Part shown: positions 1-64,000 of the stretch, in pieces | Layout: each line of letters begins with the position of its first letter | How positions within the stretch are numbered: the stretch's first letter is position 1 | IMG/VR virus record: IMGVR_UViG_3300023180_000017 | Reading direction: 5' to 3' (one strand) | Origin: a virus | Length of the DNA: 64,000 nt | Notes under the pieces: generated by a model | Told to the model about the DNA's origin: nothing | The model's database searches: none | The model's input: the letters and a program-made list of their open reading frames with translations, nothing else | Translations under genes and position numbers: made by a program

Positions 1-73
1 AACAGCTGAGGTAAGAGACGAGGCGAGAGTTCTACTAGGATTGAACCGAGTAGAAACATGTCAAAAATCTTAA
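1..73 (+). CDS. 3' end of a small hypothetical protein (partial)
   Basis: Frame from nt 2 reads TAEVRDEARVLLGLNRVETCQKS then TAA at 71-73, overlapping the next ATG. Confidence 0.5.
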   Translation, partial: TAEVRDEARVLLGLNRVETCQKS

Positions 74-642
74 TATGTGGAGATTCTTTTGCAGCAGATT
101 GGACCGTAAAATATCCCGATCAAAAGGGTTGGCCCAATATGCTAGCAGAACACCACGATGTAATTAATATAGCACAAGCGGGCTGTAGTCAATATAAGGT
201 ACTGAAACAAATAACGAGTATCTTTCCAGAGGACTTTGATAATATCATTATCTCACATACCAGCCCTTATAGGTTGCCTATAGTAAATCACCCACTTCAC
301 TTATATGATCCTCTCCACAAGGATAGCGATCTAATCTATTTGGATATAAAGGACAGGCCTGGATTGGAAGGGCTTGCTTCCTATTTTGAAAACCATATGG
401 ATTTAGAGTTTTGTACCTATATGCACACTACCATATGTCAAGAAATACATAATCTGACAGAATGGGACGAGGTGTTGCACATGACAGGAATCTTTTGGCA
501 TGATTTATATGAGTTCCCAGGAATGATCCATTTCGAAGATATTATGAAAGATCATCCTGGATTGATGAACCATATGAATGATGAAGGCAATAGAAAAGTG
601 CTGGAAAAGGTACTAGCGTGGATAGACGATGTATCCAAGTAG
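58..642 (+). CDS. SGNH/GDSL-like hydrolase or acyltransferase
   Basis: N-terminal ILICGDSF block, INIAQAGCS block, C-terminal NHMNDEGN His motif. Confidence 0.7.
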   Translation: MSKILICGDSFAADWTVKYPDQKGWPNMLAEHHDVINIAQAGCSQYKVLKQITSIFPEDFDNIIISHTSPYRLPIVNHPLHLYDPLHKDSDLIYLDIKDRPGLEGLASYFENHMDLEFCTYMHTTICQEIHNLTEWDEVLHMTGIFWHDLYEFPGMIHFEDIMKDHPGLMNHMNDEGNRKVLEKVLAWIDDVSK

Positions 643-1297
643 GGGCGATAAAGACTTTGAATTATATTGTGTAAATGATATCAAAGCATGGCAACCTAGC
701 TTAAGGGATCATGGCATAGACTATACGACAAACTCATTTAGAATGAGAATGTCTTCAGACCCTAAGTATAATCCAGATAGTGTCGTATTCTTAGGAGGAT
801 CAGATACTTGGGGTGTTGGCATGGCGTATGAAGATACCTATGTCCATTTAATATCCCAGCAACTAGGATTAGAAGCGGTTAATCTAGGTGTTCCTGCAGG
901 TGGTATGGACTCAGCATTTAGAATATATCACCAATGGCAACCTTTAATCAAGGCTAGATACACGGTTTTTAATGTAACACCTGGCGTAAGACGAGAAGTC
1001 ATATGTACCAGCAAAATAGATTATAGTAGAGTAACAGAGTGCAAGATATTAGGCAGATGGAACGTTGATTCGATGCCTGATTTATTACAGCAACACCTTA
1101 ATGATTATGAATATACGATGCAGAGATATAAGAACATCGCAGGTATAACAGCACTTGCCAAAGAGCATAACTCCCATCTTATTGTAATTGAGAACACAGA
1201 AGAGTGGCCAACTACAGCAGCAGATGGTATGCACTATGGTAAGGAATATCATACCTGGGTAACAGAACAAGCAATCAAAGGAGTAGCAAAGCAATGA
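629..1297 (+). CDS. SGNH-like hydrolase
   Basis: VVFLGGSDTWGVG, NLGVPAGG, and ADGMHYG (DxxH). Confidence 0.7.
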   Translation: MYPSRGDKDFELYCVNDIKAWQPSLRDHGIDYTTNSFRMRMSSDPKYNPDSVVFLGGSDTWGVGMAYEDTYVHLISQQLGLEAVNLGVPAGGMDSAFRIYHQWQPLIKARYTVFNVTPGVRREVICTSKIDYSRVTECKILGRWNVDSMPDLLQQHLNDYEYTMQRYKNIAGITALAKEHNSHLIVIENTEEWPTTAADGMHYGKEYHTWVTEQAIKGVAKQ

Positions 1298-1494
1298 TAA
1301 CTATCACATATTTAGAACTCTTCGGTATATTCGTTTTTTGTATTCTAGGTGTAGGCATAATGCAGTATAGACAAGGTTTAAAAGATGGTGCTAATGTGCT
1401 ATTAAAAATGTTTGAAGATAACGCAATCAAGGGAAGATTGACTATTGATTTTGGCGCCGATGGAGAAACTATTGAGCTCAACAAAAACCTATAG
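1294..1494 (+). CDS. Small membrane protein
   Basis: AAGGAG RBS, ATGA overlap with upstream stop, one N-terminal hydrophobic helix. Confidence 0.6.
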   Translation: MITITYLELFGIFVFCILGVGIMQYRQGLKDGANVLLKMFEDNAIKGRLTIDFGADGETIELNKNL

Positions 1495-1996
1495 CAGACA
1501 TCCTAATGTTCTAGAAGGTCCTAACTTCACGGTATTCTCTATGGGTCCGTTAGGTGTAGACCCTATACACGAGTTTCTCAATAGCAAAGGTATTCAAAAC
1601 ATCAAAGCCTACGTCAATCCTGCCTTTTATCCTAGGGTAGTCGAGAAGTTTCCTATTCACGATCATATAGCCATTCTAGCAGATCCTGTTAAAAGACATA
1701 TGCACAGTGCAGCAGTATATAAGCAATATTGTAAAGATCCTAATAGAGTTCTCACTATCTCAGACTTCTACAAATATCACCTATATCCTCATATGAATCT
1801 CTTACTCCCTGCCAACATACAGTTTATTCTATTTGACGAACTAAAAGATTATATAGGCGATTTAGACTTTACGTGGCGAGAAGGGATACAATTATTTGGC
1901 TTAGAAGAAGAAGTAAATAGCTATATCCAAATACTTAGTAGCAAACAAAAGGTAAGCGTAGAACGGTGGAACAATATTCTAAATCGTTGGCAATAA
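1460..1996 (+). CDS. Hypothetical protein, possibly degenerate sulfotransferase-like
   Basis: AILADPVKRHMHS resembles the RDPxxRxxS PAPS 3'-phosphate motif; the 5'-PSB loop is not recognisable; start uncertain. Confidence 0.4.
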   Translation: MEKLLSSTKTYSRHPNVLEGPNFTVFSMGPLGVDPIHEFLNSKGIQNIKAYVNPAFYPRVVEKFPIHDHIAILADPVKRHMHSAAVYKQYCKDPNRVLTISDFYKYHLYPHMNLLLPANIQFILFDELKDYIGDLDFTWREGIQLFGLEEEVNSYIQILSSKQKVSVERWNNILNRWQ

Positions 1997-2005
1997 ATAC
2001 TGAAT

Positions 2006-2221
2006 ATGAATAATTTTAACGCAGTTGCGCGAACGAACTTCTCCCAGAATAACCATGTCAAACAGACATCTAACAGGAATTCGCAGGTGAAAACATCAAA
2101 CACATCATATTCAGACATGTGTTATAAACACCACAACCTAGACACGGTTAATGACACAGAGAAGAACACAGTCAACACTCAATACGAAAATAACTTCGTA
2201 AATATTCTAAACGGAGTGTAA
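2006..2221 (+). CDS. Hypothetical protein (Asn-rich)
   Basis: ORF in line with neighbours; AATAAATA late-like box at 1992-1999. Confidence 0.4.
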   Translation: MNNFNAVARTNFSQNNHVKQTSNRNSQVKTSNTSYSDMCYKHHNLDTVNDTEKNTVNTQYENNFVNILNGV

Positions 2222-2222
2222 G

Positions 2223-2420
2223 ATGCTTAATAATCCATACACACCAGAAAAAGCACACTATAATAGTCTAACGGACTTTAAAACAGAACTAGAGAGAAAC
2301 AAACAAACAATCTCATCTTTTACAGGGTATGAACTAATCTGTAAGTATAAAGACCGCTTCGTGGTATATGGCTTATATGATAGAACTCTAACAGTACAGA
2401 TAATCAAACGATCTAAGTAA
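2223..2420 (+). CDS. Hypothetical protein
   Basis: GGAG RBS, 1 nt after upstream stop. Confidence 0.55.
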   Translation: MLNNPYTPEKAHYNSLTDFKTELERNKQTISSFTGYELICKYKDRFVVYGLYDRTLTVQIIKRSK

Positions 2421-2613
2421 AGAGAGACTCCGTGTGCCAAAGTGTGTTAAAGTGTGCCGTTCTATACTTGAATAGAAATTCTAAGGAAAACGGGGGAATA
2501 GACTGACCTTAATTGGCGTCTGCCCTTCTGTCAAGCACCGATTCGCCCTTTCTCTCGTTCGCCCTTTTCCTAGAAGTCAAGAGTTTTCAAAGACTTAGAA
2601 CACCAAAAAGTGC

Positions 2614-2642
2614 TTGACAAGTACCAAAAAAGGTGCTATACT
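2614..2642 (+). promoter_or_regulatory. Sigma70-type early promoter
   Basis: TTGACA-17 nt-TATACT with TG extended -10 and A-rich upstream sequence. Confidence 0.85.
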
Positions 2643-2675
2643 ATAGGGGTAAAATAAAGAAACGAGGAAAAAGAC

Positions 2676-3023
2676 ATGTTGAAATTACTCCAAATCCAAG
2701 TCCCACGCGAACAGTTCGACGCAGTTAATGAATTAGGTTGGGCAGAGGCCATGGAAAAGTTCCCGGCCGTAGAAGCCCATATGGCCTGTACTATGAAGGG
2801 TTCTGAGGGGTTTGTACTAGAAGCCCATAAAGAGTTCTATGTACATGTCGCGAATATACTTACAGACGACCTAGAGACGGCTTTCCATATACATAATGTA
2901 GGAGAAGAAGACCGTATACTACGTCTAGGCCGTCAGCACTCCATGTCCGTAGGCGACATTCTAGAAGACGAGGCTGGCAACTGGCACATTGTCGACGGCT
3001 TTGGCTTTAAACAAGTCGCATAA
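2676..3023 (+). CDS. YodL-like domain protein
   Basis: DLETAFHIHN...HSMSVGDIL...HIVDGFGF matches the YodL-type HSxSVxD and VDxxGF signatures; GAGG RBS. Confidence 0.6.
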   Translation: MLKLLQIQVPREQFDAVNELGWAEAMEKFPAVEAHMACTMKGSEGFVLEAHKEFYVHVANILTDDLETAFHIHNVGEEDRILRLGRQHSMSVGDILEDEAGNWHIVDGFGFKQVA

Positions 3024-3031
3024 GGAGACCC

Positions 3032-3493
3032 ATGTACATTGTTTGCACATACGGCGGTACCAAGGCTATGCGTGAATTGGCAGAGGATGTCGTAGAATTC
3101 ACATGCAGAGCCCTCATGCCACGAAAGCGTACACTTAATATAGACATTGAAATAAAAGACACTCTAAAAGAAGGGGCATGGGGTTTCTGCTGTAGCTATA
3201 ATGATCAACATACCATCGAATTGCACAATAAGATGGATAGTCTATATGAGTATATTGCTACTATATGTCACGAATGCGTACATGTACAGCAACACTGTAT
3301 GGGCATTCTAAACGAAGTGCGTGGCAAACAGATGTGGAAAGGCAGTGACTATACAGAAGTAGCGTATAGTAAACAGCCATGGGAAAAAGAAGCATTCGCG
3401 ATGCAGCACAAATTAGCCAAGGCCTATCTGAAACATCGAGGTATCACCATCACCAAGGCCAAGACACTCTCCCCTAGACGAAAGATACTCTAG
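3032..3493 (+). CDS. Zincin-like HExxH metallopeptidase, phage type
   Basis: TICHECVHVQQ plus downstream PWEKEA; AAGGAG RBS. Confidence 0.75.
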   Translation: MYIVCTYGGTKAMRELAEDVVEFTCRALMPRKRTLNIDIEIKDTLKEGAWGFCCSYNDQHTIELHNKMDSLYEYIATICHECVHVQQHCMGILNEVRGKQMWKGSDYTEVAYSKQPWEKEAFAMQHKLAKAYLKHRGITITKAKTLSPRRKIL

Positions 3494-3644
3494 ACACCCA
3501 GGATCCGAGCTATGGATTCTCTCTAGAAGTCAAGATATAATTAGGGTATATAGCACACGTCTAGATATCTCTTAAAAAAGTTTTCTGGGAATTTTTTTCC
3601 GTAGAAATTTTTCCGTTATAAGTATTCGCGTATAAGTATTCTAT

Positions 3645-4364
3645 ATGGCATTCCCTATGAGAGTTTATGAGCATTATTCATCCGACAATCCCACAACATG
3701 GGCAAAACATTTACAGTTTGAACACCCTAGAGATAGAGCGATCAAACATGGTTGGTACGATACTAATACGAAGAATATGCGTAATAGTATAGAGTATAAA
3801 CTTACAGAAGAAGATGAATATCGTACCGATGAATTTAACGAAGTAAGAGACTTTATGTTTATAGGTTGTTCTTGTACATTTGGTGTGGGTATACAATATA
3901 ATGATAGATTAGATCAGATAGTACAGCGTAACATGGGATTTACTTCGTATAATGTGGCTAAGCCAGGTATTGGTTGGGAAGGGTATTATCGTATCCTTTC
4001 CGAGAAATTGCAATATGCCAATACCATTGTTGTAATACCACCTTACAGTTATGCTCGTAGGGAAATACAGTTAGAAAATAAAACGATACTTATCACACCA
4101 CAACAGCCTGAAGGGCATTCAAATGCCAAACTTAGTTATAAGCCATATGAACTATTATGTGAAACAGAAACTAAAGTAATGGTACAACGAATGCTTGACG
4201 CGATTAAGTGGTTGTGTTATCGTAACAACAAGAATGTAATAGTTACACCCCGATTATTTGTACAGAGAAACAATGATATGGGTGCGAGAGACTTACAGCA
4301 TCCTGGTAAAAATGTACACTTGGATGCTTCTATACTTTTGGAACGGAAAATGAGGAAACTATAA
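3645..4364 (+). CDS. SGNH-like hydrolase
   Basis: FIGCSCTFGVG, NVAKPGIG, ARDLQHPG. Confidence 0.7.
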   Translation: MAFPMRVYEHYSSDNPTTWAKHLQFEHPRDRAIKHGWYDTNTKNMRNSIEYKLTEEDEYRTDEFNEVRDFMFIGCSCTFGVGIQYNDRLDQIVQRNMGFTSYNVAKPGIGWEGYYRILSEKLQYANTIVVIPPYSYARREIQLENKTILITPQQPEGHSNAKLSYKPYELLCETETKVMVQRMLDAIKWLCYRNNKNVIVTPRLFVQRNNDMGARDLQHPGKNVHLDASILLERKMRKL

Positions 4365-4915
4365 TGTCCAAAAAACTAAAAGATCGTTTTGATCTAGAAA
4401 CGGATATCATGCAATGTTGGAATATAGTAGATGACATTGATTTGCTATATGAGAACGTTTGTGATAATTCTAAATTTGATATGCCTCCCGAAACTAATGA
4501 TCGCATTGCAAACGCTTTGTTAGGACTTAAAGAATTGTATGAAATGCGCTTTGAACGACTTAATGATACCTTTGCCCAGACCTATCGTTTAGATAAATAC
4601 CGTGAGGTGGAGGACGAAGACAGTGACAGTGATTGGGAAGAAAGTGATTGGCAATGGGATAATGATGATGATGAACCAACTACTGTTCTGGTGGATGACC
4701 ATATTGATTTAGTTACTGTTCCTTTGCAATATGAACTCCCCATGGATTGGGCCTCTGATGCTAATTATAACTTTAATGTAACCGACTCTGCTGATGCTGA
4801 TTTAACGATGGGTGGAACGGTTACTATTACTACGGACGAAAAGGTGGGTGGACTAAAAGATCTTTTGAGTGGAACGGTTACTATTACTACGGACGAGCCA
4901 AGCGCTTCGCGATAA
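4364..4915 (+). CDS. Hypothetical protein with acidic C-terminus
   Basis: GAGG RBS, TAATG coupling; duplicated GTVTITTDE motif. Confidence 0.65.
   Translation: MSKKLKDRFDLETDIMQCWNIVDDIDLLYENVCDNSKFDMPPETNDRIANALLGLKELYEMRFERLNDTFAQTYRLDKYREVEDEDSDSDWEESDWQWDNDDDEPTTVLVDDHIDLVTVPLQYELPMDWASDANYNFNVTDSADADLTMGGTVTITTDEKVGGLKDLLSGTVTITTDEPSASR
4812..4896 (+). repeat. 28-nt exact direct repeat, 57-nt period
   Basis: GTGGAACGGTTACTATTACTACGGACGA at 4812-4839 and 4869-4896. Confidence 0.9.
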
Positions 4916-4931
4916 CTGCGTTGAATTTATT

Positions 4932-5666
4932 ATGGAAACAATTAAGAGAAAAGGTATTAAGTGGCATGTACTGCCGCGTAGAGATTTAATATTTGGCTTT
5001 ATTGACAAAACAGGTGACTTTGAACCGAAAGTAAAGAAGTCTGCTAAAAAGTATATTACGCCTAAGTCAACGGTGTTGGACATTGGATCTAATTTTGGAT
5101 CCTTTGTTATTCCTTTGGCCGTTCAGTTTCCCGATACCCAGTTTATAGCATTTGAGCCACAGCTTGAAGTATTTAAAGAGCTAATTGCAAACGCCGAACT
5201 TAATGAGCTCAACAACTTCAAAGCATACAATCAAGTATTATCCAATAAACCTAACATCATATTACACGCTCCCAAGGTAAAATACAGTGGTGATGATGCT
5301 GAATACAATTCAGGTGCCATGTGTTTTGATACGGAACTTAGGCAAAGAATACTGGAAAAGCAAGGGTACACAAAAAGAACACCTATGGAAATGGGTGCTC
5401 GTGATACATTAATATACAAGTCAAAGAGATTGGATCAATATATTGATGAAATAGAGAATGTCTCCGTAATTAAACTTGATGTAGAAGGTATGGAAAAGAA
5501 AGTATTAGAAGGTGCCATACAAATAATAAAGCGAGATAAACCTGTTATACTGTTTGAAATGTGGGATTGGTATTGGACAGGCTTGACAGAATGGTTAGAT
5601 ATGTTAAACTATGAAGTAAAACGTATTAATGGAGACGATTATATAGCATGTTCAAAAGAAAAATAG
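4932..5666 (+). CDS. FkbM-family methyltransferase
   Basis: VLDIGSNFG, AFEP, IKLDVEGME..VLEGA, KPVILFE; likely start ATG 4932. Confidence 0.9.
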   Translation: METIKRKGIKWHVLPRRDLIFGFIDKTGDFEPKVKKSAKKYITPKSTVLDIGSNFGSFVIPLAVQFPDTQFIAFEPQLEVFKELIANAELNELNNFKAYNQVLSNKPNIILHAPKVKYSGDDAEYNSGAMCFDTELRQRILEKQGYTKRTPMEMGARDTLIYKSKRLDQYIDEIENVSVIKLDVEGMEKKVLEGAIQIIKRDKPVILFEMWDWYWTGLTEWLDMLNYEVKRINGDDYIACSKEK

Positions 5667-7012
5667 CCTTTGTTATAACAGCACAACATTGTATTCCTCA
5701 CGGTGGCATAGGACAGTTCTGTAAATCTTTTGTCGATATGGCAAAAGAACTAGAATGGGCTGTTCATATTATATTGGATAAGGCTCCTGCTAAAAGTAGC
5801 TTAGTAGATTACTTACAAGAACAAGATAACGTCAACCTTTTTTACAGTCAAGGAACACAGCAATACACCAACCACAACAAGACATTCGTGTTTGAAGACA
5901 CAATGAACTTTGAACGTATGTTAAACGTTAGGGCCAATATGTTAGATGCCTTAGAACGTAACATATATGATATGGTGTTAATTAACAGCCCTGATGCTGT
6001 ATCCACAATTTACAACTTAGGCTTACAGCGCTTTGTACCTGTAGTCTTTTACACTCATTCAGAAAACTTTATCTTTTTAGAAAAAGGTGCTAATAAGGTG
6101 TTTAGTGAGGCATGCGTATATTATATGCAGAATCTCCTACAATTACCCGGTTTAACAATCGGAACACAAACTTCACTAAACACCAAGCACATTCAGGAAA
6201 ACTTTAACCTCAAATCCGTAGCTTTGCCTATGCGGGTTCCAGAACTACAGCTTTTGTTCAATGTCGACGTTGAAAAGGAAGGGGTGTTGTTCACAGGACG
6301 TTGGGAACCACGCAAGAACCCCAAAGTATTTTGTGACGCCGTAATAGAAATGGACGTCCCAGCTAAGGTACTTACAAATGCTAAAGGTAAGGAAAAGTTT
6401 GAGGCATACTTTAAAGAGCATAACTTTACCAAGTATGAAATACGGGCAAGCATAATTGGGCAGGAGAAGGTAGACTTTATACGAAGTGCTAAAATAGCAT
6501 TTCACCCAGCACAGTTGGAGTCATTTGGCTTTAGTGCTTTTGAGAGTTTACACTCTTGCCCAACCTTTTGCTTGGAAAAGTATGATTGGTGGAACAACTT
6601 TGCAGGACTTGTAGTTCCACTAGGCAACGACTATGTTGAGGAATTAAAAAGTGCATATAACACAGATGATCTAATGTATGAGGGGCGACTCAGAACCCTA
6701 TATAGCATAGATCAATATACTATAAAATCCTGGAAAGAATTTGTAGAAACAGATTCCTATGCAGGACAAAGTAATGTGGAAAATGCTCTTACAAAAGCAG
6801 TAGATGAAAGTGAACAGAGTTTTGGATTGTTACACTATTATTTGAACATATTAAAAAGACAAAGTATTGCAATAGATGATGTTCATACTGTTTATAAGAA
6901 ACAAAGTCAAATAACTTTAACACAATTATTGGAAGATACATATATAACTAAACAAGGAAGTGAATTCAACCCTATGGTTGAAGAAACTACATCATTGGAG
7001 GATTTATTTTGA
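5648..7012 (+). CDS. GT-B glycosyltransferase (GT4-like)
   Basis: HGGIG N-terminal loop, LFTGRWEPRKNP, ESFGFSAFE (E-x7-E). Confidence 0.85.
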   Translation: MFKRKIAFVITAQHCIPHGGIGQFCKSFVDMAKELEWAVHIILDKAPAKSSLVDYLQEQDNVNLFYSQGTQQYTNHNKTFVFEDTMNFERMLNVRANMLDALERNIYDMVLINSPDAVSTIYNLGLQRFVPVVFYTHSENFIFLEKGANKVFSEACVYYMQNLLQLPGLTIGTQTSLNTKHIQENFNLKSVALPMRVPELQLLFNVDVEKEGVLFTGRWEPRKNPKVFCDAVIEMDVPAKVLTNAKGKEKFEAYFKEHNFTKYEIRASIIGQEKVDFIRSAKIAFHPAQLESFGFSAFESLHSCPTFCLEKYDWWNNFAGLVVPLGNDYVEELKSAYNTDDLMYEGRLRTLYSIDQYTIKSWKEFVETDSYAGQSNVENALTKAVDESEQSFGLLHYYLNILKRQSIAIDDVHTVYKKQSQITLTQLLEDTYITKQGSEFNPMVEETTSLEDLF

Positions 7013-7269
7013 GAACAGAAGATCAATTAACACATTTTCACATATCATTGATTAAGTCGTTTTTAAGAATACTCGCAGGTTTTTTACTACTAGCAGTACC
7101 AGATGTTATGGTAAAAATGTTTGCAGGACTTTTTATTGCGTCAGAACTTTTTGGTATTTTAGAAGAGCTTGTAGGGGAGGCTAAAAGTGTACCCGGAAAT
7201 AATAATGTCCGTAACCCTGGGAAACATCGAAACAATTACTATCGAAGAAAACAAAAGCAGAGATCTTAA
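7009..7269 (+). CDS. Small two-helix membrane protein
   Basis: GGAGG RBS with TTG start; hydrophobic pair, basic tail. Confidence 0.6.
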   Translation: MRTEDQLTHFHISLIKSFLRILAGFLLLAVPDVMVKMFAGLFIASELFGILEELVGEAKSVPGNNNVRNPGKHRNNYYRRKQKQRS

Positions 7270-7317
7270 ACCATTTTCTGTTGTTGAGGAAGCTCAACTG
7301 CGTTTTGATTTCGACTG

Positions 7318-7857
7318 ATGGCAACTCTTATACACGAACACCAATTGGGATCTTGCTGTCTCATATCAGGCTCTGCTTGGTTGACTATACCTAAAAATGC
7401 TTCATCACTATTAAGAGAACTGTCAAAGCATGACGGTCTTTTATACAATGAAACAATTTTCAATTACCCACTTACTGTCGTTATAAGAGACCCCGTGGAT
7501 AGGTGGGTGTCCGGCATGTCCGAATATCTATCAAGAAAAACGGGAGGGTACTTTGTAATTGCAAATCAGCCAACTTACGATGATCTATACAACAAGATAG
7601 AGTATGATGCTCACACAGCACCGCAACATAGGTTTTTTGAAAACTTTACAGTAAATCAATTTTATTTGTTTGAAGACATTCCCAGCCTTTTCCCTAAATC
7701 GGAAAGGATAAACAGTATGGATTCTACGTGGATGAGACGTCAAGTGAAGGATTGGGTTCTTTCAAAGATGGATGATAGGCTTGAAAAACAAATAATCAAG
7801 TATTACGAAAAAGATTATCAGTTATATCAGGAACTTAAAAAACAAAGAAATGCTTGA
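7318..7857 (+). CDS. Sulfotransferase (family 2-like)
   Basis: IPKNASS (5'-PSB), IRDPVDRWVSG (3'-PB), HTAPQ, YEKDYQL. Confidence 0.8.
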   Translation: MATLIHEHQLGSCCLISGSAWLTIPKNASSLLRELSKHDGLLYNETIFNYPLTVVIRDPVDRWVSGMSEYLSRKTGGYFVIANQPTYDDLYNKIEYDAHTAPQHRFFENFTVNQFYLFEDIPSLFPKSERINSMDSTWMRRQVKDWVLSKMDDRLEKQIIKYYEKDYQLYQELKKQRNA

Positions 7858-7882
7858 CTTTTGTACCGTTTTGTCGTATAAT
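7854..7882 (+). promoter_or_regulatory. Sigma70-type promoter
   Basis: TTGACT-17 nt-TATAAT; the -35 contains the upstream TGA stop. Confidence 0.8.
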
Positions 7883-7902
7883 TTTATATACAAAATGAGG
7901 AA

Positions 7903-8553
7903 ATGACTATGAAAGTTAGCGCATCTAAGCAAAAGGTACCACAGTATATACTAGACAACGCTAGTAACTACAAAAGAACCAAGTCTGTTAGAAGGGTTAA
8001 TAAGCACGGGTTGCCTGTTTTTGATACTTCTAAGGCAGCTAGTGAACACAAGGATAGACCTAAAGTGTGTCAAACCAGAGGCTGTCATAATAAGCCATCT
8101 GTACAGGGCGGAGAAAGGCAAGGTTATTATTGGTTGATGTGGTGTTCTGAATGTTGTAAGAAAGACAGAGCAGACAGGCAAGGGTTTAGTAATACAAAAG
8201 AATACAAAAATAAATTAGCAGAAGATGCCGGTTTCTTATCTCACGGCGACAGATCTAAAGCAAGTCATAAATACCTGAAGTATAGAAAAACATTTTGTGA
8301 AAACATTGACGGTAGGTTAGGGTTTAAGTGTACGACTACAATTATCAATCCTCAATCTCATCCTAAAATATTTGAACAAAATACTAATGTGGATCCTGCA
8401 TGGAACGGATTGTTACATGTGGATCATATTGATGGAGATCCCTCCAACAACAATCAGGAAAATTTACAAACACTTTGTGTTTGTTGTCATACAATTAAAA
8501 CAGCATTATACGAAGACTATAGATCGCCAGGGAGAAAGACTTTGAAGTGTTAA
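7903..8553 (+). CDS. Free-standing HNH endonuclease
   Basis: LHVDHIDGDPSNNNQENLQTLCVCCHTIKT; Cys-rich N-terminal domain. Confidence 0.85.
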   Translation: MTMKVSASKQKVPQYILDNASNYKRTKSVRRVNKHGLPVFDTSKAASEHKDRPKVCQTRGCHNKPSVQGGERQGYYWLMWCSECCKKDRADRQGFSNTKEYKNKLAEDAGFLSHGDRSKASHKYLKYRKTFCENIDGRLGFKCTTTIINPQSHPKIFEQNTNVDPAWNGLLHVDHIDGDPSNNNQENLQTLCVCCHTIKTALYEDYRSPGRKTLKC

Positions 8554-8576
8554 ACGGGAAGCTAATGCTCCCCGTT
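8553..8576. terminator. Hairpin between convergent genes
   Basis: AACGGG-a-AGC taat GCT-c-CCCGTT; no strong U tract. Confidence 0.4.
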
Positions 8577-8587
8577 GTACACATGCC

Positions 8588-9037
8588 CTAGTCCTCGTTG
8601 TTAAGAGGATTGTCTAAAATCTTTTCAATTCTTTCTTCTAAGTCTTCTCTTAGTTCACGTACACTCTTGTCTGTTTCTCTCAAGGAATCGTTGACTCGCT
8701 CTTCTAAAGCGTAAACGTCATCTCTTAGTTCCCTTTGAGTTTCAGCTACGTTATCATCTGTATCTCTAGCTAGCTTTTCCACAGAATTAATATCGTCCAT
8801 AATTTCATCTATATCTGCCTCGATATTTTCTAACTGTGTCTGCAATACTGCTAGATTTTCATCATAATGTGAGAAGTCCGGGGAAACATAATTAACAATA
8901 GCTTCCTCAGCTGTCAATAATCTTTGATACAGTTCAAACCCTGCCCAAAGAGCCCCGAATAAAGTACCTAGAAGAGGAAGTATAACCAGAAGTTTTCCCC
9001 CGGTTATTTTCATTTCTCCTATTTCTATTTCTGCCAT
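8588..9037 (-). CDS. Membrane-anchored coiled-coil protein
   Basis: One N-terminal TM helix followed by heptad-rich acidic region; AAGGAG RBS. Confidence 0.75.
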   Translation of the reverse strand: MAEIEIGEMKITGGKLLVILPLLGTLFGALWAGFELYQRLLTAEEAIVNYVSPDFSHYDENLAVLQTQLENIEADIDEIMDDINSVEKLARDTDDNVAETQRELRDDVYALEERVNDSLRETDKSVRELREDLEERIEKILDNPLNNED

Positions 9038-9048
9038 TATTTTCTCCT

Positions 9049-11439
9049 TTACTCGTATTGTAAATTAACCAGATCCTCATGAAGTTTTTGACCACCATAC
9101 ATTAGCCTTAGCGATCTACTTCTGGAATCCCTTATGTTCTTTCCTTCATATATCTTTTTAACACGATACCAATTAAGTTGATCTCTTAATTGTGCCTCGG
9201 TGTACATATCAAAACCTTTGACATATGACATCAATAATAATGTTATCCGCTGGTCTCCTTCAAAACCCCCGGACTCTTCAATCTCTTCTGCAAAACTTTG
9301 TAGAGCATCTTCCAAGTCTTGTTGTGATATCTCGGATAATACTGACTCAGCCTTTGCCATTGTTTCCTGCTCTTCTGAGCTGGGTGGTTTTACATCAAAC
9401 GCTTGAAAGTTTGGCTGTGTTCCACTTAAAAATTCACCTATGTTTTGCCCTGTTGCAATAGCATCATTAAAGTTTTGTTCAAATTCCATTTCCATTGAGC
9501 TAGATGAAAATGATTCTATACTCTCCTGCGGTGTTTCACCACTATCTTGTACCGACGACTGTTGATTTTGTGCTAGATCTTGCTCTAAAGCGTCTATTTT
9601 TGCTTCTAATTCTTGCGATAACTCCTCACTTTGAGCACTTTCTGGAGCATTTTGGATTATGGTGACTGTTTGTACTATGTCAAGAACTAATTCTAGCGTA
9701 TTTCTTGATATTTTTTCAGATTTAGCTGCAGGCTCTTCTTCTTTTTCAAACTCTTCAACAAATTCTTCCTCTTCCTCAACAATTTCCTCAACAATTTCTT
9801 CTTCGATGAGTAATTCTTCTTCTAAATTACTTACTTCCTCTTCCATAGGAGTAATTTCTTCAAAAATTTCCTCCTCAACCAACGTTTCCTCATCTATTGG
9901 CTCTTCAAAAACCTCTTCTACGAGTGTTTCCTCCAAAAATTGCTCTTCTTCAGGCAAAGATTCATTTATAATTGCCTCTTCTATAAAAACTTCACCGCTA
10001 TCTGACATTGTTTCATCAACAAACCCTATAGATTCATCGGTTACACCCATATCTGTTGTTGTGGCATCAAATTCTTCAACACCCATGTCATAAAAATCAC
10101 TAATTTCATCACCAAACACAAAATCTTGTCCTGTTGCATTTTGTATTGCATTTGCTTCTTCATAACCAGGACATGTTTGATCATACAGAGCATCTAATTC
10201 ACATTGTTGATCAAAATAAGCTTCCGTATAACCTGGACATTGTTCATCATACAATGCATCTAAGCTACATTGTTGATCAAAATATGCCTCTTCATAACCA
10301 GGACAGCCACTGTCATATAATGGATCTAAACTGCACTGCTGTGAATAATATGCTTCCTCATAACCTGGACAGCCACTGTCATATAATGGATCATATGAGC
10401 ATTGTTGGTCGTAGTATGCCTCAGCGTATCCTGGACACCCTGAATCGTATAACGGATCATATGAGCATTGTTGATCGTAGTATGCCTCTTCATATCCTGG
10501 ACATCCACTATCATATAAGGGGTCGTTATTACATTGTTGGTTATAATATGCCTCTTCATACCCTGAACAGCCTTGATCGTATAAAGGATCCTCTGAACAT
10601 TGTTGGTTATAATATGCCTCTTCATACCCTGAACAGCCTTGATCATATAATGGATTTTGTTCACATTGTTGATTAAAATATGCTTCGTCATAACCTTCAC
10701 AAGAAGGATCATTTAAAGGATTAGAGCAGTCAGGACCAGCATTACTTTCATAACCACCATCTTGCCCATACCATGCGTAATATGTGTTACCTTCTATTTC
10801 ATACGTTTCAGATGCAAAAGAAGCCACATCATCCATTGACAAACTACCTTGTCCATAAAACAATTCGGTTACTTCATCGTAGACGTTTCCATTTAAACTT
10901 GTCGTGTCACCTGTATATCCAATCCATACACTATGTTGAGTGACATTAACATCTGCATAATGAAAATCAAAAGAACCATCGGGCCATAGTTGAACACCAA
11001 ATGTGTTTAGATTGTTAGTGCCGTATTCTGTTATGTTCTTCCAAAGAAATGCGGTGCCGTCTGTCCCTGTCTCATAAAAGTAACCTGAATCTAGTATGCT
11101 AGTGTTATGTCTCAAGTCTGTCCACAGAGGAGCAAGCATGTAACTGAAACTGTTTCCAGCATAGTTATAACCAGAAGGATTGAACCCGCTACAGCATCCG
11201 TTGTTGTTAGTGCTAGGATTACCGAATTGTGATACAGGGTCGTATAGTAAAATAAAACCATTACTAGACATCCAGGCATCAGTAAAGATACCCCCGTAGT
11301 ATGGAAAAGTGTGCCCTAAATTGATATGAACGGTGCCATCATCAACACCGTTCATTACCTGTGTTTCTTCTGCTAAACTATAAGAGGAGCAAAAGTAAAG
11401 CAGCAGCCCCGCCAGCAGCGTACCAGCCTGTTTTATCAT
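9049..11439 (-). CDS. Exported acidic protein with NIDO-like N-terminal domain and Cys/Tyr tandem repeats
   Basis: Signal peptide ending SLA-EE; FPYYG..SSNG..APLWTDL (nidogen-like); nine ~22-aa repeats; Glu-rich linker. Confidence 0.75.
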   Translation of the reverse strand: MIKQAGTLLAGLLLYFCSSYSLAEETQVMNGVDDGTVHINLGHTFPYYGGIFTDAWMSSNGFILLYDPVSQFGNPSTNNNGCCSGFNPSGYNYAGNSFSYMLAPLWTDLRHNTSILDSGYFYETGTDGTAFLWKNITEYGTNNLNTFGVQLWPDGSFDFHYADVNVTQHSVWIGYTGDTTSLNGNVYDEVTELFYGQGSLSMDDVASFASETYEIEGNTYYAWYGQDGGYESNAGPDCSNPLNDPSCEGYDEAYFNQQCEQNPLYDQGCSGYEEAYYNQQCSEDPLYDQGCSGYEEAYYNQQCNNDPLYDSGCPGYEEAYYDQQCSYDPLYDSGCPGYAEAYYDQQCSYDPLYDSGCPGYEEAYYSQQCSLDPLYDSGCPGYEEAYFDQQCSLDALYDEQCPGYTEAYFDQQCELDALYDQTCPGYEEANAIQNATGQDFVFGDEISDFYDMGVEEFDATTTDMGVTDESIGFVDETMSDSGEVFIEEAIINESLPEEEQFLEETLVEEVFEEPIDEETLVEEEIFEEITPMEEEVSNLEEELLIEEEIVEEIVEEEEEFVEEFEKEEEPAAKSEKISRNTLELVLDIVQTVTIIQNAPESAQSEELSQELEAKIDALEQDLAQNQQSSVQDSGETPQESIESFSSSSMEMEFEQNFNDAIATGQNIGEFLSGTQPNFQAFDVKPPSSEEQETMAKAESVLSEISQQDLEDALQSFAEEIEESGGFEGDQRITLLLMSYVKGFDMYTEAQLRDQLNWYRVKKIYEGKNIRDSRSRSLRLMYGGQKLHEDLVNLQYE
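10153..10728 (-). repeat. In-frame 66-nt tandem repeat, about 9 copies
   Basis: Encodes CxxDPLYDxGCxGYEEAY(Y/F)xQQ with synonymous divergence between copies. Confidence 0.9.
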
Positions 11440-12367
11440 CTTCTTCCTCGTCTTTCATTTTAACTTCGTCTAATGCGTTATCAGGAATTAGCTGAGGATT
11501 TTCTACCCACGCTTCTAATGCCTCATCGCCGATTTTACCTTCGAAAGGACAAGGAGTGCCTGCCATCATCATGGCTTTCCAAACTCTTTCGTCCTGACAC
11601 ATTGTAGATACAGCAGCGACACGCATTCCCATATCATATAAAGTTTTGGACAATTTAATTCTTTCGCAGTTCATATCTCTTACAGACTTTCCTGCAGACA
11701 AACCTAGAATTTGAGTTTGTATTGCTCCAGAAACACCTGTTGTACATAGGTCTTGAGAATAAGAAGATCCTATACTAGGAGCGATTGCAGATGGAGGTGG
11801 AGATTTAATTTCCTGCTCAATCTTTTGTGTTGATGTGCTCTCGTTACGATTTATATTCTCGTTTCTATTGTTGTTGGTGTTGTTTGTTGTAACATTACTA
11901 TCAGACTCGCTATAGTTCGTATTTGTGTTATTAGACGTACTATTGGAAGTGCTATTATTAATGTTAGTGTTGGTGTTGTTGCTTACTGTATTGTTATTAT
12001 TGGTATTCACATTGTTACTATTAATATTGGTATTATTGTTGTTATTATTCGTATTGGTATTATTCGATGTGCTATTAATAGTGGTATTATTTGTGTTCGT
12101 ATTAGTATTTGTGTTATTAGACGTACTGTTAATAGTGGTATTATTTGTGTTCGTATTGGTATTCGTGTTAGTTGACGTACTATTTACAGTCGTGTTATTA
12201 TTATTCGTGTTGACGTTGGTGTTGGTGTTCGTTGATGTGCTGGTTGTGTTAGTAGTATTGGTGGTATTAACATTGGTGGTAGTCTCACTACTACTAGAAT
12301 CTGCATCTTGTGCAAAAACAGGGAAGGCCAACAAAACAGCGGCGAACATAATTATAAAGTTACGCAT
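11378..12367 (-). CDS. Exported Asn/Thr-rich protein with Cys-containing C-terminal domain and TM anchor
   Basis: Signal peptide ending VFA-QD; about 150 aa of N/T/S low complexity; four-Cys domain; C-terminal AAGGAAALLLLLL; AGGAG RBS. Confidence 0.8.
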   Translation of the reverse strand: MRNFIIMFAAVLLAFPVFAQDADSSSSETTTNVNTTNTTNTTSTSTNTNTNVNTNNNNTTVNSTSTNTNTNTNTNNTTINSTSNNTNTNTNTNNTTINSTSNNTNTNNNNNNTNINSNNVNTNNNNTVSNNTNTNINNSTSNSTSNNTNTNYSESDSNVTTNNTNNNRNENINRNESTSTQKIEQEIKSPPPSAIAPSIGSSYSQDLCTTGVSGAIQTQILGLSAGKSVRDMNCERIKLSKTLYDMGMRVAAVSTMCQDERVWKAMMMAGTPCPFEGKIGDEALEAWVENPQLIPDNALDEVKMKDEEEDDKTGWYAAGGAAALLLLLL

Positions 12368-12414
12368 TTTGGTCTCCTAGAGTTATTTTTTTTGTGTTTT
12401 CACCTCCAATTTCC

Positions 12415-12443
12415 TTGACATGTATGTAAAAATTTTATATAAT
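12415..12443 (+). promoter_or_regulatory. Sigma70-type promoter
   Basis: TTGACA-17 nt-TATAAT. Confidence 0.8.
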
Positions 12444-12445
12444 TG

Positions 12446-12457
12446 TATTTATAAATA
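12446..12457. promoter_or_regulatory. Palindromic bidirectional T4-type late promoter
   Basis: TATTTATAAATA gives TATAAATA on both strands, between divergent genes. Confidence 0.65.
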
Positions 12458-12540
12458 TTAATTGGCATATACGGTAAAATTGATATTATTTTTTAGTAAA
12501 AACTCTTATAAATCTCTATGAGAGAGAAGGAAGGTATATT

Positions 12541-12894
12541 ATGGCTTACTTGAACTTACAAAACTCTCTACGTTACGACATGTCCGGACGAAAAAGAAGA
12601 AAGAAAAAGTCCCAAGCCGTATCTACCCCCCGCCGCAAAAAATCAGAATTCAAAGAGTATGTGCCAACGAACAAATATGTTCGGGACGAGGACCATCGCG
12701 AAAAGTATCCTTCACTTATGGAGAAGCAAGTCGCGGATGGAACATTTAACAAAAATGGCGGCGTTGGCTCTAAAAAAGAACCTATGCGTTATACAGGTAC
12801 TCTTATTAAGGGTATTGCCACAATGCACAAATCCAATGCCGTCCCAATTATAGATGATCAACATGCAAAAGATATTGCAAGAATGCGTAGATAA
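12541..12894 (+). CDS. Basic hypothetical protein of T4-like phage type
   Basis: C-terminal YTGTLIKGIATMHKSNAVPI motif recalled from T4-like aquatic phages. Confidence 0.7.
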   Translation: MAYLNLQNSLRYDMSGRKRRKKKSQAVSTPRRKKSEFKEYVPTNKYVRDEDHREKYPSLMEKQVADGTFNKNGGVGSKKEPMRYTGTLIKGIATMHKSNAVPIIDDQHAKDIARMRR

Positions 12895-12916
12895 ATTTTT
12901 TAAAAAGGAGAAAAAA

Positions 12917-13123
12917 ATGACTGTAAGAAATGTACCATTTGCTGAGGGGCCTTTCGCAGACTCAATCGGTGAGGACTTGCAGGAAGGTGTATTGATGAGA
13001 GAGATGACCGTTATTAAAGTTAGGAACGGGTTCTTAGTTCGTGAAATCCATAGACGAGATTATATGGATAACGGAGATTATAACGACACTTCCACAATTA
13101 CGCCTATTACAAAGGTGGAATAA
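12917..13123 (+). CDS. Hypothetical protein
   Basis: AAGGAG RBS before ATG 12917. Confidence 0.65.
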   Translation: MTVRNVPFAEGPFADSIGEDLQEGVLMREMTVIKVRNGFLVREIHRRDYMDNGDYNDTSTITPITKVE

Positions 13124-13126
13124 TTA

Positions 13127-13432
13127 ATGGCACCTAATGATTTTTCTAAACAAGAATTAGAAAAAAGCAAACGAATACAAAAAAGCCAAACACCCAAAGG
13201 AACAATTGACTGGTATATTAAATGGTTATCCAGCATTTCTGTTCTTTTTGCCGTTGCATTTAGAAGCTCGGGTGTTCCAGAATTACATATTTGGGACGTC
13301 TTTTTAAGCTGGGCAGGTGCAATGGGATGGTTTGTTGTTGGCTTTATGTGGAAAGATAGAGCACTTGTCCTGCTAAACGGTGTTATCGGTATTATGCTGT
13401 TTGGCTCATTATTGAGATCCTTTTTCTTATGA
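13127..13432 (+). CDS. Small three-TM membrane protein
   Basis: DWYIKW followed by three hydrophobic segments; WKDRAL..LN. Confidence 0.7.
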   Translation: MAPNDFSKQELEKSKRIQKSQTPKGTIDWYIKWLSSISVLFAVAFRSSGVPELHIWDVFLSWAGAMGWFVVGFMWKDRALVLLNGVIGIMLFGSLLRSFFL

Positions 13433-14049
13433 AGATAACAAAAGAGAGACTGTCCTTGTATATGGACTATGTAAGATATCAAAATCATCTAAGCCAAAGA
13501 TTTTCAGATTGTTTTTATTCTAGTCAACTAGATAGTAAAAGTTGGTTAATTGAAAAACTAAGACTGTATTCCGACTGCAGAAAATTCAACAACGTTCATA
13601 TATTCGGAGGATGGTACGGCGTTCTAGCTACTCTCCTAAAAGATAACTTTCAAATTCTGGGCGATATTACAACTGTAGACATTGATCCAGATTGCGAAGA
13701 GGTTGTAAGGCGAATAACAACCAAAGAAGATAAAATTAATGCTGTTACATGTGATATGATGAAGTATGTTTATAATGACACTCCTGAGCTAGTAATAAAT
13801 ACTTCTTGTGAACACATTAACCAAATGTCGTATTACAGATGGTGGGATAATGTTCCTATGGGTACATGGTTTGTCGTACAAAGCAACAATTTGGAAATAG
13901 GTGAACACATCAGAACAGCATCGTCTTTACAAGAGTTTGAAGGACAATGCGGGCATGAAAACATATTGTATTCTGGTGAATTGGATTGTGGAAACTTCTC
14001 TAGATACATGATTATAGGCATTAAAGATGGGTACGAAATACGAGTCTGA
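13429..14049 (+). CDS. Class I SAM-dependent methyltransferase-like protein
   Basis: IFGGWYG motif I, VDIDP, INTSCEH. Confidence 0.75.
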   Translation: MKITKERLSLYMDYVRYQNHLSQRFSDCFYSSQLDSKSWLIEKLRLYSDCRKFNNVHIFGGWYGVLATLLKDNFQILGDITTVDIDPDCEEVVRRITTKEDKINAVTCDMMKYVYNDTPELVINTSCEHINQMSYYRWWDNVPMGTWFVVQSNNLEIGEHIRTASSLQEFEGQCGHENILYSGELDCGNFSRYMIIGIKDGYEIRV

Positions 14050-15517
14050 TGTAGAACAAATTCGTCAGACTACAAAACAACTAGAAGAACAAATTAGTCC
14101 AACCTTCTGTTTGGCTAAATGGCATCACACCTCAATATACATGTACTCTGGGCAAACGCATAGCTGTTATCACCCACGACCCCATGATATTTCTGTAGAA
14201 GAAATCAAAGTAAACCCAGCAGCTCTGCATAATACAAGCACAAAGAAAAAAGAAAGAGCAGAGATGCTTGTTGGTGAAAAACCAGATGGGTGTAAGTATT
14301 GTTGGAACGTTGAAAGTTTAGATACTGATGAAACACCTTGGGAACAGCAACACATTAGCGATAGAAAAATTCGTAATGCTAGTATCTTTACACCTGAGCG
14401 TATAGAAGAAATTAAAAGCATGCCGTGGGATTACAATGTTAATCCAGAATATATAGAAGTTGCATTTCACAATGAATGTAACTTTAAATGTGGTTACTGC
14501 CATCCTGCTGTAAGCACAAGCTTCTATAATGAAATTAAAAAGTTTGGTCCATACAACATGGTTAAAAACCATGCCTTAGATATAGACTACATTGAACAGA
14601 GCTCTTTGTTATCATCATTGAAAGATGAAGACAATAATCCCTTTATTAAGGCTTGGTGGGAATGGTGGCCCGAGATGTCCAAGACATTAAACATCTTGCG
14701 TATTACTGGCGGAGAGCCACTGTTACACAAATCCACGTGGCGGTTATTTAATGATCTAAAAGAAAATCCTAAGCCTGATTTAGAAATTAATGTTAATAGC
14801 AATCTCGGTATGACACATAGGCACGTGGAAAAACTAGTGCCTATTATAAATGATCTTTTAGACAGTAAAAAAATTAGAAAGTTTAAGATGTTTACAAGCA
14901 TGGATACTTGGGGTAAACGTGCTGAGTATTTGCGAACAGGATTAGATGTAAATAAGTGGGAAAAGAATCAGGACATTTATGTTAGAGGAGTTAAGTCCCA
15001 TATTACGCACATGTGTACATTCAATATCTTGTCAGTAACTTCTTTTACAGAGTATTTACAAAAGATTTTAGATTGGCGTGAACTTTATGATGATGTAATT
15101 CCTGTATTGGATCCTAGAAATCCACAAGATCGAAAAATAAGGTTTGATACTCCTTATTTAAAAGAGCCTTTACAATATGATATGCACATTCTTCCTAAAG
15201 AAGAATATTTGCCTCACTTTGACAACATCTTAAAGTTTATTGATGATAATAGAGACGACTCGGACACTAAAAAATTTAGTGATATAGAATATGAAAGATT
15301 TAGACGTGTTAGAGATTATTTTGCCGAAGTTCAGTATGATGATGAAAAAGTAAAACAAGGAAGAATAGATTTTTATAAATGGTTTACAGAAATAGATAGA
15401 AGAAGGGATACAAACTTTTTAGAAACATTTCCAGATATGGAATCATTTTGGAATCTATGTAAACACTTAGCGGAAGAAGAAAACAATACTAGAATAGAGG
15501 TAGTCAATGTCGGATAG
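14027..15517 (+). CDS. Radical SAM protein with N-terminal Twitch-like Cys cluster
   Basis: CNFKCGYC, TGGEPL, N-terminal C..C..CxxC. Confidence 0.9.
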   Translation: MGTKYESDVEQIRQTTKQLEEQISPTFCLAKWHHTSIYMYSGQTHSCYHPRPHDISVEEIKVNPAALHNTSTKKKERAEMLVGEKPDGCKYCWNVESLDTDETPWEQQHISDRKIRNASIFTPERIEEIKSMPWDYNVNPEYIEVAFHNECNFKCGYCHPAVSTSFYNEIKKFGPYNMVKNHALDIDYIEQSSLLSSLKDEDNNPFIKAWWEWWPEMSKTLNILRITGGEPLLHKSTWRLFNDLKENPKPDLEINVNSNLGMTHRHVEKLVPIINDLLDSKKIRKFKMFTSMDTWGKRAEYLRTGLDVNKWEKNQDIYVRGVKSHITHMCTFNILSVTSFTEYLQKILDWRELYDDVIPVLDPRNPQDRKIRFDTPYLKEPLQYDMHILPKEEYLPHFDNILKFIDDNRDDSDTKKFSDIEYERFRRVRDYFAEVQYDDEKVKQGRIDFYKWFTEIDRRRDTNFLETFPDMESFWNLCKHLAEEENNTRIEVVNVG

Positions 15518-16265
15518 ACTTATTATAGGAATAGGTGATTCTTTTATACAGGGTGCAGAAGCCGGGGGTGAAGAAGCATCTTTTCTAGCTCAATATGCTA
15601 ACATTTGTAATGCAGATTATATTAACCTAGGTACAGAGGGAGTTGGTAATCTTGGTTCTGTTTTGAATTTATTCATGTACGACTTAGGATTGAGTGATTA
15701 TCAAGAAAAGTATTTAATTTGGATGCCAACAGCTTTATCCAGGGTAGACTATTTAAATCCTAAATGGGTTCCTAAACCGAAAAAAACTTTTAATGAATTT
15801 TTAACCATTTTTCCTAATTCAGAACCCCCCAATGTTCACGGAGAAGAACATCAAGAACTATGTAAAATCTGGGCTAAGATAAGTTCTCAAAGATCTGAGA
15901 ATACAAACTTTTTACTGTCTTATAAATTACTTAAACAATTTTGTCATGCGAACGGGATATTGAATTATAAGATTTTTCCCTCTTTTACAAACGAGTATAA
16001 ACAGGAAAAATTTCTTTATTTTGATAATCACCTATATACATCAATTCAATGGACAGATATAATTACTGTTGGTGGTCATTCTAATATGTTTGACTGGTGT
16101 GTGAAAGAGCTTTTGTTACTTGAAGAGGAAATTACCACCTTTGATCTTATTAACAAAAAAGTTCAACATCAAAATTTAGAAAAATATTTTCACGAAAGAG
16201 GTCATCCCACTCGTTTAGGACATACACTATTTGCAAGAGCTCTTGCTCAGGAACATCAATTATGA
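15507..16265 (+). CDS. SGNH-like hydrolase
   Basis: IGDSFIQG, NLGTEGVGN, GHPTRLGH. Confidence 0.7.
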   Translation: MSDRLIIGIGDSFIQGAEAGGEEASFLAQYANICNADYINLGTEGVGNLGSVLNLFMYDLGLSDYQEKYLIWMPTALSRVDYLNPKWVPKPKKTFNEFLTIFPNSEPPNVHGEEHQELCKIWAKISSQRSENTNFLLSYKLLKQFCHANGILNYKIFPSFTNEYKQEKFLYFDNHLYTSIQWTDIITVGGHSNMFDWCVKELLLLEEEITTFDLINKKVQHQNLEKYFHERGHPTRLGHTLFARALAQEHQL

Positions 16266-17266
16266 AAATTTTAATTACAGGCATCGCGGGTTTTTTAGGA
16301 AGTCATTTAGGCGAAAGACTTGTAAAGAATACAAATCACACAATTATTGGAAACGATAACTTGTTAGGCGGGTATGTTGATAATATACCTGAAGGAGTAA
16401 GTCGTTATAAGGTTGATTGTTGTGATTATGAAGGAATGTATAGAATTCTTGAGGGAGTTGATGTTGTAATACATACAGCCGCCACTGCACACGAAGGACT
16501 GTCTGTTTTTTCACCTTCATTTATTACTAAAAACATTTATGATGCCAGTGTTACAACAATGAGTGCTGCCATAGCAAGGGGAGTTAAGAAATTTATTTTT
16601 TGTAGTTCAATGGCAAGATATGGCGATCAAGAAGCACCCTTTACAGAGGACATGACGCCTCAGCCTGTTGATCCTTATGCTATTGCTAAAGTAGCTGCCG
16701 AAGATACCCTAAGAATATTATCTAAAGTTCATGGAATGGATTATGTTATAGCTGTCCCGCATAATATTGTAGGACCCAGACAAAGATATGACGATCCTTT
16801 TAGAAATGTTATGAGCATAATGATTAATAGAAACCTAATGGGCAAGCCTGCTATTATTTACGGAGACGGGGAACAAACAAGATGCTTTTCCTACGTAGAT
16901 GATTGTGTTGACTGTTTAGAACAAATGATTTATAGAAAAGATATTAATGGTGAGGTAATTAATATTGGGCCTGACTCAGGCGAAGTAACAATTAATACAT
17001 TAGCAGAAATGATTTCCTCAATTACTAGGTGTAATGAGGCTCCAATATATATGGAAGGCAGACCACAAGAAGTTAAACACGCAACTTGTTCTGCAGAAAA
17101 GGCAAAAAAACTTTTAAACTACACCCCCAATTCTGATTTACTTATGATGATTAAATCTACTGTAGAATATATAAAATTACGAGGACCAAAACCCTTTAAT
17201 TATAATTTGCCTGTAGAGATTATAAATGAAAAAACTCCCAAAACTTGGAAAGATGGATTAATGTAA
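16262..17266 (+). CDS. NAD-dependent sugar-nucleotide epimerase/dehydratase
   Basis: TGIAGFLGSH, YAIAK (YxxxK), NIVGPRQ, GDGEQTRCFSYV. Confidence 0.92.
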   Translation: MKILITGIAGFLGSHLGERLVKNTNHTIIGNDNLLGGYVDNIPEGVSRYKVDCCDYEGMYRILEGVDVVIHTAATAHEGLSVFSPSFITKNIYDASVTTMSAAIARGVKKFIFCSSMARYGDQEAPFTEDMTPQPVDPYAIAKVAAEDTLRILSKVHGMDYVIAVPHNIVGPRQRYDDPFRNVMSIMINRNLMGKPAIIYGDGEQTRCFSYVDDCVDCLEQMIYRKDINGEVINIGPDSGEVTINTLAEMISSITRCNEAPIYMEGRPQEVKHATCSAEKAKKLLNYTPNSDLLMMIKSTVEYIKLRGPKPFNYNLPVEIINEKTPKTWKDGLM

Positions 17267-18630
17267 TGAAGTTTGCATTTGAGAAAATAGAACCAGACTT
17301 TGAAAACTTTATAGATTATCCTGATAAAAATACATCAGGATTAAATCGCTTTACACCGTGTCCAATTACAACAACTCTTATGATGCACCGCAATCACAAT
17401 CTATCCGGTGAGAGAGAAGGTGTTAAACGTAATATGGGTGAGAAGTGGGAGCAAAAGAAATGGGAAGTGTATCACTATCAAAACGAAAATGATAACGATA
17501 CAAATTATATTATTTCAACAGCAGTAAATCATAGTCCTATAGATTGGTGTGGAGAAGACAACAAAGGACTAGCAAAGAACGAAAACTTTCCAAATAGAAA
17601 AACACCACTGTCCCTTTTAAATAAAAAATACCTTAAAGATTTGAGGGAAGGAAAGGCTTTGTTGTTATTGGATCAAAGCCATGAGGGATATCAAACAGAA
17701 TGGCTTTGGAGTTGGTTTCATAATGATTGTGAGGCGAATAATGTTTCCCCACGAGCAATTATCTATGTAACAGGAAATTGTTTAGCTGATGAACAATATC
17801 AAATTTGGGCAAACTCTTTAGGTATTAAAGAAAGATTAAAAGTCATTCCACATACTCACTTTGAAAATATGATACATGTGGGTGCTGTAAATAGATTGAG
17901 ACATCAAGGGCGTCCTTTACCAACGTTATTGGATCAGTTGGAATATAAAAGAAATAATTTAGAAAAATTAAAAACATTTAATGCACTACAAAAAAGAACA
18001 AGGGCACATAGAATTTGGTTTTACAAATATTTAAGAGACGCCAACTTACTTGACAAAGGAGTTTGTAGTATGAACTCCTGGGATCCTAATTTTACACATA
18101 TGGAAGATAGGTTTATTCCGCATGATGAATCTGAATTATTAAATAAGGATCTGCCGTTGTTGGCTTATAATACTCCAAATAACGAAAAAGATGATGGGTA
18201 TTATATTACAAGATTTAATGATCAAACAATAAAAGACACCTTTGTTAGTGTTGTTAGTGAGGCATCTTTTTCTGATCATGACAATACATGCTTTTTAAGT
18301 GAAAAAACATTTAAGTCTATTGCAGAGTTTCATCCTTTTATTATATTAGGAAATAAAAACTCGCTACATTATTTAAAAGACTTTGGCTATAAAACATTTG
18401 AAGGTTTTATTGATGAAAGTTACGACAAACTTTCTACATGGGCTAGAATGGAAGCTATTATAAAAGAGATAAAACGCATAGATGCCATTGAAGACAAAAT
18501 GTCATGGTTTAGATCTTTGACGCCTATATTAGAACATAATAGAGAGGTTTTAAGAAAAAATTCTGAGGATTATGTTCCTAAATCTATGGAAACTTTAATA
18601 CAATATTATAAGGAATATTTTAATGTTTAA
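17266..18630 (+). CDS. Putative glycosyltransferase (GT10-like C-terminus)
   Basis: VVSEA...FLSEKTFK...HPFIILG...GYKTFEGFIDESYD; start coupled via TAATG. Confidence 0.55.
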   Translation: MKFAFEKIEPDFENFIDYPDKNTSGLNRFTPCPITTTLMMHRNHNLSGEREGVKRNMGEKWEQKKWEVYHYQNENDNDTNYIISTAVNHSPIDWCGEDNKGLAKNENFPNRKTPLSLLNKKYLKDLREGKALLLLDQSHEGYQTEWLWSWFHNDCEANNVSPRAIIYVTGNCLADEQYQIWANSLGIKERLKVIPHTHFENMIHVGAVNRLRHQGRPLPTLLDQLEYKRNNLEKLKTFNALQKRTRAHRIWFYKYLRDANLLDKGVCSMNSWDPNFTHMEDRFIPHDESELLNKDLPLLAYNTPNNEKDDGYYITRFNDQTIKDTFVSVVSEASFSDHDNTCFLSEKTFKSIAEFHPFIILGNKNSLHYLKDFGYKTFEGFIDESYDKLSTWARMEAIIKEIKRIDAIEDKMSWFRSLTPILEHNREVLRKNSEDYVPKSMETLIQYYKEYFNV

Positions 18631-19594
18631 AGAAGAGATTCCCGCAATTAACGAAAGTCTTAAAAAAACAAGACGAGCTGTTATTTGTTTTGGTTGCTCC
18701 TTTGCAGAGGGACAAGGCGCCGTGCCCTTTGAAATATATCAAAACTATGCACCACCTCAACAAGACTTTACTATGGTTTCCTGGAACGATATGCCTTATG
18801 AGCACAAAAAGGAAATCGCAGATAAGTATGGGGCAGAACTTTGTCCATATGGTCCTTCTAAAGACAATGTCTTTATTAACATGGCTCCAATAGAAAGACA
18901 AAACAACTACAGTGGAATTTTATGTAGAGAATTTTTGGATGGATGGACTCACATCAATTTTGGTATGAGGGGTAATGGTAATAGAGCAAGTATTAATAAT
19001 CTTTGGCACTATCCTGATCTTAGATTAGATCTTATAGATGAGGTTATTGTCATATACACTCCTGCAGGAATGGATCGATTTGATTTTGCTAGAAAAGACT
19101 TGCCAGATACAGGACACTTTACCCATACTACAATGTGGCCCCATAAGGATGCTCAACCTGAAGAAGATCCTAGAAAACCACTGTGGGATAGTTATGCGGA
19201 GTATCTTTACAGTCCAAGAATGGTTATCCAAGAACAAATATATAATATACATTACCTTATGTCTTGGATGAAGAATATTAAAAAACATCATTTTATAATG
19301 ACTCCTGCATATGATAGAGCATACGATAGAGGTGTTTGGTTATCAAAATGGTATATTGAACAAGAAATGGTTGATATGTTCCCTTGGGAAGCACACTTTA
19401 GACCTGGGGGACATCACACATTTATAGAATATGTTGAAGCAACTGAGGGCTTACCTTTATTAGGTTATTGGGGACTAAACGGTAAAGGTTCGCCTAAAGG
19501 ATATATAACACCCTGCTCGCATCCTGGCGTAGAAGGACACCGCGTATTCGCAAAAGCAATTTATGAGAAATTAAGAAATGAACAAAGAATATAA
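18623..19594 (+). CDS. SGNH-like hydrolase
   Basis: CFGCSFAEG, NFGMRGNGN, SHPGVEGH. Confidence 0.7.
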   Translation: MFKEEIPAINESLKKTRRAVICFGCSFAEGQGAVPFEIYQNYAPPQQDFTMVSWNDMPYEHKKEIADKYGAELCPYGPSKDNVFINMAPIERQNNYSGILCREFLDGWTHINFGMRGNGNRASINNLWHYPDLRLDLIDEVIVIYTPAGMDRFDFARKDLPDTGHFTHTTMWPHKDAQPEEDPRKPLWDSYAEYLYSPRMVIQEQIYNIHYLMSWMKNIKKHHFIMTPAYDRAYDRGVWLSKWYIEQEMVDMFPWEAHFRPGGHHTFIEYVEATEGLPLLGYWGLNGKGSPKGYITPCSHPGVEGHRVFAKAIYEKLRNEQRI

Positions 19595-20498
19595 CCCACA
19601 TAGTTTTAATGATTTATTAGATATTATCCCCAATAAAAAGAGGGGAGAAGTTGGAGATAATAAAAGTTATTATATTAAACGTCCTTTTCCGGGATCTATA
19701 TTATTGGAAAAAGATTTTCCCCTAACATTCAATCAGTCAATAACAAGAGATTCTTTTGAATGGTGTGTTGGTGATACTGAAGAGGATTTTGAAACAAGAT
19801 TAAAAGATGCACCTGAAGACTGGAAGTATAGAGAAGAAAAAGTTAATTATATTTTAAATTCAAGCGGTTTTAGAGCCCCTGACTGGAAAGATGTAGATTG
19901 GGGGAACTCCATAGTATTACTAGGATGTTCTTGTGTATATGGTGTTGGGATAGATGATAGTGAAACACTTGACAAGTTTCTATCCAAGGAGCTAGGGCAC
20001 CCTGTAATTAACTTAGGTGTACCTGGTGGTTCTAACGAACTAATTTGTTTGATCTTAGCAAACTTATTAACCTACTTTAAAAAACCAAAAGCAATTTGTA
20101 TTGGCTGGACAACAACAGATAGAGCAATCTATTATCAGAAAGGAATGCACTATAACGTTGGACCTTGGGATATAGCAGAATACCCAGCTAGGAGCAATGT
20201 TTCTTCAAACGGTATTAATAGAACAGAACAATACTTAACTTTATTTTTAGATCCATACAATGAGATTGGAAAGGCTAATCAATGGGGAAAATTTGCTAAA
20301 GTTATGTGTGGTGATATACCTGAGTTTCAATGGAGTTGGTTTCAGGAATCAGCCCACGCTACAAGATCAACTTTTGTTCCTTGGTTATCTGAAGAACATG
20401 ATAAATGGGCAAAGGCTAGAGATTGCCAACATCCTGGAACAAAAACTATGGAACATACAGCCAAAGCTTTGGCTATGAAGTTATCACCTTTGTTATGA
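19578..20498 (+). CDS. SGNH-like hydrolase
   Basis: LNSSGFR, LLGCSCVYGVG, NLGVPGGSN, ARDCQHPG. Confidence 0.72.
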   Translation: MNKEYNPHSFNDLLDIIPNKKRGEVGDNKSYYIKRPFPGSILLEKDFPLTFNQSITRDSFEWCVGDTEEDFETRLKDAPEDWKYREEKVNYILNSSGFRAPDWKDVDWGNSIVLLGCSCVYGVGIDDSETLDKFLSKELGHPVINLGVPGGSNELICLILANLLTYFKKPKAICIGWTTTDRAIYYQKGMHYNVGPWDIAEYPARSNVSSNGINRTEQYLTLFLDPYNEIGKANQWGKFAKVMCGDIPEFQWSWFQESAHATRSTFVPWLSEEHDKWAKARDCQHPGTKTMEHTAKALAMKLSPLL

Positions 20499-21283
20499 TA
20501 TTAGATGTACATCTAGGAAAAAATGCAGAGTACACATTATCTTATAATATGTTTGATAATCGTGTGGCAGAAAGAATATGGCAAAGATTTAAGACATTTG
20601 ATCAGGAGTTTGTAAGTAGAGAACAATTCCATAATTTAGGTGAAACAAAAGAACAAATAGAAAGTAATATGTATTCTTGTGTTGATAAAATAAAAGAACT
20701 TTGTCCTGAGGTTTTTAAAGATGCAGATGATCTAAATACATTACATGTTAATTTTCCGGATATGATGAAAACAGCTCAAGGAGAATTAAGGGAACAGTTA
20801 AGTTCTTTTAATTATTACTTACACCATTTAGAAGATTTTGAAAGAGGTAAGGTTAAAGATCCTTGGTTTTTGTTAGCTGCAAAAAATGATGACGGCGAAC
20901 CTTTACAAGATGAAGATTATAAAATGTTCAATCCAATATACATGAAAGATCATCTTTATATGAACTATCCTCATATAGGAAAACATTTATTAGAAATATA
21001 TTATGATCAAGATTTAGATGTGCCTAAGGAACATATCAAACCCACAAGTCTACTTAAGAACACATTGGTTTGTTGGTTGGGAAGAGATGGAAAGCCTTGG
21101 AGAAGGGAGGCATTAACAAATAAAGTCAAAAATTATTGTAAGCAAATACAAGATAAATTGCCTTATGATATAGATGATAAACGTTTGGCTATAGGACACT
21201 TAGGATTGGGAAAACTAAATCACAAACCAGACTTATTGGCAGTATATAAATATCAGTATGTTCATAGCGTAACAGTACGCTAA
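20495..21283 (+). CDS. Hypothetical protein
   Basis: ATGA coupling at 20495; LNTLH...FNYYLHHLE suggests metal-binding His residues. Confidence 0.65.
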   Translation: MILDVHLGKNAEYTLSYNMFDNRVAERIWQRFKTFDQEFVSREQFHNLGETKEQIESNMYSCVDKIKELCPEVFKDADDLNTLHVNFPDMMKTAQGELREQLSSFNYYLHHLEDFERGKVKDPWFLLAAKNDDGEPLQDEDYKMFNPIYMKDHLYMNYPHIGKHLLEIYYDQDLDVPKEHIKPTSLLKNTLVCWLGRDGKPWRREALTNKVKNYCKQIQDKLPYDIDDKRLAIGHLGLGKLNHKPDLLAVYKYQYVHSVTVR

Positions 21284-21287
21284 TTTC

Positions 21288-21316
21288 TTGACAAATGAAT
21301 AAAAAGGAGTTATAAT
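21288..21316 (+). promoter_or_regulatory. Sigma70-type promoter
   Basis: TTGACA-17 nt-TATAAT. Confidence 0.75.
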
Positions 21317-21482
21317 GAATAAAGAAAACAACTATAAAGACAAACAAAAGGATATGACAGAATTAAATTCTGACGGCAATCCTGGAGTTGGTGAAGAGGG
21401 TGAAACTCTTGATGCTGAACAAGAAGCAATTAGAAAGCGAATTGAAGAATTAAGAAAAAGAGATCCTTTTATATACGAGTAA
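21315..21482 (+). CDS. 55-aa peptide ending RKRDPFIYE (missing from ORF track)
   Basis: AAGGAG 5 nt before ATG; MNKENNYKDKQKDMTELNSDGNPGVGEEGETLDAEQEAIRKRIEELRKRDPFIYE; stop 3 nt before next ATG. Confidence 0.75.
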   Translation: MNKENNYKDKQKDMTELNSDGNPGVGEEGETLDAEQEAIRKRIEELRKRDPFIYE

Positions 21483-21485
21483 ATT

Positions 21486-22991
21486 ATGAGTGATTATGAT
21501 GTCTCTGCAGATGTAGCTGAGAGACAACTGCGAAACATTTCTAAAACTATGTGCTATGCTAAATGGGCACAAGTTTCCTTGCATTTAACAAATGGCAGAA
21601 CACATAGCTGCTATCACCCACCTACACACGCAATAGACGTTAAAGAAATACAAGACAATCCGTCAGCACTTCACAACACAAAACAGAAAAAAGAAGAACG
21701 TAAGATGATGCTTGAAGGAAAGCGTCCTGAGGGTTGTTCATATTGTTGGAAGATTGAGGACGTTGGCGGAAGAAGCGATAGAATCTATAGAAGTGGTGAG
21801 TATTGGGCACAAAATGCTAGGAAGGATATTATACAAGCATTGAATGTTGATGACATCAATCCTCGTTATGTTGAGGTTAATTTTAATCAAGCATGTAACT
21901 TTAAATGTTCGTATTGTTCTCCACATTTATCCAATACGTGGGAAAAAGAAATAAAACAACACGGGCCTTATCATGTTTTAGATGATAAAGGACAGCCAAC
22001 AAAACATAATGACACTTCTCACTTAATAGATTTAATGCCTATTAAAGAGGCACAGGATGACAATCCATATATTCAGGCTTTTTGGAAATGGTGGCCCGAG
22101 CTTTATAAGACACTAGAAGTTTTTAGAATGACCGGGGGAGAACCATTAATGGACTCCAATACTTTTAAGGTATTAGATTACATTTATGAAAATCCTAATG
22201 CTTGGTTAGAAGTTAGTGTTACAAGCAACATGTGTCCTCCTAAAGATAAATTGATGGACAAGTTTATTGAAAAACTTAGAAAGCTAGAAGAGATACAAAT
22301 TTGGAAAAGTGAACGTTGGAACCCAGGTTCAGGTAATAATTGGTATGTGAACATGGCTGTTAAAAACTTTGCAGTGTTTGTTAGTTTAGATGGAGCCGGC
22401 AAACAAGCAGAGTATATTAGAAATGGTATGGATTATAATCTATTACAGGACAACGTTGAAAGAGTAATGTCAGAGACATGCAATACAACTTTAACCTTTA
22501 TTAATACTTTTAATAGCCTCAGTTTAACTAGCTTTAAAGAATTTTTGGAGTATATTTTAGAATTAAGAACGGCATATAGTCGAGAAAACCAGGGAGTTAA
22601 ATATATTCCTATCTATGATCAATACAATACACATCCAGATTATGAAATACACCCCAGACAAAGAATATGGTTTGATGTTCCTCTATTGAGAAACCCTTCT
22701 TGGCAATGTATTAATACTCTACCACAAGAGTTTGAGATATATTTAGAAGAAGCTATTAAGTTTATGGAGGAAAATTCTAATGTGGATAACTTTGCAGGAT
22801 TTTATGATTTTGAAATTGCAAAGGTTAAAAGAAACTTAGAGTGGATGAGAGAAAATAATATTTCTCAAGAAGATGCTGTTGTTGCTAGAAAAAACTTAGT
22901 TAGATTTTTTACACAGCATGATCAAAGAAGAGACACAGATTTTTTAGAGGTGTTTCCAGAGTTCACTGATTTATGGAGAAAATATCAATGA
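21486..22991 (+). CDS. Radical SAM protein with N-terminal Twitch-like cluster, paralogue of 14027..15517
   Basis: CNFKCSYC, TGGEPL; HSCYHP..H, ALHNT and RIxFD shared with the paralogue. Confidence 0.9.
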   Translation: MSDYDVSADVAERQLRNISKTMCYAKWAQVSLHLTNGRTHSCYHPPTHAIDVKEIQDNPSALHNTKQKKEERKMMLEGKRPEGCSYCWKIEDVGGRSDRIYRSGEYWAQNARKDIIQALNVDDINPRYVEVNFNQACNFKCSYCSPHLSNTWEKEIKQHGPYHVLDDKGQPTKHNDTSHLIDLMPIKEAQDDNPYIQAFWKWWPELYKTLEVFRMTGGEPLMDSNTFKVLDYIYENPNAWLEVSVTSNMCPPKDKLMDKFIEKLRKLEEIQIWKSERWNPGSGNNWYVNMAVKNFAVFVSLDGAGKQAEYIRNGMDYNLLQDNVERVMSETCNTTLTFINTFNSLSLTSFKEFLEYILELRTAYSRENQGVKYIPIYDQYNTHPDYEIHPRQRIWFDVPLLRNPSWQCINTLPQEFEIYLEEAIKFMEENSNVDNFAGFYDFEIAKVKRNLEWMRENNISQEDAVVARKNLVRFFTQHDQRRDTDFLEVFPEFTDLWRKYQ

Positions 22992-24424
22992 TAGAATGGG
23001 GCGTAGCAGCAGGCACGCATGACGGTTCTCTTACAGTAGTTAAGGACGATGAGATCGTATTTGCATCTCATTCGGAAAGATACAGTAGAGTTAAAAACGA
23101 TAAAGATTTAAATAATGTTATTGTAAAGGATGCACTAAAGTTTGGGTATCCTGATAAAATACATTGGTACGAAGATCCTAGTTGGAAGTTTTTAAGAAAA
23201 GTTTATGCTGGACAGAAAAACAGATGGTTAAATCCTGCAGTTTACATGAAACAATATGGCATTACAAAAACAAAAATTGAATGGGGTGATCATCACAAAT
23301 CCCACGCAGCGGCAGGCTACTATACTTCTAAATTTGATAAAGCAGCAATATTAGTAATAGATGCTATAGGAGAATTTACAACCACTTCTATATGGCAAGC
23401 CAACGGCAATAAAATGAAATGTAAAAAACGTTGGTATTACCCAAAGTCATTGGGATTGATGTATTCTGCATTTACTGATAGGGTAGGGCTAAAGGCAAAC
23501 GAAGACGAATATATTTTAATGGGTATGGCTGCTTACGGAGACCCTAATAAGTATTATAAAGACGTTGAATATCTTTGGAATTCTGGATTAAATTTTCATA
23601 GGGGCATTAGGCCTTGGCGTGCTGAGTTATATACAGAACAAGAATATTTTGACATTGCCGCTTCTGTACAAAAATTTTATGAATTTAAATTTACAGCGTT
23701 ATTAAAAGAAACAAAGAAAATAACAGGCGAGAAAAACATTGTTGTAATGGGAGGGTGTGCTTTAAATTGTTTGGCCAACAGATTGATATCACAATATTTT
23801 GATGAAAGTTGGATTATGCCTAACCCAGGTGATGCTGGTTCATCTTTGGGTGCTATACTAGCAAACAAAGGAGAAAAAATAAATTGGCAAGGTCCTTATC
23901 TAGGTTACAACATTGAGGGGGAATATCCTGTAAGTGAAGTTTTGGAAGAATTGGTTACCACTGGGATCTGCGGGGTGGCAAACGGCCGTGCTGAATTTGG
24001 GCCTCGTGCTTTGGGCAATCGCTCTCTGCTCGCTGATCCTAGAGGCATGGAAATGAAAGATAAAGTAAACAAGATTAAAAACAGACAAGAGTATAGACCC
24101 TTTGCTCCTGTTATTAGACTTGAAGATGTTCACAAAGAATTTAATGTTGAGGAAGGATTTAAGTCTCCATATATGCAATATATTGTAACTGCAAAGAGAC
24201 CTAAAAAGTATCCTGCTATTGTTCATCAAGACGGAACTAGCAGAGTTCAAACAGTTACAAAGGATGAGAATCCAGGGCTTTATAAGTTATTAACAAAGTG
24301 GAAAACTAAAACAAGATGTCCTATGTTGTTGAATACAAGTTTGAATATCAAAGGACAACCTATTGTAAACACTAAAGCTGATGCTATAGAATTTGAGAAA
24401 CATTACAAAGTAAAAGTTTTTTAA
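22988..24424 (+). CDS. Carbamoyltransferase (NodU/CmcH family)
   Basis: HDGS, ERYSRVKND, HHKSHAA, MGMAAYG, GGCALN, EFGPRALGNRSLL, RPFAP, HQDGTSRVQTV, LNTSLN. Confidence 0.95.
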   Translation: MIEWGVAAGTHDGSLTVVKDDEIVFASHSERYSRVKNDKDLNNVIVKDALKFGYPDKIHWYEDPSWKFLRKVYAGQKNRWLNPAVYMKQYGITKTKIEWGDHHKSHAAAGYYTSKFDKAAILVIDAIGEFTTTSIWQANGNKMKCKKRWYYPKSLGLMYSAFTDRVGLKANEDEYILMGMAAYGDPNKYYKDVEYLWNSGLNFHRGIRPWRAELYTEQEYFDIAASVQKFYEFKFTALLKETKKITGEKNIVVMGGCALNCLANRLISQYFDESWIMPNPGDAGSSLGAILANKGEKINWQGPYLGYNIEGEYPVSEVLEELVTTGICGVANGRAEFGPRALGNRSLLADPRGMEMKDKVNKIKNRQEYRPFAPVIRLEDVHKEFNVEEGFKSPYMQYIVTAKRPKKYPAIVHQDGTSRVQTVTKDENPGLYKLLTKWKTKTRCPMLLNTSLNIKGQPIVNTKADAIEFEKHYKVKVF

Positions 24425-24484
24425 AATTATTTTTCAAATATATTTATAAGCATTTTACAATTTTTGAAAGAAATAAATAATTTT

Positions 24485-24784
24485 ATGGGACAAGTATTAA
24501 AGTTTAAACCGGTACGGGCAAAAGAGATTCCGAAAAAGATTATCGGGTATCGGATGTCTTTCTATACTGAGGAACAAATAGACTTAGCTTTACTTGCTCT
24601 CAACATGTTTGGATTTAGAGAACTTAGGTACACAAGACAAACACTGAAGGGTGTTGAACCTAACTATATAAAACAGTGCTTACAAAAATTAAGGCATACA
24701 AGATTGTTATCTCATACAGCCTTAGAACTTTTAAAAACAATTTTAGAAAATATTGAAGAAATATATGACGAGAAGACAGGTTAA
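24485..24784 (+). CDS. Hypothetical protein
   Basis: ORF coupled to the next gene via TAATG. Confidence 0.6.
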   Translation: MGQVLKFKPVRAKEIPKKIIGYRMSFYTEEQIDLALLALNMFGFRELRYTRQTLKGVEPNYIKQCLQKLRHTRLLSHTALELLKTILENIEEIYDEKTG

Positions 24785-25098
24785 TGCCAATATATAATTT
24801 TATTAATAACGAAACCGGCGAAGTCGAAGAACATTGGATGAGCTGGAAAGACAAAGAACAATTTTTAGTAGACAATCCTAATATGGAGTCTATTATATTA
24901 AAGGCCCCCGGTCTCGTACAAGCAACAGGAGATCGTACAAAGCCACCATCGGGTTTTAAGGATGTTTTATCAAAGGTAGCCGAAGCTAACCCAACCAGCG
25001 ACCTAGCTAATACTTGGGGTAAAAAGGATGCCAAGTCTGCGAAAGTGAGAGAAGTAACTAATAAACTTAAGAAGAAATTAGGCAATTCTTCAGAGTAA
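24784..25098 (+). CDS. FmdB-like small protein
   Basis: MPIYNF..ETGEV N-terminus; GFKDVLSKV; position upstream of phoH. Confidence 0.65.
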   Translation: MPIYNFINNETGEVEEHWMSWKDKEQFLVDNPNMESIILKAPGLVQATGDRTKPPSGFKDVLSKVAEANPTSDLANTWGKKDAKSAKVREVTNKLKKKLGNSSE

Positions 25099-25141
25099 AG
25101 GAAAGAGTTATAAACAACTCTTATAACAACAACGTAAACTG

Positions 25142-25176
25142 AGGCGACATAGTCTAGTGCTTTGTCGCCTTTCTTT
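25142..25176 (+). terminator. Intrinsic terminator-like hairpin
   Basis: AGGCGACA...TGTCGCCT followed by TTCTTT. Confidence 0.5.
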
Positions 25177-25198
25177 CATAACCTAGACGGAGATCCAG

Positions 25199-25951
25199 AT
25201 GCCGAAAAGAAAACCACTTTCAGTCGTTCCTAATAATGATATAAGAAGAGAACCCCCTGTCAACAATCATTGTAAGATGAAAATTGATGACATGGCAACA
25301 TTCGATGCAATGACTGAAACGCAAGGACAATTTTTCTCATTATACAAACATCAAGACGCTTTTTTATTACACGGCTGCGCAGGAACAGGTAAAACATTTA
25401 TTGCCTTGTACCGAGCATTAGAACAAGTCTTGATGAAAGGTACATCTAACAATAAAGTAGTCATTGTTAGATCCGCAGTACCTTCTAGAGAGATTGGGCA
25501 CTTACCTGGTGATCAAGAGGAAAAAACAGAAGTATACACATTGCCATATCAACAAATGTGTAAGGACTTTTTTCCTCAAAAAGAAAAACCTTATCAAAGA
25601 TTGTTAGAGCAAAAGCATTTAGAGTTTATGTGTACATCTTTTGTTAGAGGTATTACATTAGACAATGCCATTATTATTGTTGACGAATGTCAGAATATGA
25701 ATGACATGGAAATCAACTCTATAATGACTAGGCTAGGACACAATTCTAAGATTATCTTTTGCGGTGATTTTAGGCAGACAGACTTATACAAAAGAAACGA
25801 TATGTCTGGACTAAAGAAGTTTATTCAAATTGCAGAGAATATGCCGTCCTTTAATCTATTAGAATTTACACCTGAGGACATTGTGAGATCTGATATGGTT
25901 AGAGAATATATTGAAGCAAGAATGGCATACGAAGATGCTCATGAGACTTGA
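25199..25951 (+). CDS. phoH: PhoH-family ATPase
   Basis: GCAGTGKT Walker A, IGHLPG, RGITLD, IIVDECQN, GDFRQTD, DIVRS. Confidence 0.95.
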   Translation: MPKRKPLSVVPNNDIRREPPVNNHCKMKIDDMATFDAMTETQGQFFSLYKHQDAFLLHGCAGTGKTFIALYRALEQVLMKGTSNNKVVIVRSAVPSREIGHLPGDQEEKTEVYTLPYQQMCKDFFPQKEKPYQRLLEQKHLEFMCTSFVRGITLDNAIIIVDECQNMNDMEINSIMTRLGHNSKIIFCGDFRQTDLYKRNDMSGLKKFIQIAENMPSFNLLEFTPEDIVRSDMVREYIEARMAYEDAHET

Positions 25952-25976
25952 CATATAAATAAAAAGAGTATATAAT
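25948..25976 (+). promoter_or_regulatory. Sigma70-type promoter with nested late box
   Basis: TTGACA-17 nt-TATAAT; spacer contains TATAAATA at 25954-25961. Confidence 0.75.
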
Positions 25977-25999
25977 TATTTTTTTAGGATGGGTAAAAT

Positions 26000-26608
26000 A
26001 TGAAAGCATTGCTTCTTGGGTGTGGGTCTAAGTCTGGATTGTACTTAGCCCACGCCCTAAAAGAATATTACAATGAACTGCACATTGTTACAAGTTCTGA
26101 TCCAGATATACAAGCTAAGATAATTAAAGTCAATTGGCAGGATATTTGTATTGAGGAATTGTTACAAGAGCTTGATAGTGAATACGATTTAGTTTATTAT
26201 AATCAAAACTGTTGGGGAGGACCTAATCAAGGAGCCTTCGATGCCTTTATTGCTTTAGAACAAGAATGGACAACAGGACTGTCAATAAACTGCTACTTGC
26301 CGTATCGTATATCACGTGAAATAAAATCTGATAAAACTATTTGGGTGACCTCTCCCTTTACAAGAATAAAAAATAGGGAATCGTTTGGTGGTAGTGAAAT
26401 GGCAGGGTATGCTAGCTATAAATCTACTATAATGCACCTTATGTTTTCTTTTGCGAAACATTCGGAAGGCATACATGTTGGTTACGAGCCACATCGTGTT
26501 ACTTTACATGAGAATTATGCCAAACATGTTGCTAAAGTTTTATTTGAATTGGATGAAGAATTCAACGGCAAGGTCATCAACGAAACCAAAAGTATAATGG
26601 AAGTATAA
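26000..26608 (+). CDS. Atypical short-chain dehydrogenase/reductase-like protein
   Basis: LLLGCGSKSG Rossmann-like start, YASYK (YxxxK). Confidence 0.6.
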   Translation: MKALLLGCGSKSGLYLAHALKEYYNELHIVTSSDPDIQAKIIKVNWQDICIEELLQELDSEYDLVYYNQNCWGGPNQGAFDAFIALEQEWTTGLSINCYLPYRISREIKSDKTIWVTSPFTRIKNRESFGGSEMAGYASYKSTIMHLMFSFAKHSEGIHVGYEPHRVTLHENYAKHVAKVLFELDEEFNGKVINETKSIMEV

Positions 26609-27723
26609 TGTGGGAATATGATAAAATAACGTCTTTGAACATTGAAGCATCTAGTCTCTGTAATGCCGAATGTCTTTTTTGTGCTAGATTTGAGGATCGA
26701 GGTTCTCCAAATTTAAATCCTAATATAACACTAACCTATATTAAAGCAGAAGACTTTAAAAATTGGCTATCTATAGAATTTCTTTCAAAGATCAATCACA
26801 TAACATTTTCTGGGGATTACGGAGACCCTATGACAAACCCAGAAATTATAGAAATACTAGAATATATCTTTGAAGCCAATCCAACAATGGTTGTAAATTT
26901 ATGTACCAACGGTGGAATGAAAAATACTGATTTTTGGACAAAACTTGGCAATGTAATGAAAAAAGATTCTAGACGTACTGTTACATTTTCCATAGACGGA
27001 TTAGAAGACACCAATCACTTATATCGAAGAAAGGTAAAGTGGGATAAGGTGATGGAAAATGTTAAGGCTTATTTAGATACCGGCGCTAGTGCTTTATGGG
27101 ATTTTTTAATCTTTGGATACAATGTACATCAAGTAGAAGAAGCTAAAAAATTAGCTGACGAACTTGGCTTTACAAAGTTCTATGCCAAAAATGCTAATGG
27201 CATGGGCGGAGAAGGAAATTTAATTGCTAAGGATAAGGAAGGTAATACACTTTATGAAGTAGAGCCCGCTCCAACATCAGTAACCTTTACTGAACGTCCT
27301 ATTGTATTCATAGGTATGGCAGAAGATCTGAATTACGAGAATATGAAGGAACAATATGAAACTAGATATAAGGATGAGCCAGGAGAGATTAAATGTTTTT
27401 CTGCAAGAAGTGGAAATCAGGAAATACGAATCAGTGCCTGGGGAGATGTACACCCATGTTGCCACATAGGAGCTTTTACAAGAATAGGATTTAAGTCCTC
27501 ACAGATCCTAAAAGTTCAAATCAAACATTACATGGACAAGCATGAGCTGTCTTTACACAAAAGACCCCTCAAAGAGATCCTAGAAAGCAAACCTTTCCAG
27601 TGGTTTGAAGACTCTTGGCAAGAGAAAAAATGTGCTATTTGTTGGAATTTGTGCGGTGTAAATGAGCAGAAAAAGACCCTCATGAACAGTATATTTGGCG
27701 AGGGAGACTACGGTAAGTCCTAA
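26608..27723 (+). CDS. Radical SAM protein with C-terminal SPASM/Twitch domain
   Basis: CNAECLFC, GDYGDP, TNGG, FSIDG, GDVHPCC, CAICWNLC. Confidence 0.9.
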   Translation: MWEYDKITSLNIEASSLCNAECLFCARFEDRGSPNLNPNITLTYIKAEDFKNWLSIEFLSKINHITFSGDYGDPMTNPEIIEILEYIFEANPTMVVNLCTNGGMKNTDFWTKLGNVMKKDSRRTVTFSIDGLEDTNHLYRRKVKWDKVMENVKAYLDTGASALWDFLIFGYNVHQVEEAKKLADELGFTKFYAKNANGMGGEGNLIAKDKEGNTLYEVEPAPTSVTFTERPIVFIGMAEDLNYENMKEQYETRYKDEPGEIKCFSARSGNQEIRISAWGDVHPCCHIGAFTRIGFKSSQILKVQIKHYMDKHELSLHKRPLKEILESKPFQWFEDSWQEKKCAICWNLCGVNEQKKTLMNSIFGEGDYGKS

Positions 27724-27741
27724 GTTATTGATTATATAACG

Positions 27742-27801
27742 AAAAAAAAGTCAAAAAAAGTCAAAAAAATGCTTGACAAATGATAGATTTAGTGCTATAA
27801 T
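27742..27801 (+). promoter_or_regulatory. Strong sigma70-type early promoter with phased A-tracts
   Basis: TTGACA(27773)-17 nt-TATAAT(27796), TG extension, three A7-8 tracts at 10-nt period upstream. Confidence 0.85.
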
Positions 27802-27834
27802 AGTAGTATGAAAAATAAAAGTGAGGACTTAAAA

Positions 27835-28194
27835 ATGGAAAACAAACTAGAATTAGCTGTACAGAAACTTTGTGATGATATCGTAGCACAACATAACGAA
27901 TCATATCCTACCTTAACTGGCTTTAATTGTACTTACAAGGCTGGTAGAAAGTTTATTAAAATCATCAGAGAGGACCGAGGTGGTTCCAGATCTGTTTGGG
28001 GTTTTATTAACTTAGCCCATGAGAAGTTCAAAGAAGGCGATGTACTTTTAGCTCAGAGTTGGGCAGGTCCAGCTCTTAACAAAGCTAGAGGTAACTTGTT
28101 CGAAGGTTATGAAATGAACAGTAGGCTACAATACGGACCTGGTTACTGTTCAGGTGTTATGGCAGGAACTCCAAGAGACGGGAGTTTTATTTAA
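27835..28194 (+). CDS. Conserved phage early hypothetical protein
   Basis: GRKFIKI..SVWGFI..GDVL..SW.GPA.NKARGN motif; GAGG RBS before ATG 27835. Confidence 0.7.
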   Translation: MENKLELAVQKLCDDIVAQHNESYPTLTGFNCTYKAGRKFIKIIREDRGGSRSVWGFINLAHEKFKEGDVLLAQSWAGPALNKARGNLFEGYEMNSRLQYGPGYCSGVMAGTPRDGSFI

Positions 28195-28857
28195 TTGTTT
28201 ACACATAATTTGGTAGAGATACCACAACTTAAACAGGTTAATACTGAGAACGGGCGGAGATATGTTACTCCGTCCGGGACTCAATATCCATCTGTTACAA
28301 CTATTTTATCTCATAAGTCTAAGCCATACATTCAAGCTTGGCGTAAAAGAATAGGCGAAAAAGAAGCAGATAAAATTAGTAGACGTGCCACAACTCGTGG
28401 TACAAAGATTCACAAACTTTGCGAAGACATTCTTAATAATGAATTGACTGAGGATACAAACCTCAATTATATTGATAAGGAAATGTTTCGTAAGTTTCGC
28501 CCTTTGTTAGATGATATTGATAATATCAGAGCAATCGAGGCAAAAATGTATAGTGATCATTTACGTCTTGCAGGACAGGTTGACTGTATTGCAGAATATA
28601 ATGGTAAACTATCTGTAATTGACTTTAAAACGTCAATGAAACCAAAAAGCAGAAGTCAGTGCGAAAATTATTTTATTCAATGCTCTGCCTATGCTATAAT
28701 GTTTGAGGAAAGAACAGGAATACCTGTTTCTCAATCAGTCATTCTTATGGCTGTTGAAGGCGAAGAGCCAATAGTGCATGTTGAAAAACGTGATAACTAT
28801 GTAGAAAAATTGCTCAACGCTAGAGACAGTTATGAGACTGAAGTTATAAATAACTAA
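28195..28857 (+). CDS. PD-(D/E)xK exonuclease
   Basis: YPSVTTIL, RGTKIH, AGQVDCI, IDFKTS, QCSAYA. Confidence 0.9.
   Translation: MFTHNLVEIPQLKQVNTENGRRYVTPSGTQYPSVTTILSHKSKPYIQAWRKRIGEKEADKISRRATTRGTKIHKLCEDILNNELTEDTNLNYIDKEMFRKFRPLLDDIDNIRAIEAKMYSDHLRLAGQVDCIAEYNGKLSVIDFKTSMKPKSRSQCENYFIQCSAYAIMFEERTGIPVSQSVILMAVEGEEPIVHVEKRDNYVEKLLNARDSYETEVINN
28845..28852 (+). promoter_or_regulatory. Late promoter for tmRNA
   Basis: TATAAATA immediately upstream of the tmRNA acceptor piece. Confidence 0.7.
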
Positions 28858-29171
28858 TCTGATGAAACGGACTGAAAAGGTATTTGGACGTGGGTGCGAT
28901 TCCCACCACCTCCACCAGATATGTATTTGTGTATTTGTAACAATGTAAGAGAGGGTGATACAGAAAAGTATCACTTAATTGGAACAAATTGTGGTAAGTG
29001 CATATCTGATGGGGGTGAACAGGTTCGACAAGTGCTCAGTAGGAAAGTGGAGGATCGGTGTGCAAGCGACCGTAACCGTAATGAAACACAATAAATGCCA
29101 ACGATGAGGTATTTTCTCTGGCTGCTTAAGCTAGACGGGGTAAGGGTTCCACCTTGTTATCAAACGGGCCC
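28858..29171 (+). ncRNA. ssrA: Circularly permuted two-piece tmRNA; tag ANDEVFSLAA
   Basis: Acceptor piece first: GAC-GTGGG-TGCGATT-CCCAC-CACCTCC-A-CCA ending 28917. Coding piece starts GGGGGTG at 29011 and pairs with CACCTCC including G3-U70. Tag frame 29097-29129 after ATAAAT. Terminal pseudoknot 29134-29171. Outer ends approximate. Confidence 0.92.
28921..29094 (+). CDS. Minimal Bfd-like [2Fe-2S] motif peptide starting in the tmRNA intervening segment
   Basis: MYLCICNNV...GTNCGKCI resembles Bfd (MYVCLCNG...GNQCGKCV); 30 codons lie in the IVS, 57 aa if read through the precursor; no RBS. Confidence 0.5.
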   Translation: MYLCICNNVREGDTEKYHLIGTNCGKCISDGGEQVRQVLSRKVEDRCASDRNRNETQ

Positions 29172-29204
29172 AATTTGACACACACATACACACAGGAGGT
29201 TATT

Positions 29205-29423
29205 ATGTCAAATCCATTCGAACTTAGATTTTCTATGTTTACTGAAGCAAAATCTTTGCTAACTGAACAGTATCACATGGAACGAGATAATCTAATATCC
29301 AAATATCATGCAGATGTAGATTCGGGGCTTAGTCCAGATTTTCCATCTATGCCTGCTTTTCCTAGCTTCAAAGAAATTGAAGTTATGGCAAATGATATTA
29401 ATAGATTTGTTTCGTCTAAGTAA
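29205..29423 (+). CDS. Conserved phage hypothetical protein
   Basis: CACACACATACACACAGGAGG leader and RBS; MSNPFELR...A...FV. Confidence 0.75.
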   Translation: MSNPFELRFSMFTEAKSLLTEQYHMERDNLISKYHADVDSGLSPDFPSMPAFPSFKEIEVMANDINRFVSSK

Positions 29424-29478
29424 GTAGTAATGGTATAGGCTCCACCATAACGGGCCTCTTTCTAGAAAGGAGAAAAAA

Positions 29479-29985
29479 ATGAAGTATTTTTTATCATTTT
29501 TAATTCTAATAGTAGCAGCGCCATGTTCTAGTTCGGCACAGGTTACAAGTGTAAACTATAATGAAATAGAATGTTTGGCAAGAAACATTTATTTTGAGGC
29601 AAGAAATCAATCCCTAAGAGGAAAGATTGCAGTAGGACAGGTTACAATGAATAGAGTTAGATCTAGTAACTATCCTAATACAGTTTGTGGTGTCGTTTAC
29701 CAGGCAGAATATAAACCAAGTTGGAAAACAGGGAATCCCGTTCCAGCTAGGAATAGATGCCAATTTAGTTGGTATTGCGACGGCAAGCCAGAAAAAATAC
29801 TTGATATGAAAACATGGGAGCATTGCTTTATGTTGGCTGAACTCTTAATTCATGGCAAATTACAAGAACCAATAGCACATGAAGCAACTCATTACCACGC
29901 CGATTATTCTAATCCTAGGTGGGCTAATTATATGCAGACAACGGGAAAGGTAGGCAACCATATTTTTTATAAAACGTTTGACTAA
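29479..29985 (+). CDS. SleB/CwlJ-type cell wall hydrolase
   Basis: Signal peptide; CLARNIYFEAR, VTMNRV, PNTVCGVVYQ, CQFSWYCDG, ATHYHA, GNHIFY. Confidence 0.93.
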   Translation: MKYFLSFLILIVAAPCSSSAQVTSVNYNEIECLARNIYFEARNQSLRGKIAVGQVTMNRVRSSNYPNTVCGVVYQAEYKPSWKTGNPVPARNRCQFSWYCDGKPEKILDMKTWEHCFMLAELLIHGKLQEPIAHEATHYHADYSNPRWANYMQTTGKVGNHIFYKTFD

Positions 29986-30006
29986 TACTCCAATAGGTAT
30001 TATAAT
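29978..30006 (+). promoter_or_regulatory. Sigma70-type promoter
   Basis: TTGACT-17 nt-TATAAT, 6 nt before ATG 30013 (leaderless geometry). Confidence 0.7.
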
Positions 30007-30012
30007 ATCAAC

Positions 30013-30891
30013 ATGAACTACTCAGAAGTACCCAACGTCATTGTAACCGGCGGGTGTGGATTTATAGGATCCCATTTAGTGGAAAGACTTCTTTATGAAG
30101 GCTTTGTTGTTACAGTTATTGACGATCAAAGAAGCGGAAGGACGGTTATAAATCATCCTAATGTTAAATATCACTTCTGCGATGTAGTTAAATTCAATCC
30201 TTATGTGTCTAATGTACAACCACCAACTGCTATATTTCATATGGCAAATAGTCCGAGGGTTAGACGTTCGTTAGACTATCCAACAGAAACAATTGCTAAT
30301 AATGTTGTAACAACAGCAGTCGTATCTGATTGGGCTAGGGTTATGAATTGTAGGTTGTTCTTTGCGACTTCATCTAGCACAAAGTATAAGGAATCTAAAA
30401 ATCCATATACTTGGAGCAAGTCTGTTTGTGAGGATTTATTAGAATTGTATAAGGAAACATACGGTTTAGTTTATACAAAGCTATTCTTTTACAATGTATA
30501 TGGACCTAGAGAAGCAGACTACGGTGAATATAGCACAGTCGTAAGAAAGTTTAAAATGGATTACTTAGCAGGAAATCCATTAACGGTATATGGTACAGGA
30601 AAAAAAGAAAGAGACTTTACACATGTCTTTGATGTTGTTCAAGGTCTCATGCAATTGTTAGTAGACGAGAGAGATCTTCAGGAAGTACATCTAGGCAAGG
30701 GGTATCCTGTTACTATCAATTCTATTGCAGAATGTTTTCCTTGTACTGTTATAAATGCTTTTGATAGACCTGGCGAGGCTCAAAGAACTTTTTGTGAAAC
30801 CCCTTATATAGAATGCCCAACAGATGTACATGCCTATATAAGACATTGGATCAAGGAGAACCCAATTGATCACGCTAATCGTGAACAATAA
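30013..30891 (+). CDS. NAD-dependent epimerase/dehydratase
   Basis: TGGCGFIGSH, YTWSK, FYNVYGP, RDFTHV. Confidence 0.9.
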   Translation: MNYSEVPNVIVTGGCGFIGSHLVERLLYEGFVVTVIDDQRSGRTVINHPNVKYHFCDVVKFNPYVSNVQPPTAIFHMANSPRVRRSLDYPTETIANNVVTTAVVSDWARVMNCRLFFATSSSTKYKESKNPYTWSKSVCEDLLELYKETYGLVYTKLFFYNVYGPREADYGEYSTVVRKFKMDYLAGNPLTVYGTGKKERDFTHVFDVVQGLMQLLVDERDLQEVHLGKGYPVTINSIAECFPCTVINAFDRPGEAQRTFCETPYIECPTDVHAYIRHWIKENPIDHANREQ

Positions 30892-31162
30892 AAAAGAAGA
30901 TTTGAAAGAAACAAGAATATCAGATGTTTTTCTTATTACAAAGGAATTCAAAACATCTACAGAATTTTCACAATTCATTGAAAAGAAATCATACCAAACA
31001 GGACTTACTTGTATGGATGTGATACTTGACTATTGTGAACGTAATGAGATTGAAGTTGAAAGTGTAAATAAACTTCTTAGCAGTTCGTTAAAAGAAAAGG
31101 TTAAAGCAGAAGCTCAAAGCCTTAACATGCTAAAGGAAAAGGAAAATCAACTACCTATTTAA
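30866..31162 (+). CDS. gp33: Late transcription coactivator gp33
   Basis: FSQFIE...MDVILDYCE..EIEVESV.KLLS.SLKEKVKAEA..LNML; gp33-gp59-gp32 synteny. Confidence 0.85.
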   Translation: MITLIVNNKKEDLKETRISDVFLITKEFKTSTEFSQFIEKKSYQTGLTCMDVILDYCERNEIEVESVNKLLSSSLKEKVKAEAQSLNMLKEKENQLPI

Positions 31163-31163
31163 A

Positions 31164-31772
31164 ATGGATCCCTTCGATGTTTACAAGTTATATCTAGCTC
31201 TAAAACTTCACTTTACAACTGAAGGCTATGATATACAAAAACATAAAGGTGCTGTAAGAGGCAAAAAAGAAACTTTCTTAAAAAGAAAGGACTTAACGTC
31301 AATTAGAAAACTAGCACGGGATTACAAAAGAAGTGAAATTATAGATCTTCTTGTTGCTAACTTTGTTAGTGGTGACCGTTGGGGAGGAATGTTTGATGCA
31401 GAGTCCTCAGAACGGTACAAAAGATGGTTGACAAAACAGGAAAGATTGTTATATAATGTTTCTGCAGACTTAGATAAAGTCCTATTCCGCATGGAAAAAG
31501 ACAATATAAATTCTGCAATATATGATGATGGGCACCCGCTTATTTTAAAGATGTTCATGGGTGGTGAAATCGAATTAGAGACGCTAGTAGTTCTTGAAAA
31601 ACTTTTACCATTTATATCTCAATATAAGGATGACTTTGTTTTACAAGATATATGCTTACTCGTTTCTAAATATAGGCCCTTTGTTAAATTTGATAAAGAA
31701 CGTGTTTTTGAAACACATAAGCATAGATTGAAACAGGTGTATGGGAATGTCCAAATCACGACGCCAAACTGA
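31164..31772 (+). CDS. gp59: Helicase loader gp59
   Basis: VYKLYLALKLHFT..YD, VANF, GHPLIL, LETLV, KYRPF. Confidence 0.9.
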   Translation: MDPFDVYKLYLALKLHFTTEGYDIQKHKGAVRGKKETFLKRKDLTSIRKLARDYKRSEIIDLLVANFVSGDRWGGMFDAESSERYKRWLTKQERLLYNVSADLDKVLFRMEKDNINSAIYDDGHPLILKMFMGGEIELETLVVLEKLLPFISQYKDDFVLQDICLLVSKYRPFVKFDKERVFETHKHRLKQVYGNVQITTPN

Positions 31773-31938
31773 AGAAGAGAGGCGTATTAAAAAAGTAGGA
31801 AAAACGGTAAAATCTAAATTTGATAAGTACCGTGGTCTTATAAATAATATAGAGTCGGTTGATGATTTAACCGATGAACTATATGATGAGTTTGCTGATG
31901 AACTTTACTATGAAGAACATAAGCATAAATACAATTAA
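31747..31938 (+). CDS. Small hypothetical protein
   Basis: Basic N-half and acidic C-half; fills the gp59-gp32 gap. Confidence 0.55.
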   Translation: MSKSRRQTEEERRIKKVGKTVKSKFDKYRGLINNIESVDDLTDELYDEFADELYYEEHKHKYN

Positions 31939-31976
31939 AATACAACGCTATACAACGTTATACAAGGAGAAAATAT

Positions 31977-32885
31977 ATGGCTTTTAATTCACTATCTGAG
32001 CTACGTAAATCACGTGGCGGTTTCGACAAGTTAATGAACGAGGTCGAAAAAATCGCAAACCCTAGCCAGAGCAATTCTGGTGATGACAGGGAATGGAAAC
32101 CAACAGTAGACAAAGCAGGAAACGGCTATGCTGTTATTAGGTTCCTTCCTCCCTCCCAGGGTGAAGAGTTTCCGTGGGTACGTTTATGGAATCATGGATT
32201 CCAAGGACCTACAGGAAAGTGGTACATCGAGAACTCTCTCACTACATTGAACCAGAATGATCCTGTTTCTGAATTGAACAGTGAATTGTGGAACAGTGGT
32301 GTAGAGGCAAACAAGGAAGTTGCACGTAAGCAAAAGCGTAGACTAGCTTACTATGCCAATATTCTTGTTGTTCAAGATTCAGGCAATCCTGAAAACAATG
32401 GCAAGGTATTTCTCTTTAAATTCGGTAAAAAGATCTTTGACAAAATTAAAGATGTTATGCAACCGCAGTTTGAAGACGAAGCACCTATGAACCCATTTGA
32501 TTTTTGGGAAGGCGCTAACTTTAAACTTAAGATTCGTCAGGTTGAAGGTTACAGAAACTATGACAAGTCTGAGTTTGATGCACCTACAGCGATCGCTGAT
32601 TCAGATGAGGCTATTGAAGCAATTTGGAACAAACAGCATTCTTTACAAGAGATTGTTGATCCTAAAAACTTTAAGTCTTATGATGAGTTAAAGAAAAAAC
32701 TTAACATGGTTCTAGGAGCAGGCGCTACAGTCGGTACAGCAGAACAAGTGTCTAAGTTTACAGACGATGCTGAAGATGATCACTTCATGGAGAAGGTTGT
32801 CTCAGCTCAAAAAGTATCAGCTGTTTCTGATGATACAGATGAAGATGATACACTTTCCTACTTTTCTAAATTAGCAGAAGACTAA
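31977..32885 (+). CDS. gp32: Single-stranded DNA-binding protein gp32
   Basis: DKAGNGYAVIRFLP, HGFQGP.GKWYIENSLTT, GKKIFDKI, GANFKLKIR, acidic tail ending YFSKLAED. Confidence 0.97.
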   Translation: MAFNSLSELRKSRGGFDKLMNEVEKIANPSQSNSGDDREWKPTVDKAGNGYAVIRFLPPSQGEEFPWVRLWNHGFQGPTGKWYIENSLTTLNQNDPVSELNSELWNSGVEANKEVARKQKRRLAYYANILVVQDSGNPENNGKVFLFKFGKKIFDKIKDVMQPQFEDEAPMNPFDFWEGANFKLKIRQVEGYRNYDKSEFDAPTAIADSDEAIEAIWNKQHSLQEIVDPKNFKSYDELKKKLNMVLGAGATVGTAEQVSKFTDDAEDDHFMEKVVSAQKVSAVSDDTDEDDTLSYFSKLAED

Positions 32886-32891
32886 GGAGTT

Positions 32892-32919
32892 AGGGGGGGA
32901 CTAGTTCCCCCCTTATTTT
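32892..32919 (+). terminator. Intrinsic terminator after gp32
   Basis: GGGGGGA-ctagt-TCCCCCC followed by TTATTTT. Confidence 0.8.
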
Positions 32920-33480
32920 ATGATTGTAATATCTATGCCACGATGTGGTGGAACTAAATTTTGTATGGACAAGGCCGAAGAGACCGGAAAACGTTTTGTT
33001 GGCGATTTGGACATAATGAATTTAGAAGAGCTATATTCTATTTGGGCAAAAATAAAATTTACACATCATGAAGTAGGACCCAGCCATTATCAAGCACTAC
33101 GCTCACATGAAATGGTTGAATATATTACAAATTCTAAGGATTACATAATTCTAAGTAATCATAACTTTCTACAATTAATGCCATATGGCGATTATTATCT
33201 TTTGCGAAAAAACAAAAGGAACATTTTATCAAGTATACTAGATTATTGGCTAAGAATTGGCAACGGTGAGTTAACCAATTTTAAATTAGAAGACTTGACA
33301 AAGATGGCAGTAACGTGTAAAATATACACATTGTTTTTAGAAAAGAACAATATAGAACCAATATGGTATGAGGATTATTTCAACAACAAACGGCATAATC
33401 CAACATGGATAAATCAACACAAGGACAAAAGAACCTTTAATAGCTACATTGATAATCTAGTAGCAGAATACAAATTATAG
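32920..33480 (+). CDS. Sulfotransferase-like protein
   Basis: N-terminal SMPRCGGT PSB loop, LLRKN...LSS, IWYED. Confidence 0.55.
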   Translation: MIVISMPRCGGTKFCMDKAEETGKRFVGDLDIMNLEELYSIWAKIKFTHHEVGPSHYQALRSHEMVEYITNSKDYIILSNHNFLQLMPYGDYYLLRKNKRNILSSILDYWLRIGNGELTNFKLEDLTKMAVTCKIYTLFLEKNNIEPIWYEDYFNNKRHNPTWINQHKDKRTFNSYIDNLVAEYKL

Positions 33481-33486
33481 TTTAAT

Positions 33487-33563
33487 GCGCTCTTAGCTCA
33501 GTGGATTAGAGCAACGGTCTTCTAAACCGTAGGTCGGAGGTTCGAATCCTCCAGGGCGCGCCA
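33487..33563 (+). tRNA. tRNA-Arg (anticodon UCU)
   Basis: Cloverleaf; ACGGT-CT-TCT-AA-ACCGT; GTTCGAATC; encoded CCA. Confidence 0.95.
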
Positions 33564-33564
33564 C

Positions 33565-33651
33565 GCCTCGGTGGTGAAATTGGTAGACACAAGAGACTTA
33601 AAATCTCTCGCCCGTTTGGGTGTGCCGGTTCGAGTCCGGCCCGAGGCACCA
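33565..33651 (+). tRNA. tRNA-Leu (anticodon UAA)
   Basis: AGAGA-CT-TAA-AA-TCTCT; long variable arm; encoded CCA. Confidence 0.95.
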
Positions 33652-33656
33652 AATAT

Positions 33657-33732
33657 GGGACTGTAGCTCAATGGTTAGAGCATCCGTCTTATAAGCGGAA
33701 GGTCAGTGGTTCAACTCCACTCAGTCCTACCA
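33657..33732 (+). tRNA. tRNA-Ile (anticodon UAU)
   Basis: TCCGT-CT-TAT-AA-GCGGA; GGGACTG/CAGTCCT acceptor stem; A73; encoded CCA. Confidence 0.9.
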
Positions 33733-33751
33733 AATAGAGTAAAGGTAAATA

Positions 33752-33964
33752 ATGGTTGATGTAAAATTAGCAACAGATAAACCGTATATTACACTGATAT
33801 GCAATCCATACGAATATGAAAGTTCAGTCAATACACGAATAACGATTGATGTAATGGAAAAAGATTTGAGTCGTGATGATATGGTTGGAGTGTTAGAAAC
33901 TTTTATGAAAGCAATGGGGTATCATTTTGCTCCAGGTGAACATTTAGGATATGAGTATGAGTGA
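33752..33964 (+). CDS. Hypothetical protein
   Basis: AAGG RBS; C-terminal FMKAMGY. Confidence 0.6.
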   Translation: MVDVKLATDKPYITLICNPYEYESSVNTRITIDVMEKDLSRDDMVGVLETFMKAMGYHFAPGEHLGYEYE

Positions 33965-34319
33965 ATATATTCCTGATAATTGGGTAGTCCTAAAAATTAA
34001 GCCAGGCAAAGGTGCATTCCCTATCTACAAGGTTCTCGCCGGCTGGAGTGGAGGATACCTCGATGGTGATAGTTGGCGTATTAATTCAGGTATTACCGAA
34101 GTTAAACAAGACGGTGACTATTACGAATTCTATGGATACAGTGGCAGTTGCTATCGCTGTCACAAAGACACTTATCGCTTGACAATGGCGAATGGTGGAG
34201 TGTATAATAGAATTAAAGAGCAAGAAGAATTTGATGGTCAAATTATACTAATGCCAGAAGACACAAACTGGTTGGAGATTGGACTTGCTGAAATTGAAAA
34301 GATACTTTCAAGAGTGTGA
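33957..34319 (+). CDS. Conserved phage hypothetical protein
   Basis: PDNWVV...YKVLAGWSGGYLDGDSWRINSGI...SGSCYRC. Confidence 0.75.
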   Translation: MSEYIPDNWVVLKIKPGKGAFPIYKVLAGWSGGYLDGDSWRINSGITEVKQDGDYYEFYGYSGSCYRCHKDTYRLTMANGGVYNRIKEQEEFDGQIILMPEDTNWLEIGLAEIEKILSRV

Positions 34320-34331
34320 TGAGTATCACTA

Positions 34332-36776
34332 CTATCCTCGATATCTTCTGTCTTGATATCTTTCTATGGATGTTGTATTTGGCCTTGGCGAAGGCGGATT
34401 TGTTAGAATTTGGATTGGGGGCTCTTGAGGAGTAGATTGTGTTGAATTGTTGTTTACAATTACTGGAGCAGAATCACCCACGCCTGCAGCATCATTCATA
34501 TTTTCTAACGCCGTGCCTGTAGGTACAGGTTGTCCTTTTTCTGCACTTGCTTGTTCTATCTGCGTAGCGGTTGCGTCTTGTCCTATAATAGGATTCTTAG
34601 AAAGGTCATATTGTGGTTTATTGCCCATTGCCACATTTGCTTGTATACTAGCATTTGCCATATTGTAATCTTCTTGTGATAATGGTACAGCTTCGCCGTT
34701 TCTCTCTACAACAACTCCGCCCACTTTAACCTCAGTATTATCTTCGTTTGATGTTGTTGTTGTTGTGTTGTTAGTGTCTCCCTCCAAGTAAGACATATCT
34801 GCTTTTTCGATTTGTCCACTTTCGATTTTTCCTAACTGATCTATTACGGCAGCTTTTTGTTCATCGCTTATATCGTTGTCTGCTAAGATGGCGTTTAATT
34901 GTGCGGGGTCGTTTGCTTCTTTTAGTAATTCTAGATTTACTTCACTATTTCCAATCCAGTTTTTGTTATATAGTCCGCTCTCTTTAGCTGCATCTAGTGC
35001 TGCTTCTCCAGATGTTGTTGTTACAGCATCTCCTACTGCCTCACCTGCAGCTCCGCCTGCGAAATAACCCAGAGCACCACCTATTAAACCTCCTATAGCT
35101 GTACCAACAACAGGAACAACAGAACCAATGGCAGCTCCGGCAGCTGCTCCACCCAGTGCTCCCCCAAAACCACCAGCAGCCTTTGTTACTGCTTCAGTTT
35201 TGCCTGCCTTTTCATCTCTTTGTGTAAACTTTTGACCGGTTTCTTCATTGGTGGCACCCGATTCTACTAATTGGTCTGCGGCTGTGTATCCTTGATAACC
35301 TTCATATAACGCCATACCGCCGGCTACCAAAGCACCACCTAACTTCATCGCACCGCCCATACGAGGTAACTTAAATCTACTCTTGCCAGGTTTTTTACCT
35401 TTTCTATTTTTTCGTTTATTTTTGCCATCGCGGGTCATCATCATATCACCTGCGGTATCAAGAAGAGAATCATCTCCACCGCCGCCCATGCCGCCATTAG
35501 CTTCAATCCTCTTTAATGTGTCGAGAATATCTTCTAAAACTTCATTGTTCTTTTCAGCCCAAGGCTCTTTGTCTACACCGGATTTAAATACAGTATTAGT
35601 GCTACTTTCGTTATTGTTTGTTGTAGAAGAACTACTTTCTGAGAGCTTCTCAGAGTCCTTCTGTTTGTTTTCTTTTATTAACTGAGGTGTAGACTCGCCT
35701 GTTAGTTGAAGTCCCTCTTCACCAACTGCTGTAGTTAGTCCCTCAGCTTGTCTTTCCTGAGCAATTTCCAGTCTGGCTTGTTTGGCTGCAAAAGCATCTG
35801 CAGCATTGTCGCCCGTACCCAAAGCATTGCCTAGGGTTCTGCTTATAAGCCCACCACCGCCAGATAAACCTCCTGTGTTAGGATCACCAAATAAACGTGT
35901 AGGGCTGAATGCTTGTTTTACTGCTTTGAGACCTGTAGCATCTTGATCGATGTTAAGAGCTTCTTTAAAACGACTACCGCCTCTTAAATCTTTTTTAACA
36001 TTATCTAAACCGAGGAGTTCACTTATTTTATCTCCACTATCTCCAGCAGTAATCTTTAATCTTTCTGTTTGTTTGCTTATTTCGTTTTTGGCTTTTTCTG
36101 CATCTTTACCTGTTAAGTTTTGTGCCTTAGCCATTAACTCTACAAGTTTTTTAAGTTCTGCTTGTGTTTCGTCACCTTCTTTTTCAAATATTTCTTGAAG
36201 AGCTCCTGCATTTTGTCCAATGTTTTTAGACATTGTTGCTGAGGCTTTAGCAGTACCAAATTGTAATGCGTTTGTAGTTTCACCTTGAGCACCTATGTTA
36301 CTGCCTGCTCTAATAGCGTTACCTAGCATTTCTATACGGTTTTCGCTATCCTCATACGCTTCTTCTTTAGCGTATGTGCCTCTTATTTCATCTCTGTACT
36401 TTATTCTACCCTGTTTGTCTGTTTCTTTTCTTACAGTAGACTTACCACCTATTTTGACTTTGTCCATTCTATTGACAACGTCTTCTCTAACTCTTTTTTC
36501 TGACTGATCAGAAACAACCTCTTCTGCTCTATTTCTTCTATCGGACTGTAGCGTTAATGCTGAGGAATCCCTTAAAGTATATTCATCTCTAGCACCCATA
36601 GTAACGTTTCTGGTAGGATCTTCTTGTCCTGCCATTTGACGCATTTCTCTGCGAACAACGTCCTGTTGCTTACGAATTAATTCCCTATGTTCTTTAGCTT
36701 TGTCTCCAGACAATCCAACAGAATCTGCTAGAAGTTTATCTAGTTTCGCTTTTTCTTTTTCGTAATTGCTAGCCAT
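34332..36776 (-). CDS. Tape measure / baseplate hub protein (gp29-like)
   Basis: Long helical protein with Gly/Ala zipper GAAIGSVVPVVGTAIGG and C-terminal PVIVNN; follows gp26/gp51. Confidence 0.7.
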   Translation of the reverse strand: MASNYEKEKAKLDKLLADSVGLSGDKAKEHRELIRKQQDVVRREMRQMAGQEDPTRNVTMGARDEYTLRDSSALTLQSDRRNRAEEVVSDQSEKRVREDVVNRMDKVKIGGKSTVRKETDKQGRIKYRDEIRGTYAKEEAYEDSENRIEMLGNAIRAGSNIGAQGETTNALQFGTAKASATMSKNIGQNAGALQEIFEKEGDETQAELKKLVELMAKAQNLTGKDAEKAKNEISKQTERLKITAGDSGDKISELLGLDNVKKDLRGGSRFKEALNIDQDATGLKAVKQAFSPTRLFGDPNTGGLSGGGGLISRTLGNALGTGDNAADAFAAKQARLEIAQERQAEGLTTAVGEEGLQLTGESTPQLIKENKQKDSEKLSESSSSTTNNNESSTNTVFKSGVDKEPWAEKNNEVLEDILDTLKRIEANGGMGGGGDDSLLDTAGDMMMTRDGKNKRKNRKGKKPGKSRFKLPRMGGAMKLGGALVAGGMALYEGYQGYTAADQLVESGATNEETGQKFTQRDEKAGKTEAVTKAAGGFGGALGGAAAGAAIGSVVPVVGTAIGGLIGGALGYFAGGAAGEAVGDAVTTTSGEAALDAAKESGLYNKNWIGNSEVNLELLKEANDPAQLNAILADNDISDEQKAAVIDQLGKIESGQIEKADMSYLEGDTNNTTTTTSNEDNTEVKVGGVVVERNGEAVPLSQEDYNMANASIQANVAMGNKPQYDLSKNPIIGQDATATQIEQASAEKGQPVPTGTALENMNDAAGVGDSAPVIVNNNSTQSTPQEPPIQILTNPPSPRPNTTSIERYQDRRYRG

Positions 36777-36780
36777 TTAT

Positions 36781-36963
36781 TTAACCTTGTTGCTTTTTAT
36801 CAGCCTTCTTTTTTAAATGAGTTATTAACATAGCAATATAAACTTCTCTTTCCCAGGGCATCATATTTTCTAACTCTGTTAAACTATAATGATGTTCTTG
36901 CATCAATAAAAAATTCGTTTTATAATAATTCTCTAACGAATCCTGAGAAAGAGTTAATCGAAA
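36781..36963 (-). CDS. gp51: gp51-like baseplate hub assembly frame (missing from ORF track; likely reached by -1 frameshift)
   Basis: Open frame FRLTLSQDSLENYYKTNFLLMQEHHYSLTELENMMPWEREVYIAMLITHLKKKADKKQQG; first ATG only at 36903. Confidence 0.85.
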   Translation of the reverse strand, partial: FRLTLSQDSLENYYKTNFLLMQEHHYSLTELENMMPWEREVYIAMLITHLKKKADKKQQG

Positions 36964-37646
36964 AAATGTTCGTACCCATTAACGGAAACAACATTTTTGC
37001 CCTCACACTTTGGGCAAGTAAACTCAATAACATTTTCTACAATAGGTGTTTTCTCAAAAAACTCTTTAATTTGTAAAATAGATGTTATAGGCATACTTTC
37101 AATAAAATCCTTCAACTCTTCTTTTGTTTGTTCTTTTGGACTAAAAACTTCTTCTTCATTGTATATGTAATCAATTGACTCTGTAATAAGATCAGCATCG
37201 TCCAAACTATCTGCCTTAGCCATAATTGTAGATGAGGGGTGCTTTAATACAAGACCCATTGTTTCACTTATTTCAATTTTATTATTTGTTGCTTCATCCA
37301 AGCCCACAATTTTAAAATCATTTAAGTCAACTTCCCATGGCAAGTTAGATTTACAATGTCCACAAATTAATGTGAAAGCTTGTTTATCACTAACTGACTT
37401 TGCTCTTAACTGTAAGAACAGCCATTGTAAGTCATACATTGCAAGTTCTTTTGCATCTAATTTTCCAAAGCTACAATTAGATACAATTTGTTGACAAGCG
37501 TTTACCATCTCAGGCATTTCGTTTGTCTCACTTGCAAGCGTTAGAAGTTTTTCCTCTTTTACTAAGAAAGGCCTAAATGTAAGGGTTTTCTTAGAAGAAG
37601 GAATTTCCAATTCAAATGTCGGTGTGTCTATTACCGGTAAAGCCAT
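36954..37646 (-). CDS. gp26: Baseplate hub assembly protein gp26
   Basis: MALP...PTFEL..PS...FRPFLVKEEKLL, LRAKSV, two CxxC, ends HFFD. Confidence 0.92.
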   Translation of the reverse strand: MALPVIDTPTFELEIPSSKKTLTFRPFLVKEEKLLTLASETNEMPEMVNACQQIVSNCSFGKLDAKELAMYDLQWLFLQLRAKSVSDKQAFTLICGHCKSNLPWEVDLNDFKIVGLDEATNNKIEISETMGLVLKHPSSTIMAKADSLDDADLITESIDYIYNEEEVFSPKEQTKEELKDFIESMPITSILQIKEFFEKTPIVENVIEFTCPKCEGKNVVSVNGYEHFFD

Positions 37647-37655
37647 AATTTACTC

Positions 37656-38189
37656 CTATTTTGTTCTTTCCCAATAATTAGATGCCACTGAAACTGACAG
37701 CCTAATTACTGAGGGGTTACCCGATGATACAGGAACCAAGTTAACCAATTTTGGTACTGACTCATAAAATCTCCAGGATGCAATAACTTCATCCTTTACG
37801 TCTAATGAAAAAACTTCAAATGATCCTTGTACTGACTCCTGCCAGCCTGTTTCCTTTGAAACCGGATCTGCTGTGGCATATACCCAGCTTTCAAAGGCTT
37901 CTCTAATCTTCCAACCTTGATCGCAGACAAATGTAAAAACACTTTCTGCACCTAAAAATTCTACGTTAGTATTTCTGTATTCTGTCCAGTTACCTATTCT
38001 TAAAGGAACGTTGACTCCTGAAAGTCCTGGTATTTGAGCCTCTTCACAGAATAGTGTTGTTTGTCTTTTAACTTCCTCAGGTAGGTTTAATACGCTAGGA
38101 AACGTAACCATAACTTCGAACCTATCGCTTCGAGGAAGAAATTGCCCTCTTACATTAGCTAAAAAATCTTGATATTTAAACATTGCCAT
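37656..38189 (-). CDS. Tail tube-fold protein (gp54/gp19-like)
   Basis: RFEV...CEEAQIPG...FESW; position between gp2 and gp26. Confidence 0.75.
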   Translation of the reverse strand: MAMFKYQDFLANVRGQFLPRSDRFEVMVTFPSVLNLPEEVKRQTTLFCEEAQIPGLSGVNVPLRIGNWTEYRNTNVEFLGAESVFTFVCDQGWKIREAFESWVYATADPVSKETGWQESVQGSFEVFSLDVKDEVIASWRFYESVPKLVNLVPVSSGNPSVIRLSVSVASNYWERTK

Positions 38190-38743
38190 TATAGCATTTC
38201 CCTACTGTCTCTCCAGACTTTGTTTGCTGATGCACCTTGGAAATTTTGTACTGGCAAAAATATAGATGCCTTCCAGTGCTCAGGATTAACTTTAAGAAAC
38301 CTAGATTTCACTTGAGAAACTAGATACCTTTTTACAGTCGGTTTCACGCCCGGAAACCTGCTGACATTTTGTAACATATTCCAGGACAAATCTAGCTTAT
38401 CCTCAGATTGAAAGTCTAAAAGTTTTCCAAATAGTTGAGCTCTTAACATTGGAGGAAGGTAGTGTAAGTTTAATCCATACCAACCACCTTGAGCATTTTC
38501 AAAAGGTATACATAATGGAAACTGATCATAATAAGGAAGATCCTGTTTTGTTTTAGGATCATATAAAAACATGTAAAGACTTCCTACAGATAGAGATCCC
38601 TTTAACTCACCAATATCACTTTTCATCGTTGATGAGGCGTTTGTGATATTTCCTGCCAGCCTTCTTACGGCTGACATATACCAATTAAAGGAACGTTCTT
38701 GCTCTCCTGCAGACGTTCGTATGTTCTCGAATGGTTTCGCCAT
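38189..38743 (-). CDS. gp2: DNA end protector gp2
   Basis: YDPKTK..LPYYDQFPL, GLNLHYLPP, KRYL. Confidence 0.92.
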   Translation of the reverse strand: MAKPFENIRTSAGEQERSFNWYMSAVRRLAGNITNASSTMKSDIGELKGSLSVGSLYMFLYDPKTKQDLPYYDQFPLCIPFENAQGGWYGLNLHYLPPMLRAQLFGKLLDFQSEDKLDLSWNMLQNVSRFPGVKPTVKRYLVSQVKSRFLKVNPEHWKASIFLPVQNFQGASANKVWRDSREML

Positions 38744-38748
38744 ACGAG

Positions 38749-38756
38749 TATTTATA
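38749..38756 (-). promoter_or_regulatory. Late promoter, leaderless geometry
   Basis: TATAAATA on the minus strand, 5 nt before the gp2 ATG. Confidence 0.75.
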
Positions 38757-39192
38757 ATGAAAGCCCGAGTTCTTTTTCAGTAATAAGCATAAATTCCCAG
38801 CCTCTGTCTAAACAAAATTCTTCTGCACATTTCCATTTGGCTGTATTTACACCCCACTGCATAACTTCATTAATAAATCTTTGTGTTTTTCTTTTAGGAA
38901 CAATGGGCTCTTGGGTAAACCTATAGGGTTTTATTTCAACAAGATATCTCTTATCACCTATTTTTATATAAAAGTCTGGGAAATATCTATGAATTTTTTT
39001 GTCTAAAGGTGATCTATATGGTATGGATATTTCCTCAGATCCCCACTCTAATATTTCATTATTAAGATCACACCAATTCATAAACTTTAATTCATAACTA
39101 GATCGATATATTATATTAGTACAATCCCCTTTATATTTGGAAGGGTTTTTAGGTCTAAATAATCCTGTATATACTCTTTTACTATAGGGCAT
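38752..39192 (-). CDS. gp4: Head completion nuclease gp4
   Basis: PKNPSKYKGD..NIIYRSSYE, WGSEE, HRYFPDF, EIKP, NTAKW. Confidence 0.95.
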   Translation of the reverse strand: MPYSKRVYTGLFRPKNPSKYKGDCTNIIYRSSYELKFMNWCDLNNEILEWGSEEISIPYRSPLDKKIHRYFPDFYIKIGDKRYLVEIKPYRFTQEPIVPKRKTQRFINEVMQWGVNTAKWKCAEEFCLDRGWEFMLITEKELGLSL

Positions 39193-40786
39193 GATTATAT
39201 AGAACCTTAGGGTTGTAATTTTCTTTTTTCAATTGAAAATAAACATTATAAAAATCTTTTTCATTTTCTATAAAGTCTATTAAAACATCCTTATTATGTG
39301 ATATAATAAAAATTTTGCTATAGTCATCATGAAGTTTATGATATCTATCTATATCATAATTCCTATAACCTTTATTTAATAACTCGTGCATGTACTCTTG
39401 TATTTCTTTTGATATTTTTCCAGGCACTAGTGGATTGTGCTTAATACATATATTAAATATCTCTCTATTGTCTATTTTACAGGACTGAAAAAACCCTCTT
39501 AGTTGATCCATATTAACTTTTGTTTCAGGCATAAACATTGGTTTATGAAGTTTCTTTATTTGATCAAATAATAGTGTTAAATACTCAGGACAATCTACAT
39601 CATCCCACAATGCCAAATAGCGTTTATCATTATCAACAACAATGGTAAAGTCTACAGAGCCTAATTGTGCAGATACTTTATTTAATAATACGTCTTCTTG
39701 TAATCTACCATGGTGTATCCAAACTCCATTCTTTTCCTCTAGTTTATCCTGCATTAATCTCTCATCTTCCCACACCGGTGATTTTATAAGATACCCTTCT
39801 TCTACTTTTGTTACTTTATTAAAATCATCTGGTAAAATGCCTAGACTGTTTGGAATGTGTTTTGTATCTTCTGTTACATGGTTTACAAGCAAAGGAATTG
39901 CTGTGTCTATTGATCCATAATGAGATAGGAACTCTACATTATACTCTTTACATATCTTAATAAAGTTTTCAGGTACCGTAAATCCGCTCATGTTTACCAA
40001 AATAGTCCAGTCGTTACCTTTACCCAATGCTTGTAAGAATTGTTGAAGAGTATATGTATTATACATTAATATTCTTTCAAGTTTATATTTTCTAATAATG
40101 GGAACAACATCTCTCTCTAGAGATTCGTCATCTAGCATAGAGAACAAACAAGATCTATGAAAATCTGATGCCATTAGAGATGGAATAAGATCTGTTATTA
40201 TGCTACTAGCGTGGTGCATATTTTTTGTATGCCCTACTCGTGTGTCTTTAAAAAATTTAAATATTTTTATATTTCTTTTAGACAGATCATATATTTGTTT
40301 TTGTGTGAAAACTATGGGTGTAGATTCTTTTGTTGTGCCACTTGTAGATGCAATTAGAAATGGATCATCTTCCTGTCCCCAAAATTCGTGACAAGTATTA
40401 AAACTATTCTCTATTGTGCTTTCTGGAATAACCTGTTTAGAATAATTGGCTATCATTATTTTATGTAGTGGTTTGCTAGCTAGGTGATCACACTCTATAG
40501 ACAGATCAACCGGCCCAAATAAACCTAGTTTTGTTTTGCTTAATGTTTCGTAGGCGATTGGGTAATCAATAATAAATAATTGCAGACCTAGTTCTCCGGC
40601 TGCTACTGTAAGTGCAATTTGATTCGGATTGACAAGCACAATGGAGATTGCAATCTTATCTCCTCGCTGTAATCCTTTTGAAACTAGGATATATTTCCAT
40701 CTATCTACTAAAGAGCATAGCTGATCATAGTCATATCCATCGTAGTCTATAGACCGAATAATTATTTCACGGTCAATTCTTTTCAT
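39182..40786 (-). CDS. Divergent adenylate-forming (AMP-binding) enzyme
   Basis: GLQRGDKIAI, STSGTT P-loop, HYGSIDT (YGxTE-like), ETKVN (A10 Lys-like). Confidence 0.65.
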   Translation of the reverse strand: MKRIDREIIIRSIDYDGYDYDQLCSLVDRWKYILVSKGLQRGDKIAISIVLVNPNQIALTVAAGELGLQLFIIDYPIAYETLSKTKLGLFGPVDLSIECDHLASKPLHKIMIANYSKQVIPESTIENSFNTCHEFWGQEDDPFLIASTSGTTKESTPIVFTQKQIYDLSKRNIKIFKFFKDTRVGHTKNMHHASSIITDLIPSLMASDFHRSCLFSMLDDESLERDVVPIIRKYKLERILMYNTYTLQQFLQALGKGNDWTILVNMSGFTVPENFIKICKEYNVEFLSHYGSIDTAIPLLVNHVTEDTKHIPNSLGILPDDFNKVTKVEEGYLIKSPVWEDERLMQDKLEEKNGVWIHHGRLQEDVLLNKVSAQLGSVDFTIVVDNDKRYLALWDDVDCPEYLTLLFDQIKKLHKPMFMPETKVNMDQLRGFFQSCKIDNREIFNICIKHNPLVPGKISKEIQEYMHELLNKGYRNYDIDRYHKLHDDYSKIFIISHNKDVLIDFIENEKDFYNVYFQLKKENYNPKVLYNHAL

Positions 40787-40799
40787 GTCAAATAATCCT

Positions 40800-40838
40800 T
40801 ATAAATAAGTTAAACGCTAATAACTGGGACTATTTATA
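40800..40838. promoter_or_regulatory. Pair of late promoters serving the divergent operons
   Basis: TATAAATA on + at 40800-40807 and on - at 40831-40838. Confidence 0.8.
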
Positions 40839-41950
40839 TGGCAATTATCTTCAACGACAATTCAGAGGAGTTAGTAATAAACTCTGACAATCAAGTCTTT
40901 GAACCTTCTACAAGTTTAGATGTCTACAGCTATCCTAGTGAACTTAACACTACAAGACAACCGCATAGTGTTATATTTTATATTAATGCTAGATCTACGT
41001 CAGCAGCCGGATCCGCAGCATTTGATGCCAATGGTGCCGGAACAGCAGCAGATTGGAGAGCTGCACAGTCAGATTTAGAGGATCAATACTCTGCAGAAAA
41101 CAGAGCAAAATCAGAACAAGCAGACACCGTTTTAGGTGGGGCAGCAGCCGTAGCTGCATTAGGTGCAACTGTTGCAGCAGGAAGTAAATTAACAGGCGAC
41201 AATGCTTCCGCCTTGGCTGTTCCTTTATTAGCTGCAGGCACAGCTTTTGCAGCGGGTGCTGTAACAGGATCACTTGTAAACACAAGCACAACTTTACGTC
41301 TTTTATCGGTTATACAATTACATGTTCAATCTGCACCTTCAGCAAAATATACGGCAAACTGGAACGAAGAAAGTTTAGGTGCAGCAGTGGGTTTATTAGC
41401 AAGTGGTAGAGCTAGTTTATCTGATATTCTAGGTGGAGCAGAATACTTAGCTAGGGGTGTTATTGGTGCGGCAGCTAATGTTCCTAAAGAACTAGGTTTG
41501 GGGCAAGAAAATATCGGTGCTGCAATAGAGGCAACCTCAAAGAAAGTATCTAACCCATACAAAGAACAATTATTTAAGTCTATGGGATTTAGAAAATTTG
41601 GGTTTGAATATAGATTTATGCCAAAGAATCCTTCAGAGTTTAATAATGTTATGAATATTATTAAATTGTTTAAATACCACATGCACCCAGACAAAGGAAG
41701 TAATGGGTTCTTTTTAATTTATCCTTCTGAGTTTAACATTGAATATCGTTATATGAATGAGGAAAACCAATATGTTTCTAAAATATCCTCATGTGTTTTA
41801 ACAGATATGCAAGTAACATATGGTTCACCTGACGGAACATTTAATACAATACAAGGAACACAAGGTGCTCCTAATGATATTCAAATGAATTTATCCTTCA
41901 CAGAACTAGAAACACTAACCGCAGATAGAATCAAACAAGGAGGATTATAA
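40838..41950 (+). CDS. gp48: Baseplate tail tube cap gp48
   Basis: NPYKEQLFKSMGFRKFGFEYRFMPKN, YPSEFNI, CVLT, LSFTELE. Confidence 0.88.
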   Translation: MAIIFNDNSEELVINSDNQVFEPSTSLDVYSYPSELNTTRQPHSVIFYINARSTSAAGSAAFDANGAGTAADWRAAQSDLEDQYSAENRAKSEQADTVLGGAAAVAALGATVAAGSKLTGDNASALAVPLLAAGTAFAAGAVTGSLVNTSTTLRLLSVIQLHVQSAPSAKYTANWNEESLGAAVGLLASGRASLSDILGGAEYLARGVIGAAANVPKELGLGQENIGAAIEATSKKVSNPYKEQLFKSMGFRKFGFEYRFMPKNPSEFNNVMNIIKLFKYHMHPDKGSNGFFLIYPSEFNIEYRYMNEENQYVSKISSCVLTDMQVTYGSPDGTFNTIQGTQGAPNDIQMNLSFTELETLTADRIKQGGL

Positions 41951-42459
41951 TGTATTTTAAATCCGTTCCAAAAATTGTTTATCCATTTGGTGATGAAAAT
42001 TTTTATGTAACAGATATACACAGAAGAGTGGGAGTCTTTCCTTTAGGCAAAAAGAATAGAGCCTTTTCCTTTGCTTATTTTGTACAAGACGGAGAGAAGC
42101 CTGAGCATATTGCACACAATTATTACGGCTCTAGTAAATATCACTGGGTAATATTATTGTATAATGATATTGTAAATGTCACAGAAGAATGGCCCATACA
42201 TAGCAATGATTTGTTTGAATTTTGTGAGAGCAAATACGGTACAGGAAACGCAACAGATGTACACCATTACAAACTTCGAGGTGAAGAAGAAATTATTGTT
42301 GATTACGATCCAGGACAATATGCAACCGGTGAAATTTTAGATGTAACAAACTATCAATATGAAGAAGAACTAAATGACAAAAAGAGACAAATATTTTTAT
42401 TAAAGAAAGATTATCTAAGAGAATTTGTATCACAATATAAGTCATTAATTCAAAAGTAA
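41950..42459 (+). CDS. gp53: Baseplate wedge gp53
   Basis: MYF..P, GEKPEHIA..YYG...HWVILL.N, HHY, YEEELNDKKRQI. Confidence 0.92.
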   Translation: MYFKSVPKIVYPFGDENFYVTDIHRRVGVFPLGKKNRAFSFAYFVQDGEKPEHIAHNYYGSSKYHWVILLYNDIVNVTEEWPIHSNDLFEFCESKYGTGNATDVHHYKLRGEEEIIVDYDPGQYATGEILDVTNYQYEEELNDKKRQIFLLKKDYLREFVSQYKSLIQK

Positions 42460-42465
42460 AATATT

Positions 42466-43857
42466 ATGTCAATAGATGAAGAAAGAATACTAAAGGCCGG
42501 TGATTATAGATTAGAAGAAATATTTCTAACTAATTTGATTTCTGGCGATAGTTTAAATCTAAAAAACTTCACTGCAGAAATAAATCTATTTGAAGATGTA
42601 TTTTCTCCTGTTATGTTTGGTAATGTTATCATATCTGACGGTTTGAATGTTATAACTGAGTTTCCAATATTAGGTAACGAGTTGCTTACATTAAAACTTA
42701 GAACACCCACGTTTGAAGACAATCCAACACAAATAATACAAAAAACTTTTCAATTATATGCGATTGAAGATAGGGTATTAGCTACTGATAGACAACAAGA
42801 CTATAGACTTTGTTTTATGTCTAGAGAGGGATTGGTAGATCAATGTTCTCCAATTTCTAAATCATTTAAAGGTGTAACTTCTGACATCGTAGACAAAATA
42901 TATACAGAGTATTTACAAACTCCAAGATTAATAGAAAATACAGAAGTATCTGATAACGTTTTTGAGCCTAGAGAAGTAGGCACCACGGGACTTGTTATTG
43001 GTGATACAGATCATATTTCTAATGTTAGATATGTTTCAAATTTTTGGACTCCCTTTAGAAATATAAACTTTATTTCTAAATATGCTAAAGGAGCAACACT
43101 AAATTCTACAGACTTTCAATTTTTTGAGTCGAATAAGTTTTTTTATTTTTGTACTTTAGAATGGTTGATTGCTATGCAATTAAAACAAGGGCTATTTGAT
43201 GAATATGTATATGAGCCCGTGGGTATTAATCTCGTAAGACGACAAGGAAGTTATGTTTACAATTCTGTTAGCCTTCCTCCAGAATTCACAAAAATTGAAG
43301 ATATTACGATTCCTAAAACAATGGACATATTGGAAGGACAGGATTCTGGATTTTATGCGAATGGTGTTAGGGCTTACAATTTTACAACAAGAGAACAATT
43401 TGAAAGTAATTTTGATTTTAGAGAGCAAATGAAAAAGATGATTAGAACAGATGCAGGTATAGCTATTCCCGCTTATGTTGATAGAACACCTTACTCTAAT
43501 GTTTCTTTTGTTTCATTAAATTCTCATTTATTTGACGACTATAGTTTACAAGAAGATTATATAGGAAACGTTTCTTTTAGAACATCTTATTCAAATTCGT
43601 TTAATCAATTTAAATTTAGAATGGATGTTCCTGGAAGAACAGATATAGAAGTTGGAAGGGTTATTAATTTGTTATTCCCAACACCCAAAGCAAAAGAAGA
43701 GGAGTTTGATGTGGATCCTGATAATGCTTTTGATCCTATATTGTCAGGTCCTTATTTAATCACAGCCATACATCATAAGTTTGATGTTACAAAACATTCA
43801 ATGACTTTAGAGATTGTTAAAAACGGCGTAGGTAAATCGTTGGGAGAGGAGATATAA
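42466..43857 (+). CDS. Baseplate hub protein (gp27-like)
   Basis: EINLFEDVF, PILGNE, FFE, VPG....VG, SGPYLITAIHH; between gp53 and gp5. Confidence 0.75.
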   Translation: MSIDEERILKAGDYRLEEIFLTNLISGDSLNLKNFTAEINLFEDVFSPVMFGNVIISDGLNVITEFPILGNELLTLKLRTPTFEDNPTQIIQKTFQLYAIEDRVLATDRQQDYRLCFMSREGLVDQCSPISKSFKGVTSDIVDKIYTEYLQTPRLIENTEVSDNVFEPREVGTTGLVIGDTDHISNVRYVSNFWTPFRNINFISKYAKGATLNSTDFQFFESNKFFYFCTLEWLIAMQLKQGLFDEYVYEPVGINLVRRQGSYVYNSVSLPPEFTKIEDITIPKTMDILEGQDSGFYANGVRAYNFTTREQFESNFDFREQMKKMIRTDAGIAIPAYVDRTPYSNVSFVSLNSHLFDDYSLQEDYIGNVSFRTSYSNSFNQFKFRMDVPGRTDIEVGRVINLLFPTPKAKEEEFDVDPDNAFDPILSGPYLITAIHHKFDVTKHSMTLEIVKNGVGKSLGEEI

Positions 43858-43858
43858 T

Positions 43859-45526
43859 ATGAGTAATATGTCAGTGCCAAAGTTCTTTTGGTGGATAGGA
43901 ATTGTTGAGGATAGAGCTGATCCAGAATTTTTAGGAAGATATAGAGTAAGAATATTAGGTTACCATACGGGTAATAAAGCAATACTACCAACAAATGAAT
44001 TGCCATGGGCAGTTCCTGTTATGCCTGTAACATCTGCTAGTATCTCAGGCGTAGGGCAGTCAAGCGCTTTGGTAGAAGGATCTTCAGTAATTGGTTTCTT
44101 TGCTGATGGAGAAGATGGACAGCAGCCAATTATATTTGGTTCGTTTACAAGTTTGCCACAGGTAGGCCCAACACTATTAGATGAGGAATCTAATGAGAAA
44201 TGGAAGGAATATAGACAAGAGGCTCTAGCAGAATTACAAAGACAATTAGCATCAGTAGAAACAGCTCTGGCAGAAGATATAAACGACTTACAACGGGATG
44301 CTTTAGAAGAAAAAAGGGATTTATTAAAAAAGCAGATAGAGGATTTGTCATCTACTACAGGTATTGCTCTGGATTATCAAGGGTTTGTTGATCCTAGAGG
44401 AATATTTCCTAGAGATGGAAAGGGCACAGGATTTAACTACTTAAAAGAACCCGATAGTTCTAGATTGGCAAGAGGTGCCGATGCAGAACATCACTTTGTA
44501 AATATTAATAAAAGAGATACAAGGTTAATTGATATACCTAGAGCAACAGCTCCTAATGTATCTTCCATATTTGAGAAATTGCCTAATACAAGATACGATA
44601 GAGGAACTTGGCAAGAACCTGCTCATAGATTTAGTGACATGGGTCCAAGTGAAGATGGGTTAGGATACGTAGAAAATAATGAAGTTACTACAGAGTGGGA
44701 AGGTTATGTTCCTATAGGCACAAAACCGGAAAGTGATTTAATTCAAGACGGCAAAACTTCCATGTATCCTTTTAATAAGGTTTGGGAAACAGAAACAGGA
44801 CATTGTTTTGAAGTAGATGATACTCCTGGCAATGGAAGAATAAGTAACTACCACAACTCCGGAACATTTGAAGAAATACAGGCTGACGGTACTAAGATAA
44901 CAAAGGTTGTTGGTGACGGTTATGATATAACATTAAAAGACAAGCGTGTTGAGATACGTGGAAGCTGTGATATACATGTTGCAGGAGATGCCTCATTGTA
45001 TGTTCAAGGTGATATGTATACAGAAGTAGATGGTAATCAATTTAATTCTATTAAAGGCAACCGCGTAACAAAAGTTGGCGGAAATGATTTGTTAGAGGTA
45101 TTGTCTAGCCAAAACACACAGATAAACGGTCAACGTGGTTGTCGTGTAACAGGAGACGACACAGAAACAATCGTAGGCAATCAAACACATTCTGTAGGAC
45201 AAGATAAAAGGACAACTGTTTCAGGAAAAGTTAGTGAAAAGCATTTATCAGATATGAAGGTAACTGTAGGGAGCAATTATACAACTCTTGTAGGTGGTGA
45301 TTATAATTTGGGTGTTGCTGGGTTGTACAGTATGGGAGCAGGTAAAACGTCTACAATAAAATCAAAACAAACAATGACATTAGAAACAAAAGCAAATCAA
45401 ATTGTTAAGGTGGCTACAGACATTAAAGAAACTGCAAAGAGCATAGATTCAACTGTTACGAATACATGGAAACTTAAAGGTGCTAATGTTGACATTGATG
45501 GATCAAGTAGGGTGGATATTAACTAA
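43859..45526 (+). CDS. gp5: Baseplate central spike gp5 (OB fold plus beta-helix, no lysozyme domain)
   Basis: GIVEDRADP..LGRYRVR..GYH, LPWA, YPFNKV.ETETGH..EVDDTP, VxG repeats. Confidence 0.92.
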   Translation: MSNMSVPKFFWWIGIVEDRADPEFLGRYRVRILGYHTGNKAILPTNELPWAVPVMPVTSASISGVGQSSALVEGSSVIGFFADGEDGQQPIIFGSFTSLPQVGPTLLDEESNEKWKEYRQEALAELQRQLASVETALAEDINDLQRDALEEKRDLLKKQIEDLSSTTGIALDYQGFVDPRGIFPRDGKGTGFNYLKEPDSSRLARGADAEHHFVNINKRDTRLIDIPRATAPNVSSIFEKLPNTRYDRGTWQEPAHRFSDMGPSEDGLGYVENNEVTTEWEGYVPIGTKPESDLIQDGKTSMYPFNKVWETETGHCFEVDDTPGNGRISNYHNSGTFEEIQADGTKITKVVGDGYDITLKDKRVEIRGSCDIHVAGDASLYVQGDMYTEVDGNQFNSIKGNRVTKVGGNDLLEVLSSQNTQINGQRGCRVTGDDTETIVGNQTHSVGQDKRTTVSGKVSEKHLSDMKVTVGSNYTTLVGGDYNLGVAGLYSMGAGKTSTIKSKQTMTLETKANQIVKVATDIKETAKSIDSTVTNTWKLKGANVDIDGSSRVDIN

Positions 45527-45828
45527 TGCCTATAGCTAGTAGAAAGGAAGATAAATGTGTACACGAAGGGTGGTCACCCTCACCATTTGATATCACAGAA
45601 GGCGCAAGTAAAACCTATATAGAGAGTAAACTTGCAGCTAGAGTAGGTGACGCAACAACGGCACACAGCAAAGGCAGCACCACACATAATACATCAGGAG
45701 CACCTAAAATATCTTCAGGTTCATCAAATGTTTTTATTGAGAATAAAGCTGCAGCAAGAATAGGTGATAGTGTGGACTGCGGAGCTACTGTAGATACTGG
45801 TTGTAGTAAGGTGTATATAGGAGGCTAA
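45526..45828 (+). CDS. PAAR spike-tip protein (gp5.4-like)
   Basis: LAARVGD, GSSNVFIE..AAARIGDSVDCG. Confidence 0.9.
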   Translation: MPIASRKEDKCVHEGWSPSPFDITEGASKTYIESKLAARVGDATTAHSKGSTTHNTSGAPKISSGSSNVFIENKAAARIGDSVDCGATVDTGCSKVYIGG

Positions 45829-45829
45829 T

Positions 45830-47914
45830 ATGGCATTAGAAATATTTGGTAGATATTTTACAGACACCGGGGGTGTGGGACTTACTGCCTCAGAAGCCGT
45901 TTCAATAAAAACAAGAAGTACACATAAAGACAATTCAATTGCATTTGCTGACGACTCGCCATATATAGCAGCAGGGTACAGCGATCAAGGTATTGATTTT
46001 GATAGTGATAATTTAGTCTACCTTGCTATTTCACCTGGTAGAGACGGTGTTGATAAATTTACATTGGAGACCTTTGAAAAAGTTCCAATGTTGTTACCTC
46101 CAGGTAGTGCTAACGGGAAAACCTATGAATTAGTTATAACTTTAACAGATAAAGACCCTGCAATAAGAGGAGCTCAACAGAAACATACGTTTAACATTGA
46201 CGAGGCATCACTAGGTAAAACAGGTAGTTGGTCTTTTCCTCACTTTGATACAATTGGTGGTAATGCCTTAAGAAAAAATTATTTTATTGACAGAGACCCA
46301 CCATATGCTCGTGGTGATAGAGGTTACCCAACAGAAGAAGAGGGAGGAAATTTTAATAATAATGTTATTAGAATTCCTCTAACAAAAGATTACAATCCTA
46401 ACAGCGATACAATAGAAAAGATAGGAGAGTTTTTCCTAAAACAAAGTGATGAACCTAGTGAGGGTATAAACACTTTACATTTTCCTACTCGGGGTTCTGA
46501 TCTTATAACTTATGTCTATTCAGACGGTGTGGTGGCTACTTCTCCAGAACAGGTAGCATTCAACTACTATATTGTTGAAACTGGAACAGATATTCCAATC
46601 GAAGAATATTATGATCCTGCTTTAGGAGTTAATGGTGGTTGGGATAATGCTTACGGTGCTAGGTTTAGAATTGTTAGAGAAAATGTAACTCCTCCACAAG
46701 GAAATGAAAGCAAAGTACCTGCAACTCCGATATTAGCCACAAATATTTATAGAGAACCTGAAAAAGTAATTAATCCTGACGGCACATATTCCCATTCAAC
46801 TATGGGCATTGCAGTAAATCTAAATCTACCAGACAATGGGTTTTTGGGACACGATCCTGCAACAGACGATCGTTACAAATTAGAATATATCTGGAGACTA
46901 GAGAAACAAGGAGGCAAGTCTAAACTTATAACCCTCAATAGTGGTTTTGCAAAGGTAGGCGGTAACTATCAATTATATGCTAAAAACTTTGATGCTGAGC
47001 AAGGAGGTTTCGGGTTAGGAACTTATATTAACACAATAACCCTTTATCTTGTATATACAGATGATAATGGAGATTCTTATTCTTCTGAAACAGCAGTAGC
47101 AAGAGACACTTTCAATGTAACAGAAAGAACAGCATCAGCACCGCCTCCAACATCGGGTCCCCCTCCAACATCGGGTCCCCCACCGGGCCCAGCTCCGTCA
47201 TTTTCAGGCGGCCCGTTTCAGATACAACCGTTAAGTGGTGCCTCAGATTGTGGTCCAGGAGATGGATTAAGAGATTTGGCTGATAAACTTGCAGCCGTTG
47301 AAGCATCAACAGATGCTTTATTAGCAACAGCAACTGATGGCATTGGTGATCTTTTAGACAGCATCAATAGTATTGTATCTAATGAGGTAAATAAAGTTAA
47401 GGGTTCTTTAGAAAGTATGATACCCGAATCCTTTAAAGGAGCAGCTAAAACATTTGAAGACGGAGTTAAGGAAGGATTAGAGCTTGCTGCTGTTGTGGCA
47501 GCTGGAGGTGAAGCCGCGATAAATGCTGCCTTAAAACTGAAAACTCTTGCAACAAAGTGGGAAGGTATTATTGATGGTTTGGGGGGTCTTATAGACAATG
47601 ATGGCAACCCAATAGAAACTTTTTATGATGTTATAACATTAATGCAGACGTTATTGAGGACAGGTGCTTCAGATTTAGATAGTTTATGTAAAATGTTACC
47701 CAATGTCTCTGAAAGCTACGATGGGTCTGTATCAGTTAAGGCTACTCCAATAACTATTCCTGAATTTGATGCCGTCGATTTAATTAAAGGATATGAACTT
47801 CCAGAGTTGCCAAAACCAACACTTATTATAGATGTTTCAGCTAAGAAAAAAGAAACAGTTGCTTCTTTCACAAACTTCCAAGCACCTAAACTTTATGGAG
47901 GACCAAAGGGTTAA
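45830..47914 (+). CDS. Large hypothetical, probably structural protein
   Basis: Beta-rich N-terminal region, PPPTSG linker, helical C-terminal region; between PAAR and gp25. Confidence 0.65.
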   Translation: MALEIFGRYFTDTGGVGLTASEAVSIKTRSTHKDNSIAFADDSPYIAAGYSDQGIDFDSDNLVYLAISPGRDGVDKFTLETFEKVPMLLPPGSANGKTYELVITLTDKDPAIRGAQQKHTFNIDEASLGKTGSWSFPHFDTIGGNALRKNYFIDRDPPYARGDRGYPTEEEGGNFNNNVIRIPLTKDYNPNSDTIEKIGEFFLKQSDEPSEGINTLHFPTRGSDLITYVYSDGVVATSPEQVAFNYYIVETGTDIPIEEYYDPALGVNGGWDNAYGARFRIVRENVTPPQGNESKVPATPILATNIYREPEKVINPDGTYSHSTMGIAVNLNLPDNGFLGHDPATDDRYKLEYIWRLEKQGGKSKLITLNSGFAKVGGNYQLYAKNFDAEQGGFGLGTYINTITLYLVYTDDNGDSYSSETAVARDTFNVTERTASAPPPTSGPPPTSGPPPGPAPSFSGGPFQIQPLSGASDCGPGDGLRDLADKLAAVEASTDALLATATDGIGDLLDSINSIVSNEVNKVKGSLESMIPESFKGAAKTFEDGVKEGLELAAVVAAGGEAAINAALKLKTLATKWEGIIDGLGGLIDNDGNPIETFYDVITLMQTLLRTGASDLDSLCKMLPNVSESYDGSVSVKATPITIPEFDAVDLIKGYELPELPKPTLIIDVSAKKKETVASFTNFQAPKLYGGPKG

Positions 47915-47919
47915 ACCTT

Positions 47920-47927
47920 TATAAATA
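47920..47927 (+). promoter_or_regulatory. Late promoter, leaderless geometry
   Basis: TATAAATA 5 nt before the gp25 ATG. Confidence 0.75.
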
Positions 47928-47932
47928 CGAAT

Positions 47933-48337
47933 ATGGCAGCCCAGAATTTAAAACTTGAAAAAGTTTACAAAGATTTAGATTTATCTTTTGCAAAAAATCC
48001 TGCAACAGGAGACATTGCAAAAAAGATAGACGTGAATTCTGTTAAGCAGTCAATAAAAATTTTGTTGCAAACAAACTATTTTGAAAGACCATTTCAACCA
48101 AATTTGGGAACAGGTCTTCAAGGACTTTTGTTTGAAACAATAAACCCAACAGTATCAGCTGCAATATCGCAGTCTGTAACTCAACTGTTGAAAAATTACG
48201 AACCCAGGGTTAAAGTAATAAAAGTTATTTCTGACCCTGATTACGATAACAATGGTTATAGTCTAACCATAAACTTCTATGTTGTAGGAGTCGAAGGGCC
48301 ACAGCAACTAGGAGCTTTTTTACGGAGAATACGATAA
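47933..48337 (+). CDS. gp25: Baseplate wedge gp25
   Basis: YKDLDLSF..NP.TGD, SVKQSI, ERPFQP.LG, YEPRV. Confidence 0.93.
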   Translation: MAAQNLKLEKVYKDLDLSFAKNPATGDIAKKIDVNSVKQSIKILLQTNYFERPFQPNLGTGLQGLLFETINPTVSAAISQSVTQLLKNYEPRVKVIKVISDPDYDNNGYSLTINFYVVGVEGPQQLGAFLRRIR

Positions 48338-48723
48338 TGGCTAAAAAATTAACTATAATTAGAGAAGAAAAGCCTTCAGAAGCTCAGTGGTTTGAGGATG
48401 TTCTAGAGTCCCAACAGGATTACTCTGAAGGTCCTAGAACTACCGGTCTTCATCCTCATGTTATCAATGATACATTGAACATTGATCCTTCTTGGCCTAC
48501 TACAGAAGAGGTTGAAGGATTAGGCGCTGAACTTGTAATTAGTACAGCAGAGGATTGGGGTGTAGAAAAAGAAGTTCATATAAGACACACTGATGCAGAT
48601 CCTGTAATTTTTTCTGATCCAGAACATGAGCTGTTTACAGCTAGAAAGGCACATAACACAGAGCATGGGATTACACTTACTGTTTCAACAGTTGATGCCA
48701 ATGAAGATTGGACAGTAGCATAA
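48337..48723 (+). CDS. Acidic hypothetical protein between gp25 and gp6
   Basis: GGAG RBS, TAATG coupling. Confidence 0.65.
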   Translation: MAKKLTIIREEKPSEAQWFEDVLESQQDYSEGPRTTGLHPHVINDTLNIDPSWPTTEEVEGLGAELVISTAEDWGVEKEVHIRHTDADPVIFSDPEHELFTARKAHNTEHGITLTVSTVDANEDWTVA

Positions 48724-48741
48724 TAACATCGAGGAAAACAA

Positions 48742-50646
48742 ATGTCTCAGCTAAAGGTAACAGAATTAGATTTTGATAATATAAAACAAAATCTCAAACA
48801 GTATCTTCAATCTCAAGAGGAATTTTCAGATTACAATTTTGAAGGTTCTGCTATGAGCGTTTTGCTGGACACTTTGGCATACAACACCCATTACAACGCT
48901 GTCTTAGCTCACATGTTGGCAAACGAATCCTTTTTAGATAGCGCTGTTAAGAGATCTTCTGTAGTTTCTATAGCAAAGTCTCTTGGCTACACACCAACAT
49001 CTAAAAGAGCTTCTAGGGCGGAAGTGGTGTTAATTGTTTTTCCTGATCCCACTTTTGAAAACACAGTTCTAACTTTAACTAGAAATACACAGTTCACATC
49101 TACTATTGATGGAGTTACATATTCCTTTTACCCGCAGACTGATAAAACAACAATCCTTCAAAACTTTGGACAAGGGGATGCCTTTTATTTCTCAGGTATT
49201 GAGATAAAAGAGGGTTTTAGAGTTAATAACAATTTTTCTGTAGATGCCAATACTGTATCTGGACCTTTTATTATACCCAATCAAGGTGTCGATACGACAA
49301 CTTTAAGAGTTAGGGTTCAAAATTCTGGAACAGATTTTGCTGTAAAATCTTTTCAATATAAGGATAAATTTGCAGATGTAAAGGCAACAGATCGAGCTTG
49401 GTTCTTAGAAGAAGGTTCTGATGGCTTATATAGAATTTTGTTCGGAGACGGTGTTGTTGGGCAAAAATTAAATCCTGGCAACATTGTTCTAATAGATTAC
49501 TTGAACACAAATGGTGCTCCTGCTAATAATTCAGAGCAGTTTACTTGCAGAACAACTATAACAGGAAATAACGAAAGACTTATTACTTTAACAACAACTC
49601 CATCTTACGGTGGTGCAGTTAGAGAAACGGTTTCTAGTATAAAAAGAAATGCACCTAGATACAACTCTACAAAAGAAAGAGCCGTAACTGCTCAAGATTA
49701 TGTTTCCTTAATTAAAGCAAAAAATCAAAACATACAATCTGTTTCTGTCTGGGGAGGCGAGGACAACGATCCGCCCATATATGGGAAGGTTTTTATTTCC
49801 TTAAATCCATATCAAGGATCTATTATTACACAAGGCGATAAAGATCAAATTGTTACGGAAATCATAGAACCAAGAACACCTATTGCTATACAACCAGAAT
49901 TTGTTGATCCAGAATATCTATATGTTGGTGTTAAAGCTAAATTAGCTTACGATGTTAAAAAGACAACATTAACATCTGGACAGATTATTCAAGGAGCTCA
50001 AGTAAATATTGATAACTACTTTAAAAATAATTTAAATTATTTGAATAGACATTTGTATTTTTCAGATTTACACAAAATTGTATATGGAAGTTCAGAGGCA
50101 ATGAAGTCTGTTACAATCAATTTTACTTTACAGAAAAGATTTAGTTTAACAGAAGTTAATGCTATAGGAACAACTAAAATTAGTTTCAATAATAAATTGA
50201 CCCCCAGAACTCTTACAACTAATTGGTTTGATAAGAATGTTGGCAATGTTATCTATAAAGTTAGGTTGGAAGATGAACCTAATAGAAATGTTGTTGCTCC
50301 TAATTATAACGGATCTGGGAGATTATTTTTAGTAACTGAAGATAATAGACGAATAGCAGAAGTTGGAACCATTGATTATGATTTAGGAAAACTTTCTTTA
50401 CCAGACTTTAATGTTATATCTCTATATGGTAACGCTACAAAATTACATGTAACAGTTGAACCGCATGATACTATTAAGGACATAACAACCGATATCTTAA
50501 CTAGAACAAACCCAGAATCACAATCTGCGGTTGTTCCTTTGCCAGCAAAAAACACAATATTAGCAAAAGATGATAGTGTATACAATGTAATTTCTGGATT
50601 AAGAGAAGGCATAAAAATAGAAACGATTGCAAGAGTAGACGAGTAA
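48742..50646 (+). CDS. gp6: Baseplate wedge gp6
   Basis: ELDFDNIK, DYNFEGS, LAYNTHY, FGDGVVG, RAVTAQDY, WGGED..PP.YGKVFIS. Confidence 0.95.
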   Translation: MSQLKVTELDFDNIKQNLKQYLQSQEEFSDYNFEGSAMSVLLDTLAYNTHYNAVLAHMLANESFLDSAVKRSSVVSIAKSLGYTPTSKRASRAEVVLIVFPDPTFENTVLTLTRNTQFTSTIDGVTYSFYPQTDKTTILQNFGQGDAFYFSGIEIKEGFRVNNNFSVDANTVSGPFIIPNQGVDTTTLRVRVQNSGTDFAVKSFQYKDKFADVKATDRAWFLEEGSDGLYRILFGDGVVGQKLNPGNIVLIDYLNTNGAPANNSEQFTCRTTITGNNERLITLTTTPSYGGAVRETVSSIKRNAPRYNSTKERAVTAQDYVSLIKAKNQNIQSVSVWGGEDNDPPIYGKVFISLNPYQGSIITQGDKDQIVTEIIEPRTPIAIQPEFVDPEYLYVGVKAKLAYDVKKTTLTSGQIIQGAQVNIDNYFKNNLNYLNRHLYFSDLHKIVYGSSEAMKSVTINFTLQKRFSLTEVNAIGTTKISFNNKLTPRTLTTNWFDKNVGNVIYKVRLEDEPNRNVVAPNYNGSGRLFLVTEDNRRIAEVGTIDYDLGKLSLPDFNVISLYGNATKLHVTVEPHDTIKDITTDILTRTNPESQSAVVPLPAKNTILAKDDSVYNVISGLREGIKIETIARVDE

Positions 50647-50649
50647 TAA

Positions 50650-53235
50650 ATGTCGAATTATATTCCTAGCTATTATAGGTATGTTTCTAAGATAACTATT
50701 TTAGATGGCGGAAACAACTATACTTCAATACCCACTTTAACAATTAGTGGCGGCGGGGGTTCTGGTGCAACTGCGACGTGTACCATATATAATGGTTCAA
50801 TACAAACTGTTACAATTACAAATATTGGAACAGGCTATTTTACAGCACCGACAATAACTGTATTGGGCGGGGGTGGCTTTGGAGCAGATTTAGCAGCATC
50901 ATTATCTTTTGCTGCTGGCACTGGTTCAGAGTATGAATCAAAACCTTCTTTATTAGTTACTAGACAACTTCCAGAATTTATTCAAACAGATTATCCTAAG
51001 TTTTTAGCATTCATCAACAAATATTTTGAATGGATGGAGTTGAATTTAAAACCTAATTCTGCATTATACCAACCAAAATTTTTAGATATTGATTCTGCAC
51101 CAGATGTTCCGGAAGGAGAACATGAGGATCAAATCCTAAAACTTTGGGGAAGACAATTAGCTATAGATGTTCCTGAATCTTTAGCTGTAGATAGAAAAAA
51201 AATTTACAAAAGAATAAAAGATTTATATGAAACAAAAGGATCTAGAAGATCCATAGAAATGTTTTTTAGACTTTTGTATAACGAAGAAGTAGAGGTATAC
51301 TATCCCCAAAAATTCATTCTTGTACCTTCAGACGGAAGATGGGTAGAAGAGCAAGCGGTTGTTGCCAGAGCAGCAGAAGGAAAAGATCTATTAGATGTTC
51401 AAGGAAAACTAATAGACATAACTTATGGTAGAACCATAGGTAGTATTACAACTTTAGAAACAATTCCTGCAACTGTAAAAAATGTATCAAAAATAGCATA
51501 TACATTTCCTCCAATATATGAGTTAAACGTAGAGTTTGACACTAAAATAACATCTATTCCTGGGCCGGGCAGTGGTGGTAGTTTTACACTTTCAACGAAC
51601 AACGGCGTTATTGATAGCGTTACTGTCTTAGGAGGAGGAGAAGAATATATACAGGCTCCAACATTACGAGTTTTTGACACGGGTATTGGCGAAGGGGCTG
51701 TACTAAGAGCAAATGTAACAGACGGTGTCATTACCAGCGTTACTATATTGGAAGGAGGAGAGAATTATACTAATCCTTTTATAGATATAGTTACAGAAGG
51801 TACTGAAACACAAATTTTATTAAGAGGTGCCCATTATACAGATGTAGAGGGGTATCTAGATAGAACACTCGTTAGTGTTGAAACAACGGGAACTTATAGT
51901 TCCAATATGGGATTTAGTGTAGGTGATATCTTTGTTGTTAACGAAACGGGTGATGATGGAAGAGGATATGCTTTAGATTACTTCCAAGATAATTATGTAA
52001 TAATCGGAGGTAATAATAAGAGTTATATTAAAGTAGAAGAAGTTGATAGTAACAATGTACCCACCAGGTGGTCTATTGTAAACTCTGGAGGAGGGTTCTT
52101 CTCAACGTCTACTATTATACCTATTATTTCAAAAGCAGGACAACAAATTGATGTAACCATCAGGACAGGACATTTATTTTCTTATCCAGGAAAATATTTA
52201 GACGATAGAGGAAAACTGTCTGATGCTAACAAGTTGCAAGATAACTATAGATACCAAAAATATTCTTATGTTGTAAAATCCGGCATTCCTCAATCTAAAT
52301 GGAACAATGATATAAGAAAACTTGTACACCCAGCGGGTATGGAAGTTTTCGGAGATCTTCTTTTAAAGCATGAGATAGATTTTTCTACAAATCTTTCTGT
52401 GGTTACAGATGGATATAACCTAAGTAAATATATTACTGTAGATGTTATAGATGCAGCAACAGCACTTGTGGAACTAGACTTTACTAAGAATATTCCAATA
52501 GACGTAGTTAATACTAGCGAATTCTTTAGATTTAATGCTCAATTAGCAAAAGAAGATTCTGTTACTTTAACTGATAATGATAGGATATTTGATCTCATAT
52601 TGAGAAAAACTGATTCTACAAACATTGCAGATGTAACAGAATTAGTGGTTACATATAATAGAGAAAGATCAGAAAGCTTAAATGCTATAGATTCTTACTC
52701 AGATGTAATAACTTATATTAGAAGTTTTACAGAAAATAATCTTGCTACAGAAAACCTAGACAGTTTATCGGTAGGCAAGTTTATTACAACCTCAGCAAAT
52801 ATGTCTGAGGATAGTAGCTTTGATCTCAGTTTAAATAAGTCAGAATTAATTTCTACTTCTGAGATTCCTAGCATTTCCTTTACACAAGGAGCTCACAGTG
52901 AAAGTATAACAGTTCTAGACTCTATAGGGTTGCATAACAATATCAACCCTTATGATGAAGAAGTATTAACTTTTGAAGGTGTCGAACTTAACATTCAGGG
53001 ATATGTCTCTGAAGATTATTTCCTAGAAGATTACGTAGGCACCGTAATAAGCTTTATAAATAGATATAAGCAATTAGCAGATTCTTTACAACCTACCGAG
53101 GTAGTTTCTAAAGGAACTCAAACAACAAAAACAGACGAAGCAACTACAGCAGAATCGGGTAGTTATGTATTAGAAACATATTCCCAAGGATTCTTTAAAG
53201 AGGATTATGTAGGAACTTCATCTACAATTACATAA
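50650..53235 (+). CDS. Baseplate wedge gp7-like protein
   Basis: QLPEFI, IKDLYETKGS..SI..FFRLLY, LQDNYRYQKYSYV, VHPAGM.VFG. Confidence 0.8.
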   Translation: MSNYIPSYYRYVSKITILDGGNNYTSIPTLTISGGGGSGATATCTIYNGSIQTVTITNIGTGYFTAPTITVLGGGGFGADLAASLSFAAGTGSEYESKPSLLVTRQLPEFIQTDYPKFLAFINKYFEWMELNLKPNSALYQPKFLDIDSAPDVPEGEHEDQILKLWGRQLAIDVPESLAVDRKKIYKRIKDLYETKGSRRSIEMFFRLLYNEEVEVYYPQKFILVPSDGRWVEEQAVVARAAEGKDLLDVQGKLIDITYGRTIGSITTLETIPATVKNVSKIAYTFPPIYELNVEFDTKITSIPGPGSGGSFTLSTNNGVIDSVTVLGGGEEYIQAPTLRVFDTGIGEGAVLRANVTDGVITSVTILEGGENYTNPFIDIVTEGTETQILLRGAHYTDVEGYLDRTLVSVETTGTYSSNMGFSVGDIFVVNETGDDGRGYALDYFQDNYVIIGGNNKSYIKVEEVDSNNVPTRWSIVNSGGGFFSTSTIIPIISKAGQQIDVTIRTGHLFSYPGKYLDDRGKLSDANKLQDNYRYQKYSYVVKSGIPQSKWNNDIRKLVHPAGMEVFGDLLLKHEIDFSTNLSVVTDGYNLSKYITVDVIDAATALVELDFTKNIPIDVVNTSEFFRFNAQLAKEDSVTLTDNDRIFDLILRKTDSTNIADVTELVVTYNRERSESLNAIDSYSDVITYIRSFTENNLATENLDSLSVGKFITTSANMSEDSSFDLSLNKSELISTSEIPSISFTQGAHSESITVLDSIGLHNNINPYDEEVLTFEGVELNIQGYVSEDYFLEDYVGTVISFINRYKQLADSLQPTEVVSKGTQTTKTDEATTAESGSYVLETYSQGFFKEDYVGTSSTIT

Positions 53236-53253
53236 ACATATGGAGATTTAACA

Positions 53254-53712
53254 ATGTTTTATAAAAATAAGATTGGCGCTACAGGTAAAGTAAATGTAGT
53301 AGTCACAGATAAAAACGGTTTTGTAAAAGAGGACTTTACTGTTAATAACTTAGTGGTTGGAGACGGTTTAGATTTTATTACAGCTAGAATGAACAGCACA
53401 GCAGATGCAGCAATGTCTCACATGGCTATTGGTCAGGGTGATGGCAACAATGGTGCTTCTACTCCTGCTGATGGCGATTCTACATTGCAAAGTGAATTAG
53501 CTAGAGTATCATTAAGTAGCGATACTGTTACTGATAATGCTATAGAGTTTGTTGCTACTTTTGGCGCAGGCACAGGCACAGGTGCTGTAACTGAGGCAGG
53601 CGTTTTAAATGCAGGCACAGGCGGTACTATGCTTTGCAGAACTACATTTAATGTGGTTAATAAGGGTGCAGATGATACAATGACTGTAACCTGGACTGTA
53701 ACAATTAGCTAA
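53254..53712 (+). CDS. Small baseplate/tail-associated structural protein
   Basis: NLVV..G, HMAIG.G, L.SELAR, TEAGV.N, NKGADD...VTWTVT; late box at 53055-53062. Confidence 0.7.
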   Translation: MFYKNKIGATGKVNVVVTDKNGFVKEDFTVNNLVVGDGLDFITARMNSTADAAMSHMAIGQGDGNNGASTPADGDSTLQSELARVSLSSDTVTDNAIEFVATFGAGTGTGAVTEAGVLNAGTGGTMLCRTTFNVVNKGADDTMTVTWTVTIS

Positions 53713-53724
53713 AGGTAATATTTA

Positions 53725-55320
53725 GTGGCTCTAATACTAAGGGACATGGGTAGGGTTGAGTTAGCTCGATCCTATTACCGAGACATCCGTAATACTAACG
53801 ATTACTTTTATGTAGGAGTTGGTAAAACTAATAGCTGGGAAGATGAAGATAATCCAGAGTCTCCTATAGACTCTGATTATTATGTTAACGACTTTAGAAA
53901 ACGTTTAATGTTTCTACAAAGAGTTACTTCTGCAGATGCATGTCTTTTAGTTAGAAGAATTGATTGGGCGTACGGAACAATATACGATTCCTATAATAAT
54001 AATTATAATACGAACAATCCAGCTTTTTCGGGAGCCACATCCTTATCTACTGCAAACTTTTATGTCCTGACAGATGAATATAAGGTTTATAAGTGCTTAG
54101 ACAATAATAGAAATAGTTATAGCACAATAAAACCAACAGGCACAGGCACAAGCCCTGAGCAGTTATCAGATGGATATATTTGGAAATTTATGTATCAAGT
54201 TTCTGCAGCAGATCAAACCAAATATTTAGATGCTGGGCACATACCTGTTAGGAAACTAACAGGTAACCCCACATTCGATGTCAATGGTGAATTAGATTCA
54301 ATTAGCGTTACAAGCGGGGGCAGTGGTTATATTTCTGCTCCTACTGTAGTTATATCTGGAGACGGCGAAGGTGCTACAGCGACAGCAACTTTGTCCGGAG
54401 ATACAGTTGACAGCATAACAATTGATACCCCTGGAACAGGATATACGTTTGCATTTATTGCTTTAAATTCAGATTCAGGTAATGGTGCAACAGCAACGGT
54501 AAGTTTAGGTGATGATGATCCATTACCAACATTACAGAGTTTAGTTGAAGGCTCAGCTATTGATGGTACAATTGATAGAATAGATATAGTATCCACAGGG
54601 CAAGATTATTCTGAAGGAGATGCCACTGTAGTTATATCTGGAGATGGGTCGGGTGCAGAGGCCTCAGTTAGAATTGCAGATGCTACAGGTTCTGTAATTG
54701 AAGTTATTGTAACGAATGCAGGTACCGGATATACTTGGGCAAACATTACAATTCAAAACAGCGTTGGTATAGGACAAGGGGCTATTTGTAATGCTATCAT
54801 TTCTCCTAAAGGGGGACACGGATCAAATGCTCCCAAAGAACTTTTTGCAAAGACATTGGGATTAACATTATCTTTTTCTGATAATGCCAACGCAGATTTA
54901 ATCAAGGGTAATGACTTTAGACAAGTAGGACTGATTAAGAATATATACGGTTACGACAGCGCAACGCTTTTCACAGAACTAACAGGAACTCCTTGTTTTG
55001 TCGTAAATGTATCTGACAATCAGTATTATAATATTGATGATGAAATAGTAACCAGCGATGGCGGGACTTTCCAAGTTTCTCAAATAGTAGAAAAAAGTGA
55101 TGGAACTTTTGACGTGTATTTAGTAGCCATGGTACCAATTATATTAAACACATCAACATTAACGAATAATTCTACAGGAGATCTAAATCTCGTTATAAAT
55201 AGTCTTACGACTCCAGAGGTTAATGTTAAAACCGGTGAAGTAATATATTTAGAAAATAGGCCGCCGATTAATAGATCATCAGATCAGGTGGAAACAATAA
55301 AAACATTGATAAGATTTTAG
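53725..55320 (+). CDS. gp8: Baseplate wedge gp8
   Basis: RRIDW..G..YD, FYVLTDEYKVYKCLDN, DGYIWKFMY, PKGGHG, FRQVGLI, YLENR..I.R..DQ.E. Confidence 0.9.
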   Translation: MALILRDMGRVELARSYYRDIRNTNDYFYVGVGKTNSWEDEDNPESPIDSDYYVNDFRKRLMFLQRVTSADACLLVRRIDWAYGTIYDSYNNNYNTNNPAFSGATSLSTANFYVLTDEYKVYKCLDNNRNSYSTIKPTGTGTSPEQLSDGYIWKFMYQVSAADQTKYLDAGHIPVRKLTGNPTFDVNGELDSISVTSGGSGYISAPTVVISGDGEGATATATLSGDTVDSITIDTPGTGYTFAFIALNSDSGNGATATVSLGDDDPLPTLQSLVEGSAIDGTIDRIDIVSTGQDYSEGDATVVISGDGSGAEASVRIADATGSVIEVIVTNAGTGYTWANITIQNSVGIGQGAICNAIISPKGGHGSNAPKELFAKTLGLTLSFSDNANADLIKGNDFRQVGLIKNIYGYDSATLFTELTGTPCFVVNVSDNQYYNIDDEIVTSDGGTFQVSQIVEKSDGTFDVYLVAMVPIILNTSTLTNNSTGDLNLVINSLTTPEVNVKTGEVIYLENRPPINRSSDQVETIKTLIRF

Positions 55321-55329
55321 GAACGATAA

Positions 55330-58300
55330 ATGGCAATTAATTTAAATTCAGCACCATATTTCGACGATTTCTCTGAAGGTAAAAAGTTTCAGAGGATTCT
55401 TTTTAAGCCAGGTGTTGCTGTACAGGCAAGAGAGCTAACACAGCTACAAAGTATATTGAGCAACCAAGTTTCTCAATTAGGAACCTATGTTTTAAGAGAA
55501 GGTACCATTGTCTCTGGTTGTAAAGAAGATTTAGCGGATATTGATTGGATTAAAATTAATGATACAGATATTAATGGTATAGATTTAGCAGATGAAACTC
55601 TTGCTGGATATGTCAATGCTATTGTTGTAGGAAGAACAACAGGTATACAAGCCAAAGTCCTAGAAGTTGCAACAGGCACACAGGCGGAAGCACCTGACAC
55701 AAAAACGTTTTATATTCGATACACATCAGGCGACACTACAGGAACTTATCAAGTATTTCAACCAGGAGAAGTATTAGACATTTATTCTAATACCTCTAGT
55801 TTAAATAATTCAACAGTGGTGGTTGGAAGTTCAACGGGTGTAAGTGAAAACAGTTATTACGGAAAATCAAGAAAAATAACACTTTCTCCCGGGTTAATTT
55901 ATATAAACGGTGCCTTTGTACAGTCCAACCAAATATCAACTTATCTTCACAGATATTCTCACGAAGATAAATTAATTAATGTTGGATTTACTTTATATGA
56001 AGAAATTATAAACTCAGGTGAAGACAGCTCGCTGTTAGATCCGGCAGCTGGATCTTATAACGAAAACGCACCGGGTGCAGACAGACTTAGATATACTATA
56101 GGCTTAACATCTTTCACCACTAACGTTAGGGGTGCAGACACAGGCATCATACAGCCTGAAAACTTTGTACAGTATGGGCAATACCAATTTGGTTCGCCTA
56201 CTGTAGTACAAACAAAAACTGATCCTTTTAACGCTTTAGGTAAAGAGTTAGCAAAAAGAACATACAACGAATCTGGTGATTATGTTGTAAGAGGATTAAA
56301 AGTTACAGTACAAGAACACTTGAATGACGGAGAAAATTCTGGATTCTTTACATCTGCAGAAGGAGGAGATGCAACAAAACTCCTAGTAAATATTGATGCG
56401 GGTGAAGCTGTTGTTGCTGGGTATCCTAGAAGACTAGAGCAAACAAAAAGAATAGAGATTAATAAATCAACAGAATACAAATATGTTGAAGGTGCTTCTA
56501 TTGGAACAGCATATGGCAATTATGTTTTGGCAAATGAAGTTTATGGATTGTTTGATGTCGATGGTGGCGGTAGAGTAGATTTATTAGACACCGCACCTGG
56601 GTTTATTACATCAGGAACAAGCACAGGAAGCGTAGTAGGTAAAGCAAGAGTAAGACATATAGCTTTAGAAGAAGGAACACCTGGTTTAGCATCAGCAAAA
56701 TATAGAATATATTTGTATGATATTCAAATGCTCAACGGCCCTTTTACATCCGTAAGAGGCTTGCATTTTGATCACGCACAAACCGATGGTTATGCAGATC
56801 TTATTTTAGAAGATACAACAGGAGATGGTACTCCTGACAGCGCCGTATTAAAAGAAAATTCTTTCAATAAAATGTTATGGAAACTTCCATACAATGCTGT
56901 TAAAAACATGGCAACAGACAACGGTGGTTACGATTACTCCTTTATCTACAGTAGAGAGTTTGATGTAACTGCAGATAGTTCTGGTAACGTAGAACTAGAT
57001 ATTAGCTCTAGTAGCTCACAGTATAATTTGCCAAACGACACATTCCCATATTCAAGTTTCACACAAACTGTGATTGAAGACAATTTCTTAGCAGTTGCTA
57101 GAGAACAGGTAATCCTCGGTGGTATTACTTATGCTGCAGGTGAGCATATTGATTTATCTGGAGCAACATTTACTTTAAATAGCTCTAAGCACATCACAAT
57201 TAATTTAGGTGTTTTAACGGGATCAGCAAACCAAGTTCGAGTATATGCAAATCTACAACATATTGATGGAACTCCTGCATCTAAGTCTTTACAGTCAGAT
57301 AAAATTGTAACATTTAACGTTGCAGCCCACCCTAAAGGAATCGGTGGACCTTGGAGTCTAGGGGTTGCAGATGGTTTTCAAATTAAATCTGTATATGCAT
57401 CTGCCAACTCAAACTTTAGCAGTCCTATAGATGTTACAAATCAATTTACAATGGACAACGGACAAAAGGACAGTTTTTATGGACATGCAAAGTTAGTTAA
57501 AAAGAAAACAGCGTCTGTAAATCTTTCAACATATCCTTATTTACAAGTAACATTTGATTACTTCTCACATTCTTATAGTACAGCATCTTTCTTCTGTATT
57601 AATTCTTATCCCGTAGATGATACAGGAGCTACTGGAATTAAAACTGAAGAAATACCACTGTATAAGTCCAAGTATTTTGGAAATATGGATCTTAGGGACT
57701 GTATTGATTTTAGGCCTATGATGCAAAGCACTGTTACGCCAACATCAACACTTGCGGGCGCGCCTTTAAATCCTTCGGAAGTAGAAATAATTTTTAGACC
57801 CAATACAGGGTTAACTAATCCTATTCCAACAGAACAGTTTACAACAGATTTAGAATACTATCTAGGCAGAAACGCAATTATTGTTTTAGATGAACATGGC
57901 GAGTTTAGAGTAATTGAGTCAGCTTACTCTGCTAGTCCCAAGTTCCCACAAACCCCAGAAGCAAGCATGAAGTTGGCTTCCTTTAACTTGCCGCAATATC
58001 CATGTTTGTCGGCAAAGGCAGCTAAGAGATTAAACAGATACGATTACGATATTGTTGTAAAACAGTCAGACAATAGACGTTTTACAATGAGAGATATTGG
58101 TGTTTTAGAGAAAAGAATTAAAAATCTAGAATATTACACTACATTAACTTTGCTAGAAAAGGCAGCAGAATCTTTACAAATTACAAACGCTAACAGTGGA
58201 TTAAATAGATTTAAAAACGGCATACTTGTAGATAATTTTACAGGACACTCTGTAGGAGCCGTAGAAGATCCAGATTATCATTGCTCAATGGATTTTAAGA

Positions 58301-61300
58301 AGAAGCATTTGCGTCCGTATTTTTATAGTGAATCTTTAGACGCAGACATGGATTGGACAAATACCACAGCACAAACAGCCTGGGCTTGGGAGTCAGGAGA
58401 TTCTGGACTTTGGGCAACAATTCCATATGAAGGAACAAGATTGACAGCTAATATGTTTGCCAGCCAACCTAAGAACCTAGTTTCTGAATTACTGTTTAAT
58501 TACAGAGGAACCTGTACTTTGTCTCCTTCAGTAGATAACTGGGTAGACACAGATACTGCACCAGAAGTTTCCGTAGAGTTTAGTGGAAATTATGATGCTT
58601 GGAAAAAGATGGAAGACGCTTTCGGTACTCAATGGGGTGACTGGGAGGACGTTGGAGCAATGACAAAGGTTGAGACCGACCGAGAAACTATTACAAGACA
58701 GGTTGACAATGCAACGGGCGGTTCCGATTCATTTATTACATACACTACTAGCCAAAATCAAACAAGAAGTGGAACAACAATAGATGTTTCTGAAGGAGGT
58801 TTAGAATCTTATTCTCTAGGAAACATGGTAGTAGATACATCAATCTTGGGCTATATGAGGCCTAGAGTAATTCACTTCCACTTGAAAAATATGAAACCAA
58901 ACACAAGAGTTTATCCTTTCTTTGATGGTGTTAATGTTTCACAATATTGTGGAGCCACTGCAAGATTAAAAGAAGGAGGAGTTCCTAAACCGCAAACACC
59001 GATTAGGTTATCAGGCCAGTCTGTAGATACAGGACAATATGCTACATTTGCTGCAGAAGATCCCGCAACAATGGCATTGCCGGGTACGGATAGAACTTGG
59101 GTTTATCCTAATCCAGGTGGCTCTTTAGTTACGGATTCTGTAGGTTCTTTATACGGATACTTTAGGGTACCTGCAGGAGTTTTCCAAACAGGCGTCAGGG
59201 TTATGATGTTTACTGACGATAGTTTAAATAGAGATAGGTTTACGACAACGTCTTGTGAGGCAACATTCCAAAGCTCTGGAATGTCCCAGACAAAACAAAA
59301 TACAATCGTTTCTACAAGAACTGTAAATGTTACAAAAAATACGGTTACAGATGATAGAGTAGTAACAGATAAAGTATATGAATATGTGGCGGGTGGCGGT
59401 GTTCCTTTACCTCCTCCTGAGATTATTCCTAATCCTATTCCTATTCCGAATTATGTACCTTGGCCGGTAACAACTGTTATTTTTGAACCAGCAACCTTTG
59501 ATCCAGATTTGGATTGGACTAGAATTGATCCTCCTCCAAGAACGCACACACTATGTTTTATTGCGGGAACAGAAATTTTAATGGCAGAGAATGGCGTCAA
59601 ACCTATTGAAGAGATTGAAGCGGGGGATAAAGTCGCAGGTATAAGTGGGTTAGCAGGTAAGCACTATACAGTAAATACTGTAGTTAAGGTTCACCATATC
59701 ACAGAAGCGCCGCAGGATATATTTCAAATTAACGGCGTTGGTGGTGTAACACCCGGTCACCCATTTATGACAACAGATGGATGGAAATCTATTAATCCAG
59801 ACATAACAAAAGAAATAGGTGTATACGAACAATACAATTTAGAAGTTAGTAAGTTAGAAGTTGGTGATAGAATTATTTCTATTGAACTTGATGGCACAGT
59901 TTCAGAAAAAGAAGTTACAAGTATTCAATGGATGGGACTGCAGACAGTAAAAGTATATAACTTTGAAACAGATGGCTCGCACAATTACGTGGCGAACGGA
60001 ATGGTTGCACACAATAAGACAACCCAACAGCCTGTTCCCCCACCTGCAGGGCCTGCAGATCCTCCTCCAGCAACACCAGAGCCTCCGGTAGCAACACCAG
60101 AACCTCCAGCTGCCACACCAGAGCCGCCAGTTATTCCTCCGGCGCCTGCTCAAACACCTTGGTCTTTTGTTATTCCAGATCTATCGATTAGAATATGGGA
60201 CGACCTATGGATTGGTGGTGGAGAACGCGGTTGGGGCTGGGGATATCAAGATCCTCTAGCACAAACATTTAGAGTAAGCGGAGAATCTGGGGGCGTATTC
60301 TTACGGGACGTTCAACTATATTTTAGAACTGTCCCAGATCCAGCATATGAATGGGCAGAAGTAACTTTACAAATAAGAGAAGTTGTCAATGGTGTTCCTG
60401 GCGAGAAGGTATTGGGAAGTTGCACTATGAGCAACTGGGAGATTACACCGTCTGAAGAATCTGAGGGGGGTGCAGTACAGTTTGTACCGTCGATGTTTAG
60501 ATTTAATAAGCCCGTTTATCTTTTGAACGAGACAGAATACTGTTTTGTTCCAATCCCCGCTAACAACAACCCAGGTTGGGAAATATGGATTTCAGAATTA
60601 GGAGAATTCCAAGTAGGAACAGAGACAAGAATTGCTAAACAACCTCATAATGGTATTATGTTTACATCTGCCAATAATGTTTCTTGGACTCCTCAACAGT
60701 CTTTAGATATGATGTTTGCAATTAACAAGTGTTCATTTGAAGTTGGTTCAGGTAGAGAACTGCACATAAGAAATGCGACAAGAGATTATATAAAACTTAG
60801 TGACCCTAGCAAGTATAATTCTATCCAACCACGCCATATGATACATACTGTTAAGGCATCTGTAACAAGTCCAGGTGCCGGTTATACTAGCACGCCTACT
60901 ATAACTGTAGAGTCTGTCTTTGATGGTACAAATAAAGGAGTTACTCTTGAGGCGGTAGTTGATACTGTTACAGGAGAGATGACAGGTGTCAATGTTATTA
61001 GCGCTGGAACAGAAACGGTGGCTTGGTGGGACAATTTAACAGCAACCGTTACTGGTGGTGGTGCTACTCAAGATGCAACCGTAGATATATTCGTGGTTAA
61101 TGGAGATATTATACAAGTTCATCCATTAAGAGAATATCTTGAGGTGGAAACTTGGTCTATTAATTCCTTTACAGGTTATATCGGTGGAGCGGCTAATGAC
61201 GTAGCATTTGAACCAGGAGATAAGATTATGATCGGACCTTGGTTTGGAACATCTGATATCACCAATGATGAAATAGAAAGCATTGACAGTAGATATATTG

Positions 61301-62319
61301 ATGCATTAGCTCTTTCCAAATCTATAGTAGAGCCACCTGGCACATCTGTACAAGCATATTACAAATTAAGAGATACTGCAGGAACACAGGATTCCAATTG
61401 GACAGCGTTTGAGCTGGGAAGAACAGAGGAACTTTTAGAAAGAAGAATGGTTAGATCTATTTCTAATATTTACACTTCTGAAGGAGACAATGCAGATGCT
61501 AGAGATGTTGCTGTAAAATTAGTTTTAAGCACAAACAATCCTAATGTATCTCCATTAGTTGATACCTTACAGTTAAATCAATTAATATTTAAAAATGATA
61601 TTGATGATGTTTATACCAATGAAGATCAAAGAAGCGGTGGAGATGCTCGTTCAAGATATATAACTAGGAAGGTTATATTGGATGAAGGACAAGATGCAGA
61701 AGATCTAAATGTGTATCTATCCAACTCTCTACCAGCAGGTACAGATGTAAAAGTATATGGCAAGTTCTTAAACGGACAGGATAGTGGTGAATTATTTGAA
61801 GATGCATACTGGATACCTTTACAACTCCAAGGCGATTTAGCTAGAGAGAATAGTAACGTTACAGGAGCTCAACAGGATTATGTTTATTCAATACCTGAAA
61901 AAGCACCGGGTGATTCTTACGGATTAAATCCAACTAGCTTAAAGTTTGAGTATGATGTAGATGTTATTGATAGTATAACACTTTCAACACCAGGTGTTGG
62001 GTACACTTCACAACCTTCTGTAACAATAGAACACTCAGGGAATGGCTATGGAGCAACAGCGGTTGCTAATGTTAATACGGCAACTGGTTTAGTAACAGGC
62101 ATAGACATTGTAAATCCTGGAAGAGGATATACAGGCGGTACCGTAACAGTAACAATTTCTGGAGGAGGTGCTTCGGTAGATGCTACAGCAACGGCAAGTC
62201 AAACAACTATTACTTACACCTCTTATAAAGAGTTTGCAGTGAAGATTGTGCCAATATCCTCACAACCAGCAAAAGTTCCTACTATTAAAGAACTTAGAGC
62301 TATTGCATTACAGGCTTAA
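55330..62319 (+). CDS. VrlC-like large structural protein with internal Hint domain
   Basis: PYFDDF, LFKPG..VQARELTQLQ, APGADR, RTYNESGDY, TMRDIG.LEKRI..LEYY, RFKNG..VDNF, DPLAQTF, ends LRAIAL; late box at 55194-55201. Confidence 0.9.
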   Translation: MAINLNSAPYFDDFSEGKKFQRILFKPGVAVQARELTQLQSILSNQVSQLGTYVLREGTIVSGCKEDLADIDWIKINDTDINGIDLADETLAGYVNAIVVGRTTGIQAKVLEVATGTQAEAPDTKTFYIRYTSGDTTGTYQVFQPGEVLDIYSNTSSLNNSTVVVGSSTGVSENSYYGKSRKITLSPGLIYINGAFVQSNQISTYLHRYSHEDKLINVGFTLYEEIINSGEDSSLLDPAAGSYNENAPGADRLRYTIGLTSFTTNVRGADTGIIQPENFVQYGQYQFGSPTVVQTKTDPFNALGKELAKRTYNESGDYVVRGLKVTVQEHLNDGENSGFFTSAEGGDATKLLVNIDAGEAVVAGYPRRLEQTKRIEINKSTEYKYVEGASIGTAYGNYVLANEVYGLFDVDGGGRVDLLDTAPGFITSGTSTGSVVGKARVRHIALEEGTPGLASAKYRIYLYDIQMLNGPFTSVRGLHFDHAQTDGYADLILEDTTGDGTPDSAVLKENSFNKMLWKLPYNAVKNMATDNGGYDYSFIYSREFDVTADSSGNVELDISSSSSQYNLPNDTFPYSSFTQTVIEDNFLAVAREQVILGGITYAAGEHIDLSGATFTLNSSKHITINLGVLTGSANQVRVYANLQHIDGTPASKSLQSDKIVTFNVAAHPKGIGGPWSLGVADGFQIKSVYASANSNFSSPIDVTNQFTMDNGQKDSFYGHAKLVKKKTASVNLSTYPYLQVTFDYFSHSYSTASFFCINSYPVDDTGATGIKTEEIPLYKSKYFGNMDLRDCIDFRPMMQSTVTPTSTLAGAPLNPSEVEIIFRPNTGLTNPIPTEQFTTDLEYYLGRNAIIVLDEHGEFRVIESAYSASPKFPQTPEASMKLASFNLPQYPCLSAKAAKRLNRYDYDIVVKQSDNRRFTMRDIGVLEKRIKNLEYYTTLTLLEKAAESLQITNANSGLNRFKNGILVDNFTGHSVGAVEDPDYHCSMDFKKKHLRPYFYSESLDADMDWTNTTAQTAWAWESGDSGLWATIPYEGTRLTANMFASQPKNLVSELLFNYRGTCTLSPSVDNWVDTDTAPEVSVEFSGNYDAWKKMEDAFGTQWGDWEDVGAMTKVETDRETITRQVDNATGGSDSFITYTTSQNQTRSGTTIDVSEGGLESYSLGNMVVDTSILGYMRPRVIHFHLKNMKPNTRVYPFFDGVNVSQYCGATARLKEGGVPKPQTPIRLSGQSVDTGQYATFAAEDPATMALPGTDRTWVYPNPGGSLVTDSVGSLYGYFRVPAGVFQTGVRVMMFTDDSLNRDRFTTTSCEATFQSSGMSQTKQNTIVSTRTVNVTKNTVTDDRVVTDKVYEYVAGGGVPLPPPEIIPNPIPIPNYVPWPVTTVIFEPATFDPDLDWTRIDPPPRTHTLCFIAGTEILMAENGVKPIEEIEAGDKVAGISGLAGKHYTVNTVVKVHHITEAPQDIFQINGVGGVTPGHPFMTTDGWKSINPDITKEIGVYEQYNLEVSKLEVGDRIISIELDGTVSEKEVTSIQWMGLQTVKVYNFETDGSHNYVANGMVAHNKTTQQPVPPPAGPADPPPATPEPPVATPEPPAATPEPPVIPPAPAQTPWSFVIPDLSIRIWDDLWIGGGERGWGWGYQDPLAQTFRVSGESGGVFLRDVQLYFRTVPDPAYEWAEVTLQIREVVNGVPGEKVLGSCTMSNWEITPSEESEGGAVQFVPSMFRFNKPVYLLNETEYCFVPIPANNNPGWEIWISELGEFQVGTETRIAKQPHNGIMFTSANNVSWTPQQSLDMMFAINKCSFEVGSGRELHIRNATRDYIKLSDPSKYNSIQPRHMIHTVKASVTSPGAGYTSTPTITVESVFDGTNKGVTLEAVVDTVTGEMTGVNVISAGTETVAWWDNLTATVTGGGATQDATVDIFVVNGDIIQVHPLREYLEVETWSINSFTGYIGGAANDVAFEPGDKIMIGPWFGTSDITNDEIESIDSRYIDALALSKSIVEPPGTSVQAYYKLRDTAGTQDSNWTAFELGRTEELLERRMVRSISNIYTSEGDNADARDVAVKLVLSTNNPNVSPLVDTLQLNQLIFKNDIDDVYTNEDQRSGGDARSRYITRKVILDEGQDAEDLNVYLSNSLPAGTDVKVYGKFLNGQDSGELFEDAYWIPLQLQGDLARENSNVTGAQQDYVYSIPEKAPGDSYGLNPTSLKFEYDVDVIDSITLSTPGVGYTSQPSVTIEHSGNGYGATAVANVNTATGLVTGIDIVNPGRGYTGGTVTVTISGGGASVDATATASQTTITYTSYKEFAVKIVPISSQPAKVPTIKELRAIALQA
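59554..60015 (+). other. Hint (intein-like) domain, 154 aa, residues 1409-1562
   Basis: CFIAGTEI block A, VTPGHPF block B (TxxH), VYNF...HNYVANG.VAHN blocks F/G; next residue is Lys. Confidence 0.9.
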
Positions 62320-62323
62320 AATT

Positions 62324-62563
62324 ATGACAAATATAAATACTACACACTTAAGAACAGAGCACGCAGATTATATTCGGGACGTTAATTCAAAAGCCTTATT
62401 GTCTACAAATACAACTAAATTGATGGCATATAAGGAAAAGAAAAGAATAGCTGAACAGAATATGCAAACTTTGGAACGCTGTGTAGGTGATATAAATAAC
62501 TTAAAGGATGATATAGCAGAGATAAAAGCTTTGTTATCAAGAATAATTTCTAAAATTAACTAA
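62324..62563 (+). CDS. Small coiled-coil protein downstream of the VrlC-like gene
   Basis: RDVNSKALL...INNLKDDIAEIKALL. Confidence 0.75.
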   Translation: MTNINTTHLRTEHADYIRDVNSKALLSTNTTKLMAYKEKKRIAEQNMQTLERCVGDINNLKDDIAEIKALLSRIISKIN

Positions 62564-62574
62564 AAGGTAAAGAG

Positions 62575-63078
62575 ATGGCAACAATTACATTAAGATCGGT
62601 TAAGGGTAGCCCTTTAACGAACAATGAGGTAGATTCTAACTTTACCAACCTTAACAACGACAAATATGAATCCGGAGACAATGTCAATGTCGGAAATGTC
62701 GTAGCTACCGGCGATTTAAGCGTTTCAGGCGAAACAACATTCAGTGCTTCTGCAGTTACAGCAGCAGGGTCAAATATAAATGATGCGACTACATTATCAG
62801 ACAGCTTTAATGTAGTTACCGGTGGTACTGCTAATCAGGGAGTTATACTCCCGGATGCCGTTACAGGTAAGGTTGTTACTGTAATTAATAATACCTCAGC
62901 AAGCGTCAATATTAAGGTTTATCCTCAGAGCGCAGATGAAATAAACAGCGCTGGCGTTGGAGTAGCAAAAGATTTATCACCCGGAGCAAAGCTACAATGT
63001 GTAGCCATATCTGGTACAGAATGGGTAACCATTGATGATATTATTGTTTATGATAGTTCAGGTTCGAGAATAAACTAG
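62575..63078 (+). CDS. Tail fibre-associated protein
   Basis: N-terminal TLRSVKGSPLTNNEVDSNFTNL fibre attachment motif; beta-rich remainder. Confidence 0.7.
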   Translation: MATITLRSVKGSPLTNNEVDSNFTNLNNDKYESGDNVNVGNVVATGDLSVSGETTFSASAVTAAGSNINDATTLSDSFNVVTGGTANQGVILPDAVTGKVVTVINNTSASVNIKVYPQSADEINSAGVGVAKDLSPGAKLQCVAISGTEWVTIDDIIVYDSSGSRIN

Positions 63079-63088
63079 GGGAAAATGA

Positions 63089-64000
63089 ATGAGGCCGTTA
63101 AGAATTAAAGCATCGGGAACACCGATCACATCAAGCAATTTTACAGGATTGCAGGAAATGACAGATGGAGAGATACAACAGTATCTTTCTTACGTTTTAA
63201 CAAACAAATTTGCTACAGATACAGATGGCACAGGAACAGGAGAATTAAATGTTGATGGTGCTTCTGGTACATCTATAGGTACTTTTACAAATACTATTAG
63301 ACAAGATTCGATAGGCTCACATCCTACAGCAGGAGCTACAAGTAGTAACACATATACCTTTAAACAGGTTACATCTGCGGCCTCAGAAAGTATTACTGCA
63401 AGACCTGCGGGTTATGATTCAGGTGTAAAACAAATGTCTGATTCTGCCATTGATACAGATATTTTAGATAAAGCATTGTCTGATATGGTTTCTGAATCTG
63501 ATTATACTGTTGGACAGTATGTGTTGCAACCATCTGCCCCTACAGGTGGTACTTGGACTTCTAGATATACGATCACAGATACCGCACAAGGCGGAAATAA
63601 TAACACATATCTTTGGCAAAAAACAGCACCCACATCATCTGCAAACTCTGATTTAGCTTCTGTTAAAACAGATGGATCATCTATTACACAGATGACAGCA
63701 GCAGAAATTGAGCAGATGGTTCCTAACTTTAGAAATAGAATTATTGATACCGGCGTAGGCACATATAAAGTTCAAGCAACGGCGCCGACGTCTGGTGGAA
63801 CTTGGGTACAGATGGGATCACAGTTTGATGATACAAGACAAGAGGTTGCATCTGAAAACTACGTAGGAGCATACACAGGTAATTATTCTGGTTCTTATGT
63901 AGGTGCTTACGTAGGTGCGAAAACATATTCCGGAAACTATTCCGGTTCTTATGCAGGTAACTATGTTGGTGGTTATGTTGGTTCCAAAACATATTCTGGA
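63089..64000 (+). CDS. Structural protein with YxGx tetrapeptide repeats (partial; missing from ORF track)
   Basis: Open from ATG 63089 (MRPLRIKASG...) to the window end, 304 codons without a stop. Confidence 0.85.
   Translation, partial: MRPLRIKASGTPITSSNFTGLQEMTDGEIQQYLSYVLTNKFATDTDGTGTGELNVDGASGTSIGTFTNTIRQDSIGSHPTAGATSSNTYTFKQVTSAASESITARPAGYDSGVKQMSDSAIDTDILDKALSDMVSESDYTVGQYVLQPSAPTGGTWTSRYTITDTAQGGNNNTYLWQKTAPTSSANSDLASVKTDGSSITQMTAAEIEQMVPNFRNRIIDTGVGTYKVQATAPTSGGTWVQMGSQFDDTRQEVASENYVGAYTGNYSGSYVGAYVGAKTYSGNYSGSYAGNYVGGYVGSKTYSG

Follow-up and report, generated by a model that had tools for sequence, protein, structure and literature searches.

The spacer of a permuted tmRNA gene in the window (the whole 64-kb stretch of viral DNA analysed) almost certainly holds a real gene, mini-Bfd, that is under purifying selection. 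At the level of sequence profiles its product is a shortened module of the bacterioferritin-associated ferredoxin (Bfd) type. The best explanation of the whole, to which we give a probability of about 0.6, is that this nested gene is translated from the nascent precursor of the tmRNA (pre-tmRNA).

The tmRNA gene lies on the plus strand and matches Rfam family RF04321 (tmRNA_permuted) at 28856-29129, over model positions 1-213 of 213, with 110 bits against a gathering score of 47. RF01849 also matches it (70 bits), and ARAGORN reports a permuted tmRNA with the tag ANDEVFSLAA (29097-29129). The RF04321 score, and the order of the pieces together with the tag frame, are both those of a permuted two-piece tmRNA. 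The acceptor piece (28856-28917; Rfam and ARAGORN) comprises a 5' segment, the T arm, the 3' acceptor strand CACCTCC, the discriminator A and an encoded CCA (28915-28917). It is followed by the spacer, or intervening segment (IVS), of 93 nt (28918-29010), which shows up as an insert between CCA and GGGGGUG when aligned to the Rfam consensus. The coding piece (29011-29174; Rfam and ARAGORN) opens with the 5' acceptor strand GGGGGTG (29011-29017; G3-U), which pairs with CACCTCC of the acceptor piece, and carries the tag frame, ending in A-A and a stop. Excision of the IVS from the mature two-piece tmRNA is to be expected from the tmRNA family (PMC11915505).

Upstream of the tmRNA gene are genes for a radical SAM/SPASM enzyme (26608-27723) and a PD-(D/E)XK nuclease (28195-28857), while those downstream encode a cell-wall hydrolase (29479-29985), an epimerase (30013-30891), a late-transcription coactivator (30866-31162), gp59 (31164-31772) and gp32 (31977-32885). 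Since gp32 shows 56 to 59% identity to gp32 of OM43 phage Melnitz and Pelagibacter phage HTVC008M, and the gene order flanking the two-piece tmRNA of Melnitz matches that in the window, the window comes from a marine or estuarine T4-like myophage of the Melnitz/HTVC008M group. An upstream 220-aa gene shares the frame of mini-Bfd, but this is taken to be a coincidence, as the two are about 1 kb apart in the syntenic viral contigs L001-L007.

The IVS consists of GAT, the ATG at 28921 and 29 further sense codons, with CCA immediately before it and G1 of the coding piece (29011) immediately after. The mini-Bfd ORF (28921-29010, plus strand; 30 codons, MYLCICNNVREGDTEKYHLIGTNCGKCISD) has neither a stop inside the IVS nor a Shine-Dalgarno site. 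In an uncut precursor the frame would continue through a read-through tail of 27 codons plus TAA (29011-29094), giving a 57-aa product if translated. This TAA (29092-29094) lies 2 nt upstream of the tag resume codon GCC (29097). In relatives the tail is 23 to 41 codons long and ends at differing stops; thus it is not conserved as protein.

The ends of the IVS extend the acceptor stem. Its 5' strand (28907-28928, plus strand) holds ACCA, the GAT leader and ATG TAT TT, and its 3' strand (28996-29017) holds codons K26-D30 and tmRNA G1-G7. Of the 22 positions, one is a C/A mismatch and three are G-U pairs; the ATG falls within the stem. RNAfold recovers the extended stem, giving a hairpin of -45.4 kcal/mol. 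The original prediction had proposed this whole layout from the sequence alone (a permuted tmRNA, a 93-nt spacer of GAT plus 30 codons, a 22-bp stem burying the ATG, and TAA at 29092), and it was confirmed throughout by sequence, Rfam, ARAGORN and RNAfold. The extended stem was found in all 12 lineages folded, with the AUG inside in every one. Across nine lineages 96.8% of stem cells are paired, compared with 36 to 56% when the partner strand is slid. Compensatory changes occur at three stem pairs, of which 28920/29004 (U-A to A-U) corresponds to a synonymous ATA-to-ATT change in the mini-Bfd ORF.

The 93-nt spacer and its 30 codons are retained in L001-L007, while a sister clade (L008-L012) has spacers of 29 to 64 nt without the ORF. 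Motif scans of viral and metagenome contigs revealed the same ORF between CCA and G1 of tmRNAs tagged ANDEVYEYAMAA, ANDDVYDYALAA, ANDDSYFEDFALAA, ANDDNYYQEFALAA, ANDNFADFEDYRLAA and ANDNFADMKMAA, and also gave two copies of a long class of mini-Bfd (L096 and L142). The IVS mini-Bfd ORF is thus kept in at least ten phage tmRNA lineages with differing tags. Selection was tested on 11 unique ORFs of 90 nt from the IVS, whose tmRNAs bear at least seven different tags. Variable sites at the three codon positions number 13, 9 and 28, respectively. In the mini-Bfd frame pS is 0.65, pN 0.13 and dN/dS 0.096 (about 0.06 to 0.10), against 1.10 and 0.73 in the other two frames. RNA structure cannot explain this codon pattern, because only the outer ~12 nt on each side are paired and the substitutions that preserve this pairing are synonymous as well.

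Free-standing homologues of the short class (L023, L032, L052, L066, L069 and others) have their own stop and either a Shine-Dalgarno site or a TAATG stop-start overlap, with no tmRNA nearby, and occur in dozens of viral contigs. Their stop falls 7 to 37 residues past the last cysteine; among free-standing members of the family as a whole, the unconserved tails are 7 to 45 residues long. Constraint at the amino acid level is the same in embedded copies (pN 0.133) as in free-standing ones (pN 0.130). The claim that the spacer encodes a genuine peptide is therefore upheld, both by a dN/dS that is low in this frame only and by the free-standing homologues; recurrence of the 30 codons, strongly constrained, in at least ten tmRNA lineages is more than chance would give. 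Neither the 64-kb window nor 70 kb of the relative G001 yielded a second mini-Bfd copy. In sister phages with an empty spacer, mini-Bfd is absent from the available 65 to 80 kb, indicating that the gene is dispensable. Among 50,697 phage records, searched at the DNA and protein levels with the tmRNA region, the 30-mer and a long-class member, there was no match and no cultured carrier, and a motif scan of bacterial genomes returned only ordinary Bfd genes, without a tmRNA nearby.

Long-class mini-Bfd genes were also found directly upstream of permuted tmRNAs (L030, L036, L041/L049/L098 and L086), with the final codons of each gene running into the acceptor piece. When the tmRNA bodies were placed in a tree, built from a short alignment, mini-Bfd spacers came out in at least four separate places; L030 and L036 fall among spacer-bearing relatives, and L119 and L137 beside Melnitz-type tmRNAs that have the same stem and another ORF. 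Most family members (> 40 contigs) are far from any tmRNA. These distributions suggest cassette-like exchange, together with a preference of mini-Bfd for the tmRNA transcription unit. Entry of the gene via a permuting tandem duplication was unsupported, as a scan for a one-piece ancestor (gene just upstream of G1) gave noise only.

The cysteine pattern C-x-C ... C-x-x-C (C4, C6, C24 and C27) is present in all 41 sequences of the family alignment, in which M1, Y2, N7, G21 and G25 are likewise invariant and position 5 is I or V. Profile-profile comparison (hhalign) of this alignment with bacterial Bfd gave a probability of 97.5% (E = 7e-12), with a gap of 10 to 14 residues between the cysteine pairs. 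When the PDB was searched with the family profile (hmmsearch), only Bfd chains were returned (E = 1e-6 to 2e-5), with P. aeruginosa 4e6k_G at E = 1.2e-6. The same profile retrieved 274 clusters from 1.8 billion representatives, mostly of 35 to 90 residues. Single sequences score much lower. Against Fer2_BFD (PF04324; Pfam gathering cut-off 26 bits) the window 30-mer gave 14.4 bits and the 57-mer 10.7, while bacterial Bfd controls gave 30 to 48; all single family sequences fall under the cut-off, the best being L042 (25.2 bits). Fer2_BFD is the top Pfam match for nine of ten family members, although for the window 30-mer it comes second (E = 0.049), behind zinc_ribbon_6 (E = 0.005). Mini-Bfd is thus, as judged from these profiles, a shortened Bfd-type module outside the Pfam family. 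The description of the spacer product as a mini-Bfd peptide is supported by the profile-profile comparison and by the PDB matches, which make the relation to Bfd clear at profile level; single sequences have Fer2_BFD as their first or second Pfam match, always under the cut-off.

The cysteine pairs are separated by 17 residues in the class of the window and by 21 in the long class, against ~31, in a helix-turn-helix, in Bfd; mini-Bfd is thus short of about 14 residues here. With 17 residues in place of ~31, binding of the putative cluster is not assured. In the solved P. aeruginosa Bfr-Bfd complex, M1, Y2 and L5 of Bfd occupy a hollow lined by Bfr residues 68-72 and 78-81 (PMC12261321). When the 30-mer was modelled with an E. 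coli Bfr dimer, as a stand-in Bfr, M1, Y2 and I5 were placed on Bfr residues 67-81, with contact agreement of at least 94% between runs and a partner pLDDT of at least 80. The ipSAE of this model was 0.72, a level attained by 58 of 80 complexes of solved structure and by 2 of 110 mismatched pairs, and the best control gave 0.00. This speaks for likeness only and not for binding, as the similar complex 4E6K is already solved and the model may reflect memory of it. An AlphaFold2 monomer model of the 57-mer (45-row alignment) had a pLDDT of 48 and was unusable. It is moderately probable that mini-Bfd acts like Bfd, and the chances are about even that it carries a Bfd-like cluster and has Bfr as its target.

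A promoter-like site for the pre-tmRNA (28822-28852, plus strand; a consensus match only) is made up of a -35-like GAGACA (28822-28827), a 17-nt spacer and TATAAATA (28845-28852), and ends 3 nt before the Rfam tmRNA match. The spacing between TATAAATA and the acceptor piece is constant in the window, L001, L002, L005, L119, L137 and L142, and in these seven lineages TTGAC(A/T) usually lies 17 to 18 nt upstream of the motif. Melnitz has TTGACA-17-TATAAAT at the equivalent place. The window as a whole contains TATAAATA 16 times (9.7 expected), and a simple scan of promoters and terminators gave nothing exceeding chance. From the fixed distance of the promoter motif, the pre-tmRNA is probably its own transcription unit and the only plausible mRNA for mini-Bfd. 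Neighbouring genes of the window phage have strong AGGAGG-type Shine-Dalgarno sites, unlike the mini-Bfd ORF. An upstream ORF (28862-28948) was considered as a coupling device and dropped, as it is missing in L024, L079 and L119.

In the mechanism that we propose, transcription from a dedicated promoter just 5' of the acceptor piece would yield a pre-tmRNA that also serves as mini-Bfd mRNA. The 3' strand of the stem is transcribed 75 nt after the AUG, so ribosomes could load only on the nascent chain or on a transcript whose stem has opened, and neither a folded precursor nor an excised spacer with paired ends would be loaded. The paired AUG and the missing Shine-Dalgarno site tell against this mechanism. 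Once loaded, a ribosome would read past G1 to TAA 29092 and produce the 57-aa protein, with its dispensable tail. While it was still within the spacer the 7-bp acceptor stem would be free to close, and RNase P could cut at G1 ahead of it. If this cut came first, the ribosome would stall on the stop-less end and be rescued by trans-translation, releasing a tagged, short-lived peptide. Translation and tmRNA folding would thus be mutually exclusive on one molecule at one time. We infer the initiation site and the split between the 57-aa and tagged-30-mer fates, and both products would be expected; tagging of part of the mini-Bfd product is likely a side fate. The protein would most likely hold [2Fe-2S], dock on host bacterioferritin and mobilise stored iron during infection. 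Translation of the precursor in competition with tmRNA maturation, raised as a second option in the original prediction, is the reading favoured here, and we lean slightly towards precursor translation as the main expression route. A link between iron status and trans-translation is speculation.

The spacers of other phage permuted tmRNAs put the missing stop in context. Among 205 unique spacers of 60 to 150 nt, 82 contain an ORF of 20 codons or more that starts with ATG, where shuffled sequences gave 36 ± 5.6. Reading frames that run through G1 do so in phase 0 (codon opening at G1) in 26 cases and one base later in 29, and 17 of the 29 phase-1 ORFs stop three codons into the tmRNA. A further 15 spacer ORFs end at the TGA of a conserved TGAT, 1 nt upstream of G1. 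One family of hydrophobic peptides has spacer ORFs in two phases, and many surveyed ORFs have a TAAGGAG-type site directly after CCA. The idea that nested ORFs always open a codon at G1 was rejected on these counts. As far as these sequences tell, the tmRNA spacer is a site open to small genes in general, each terminating at whichever stop it meets first; since all three phases and many ordinary stops occur, a missing stop is not, as a rule, something that has been selected for. In mini-Bfd an in-phase stop at codons 28-30 would break a stem pair, and the missing stop looks like a result of phase and stem, not of design.

In the main model of the original prediction, RNase P and 3' processing would free the 93-nt spacer, and this would itself be a near-leaderless, stop-less mRNA whose peptide is tagged by the tmRNA it came from (peptide plus ANDEVFSLAA). 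If every peptide were tagged in this way, the result would be a self-referential ArfA-like circuit with the peptide level reporting trans-translation capacity. It is true that no stop precedes G1 in any of the at least ten lineages with an IVS mini-Bfd, and that in the short class G1 always opens a codon; the cost of an in-phase stop to the stem would fit this scheme too. The absence of a Shine-Dalgarno site is in keeping with a near-leaderless message, as is an AUG only 3 nt past CCA in nine of 13 unique IVS, and ArfA is an earlier example of a working gene whose mRNA is processed so as to lack a stop (PMC3989581). However, an excised spacer would still be closed by pairing of its ends (11 to 15 bp), with the AUG hidden in the helix; L096, L119 and L137 have a leader of 7 nt, and the long-class copy in L142 is in another phase. 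The survey of 205 IVS, with its three phases, its 15 TGA ends before G1 and its 17 ends three codons after, points the same way. A tag ending in LAA would lead to proteolysis, which fits poorly with selection equal to that on free-standing copies. Exonucleolytic 3' trimming, moreover, would leave no intact excised spacer. With paired ends that bury the AUG, varying leaders and survey ORFs in all phases, the excised spacer is unsupported as the main route and we regard it as improbable. Less probable again is that the position of the stop is functional, such that the fraction of mini-Bfd escaping tagging reports how tmRNA maturation, trans-translation capacity and translation are balanced; in the strong form, LAA-tagged peptide on bacterioferritin would be a degron adaptor to ClpXP. 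If true, a functional stop would constitute an ArfA-like circuit inside the tmRNA's own precursor, with RNase P cleavage at G1 stripping the stop, and the adaptor, docking via M1, Y2 and I5, would present the iron store of the host to ClpXP, tying the rescue of ribosomes to the release of iron.

The product could also differ from the one preferred here. A real gene expressed in the same way might encode a zinc or iron knuckle built on the four cysteines and acting on a different target, which could be connected with the tmRNA or the ribosome. The zinc_ribbon_6 match of the window peptide, ahead of Fer2_BFD, is in line with this, and so is a module 14 residues shorter than any Bfd. Overlap of free-standing copies with the 5' edge of the tmRNA in L030, L036, L041/L049/L098 and L086, and mini-Bfd spacers in at least four parts of the tmRNA tree, amount to a linkage beyond what an iron gene would need; but more than 40 family contigs carry the gene away from tmRNA, and as the spacer slot also holds unrelated small genes, position need not imply function. 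The profile-level homology is specific to Bfd, and the invariant residues go beyond the cysteines to the Bfr-contact positions M1 and Y2. A knuckle of this kind is rather unlikely. Far less credible is that the ORF is untranslated in the spacer and owes its conservation to RNA structure, very recent capture or gene conversion by a translated paralogue. The sequestered AUG and the absence of a Shine-Dalgarno site would agree with an untranslated ORF, the genomes are 42 to 48% complete (CheckV) and so have room for a second copy, and chance alone would give ~36 of 205 IVS an ORF of 20 codons or more. Against this, 28 of 30 third positions vary and only nine second positions, the stem covers just the first and last ~12 nt, synonymous sites are near saturation between differently tagged lineages (indicating an old capture), and neither the 64-kb window nor 70 kb of G001 contains the second copy that gene conversion would call for. 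Translation of a shortened Bfd from the nascent pre-tmRNA thus remains the preferred explanation.

So far the tmRNA spacer has been treated as discarded RNA, and a selected gene in it means that the precursor of a stable RNA is also an mRNA. The only spacer contents mentioned in the 2025 tmRNA database paper are a tRNA-Ala gene and a repetitive element (PMC11915505), and a literature search for ORFs in permuted-tmRNA spacers or phage Bfd-like genes returned nothing relevant. About 25 nt are common to protein-coding sequence and processing stem. With coding sequence and processing stem on one molecule, translation and RNA maturation must compete, which makes for a compact regulatory layout. The minimal Bfd-like phage family, with its 274 clusters, is a candidate iron-mobilising auxiliary gene in iron-poor waters, and mini-Bfd is possibly the smallest natural scaffold for a Bfd-type cluster. 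At such loci gene callers and RNA annotators would mask each other's feature; even in cultured Melnitz the spacer ORF is unannotated. Permuted tmRNA genes, Bfd and ORFs in stable-RNA spacers were all known already.

The closest known relatives of the locus are the permuted tmRNAs of Melnitz and the pelagimyophage HTVC008M (PMC9004378; RF04321, RF01849 and RF01850), which have the same order of acceptor piece, spacer and coding piece. They also share with the window the synteny of PD-(D/E)XK nuclease, tmRNA, late-transcription coactivator, gp59 and gp32, a promoter abutting the gene and an extended acceptor stem that closes the spacer. In contrast to the window, where the spacer is in all probability a selected protein gene, published accounts of Melnitz-type tmRNAs mention the spacer solely as RNA that is cut out; in the Melnitz paper the word 'intervening' does not occur and no CDS is annotated in the spacer (PMC9004378). 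The 142-nt Melnitz spacer nevertheless contains a Shine-Dalgarno-led ORF of 41 codons, of another family, that reads through G1.

Bfd itself (PF04324; P. aeruginosa 4E6K) shares with mini-Bfd the N-terminus M-Y-(L/V/I)-C-(I/V)-C-N, the motif G-x-x-C-G-K-C and four cysteines in the same order. Mini-Bfd differs in being phage-borne, in lacking the C-terminal helix and in having 30 residues (27 to the last cysteine) rather than about 64 to 73.

In E. coli, cleavage of a hairpin deprives the mRNA of the functional gene arfA of its stop, and the product is tagged by tmRNA (PMC3989581, PMC10107115). Like arfA, mini-Bfd has a putative nuclease-substrate stem at the 3' end of its ORF, where cleavage would remove the stop and, as predicted here, turn the product into a tmRNA substrate. 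Judged purely by sequence, RNase P would cut, before 29011, between codon 30 and the stop at 29092, as removal of the stop would require. The differences from arfA are that the putative nuclease is RNase P, with a tRNA-like end as its site of action, that the precursor of tmRNA itself would be the mRNA, and that the uncut transcript has a usable stop.

An ORF in a stem-closed spacer that is excised from the precursor of a stable RNA is also known from the 23S rRNA IVS of Coxiella burnetii, which carries S23p (PMC4990558). That IVS is regarded as selfish and its protein is apparently not made (PMC4990558), whereas the mini-Bfd IVS is under purifying selection equal to that on free-standing genes.

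Small reading frames are common in the spacers of phage permuted tmRNAs. In a survey of 205 unique spacers of 60 to 150 nt (contigs L168-L525), an ATG-initiated ORF of at least 20 codons was present in about 40%, against 18% expected. Several families of spacer ORF were found repeatedly with different tags, including MDFHWISWTKGEPFQWGDFRYN..., M(D/E)EVILWEFRK...ICINNYS... and hydrophobic peptides of the form MF(E/D)xWHWxY(L/I)WGI.... In the tmRNAs of contigs L371 and L307 the spacer ORF enters the tag reading frame in frame; thus, the uncut precursor would encode a protein with the tag peptide as its end.

Mini-Bfd genes also occur beside tmRNAs. In several contigs (L030:1444-1605; L036:4468-4628, minus strand; L041:4483-4665; L086:6178-6345) a long-class mini-Bfd gene (21 residues between the cysteine pairs) lies directly upstream of a permuted tmRNA with a short or ORF-free spacer, and the 3' end of its coding sequence extends by a few codons over the start of the acceptor piece. 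An identical 25-nt block (GCCCCCACCTATTATAGAGGTCTTT) is found upstream of the long-class gene in about 16 contigs, including L027, L037, L040 and L044; no tRNA or tmRNA was detected at this shared block. On the minus strand of L094, from 5391 downward, a short-class module (17 residues between the pairs) without its own stop leads, in the same frame, into a helicase-like ORF of 500 residues (CGKC-K-METLII...); this may be either a fusion or another stop-less mini-Bfd copy. Further N-terminal mini-Bfd fusions are P0050 and P0115.

Among the syntenic relatives with a mini-Bfd spacer, L002 carries a tandem duplication of a promoter-like block (AAACAAAAGGTGTTAT-TATAAATA-CCTTGTT) upstream of the tmRNA (4170-4240), and L001 and L005 have one copy each. 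The window itself encodes a radical SAM/SPASM enzyme (26608-27723), a type that requires Fe-S clusters, 1.2 kb upstream of the tmRNA, and a tRNA cluster (Arg-TCT, Leu-TAA and Ile-TAT; 33487-33732), of which Arg-TCT and Leu-TAA are also retained in relatives L065, L067, L082, L083 and L091. The 8.5-kb viral contig L049 has two different permuted tmRNA genes (579-877 and, on the minus strand, 6532-6902), with the tags ANDEVYDLAIAA and ANDDIYSLAA.

A spacer ORF is also present in a cultured phage. At about 46078-46260 of MZ577097.1 (equivalent to L166:5079-5261), the tmRNA of the OM43 phage Melnitz has a spacer of 142 nt containing an unannotated, GGAG-led ORF of 41 codons, which starts MFKWLSK... 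and passes G1, the first nucleotide of the mature coding piece, by 13 codons. Homologues of this ORF are kept in the related spacers of L375, L406 and L475.
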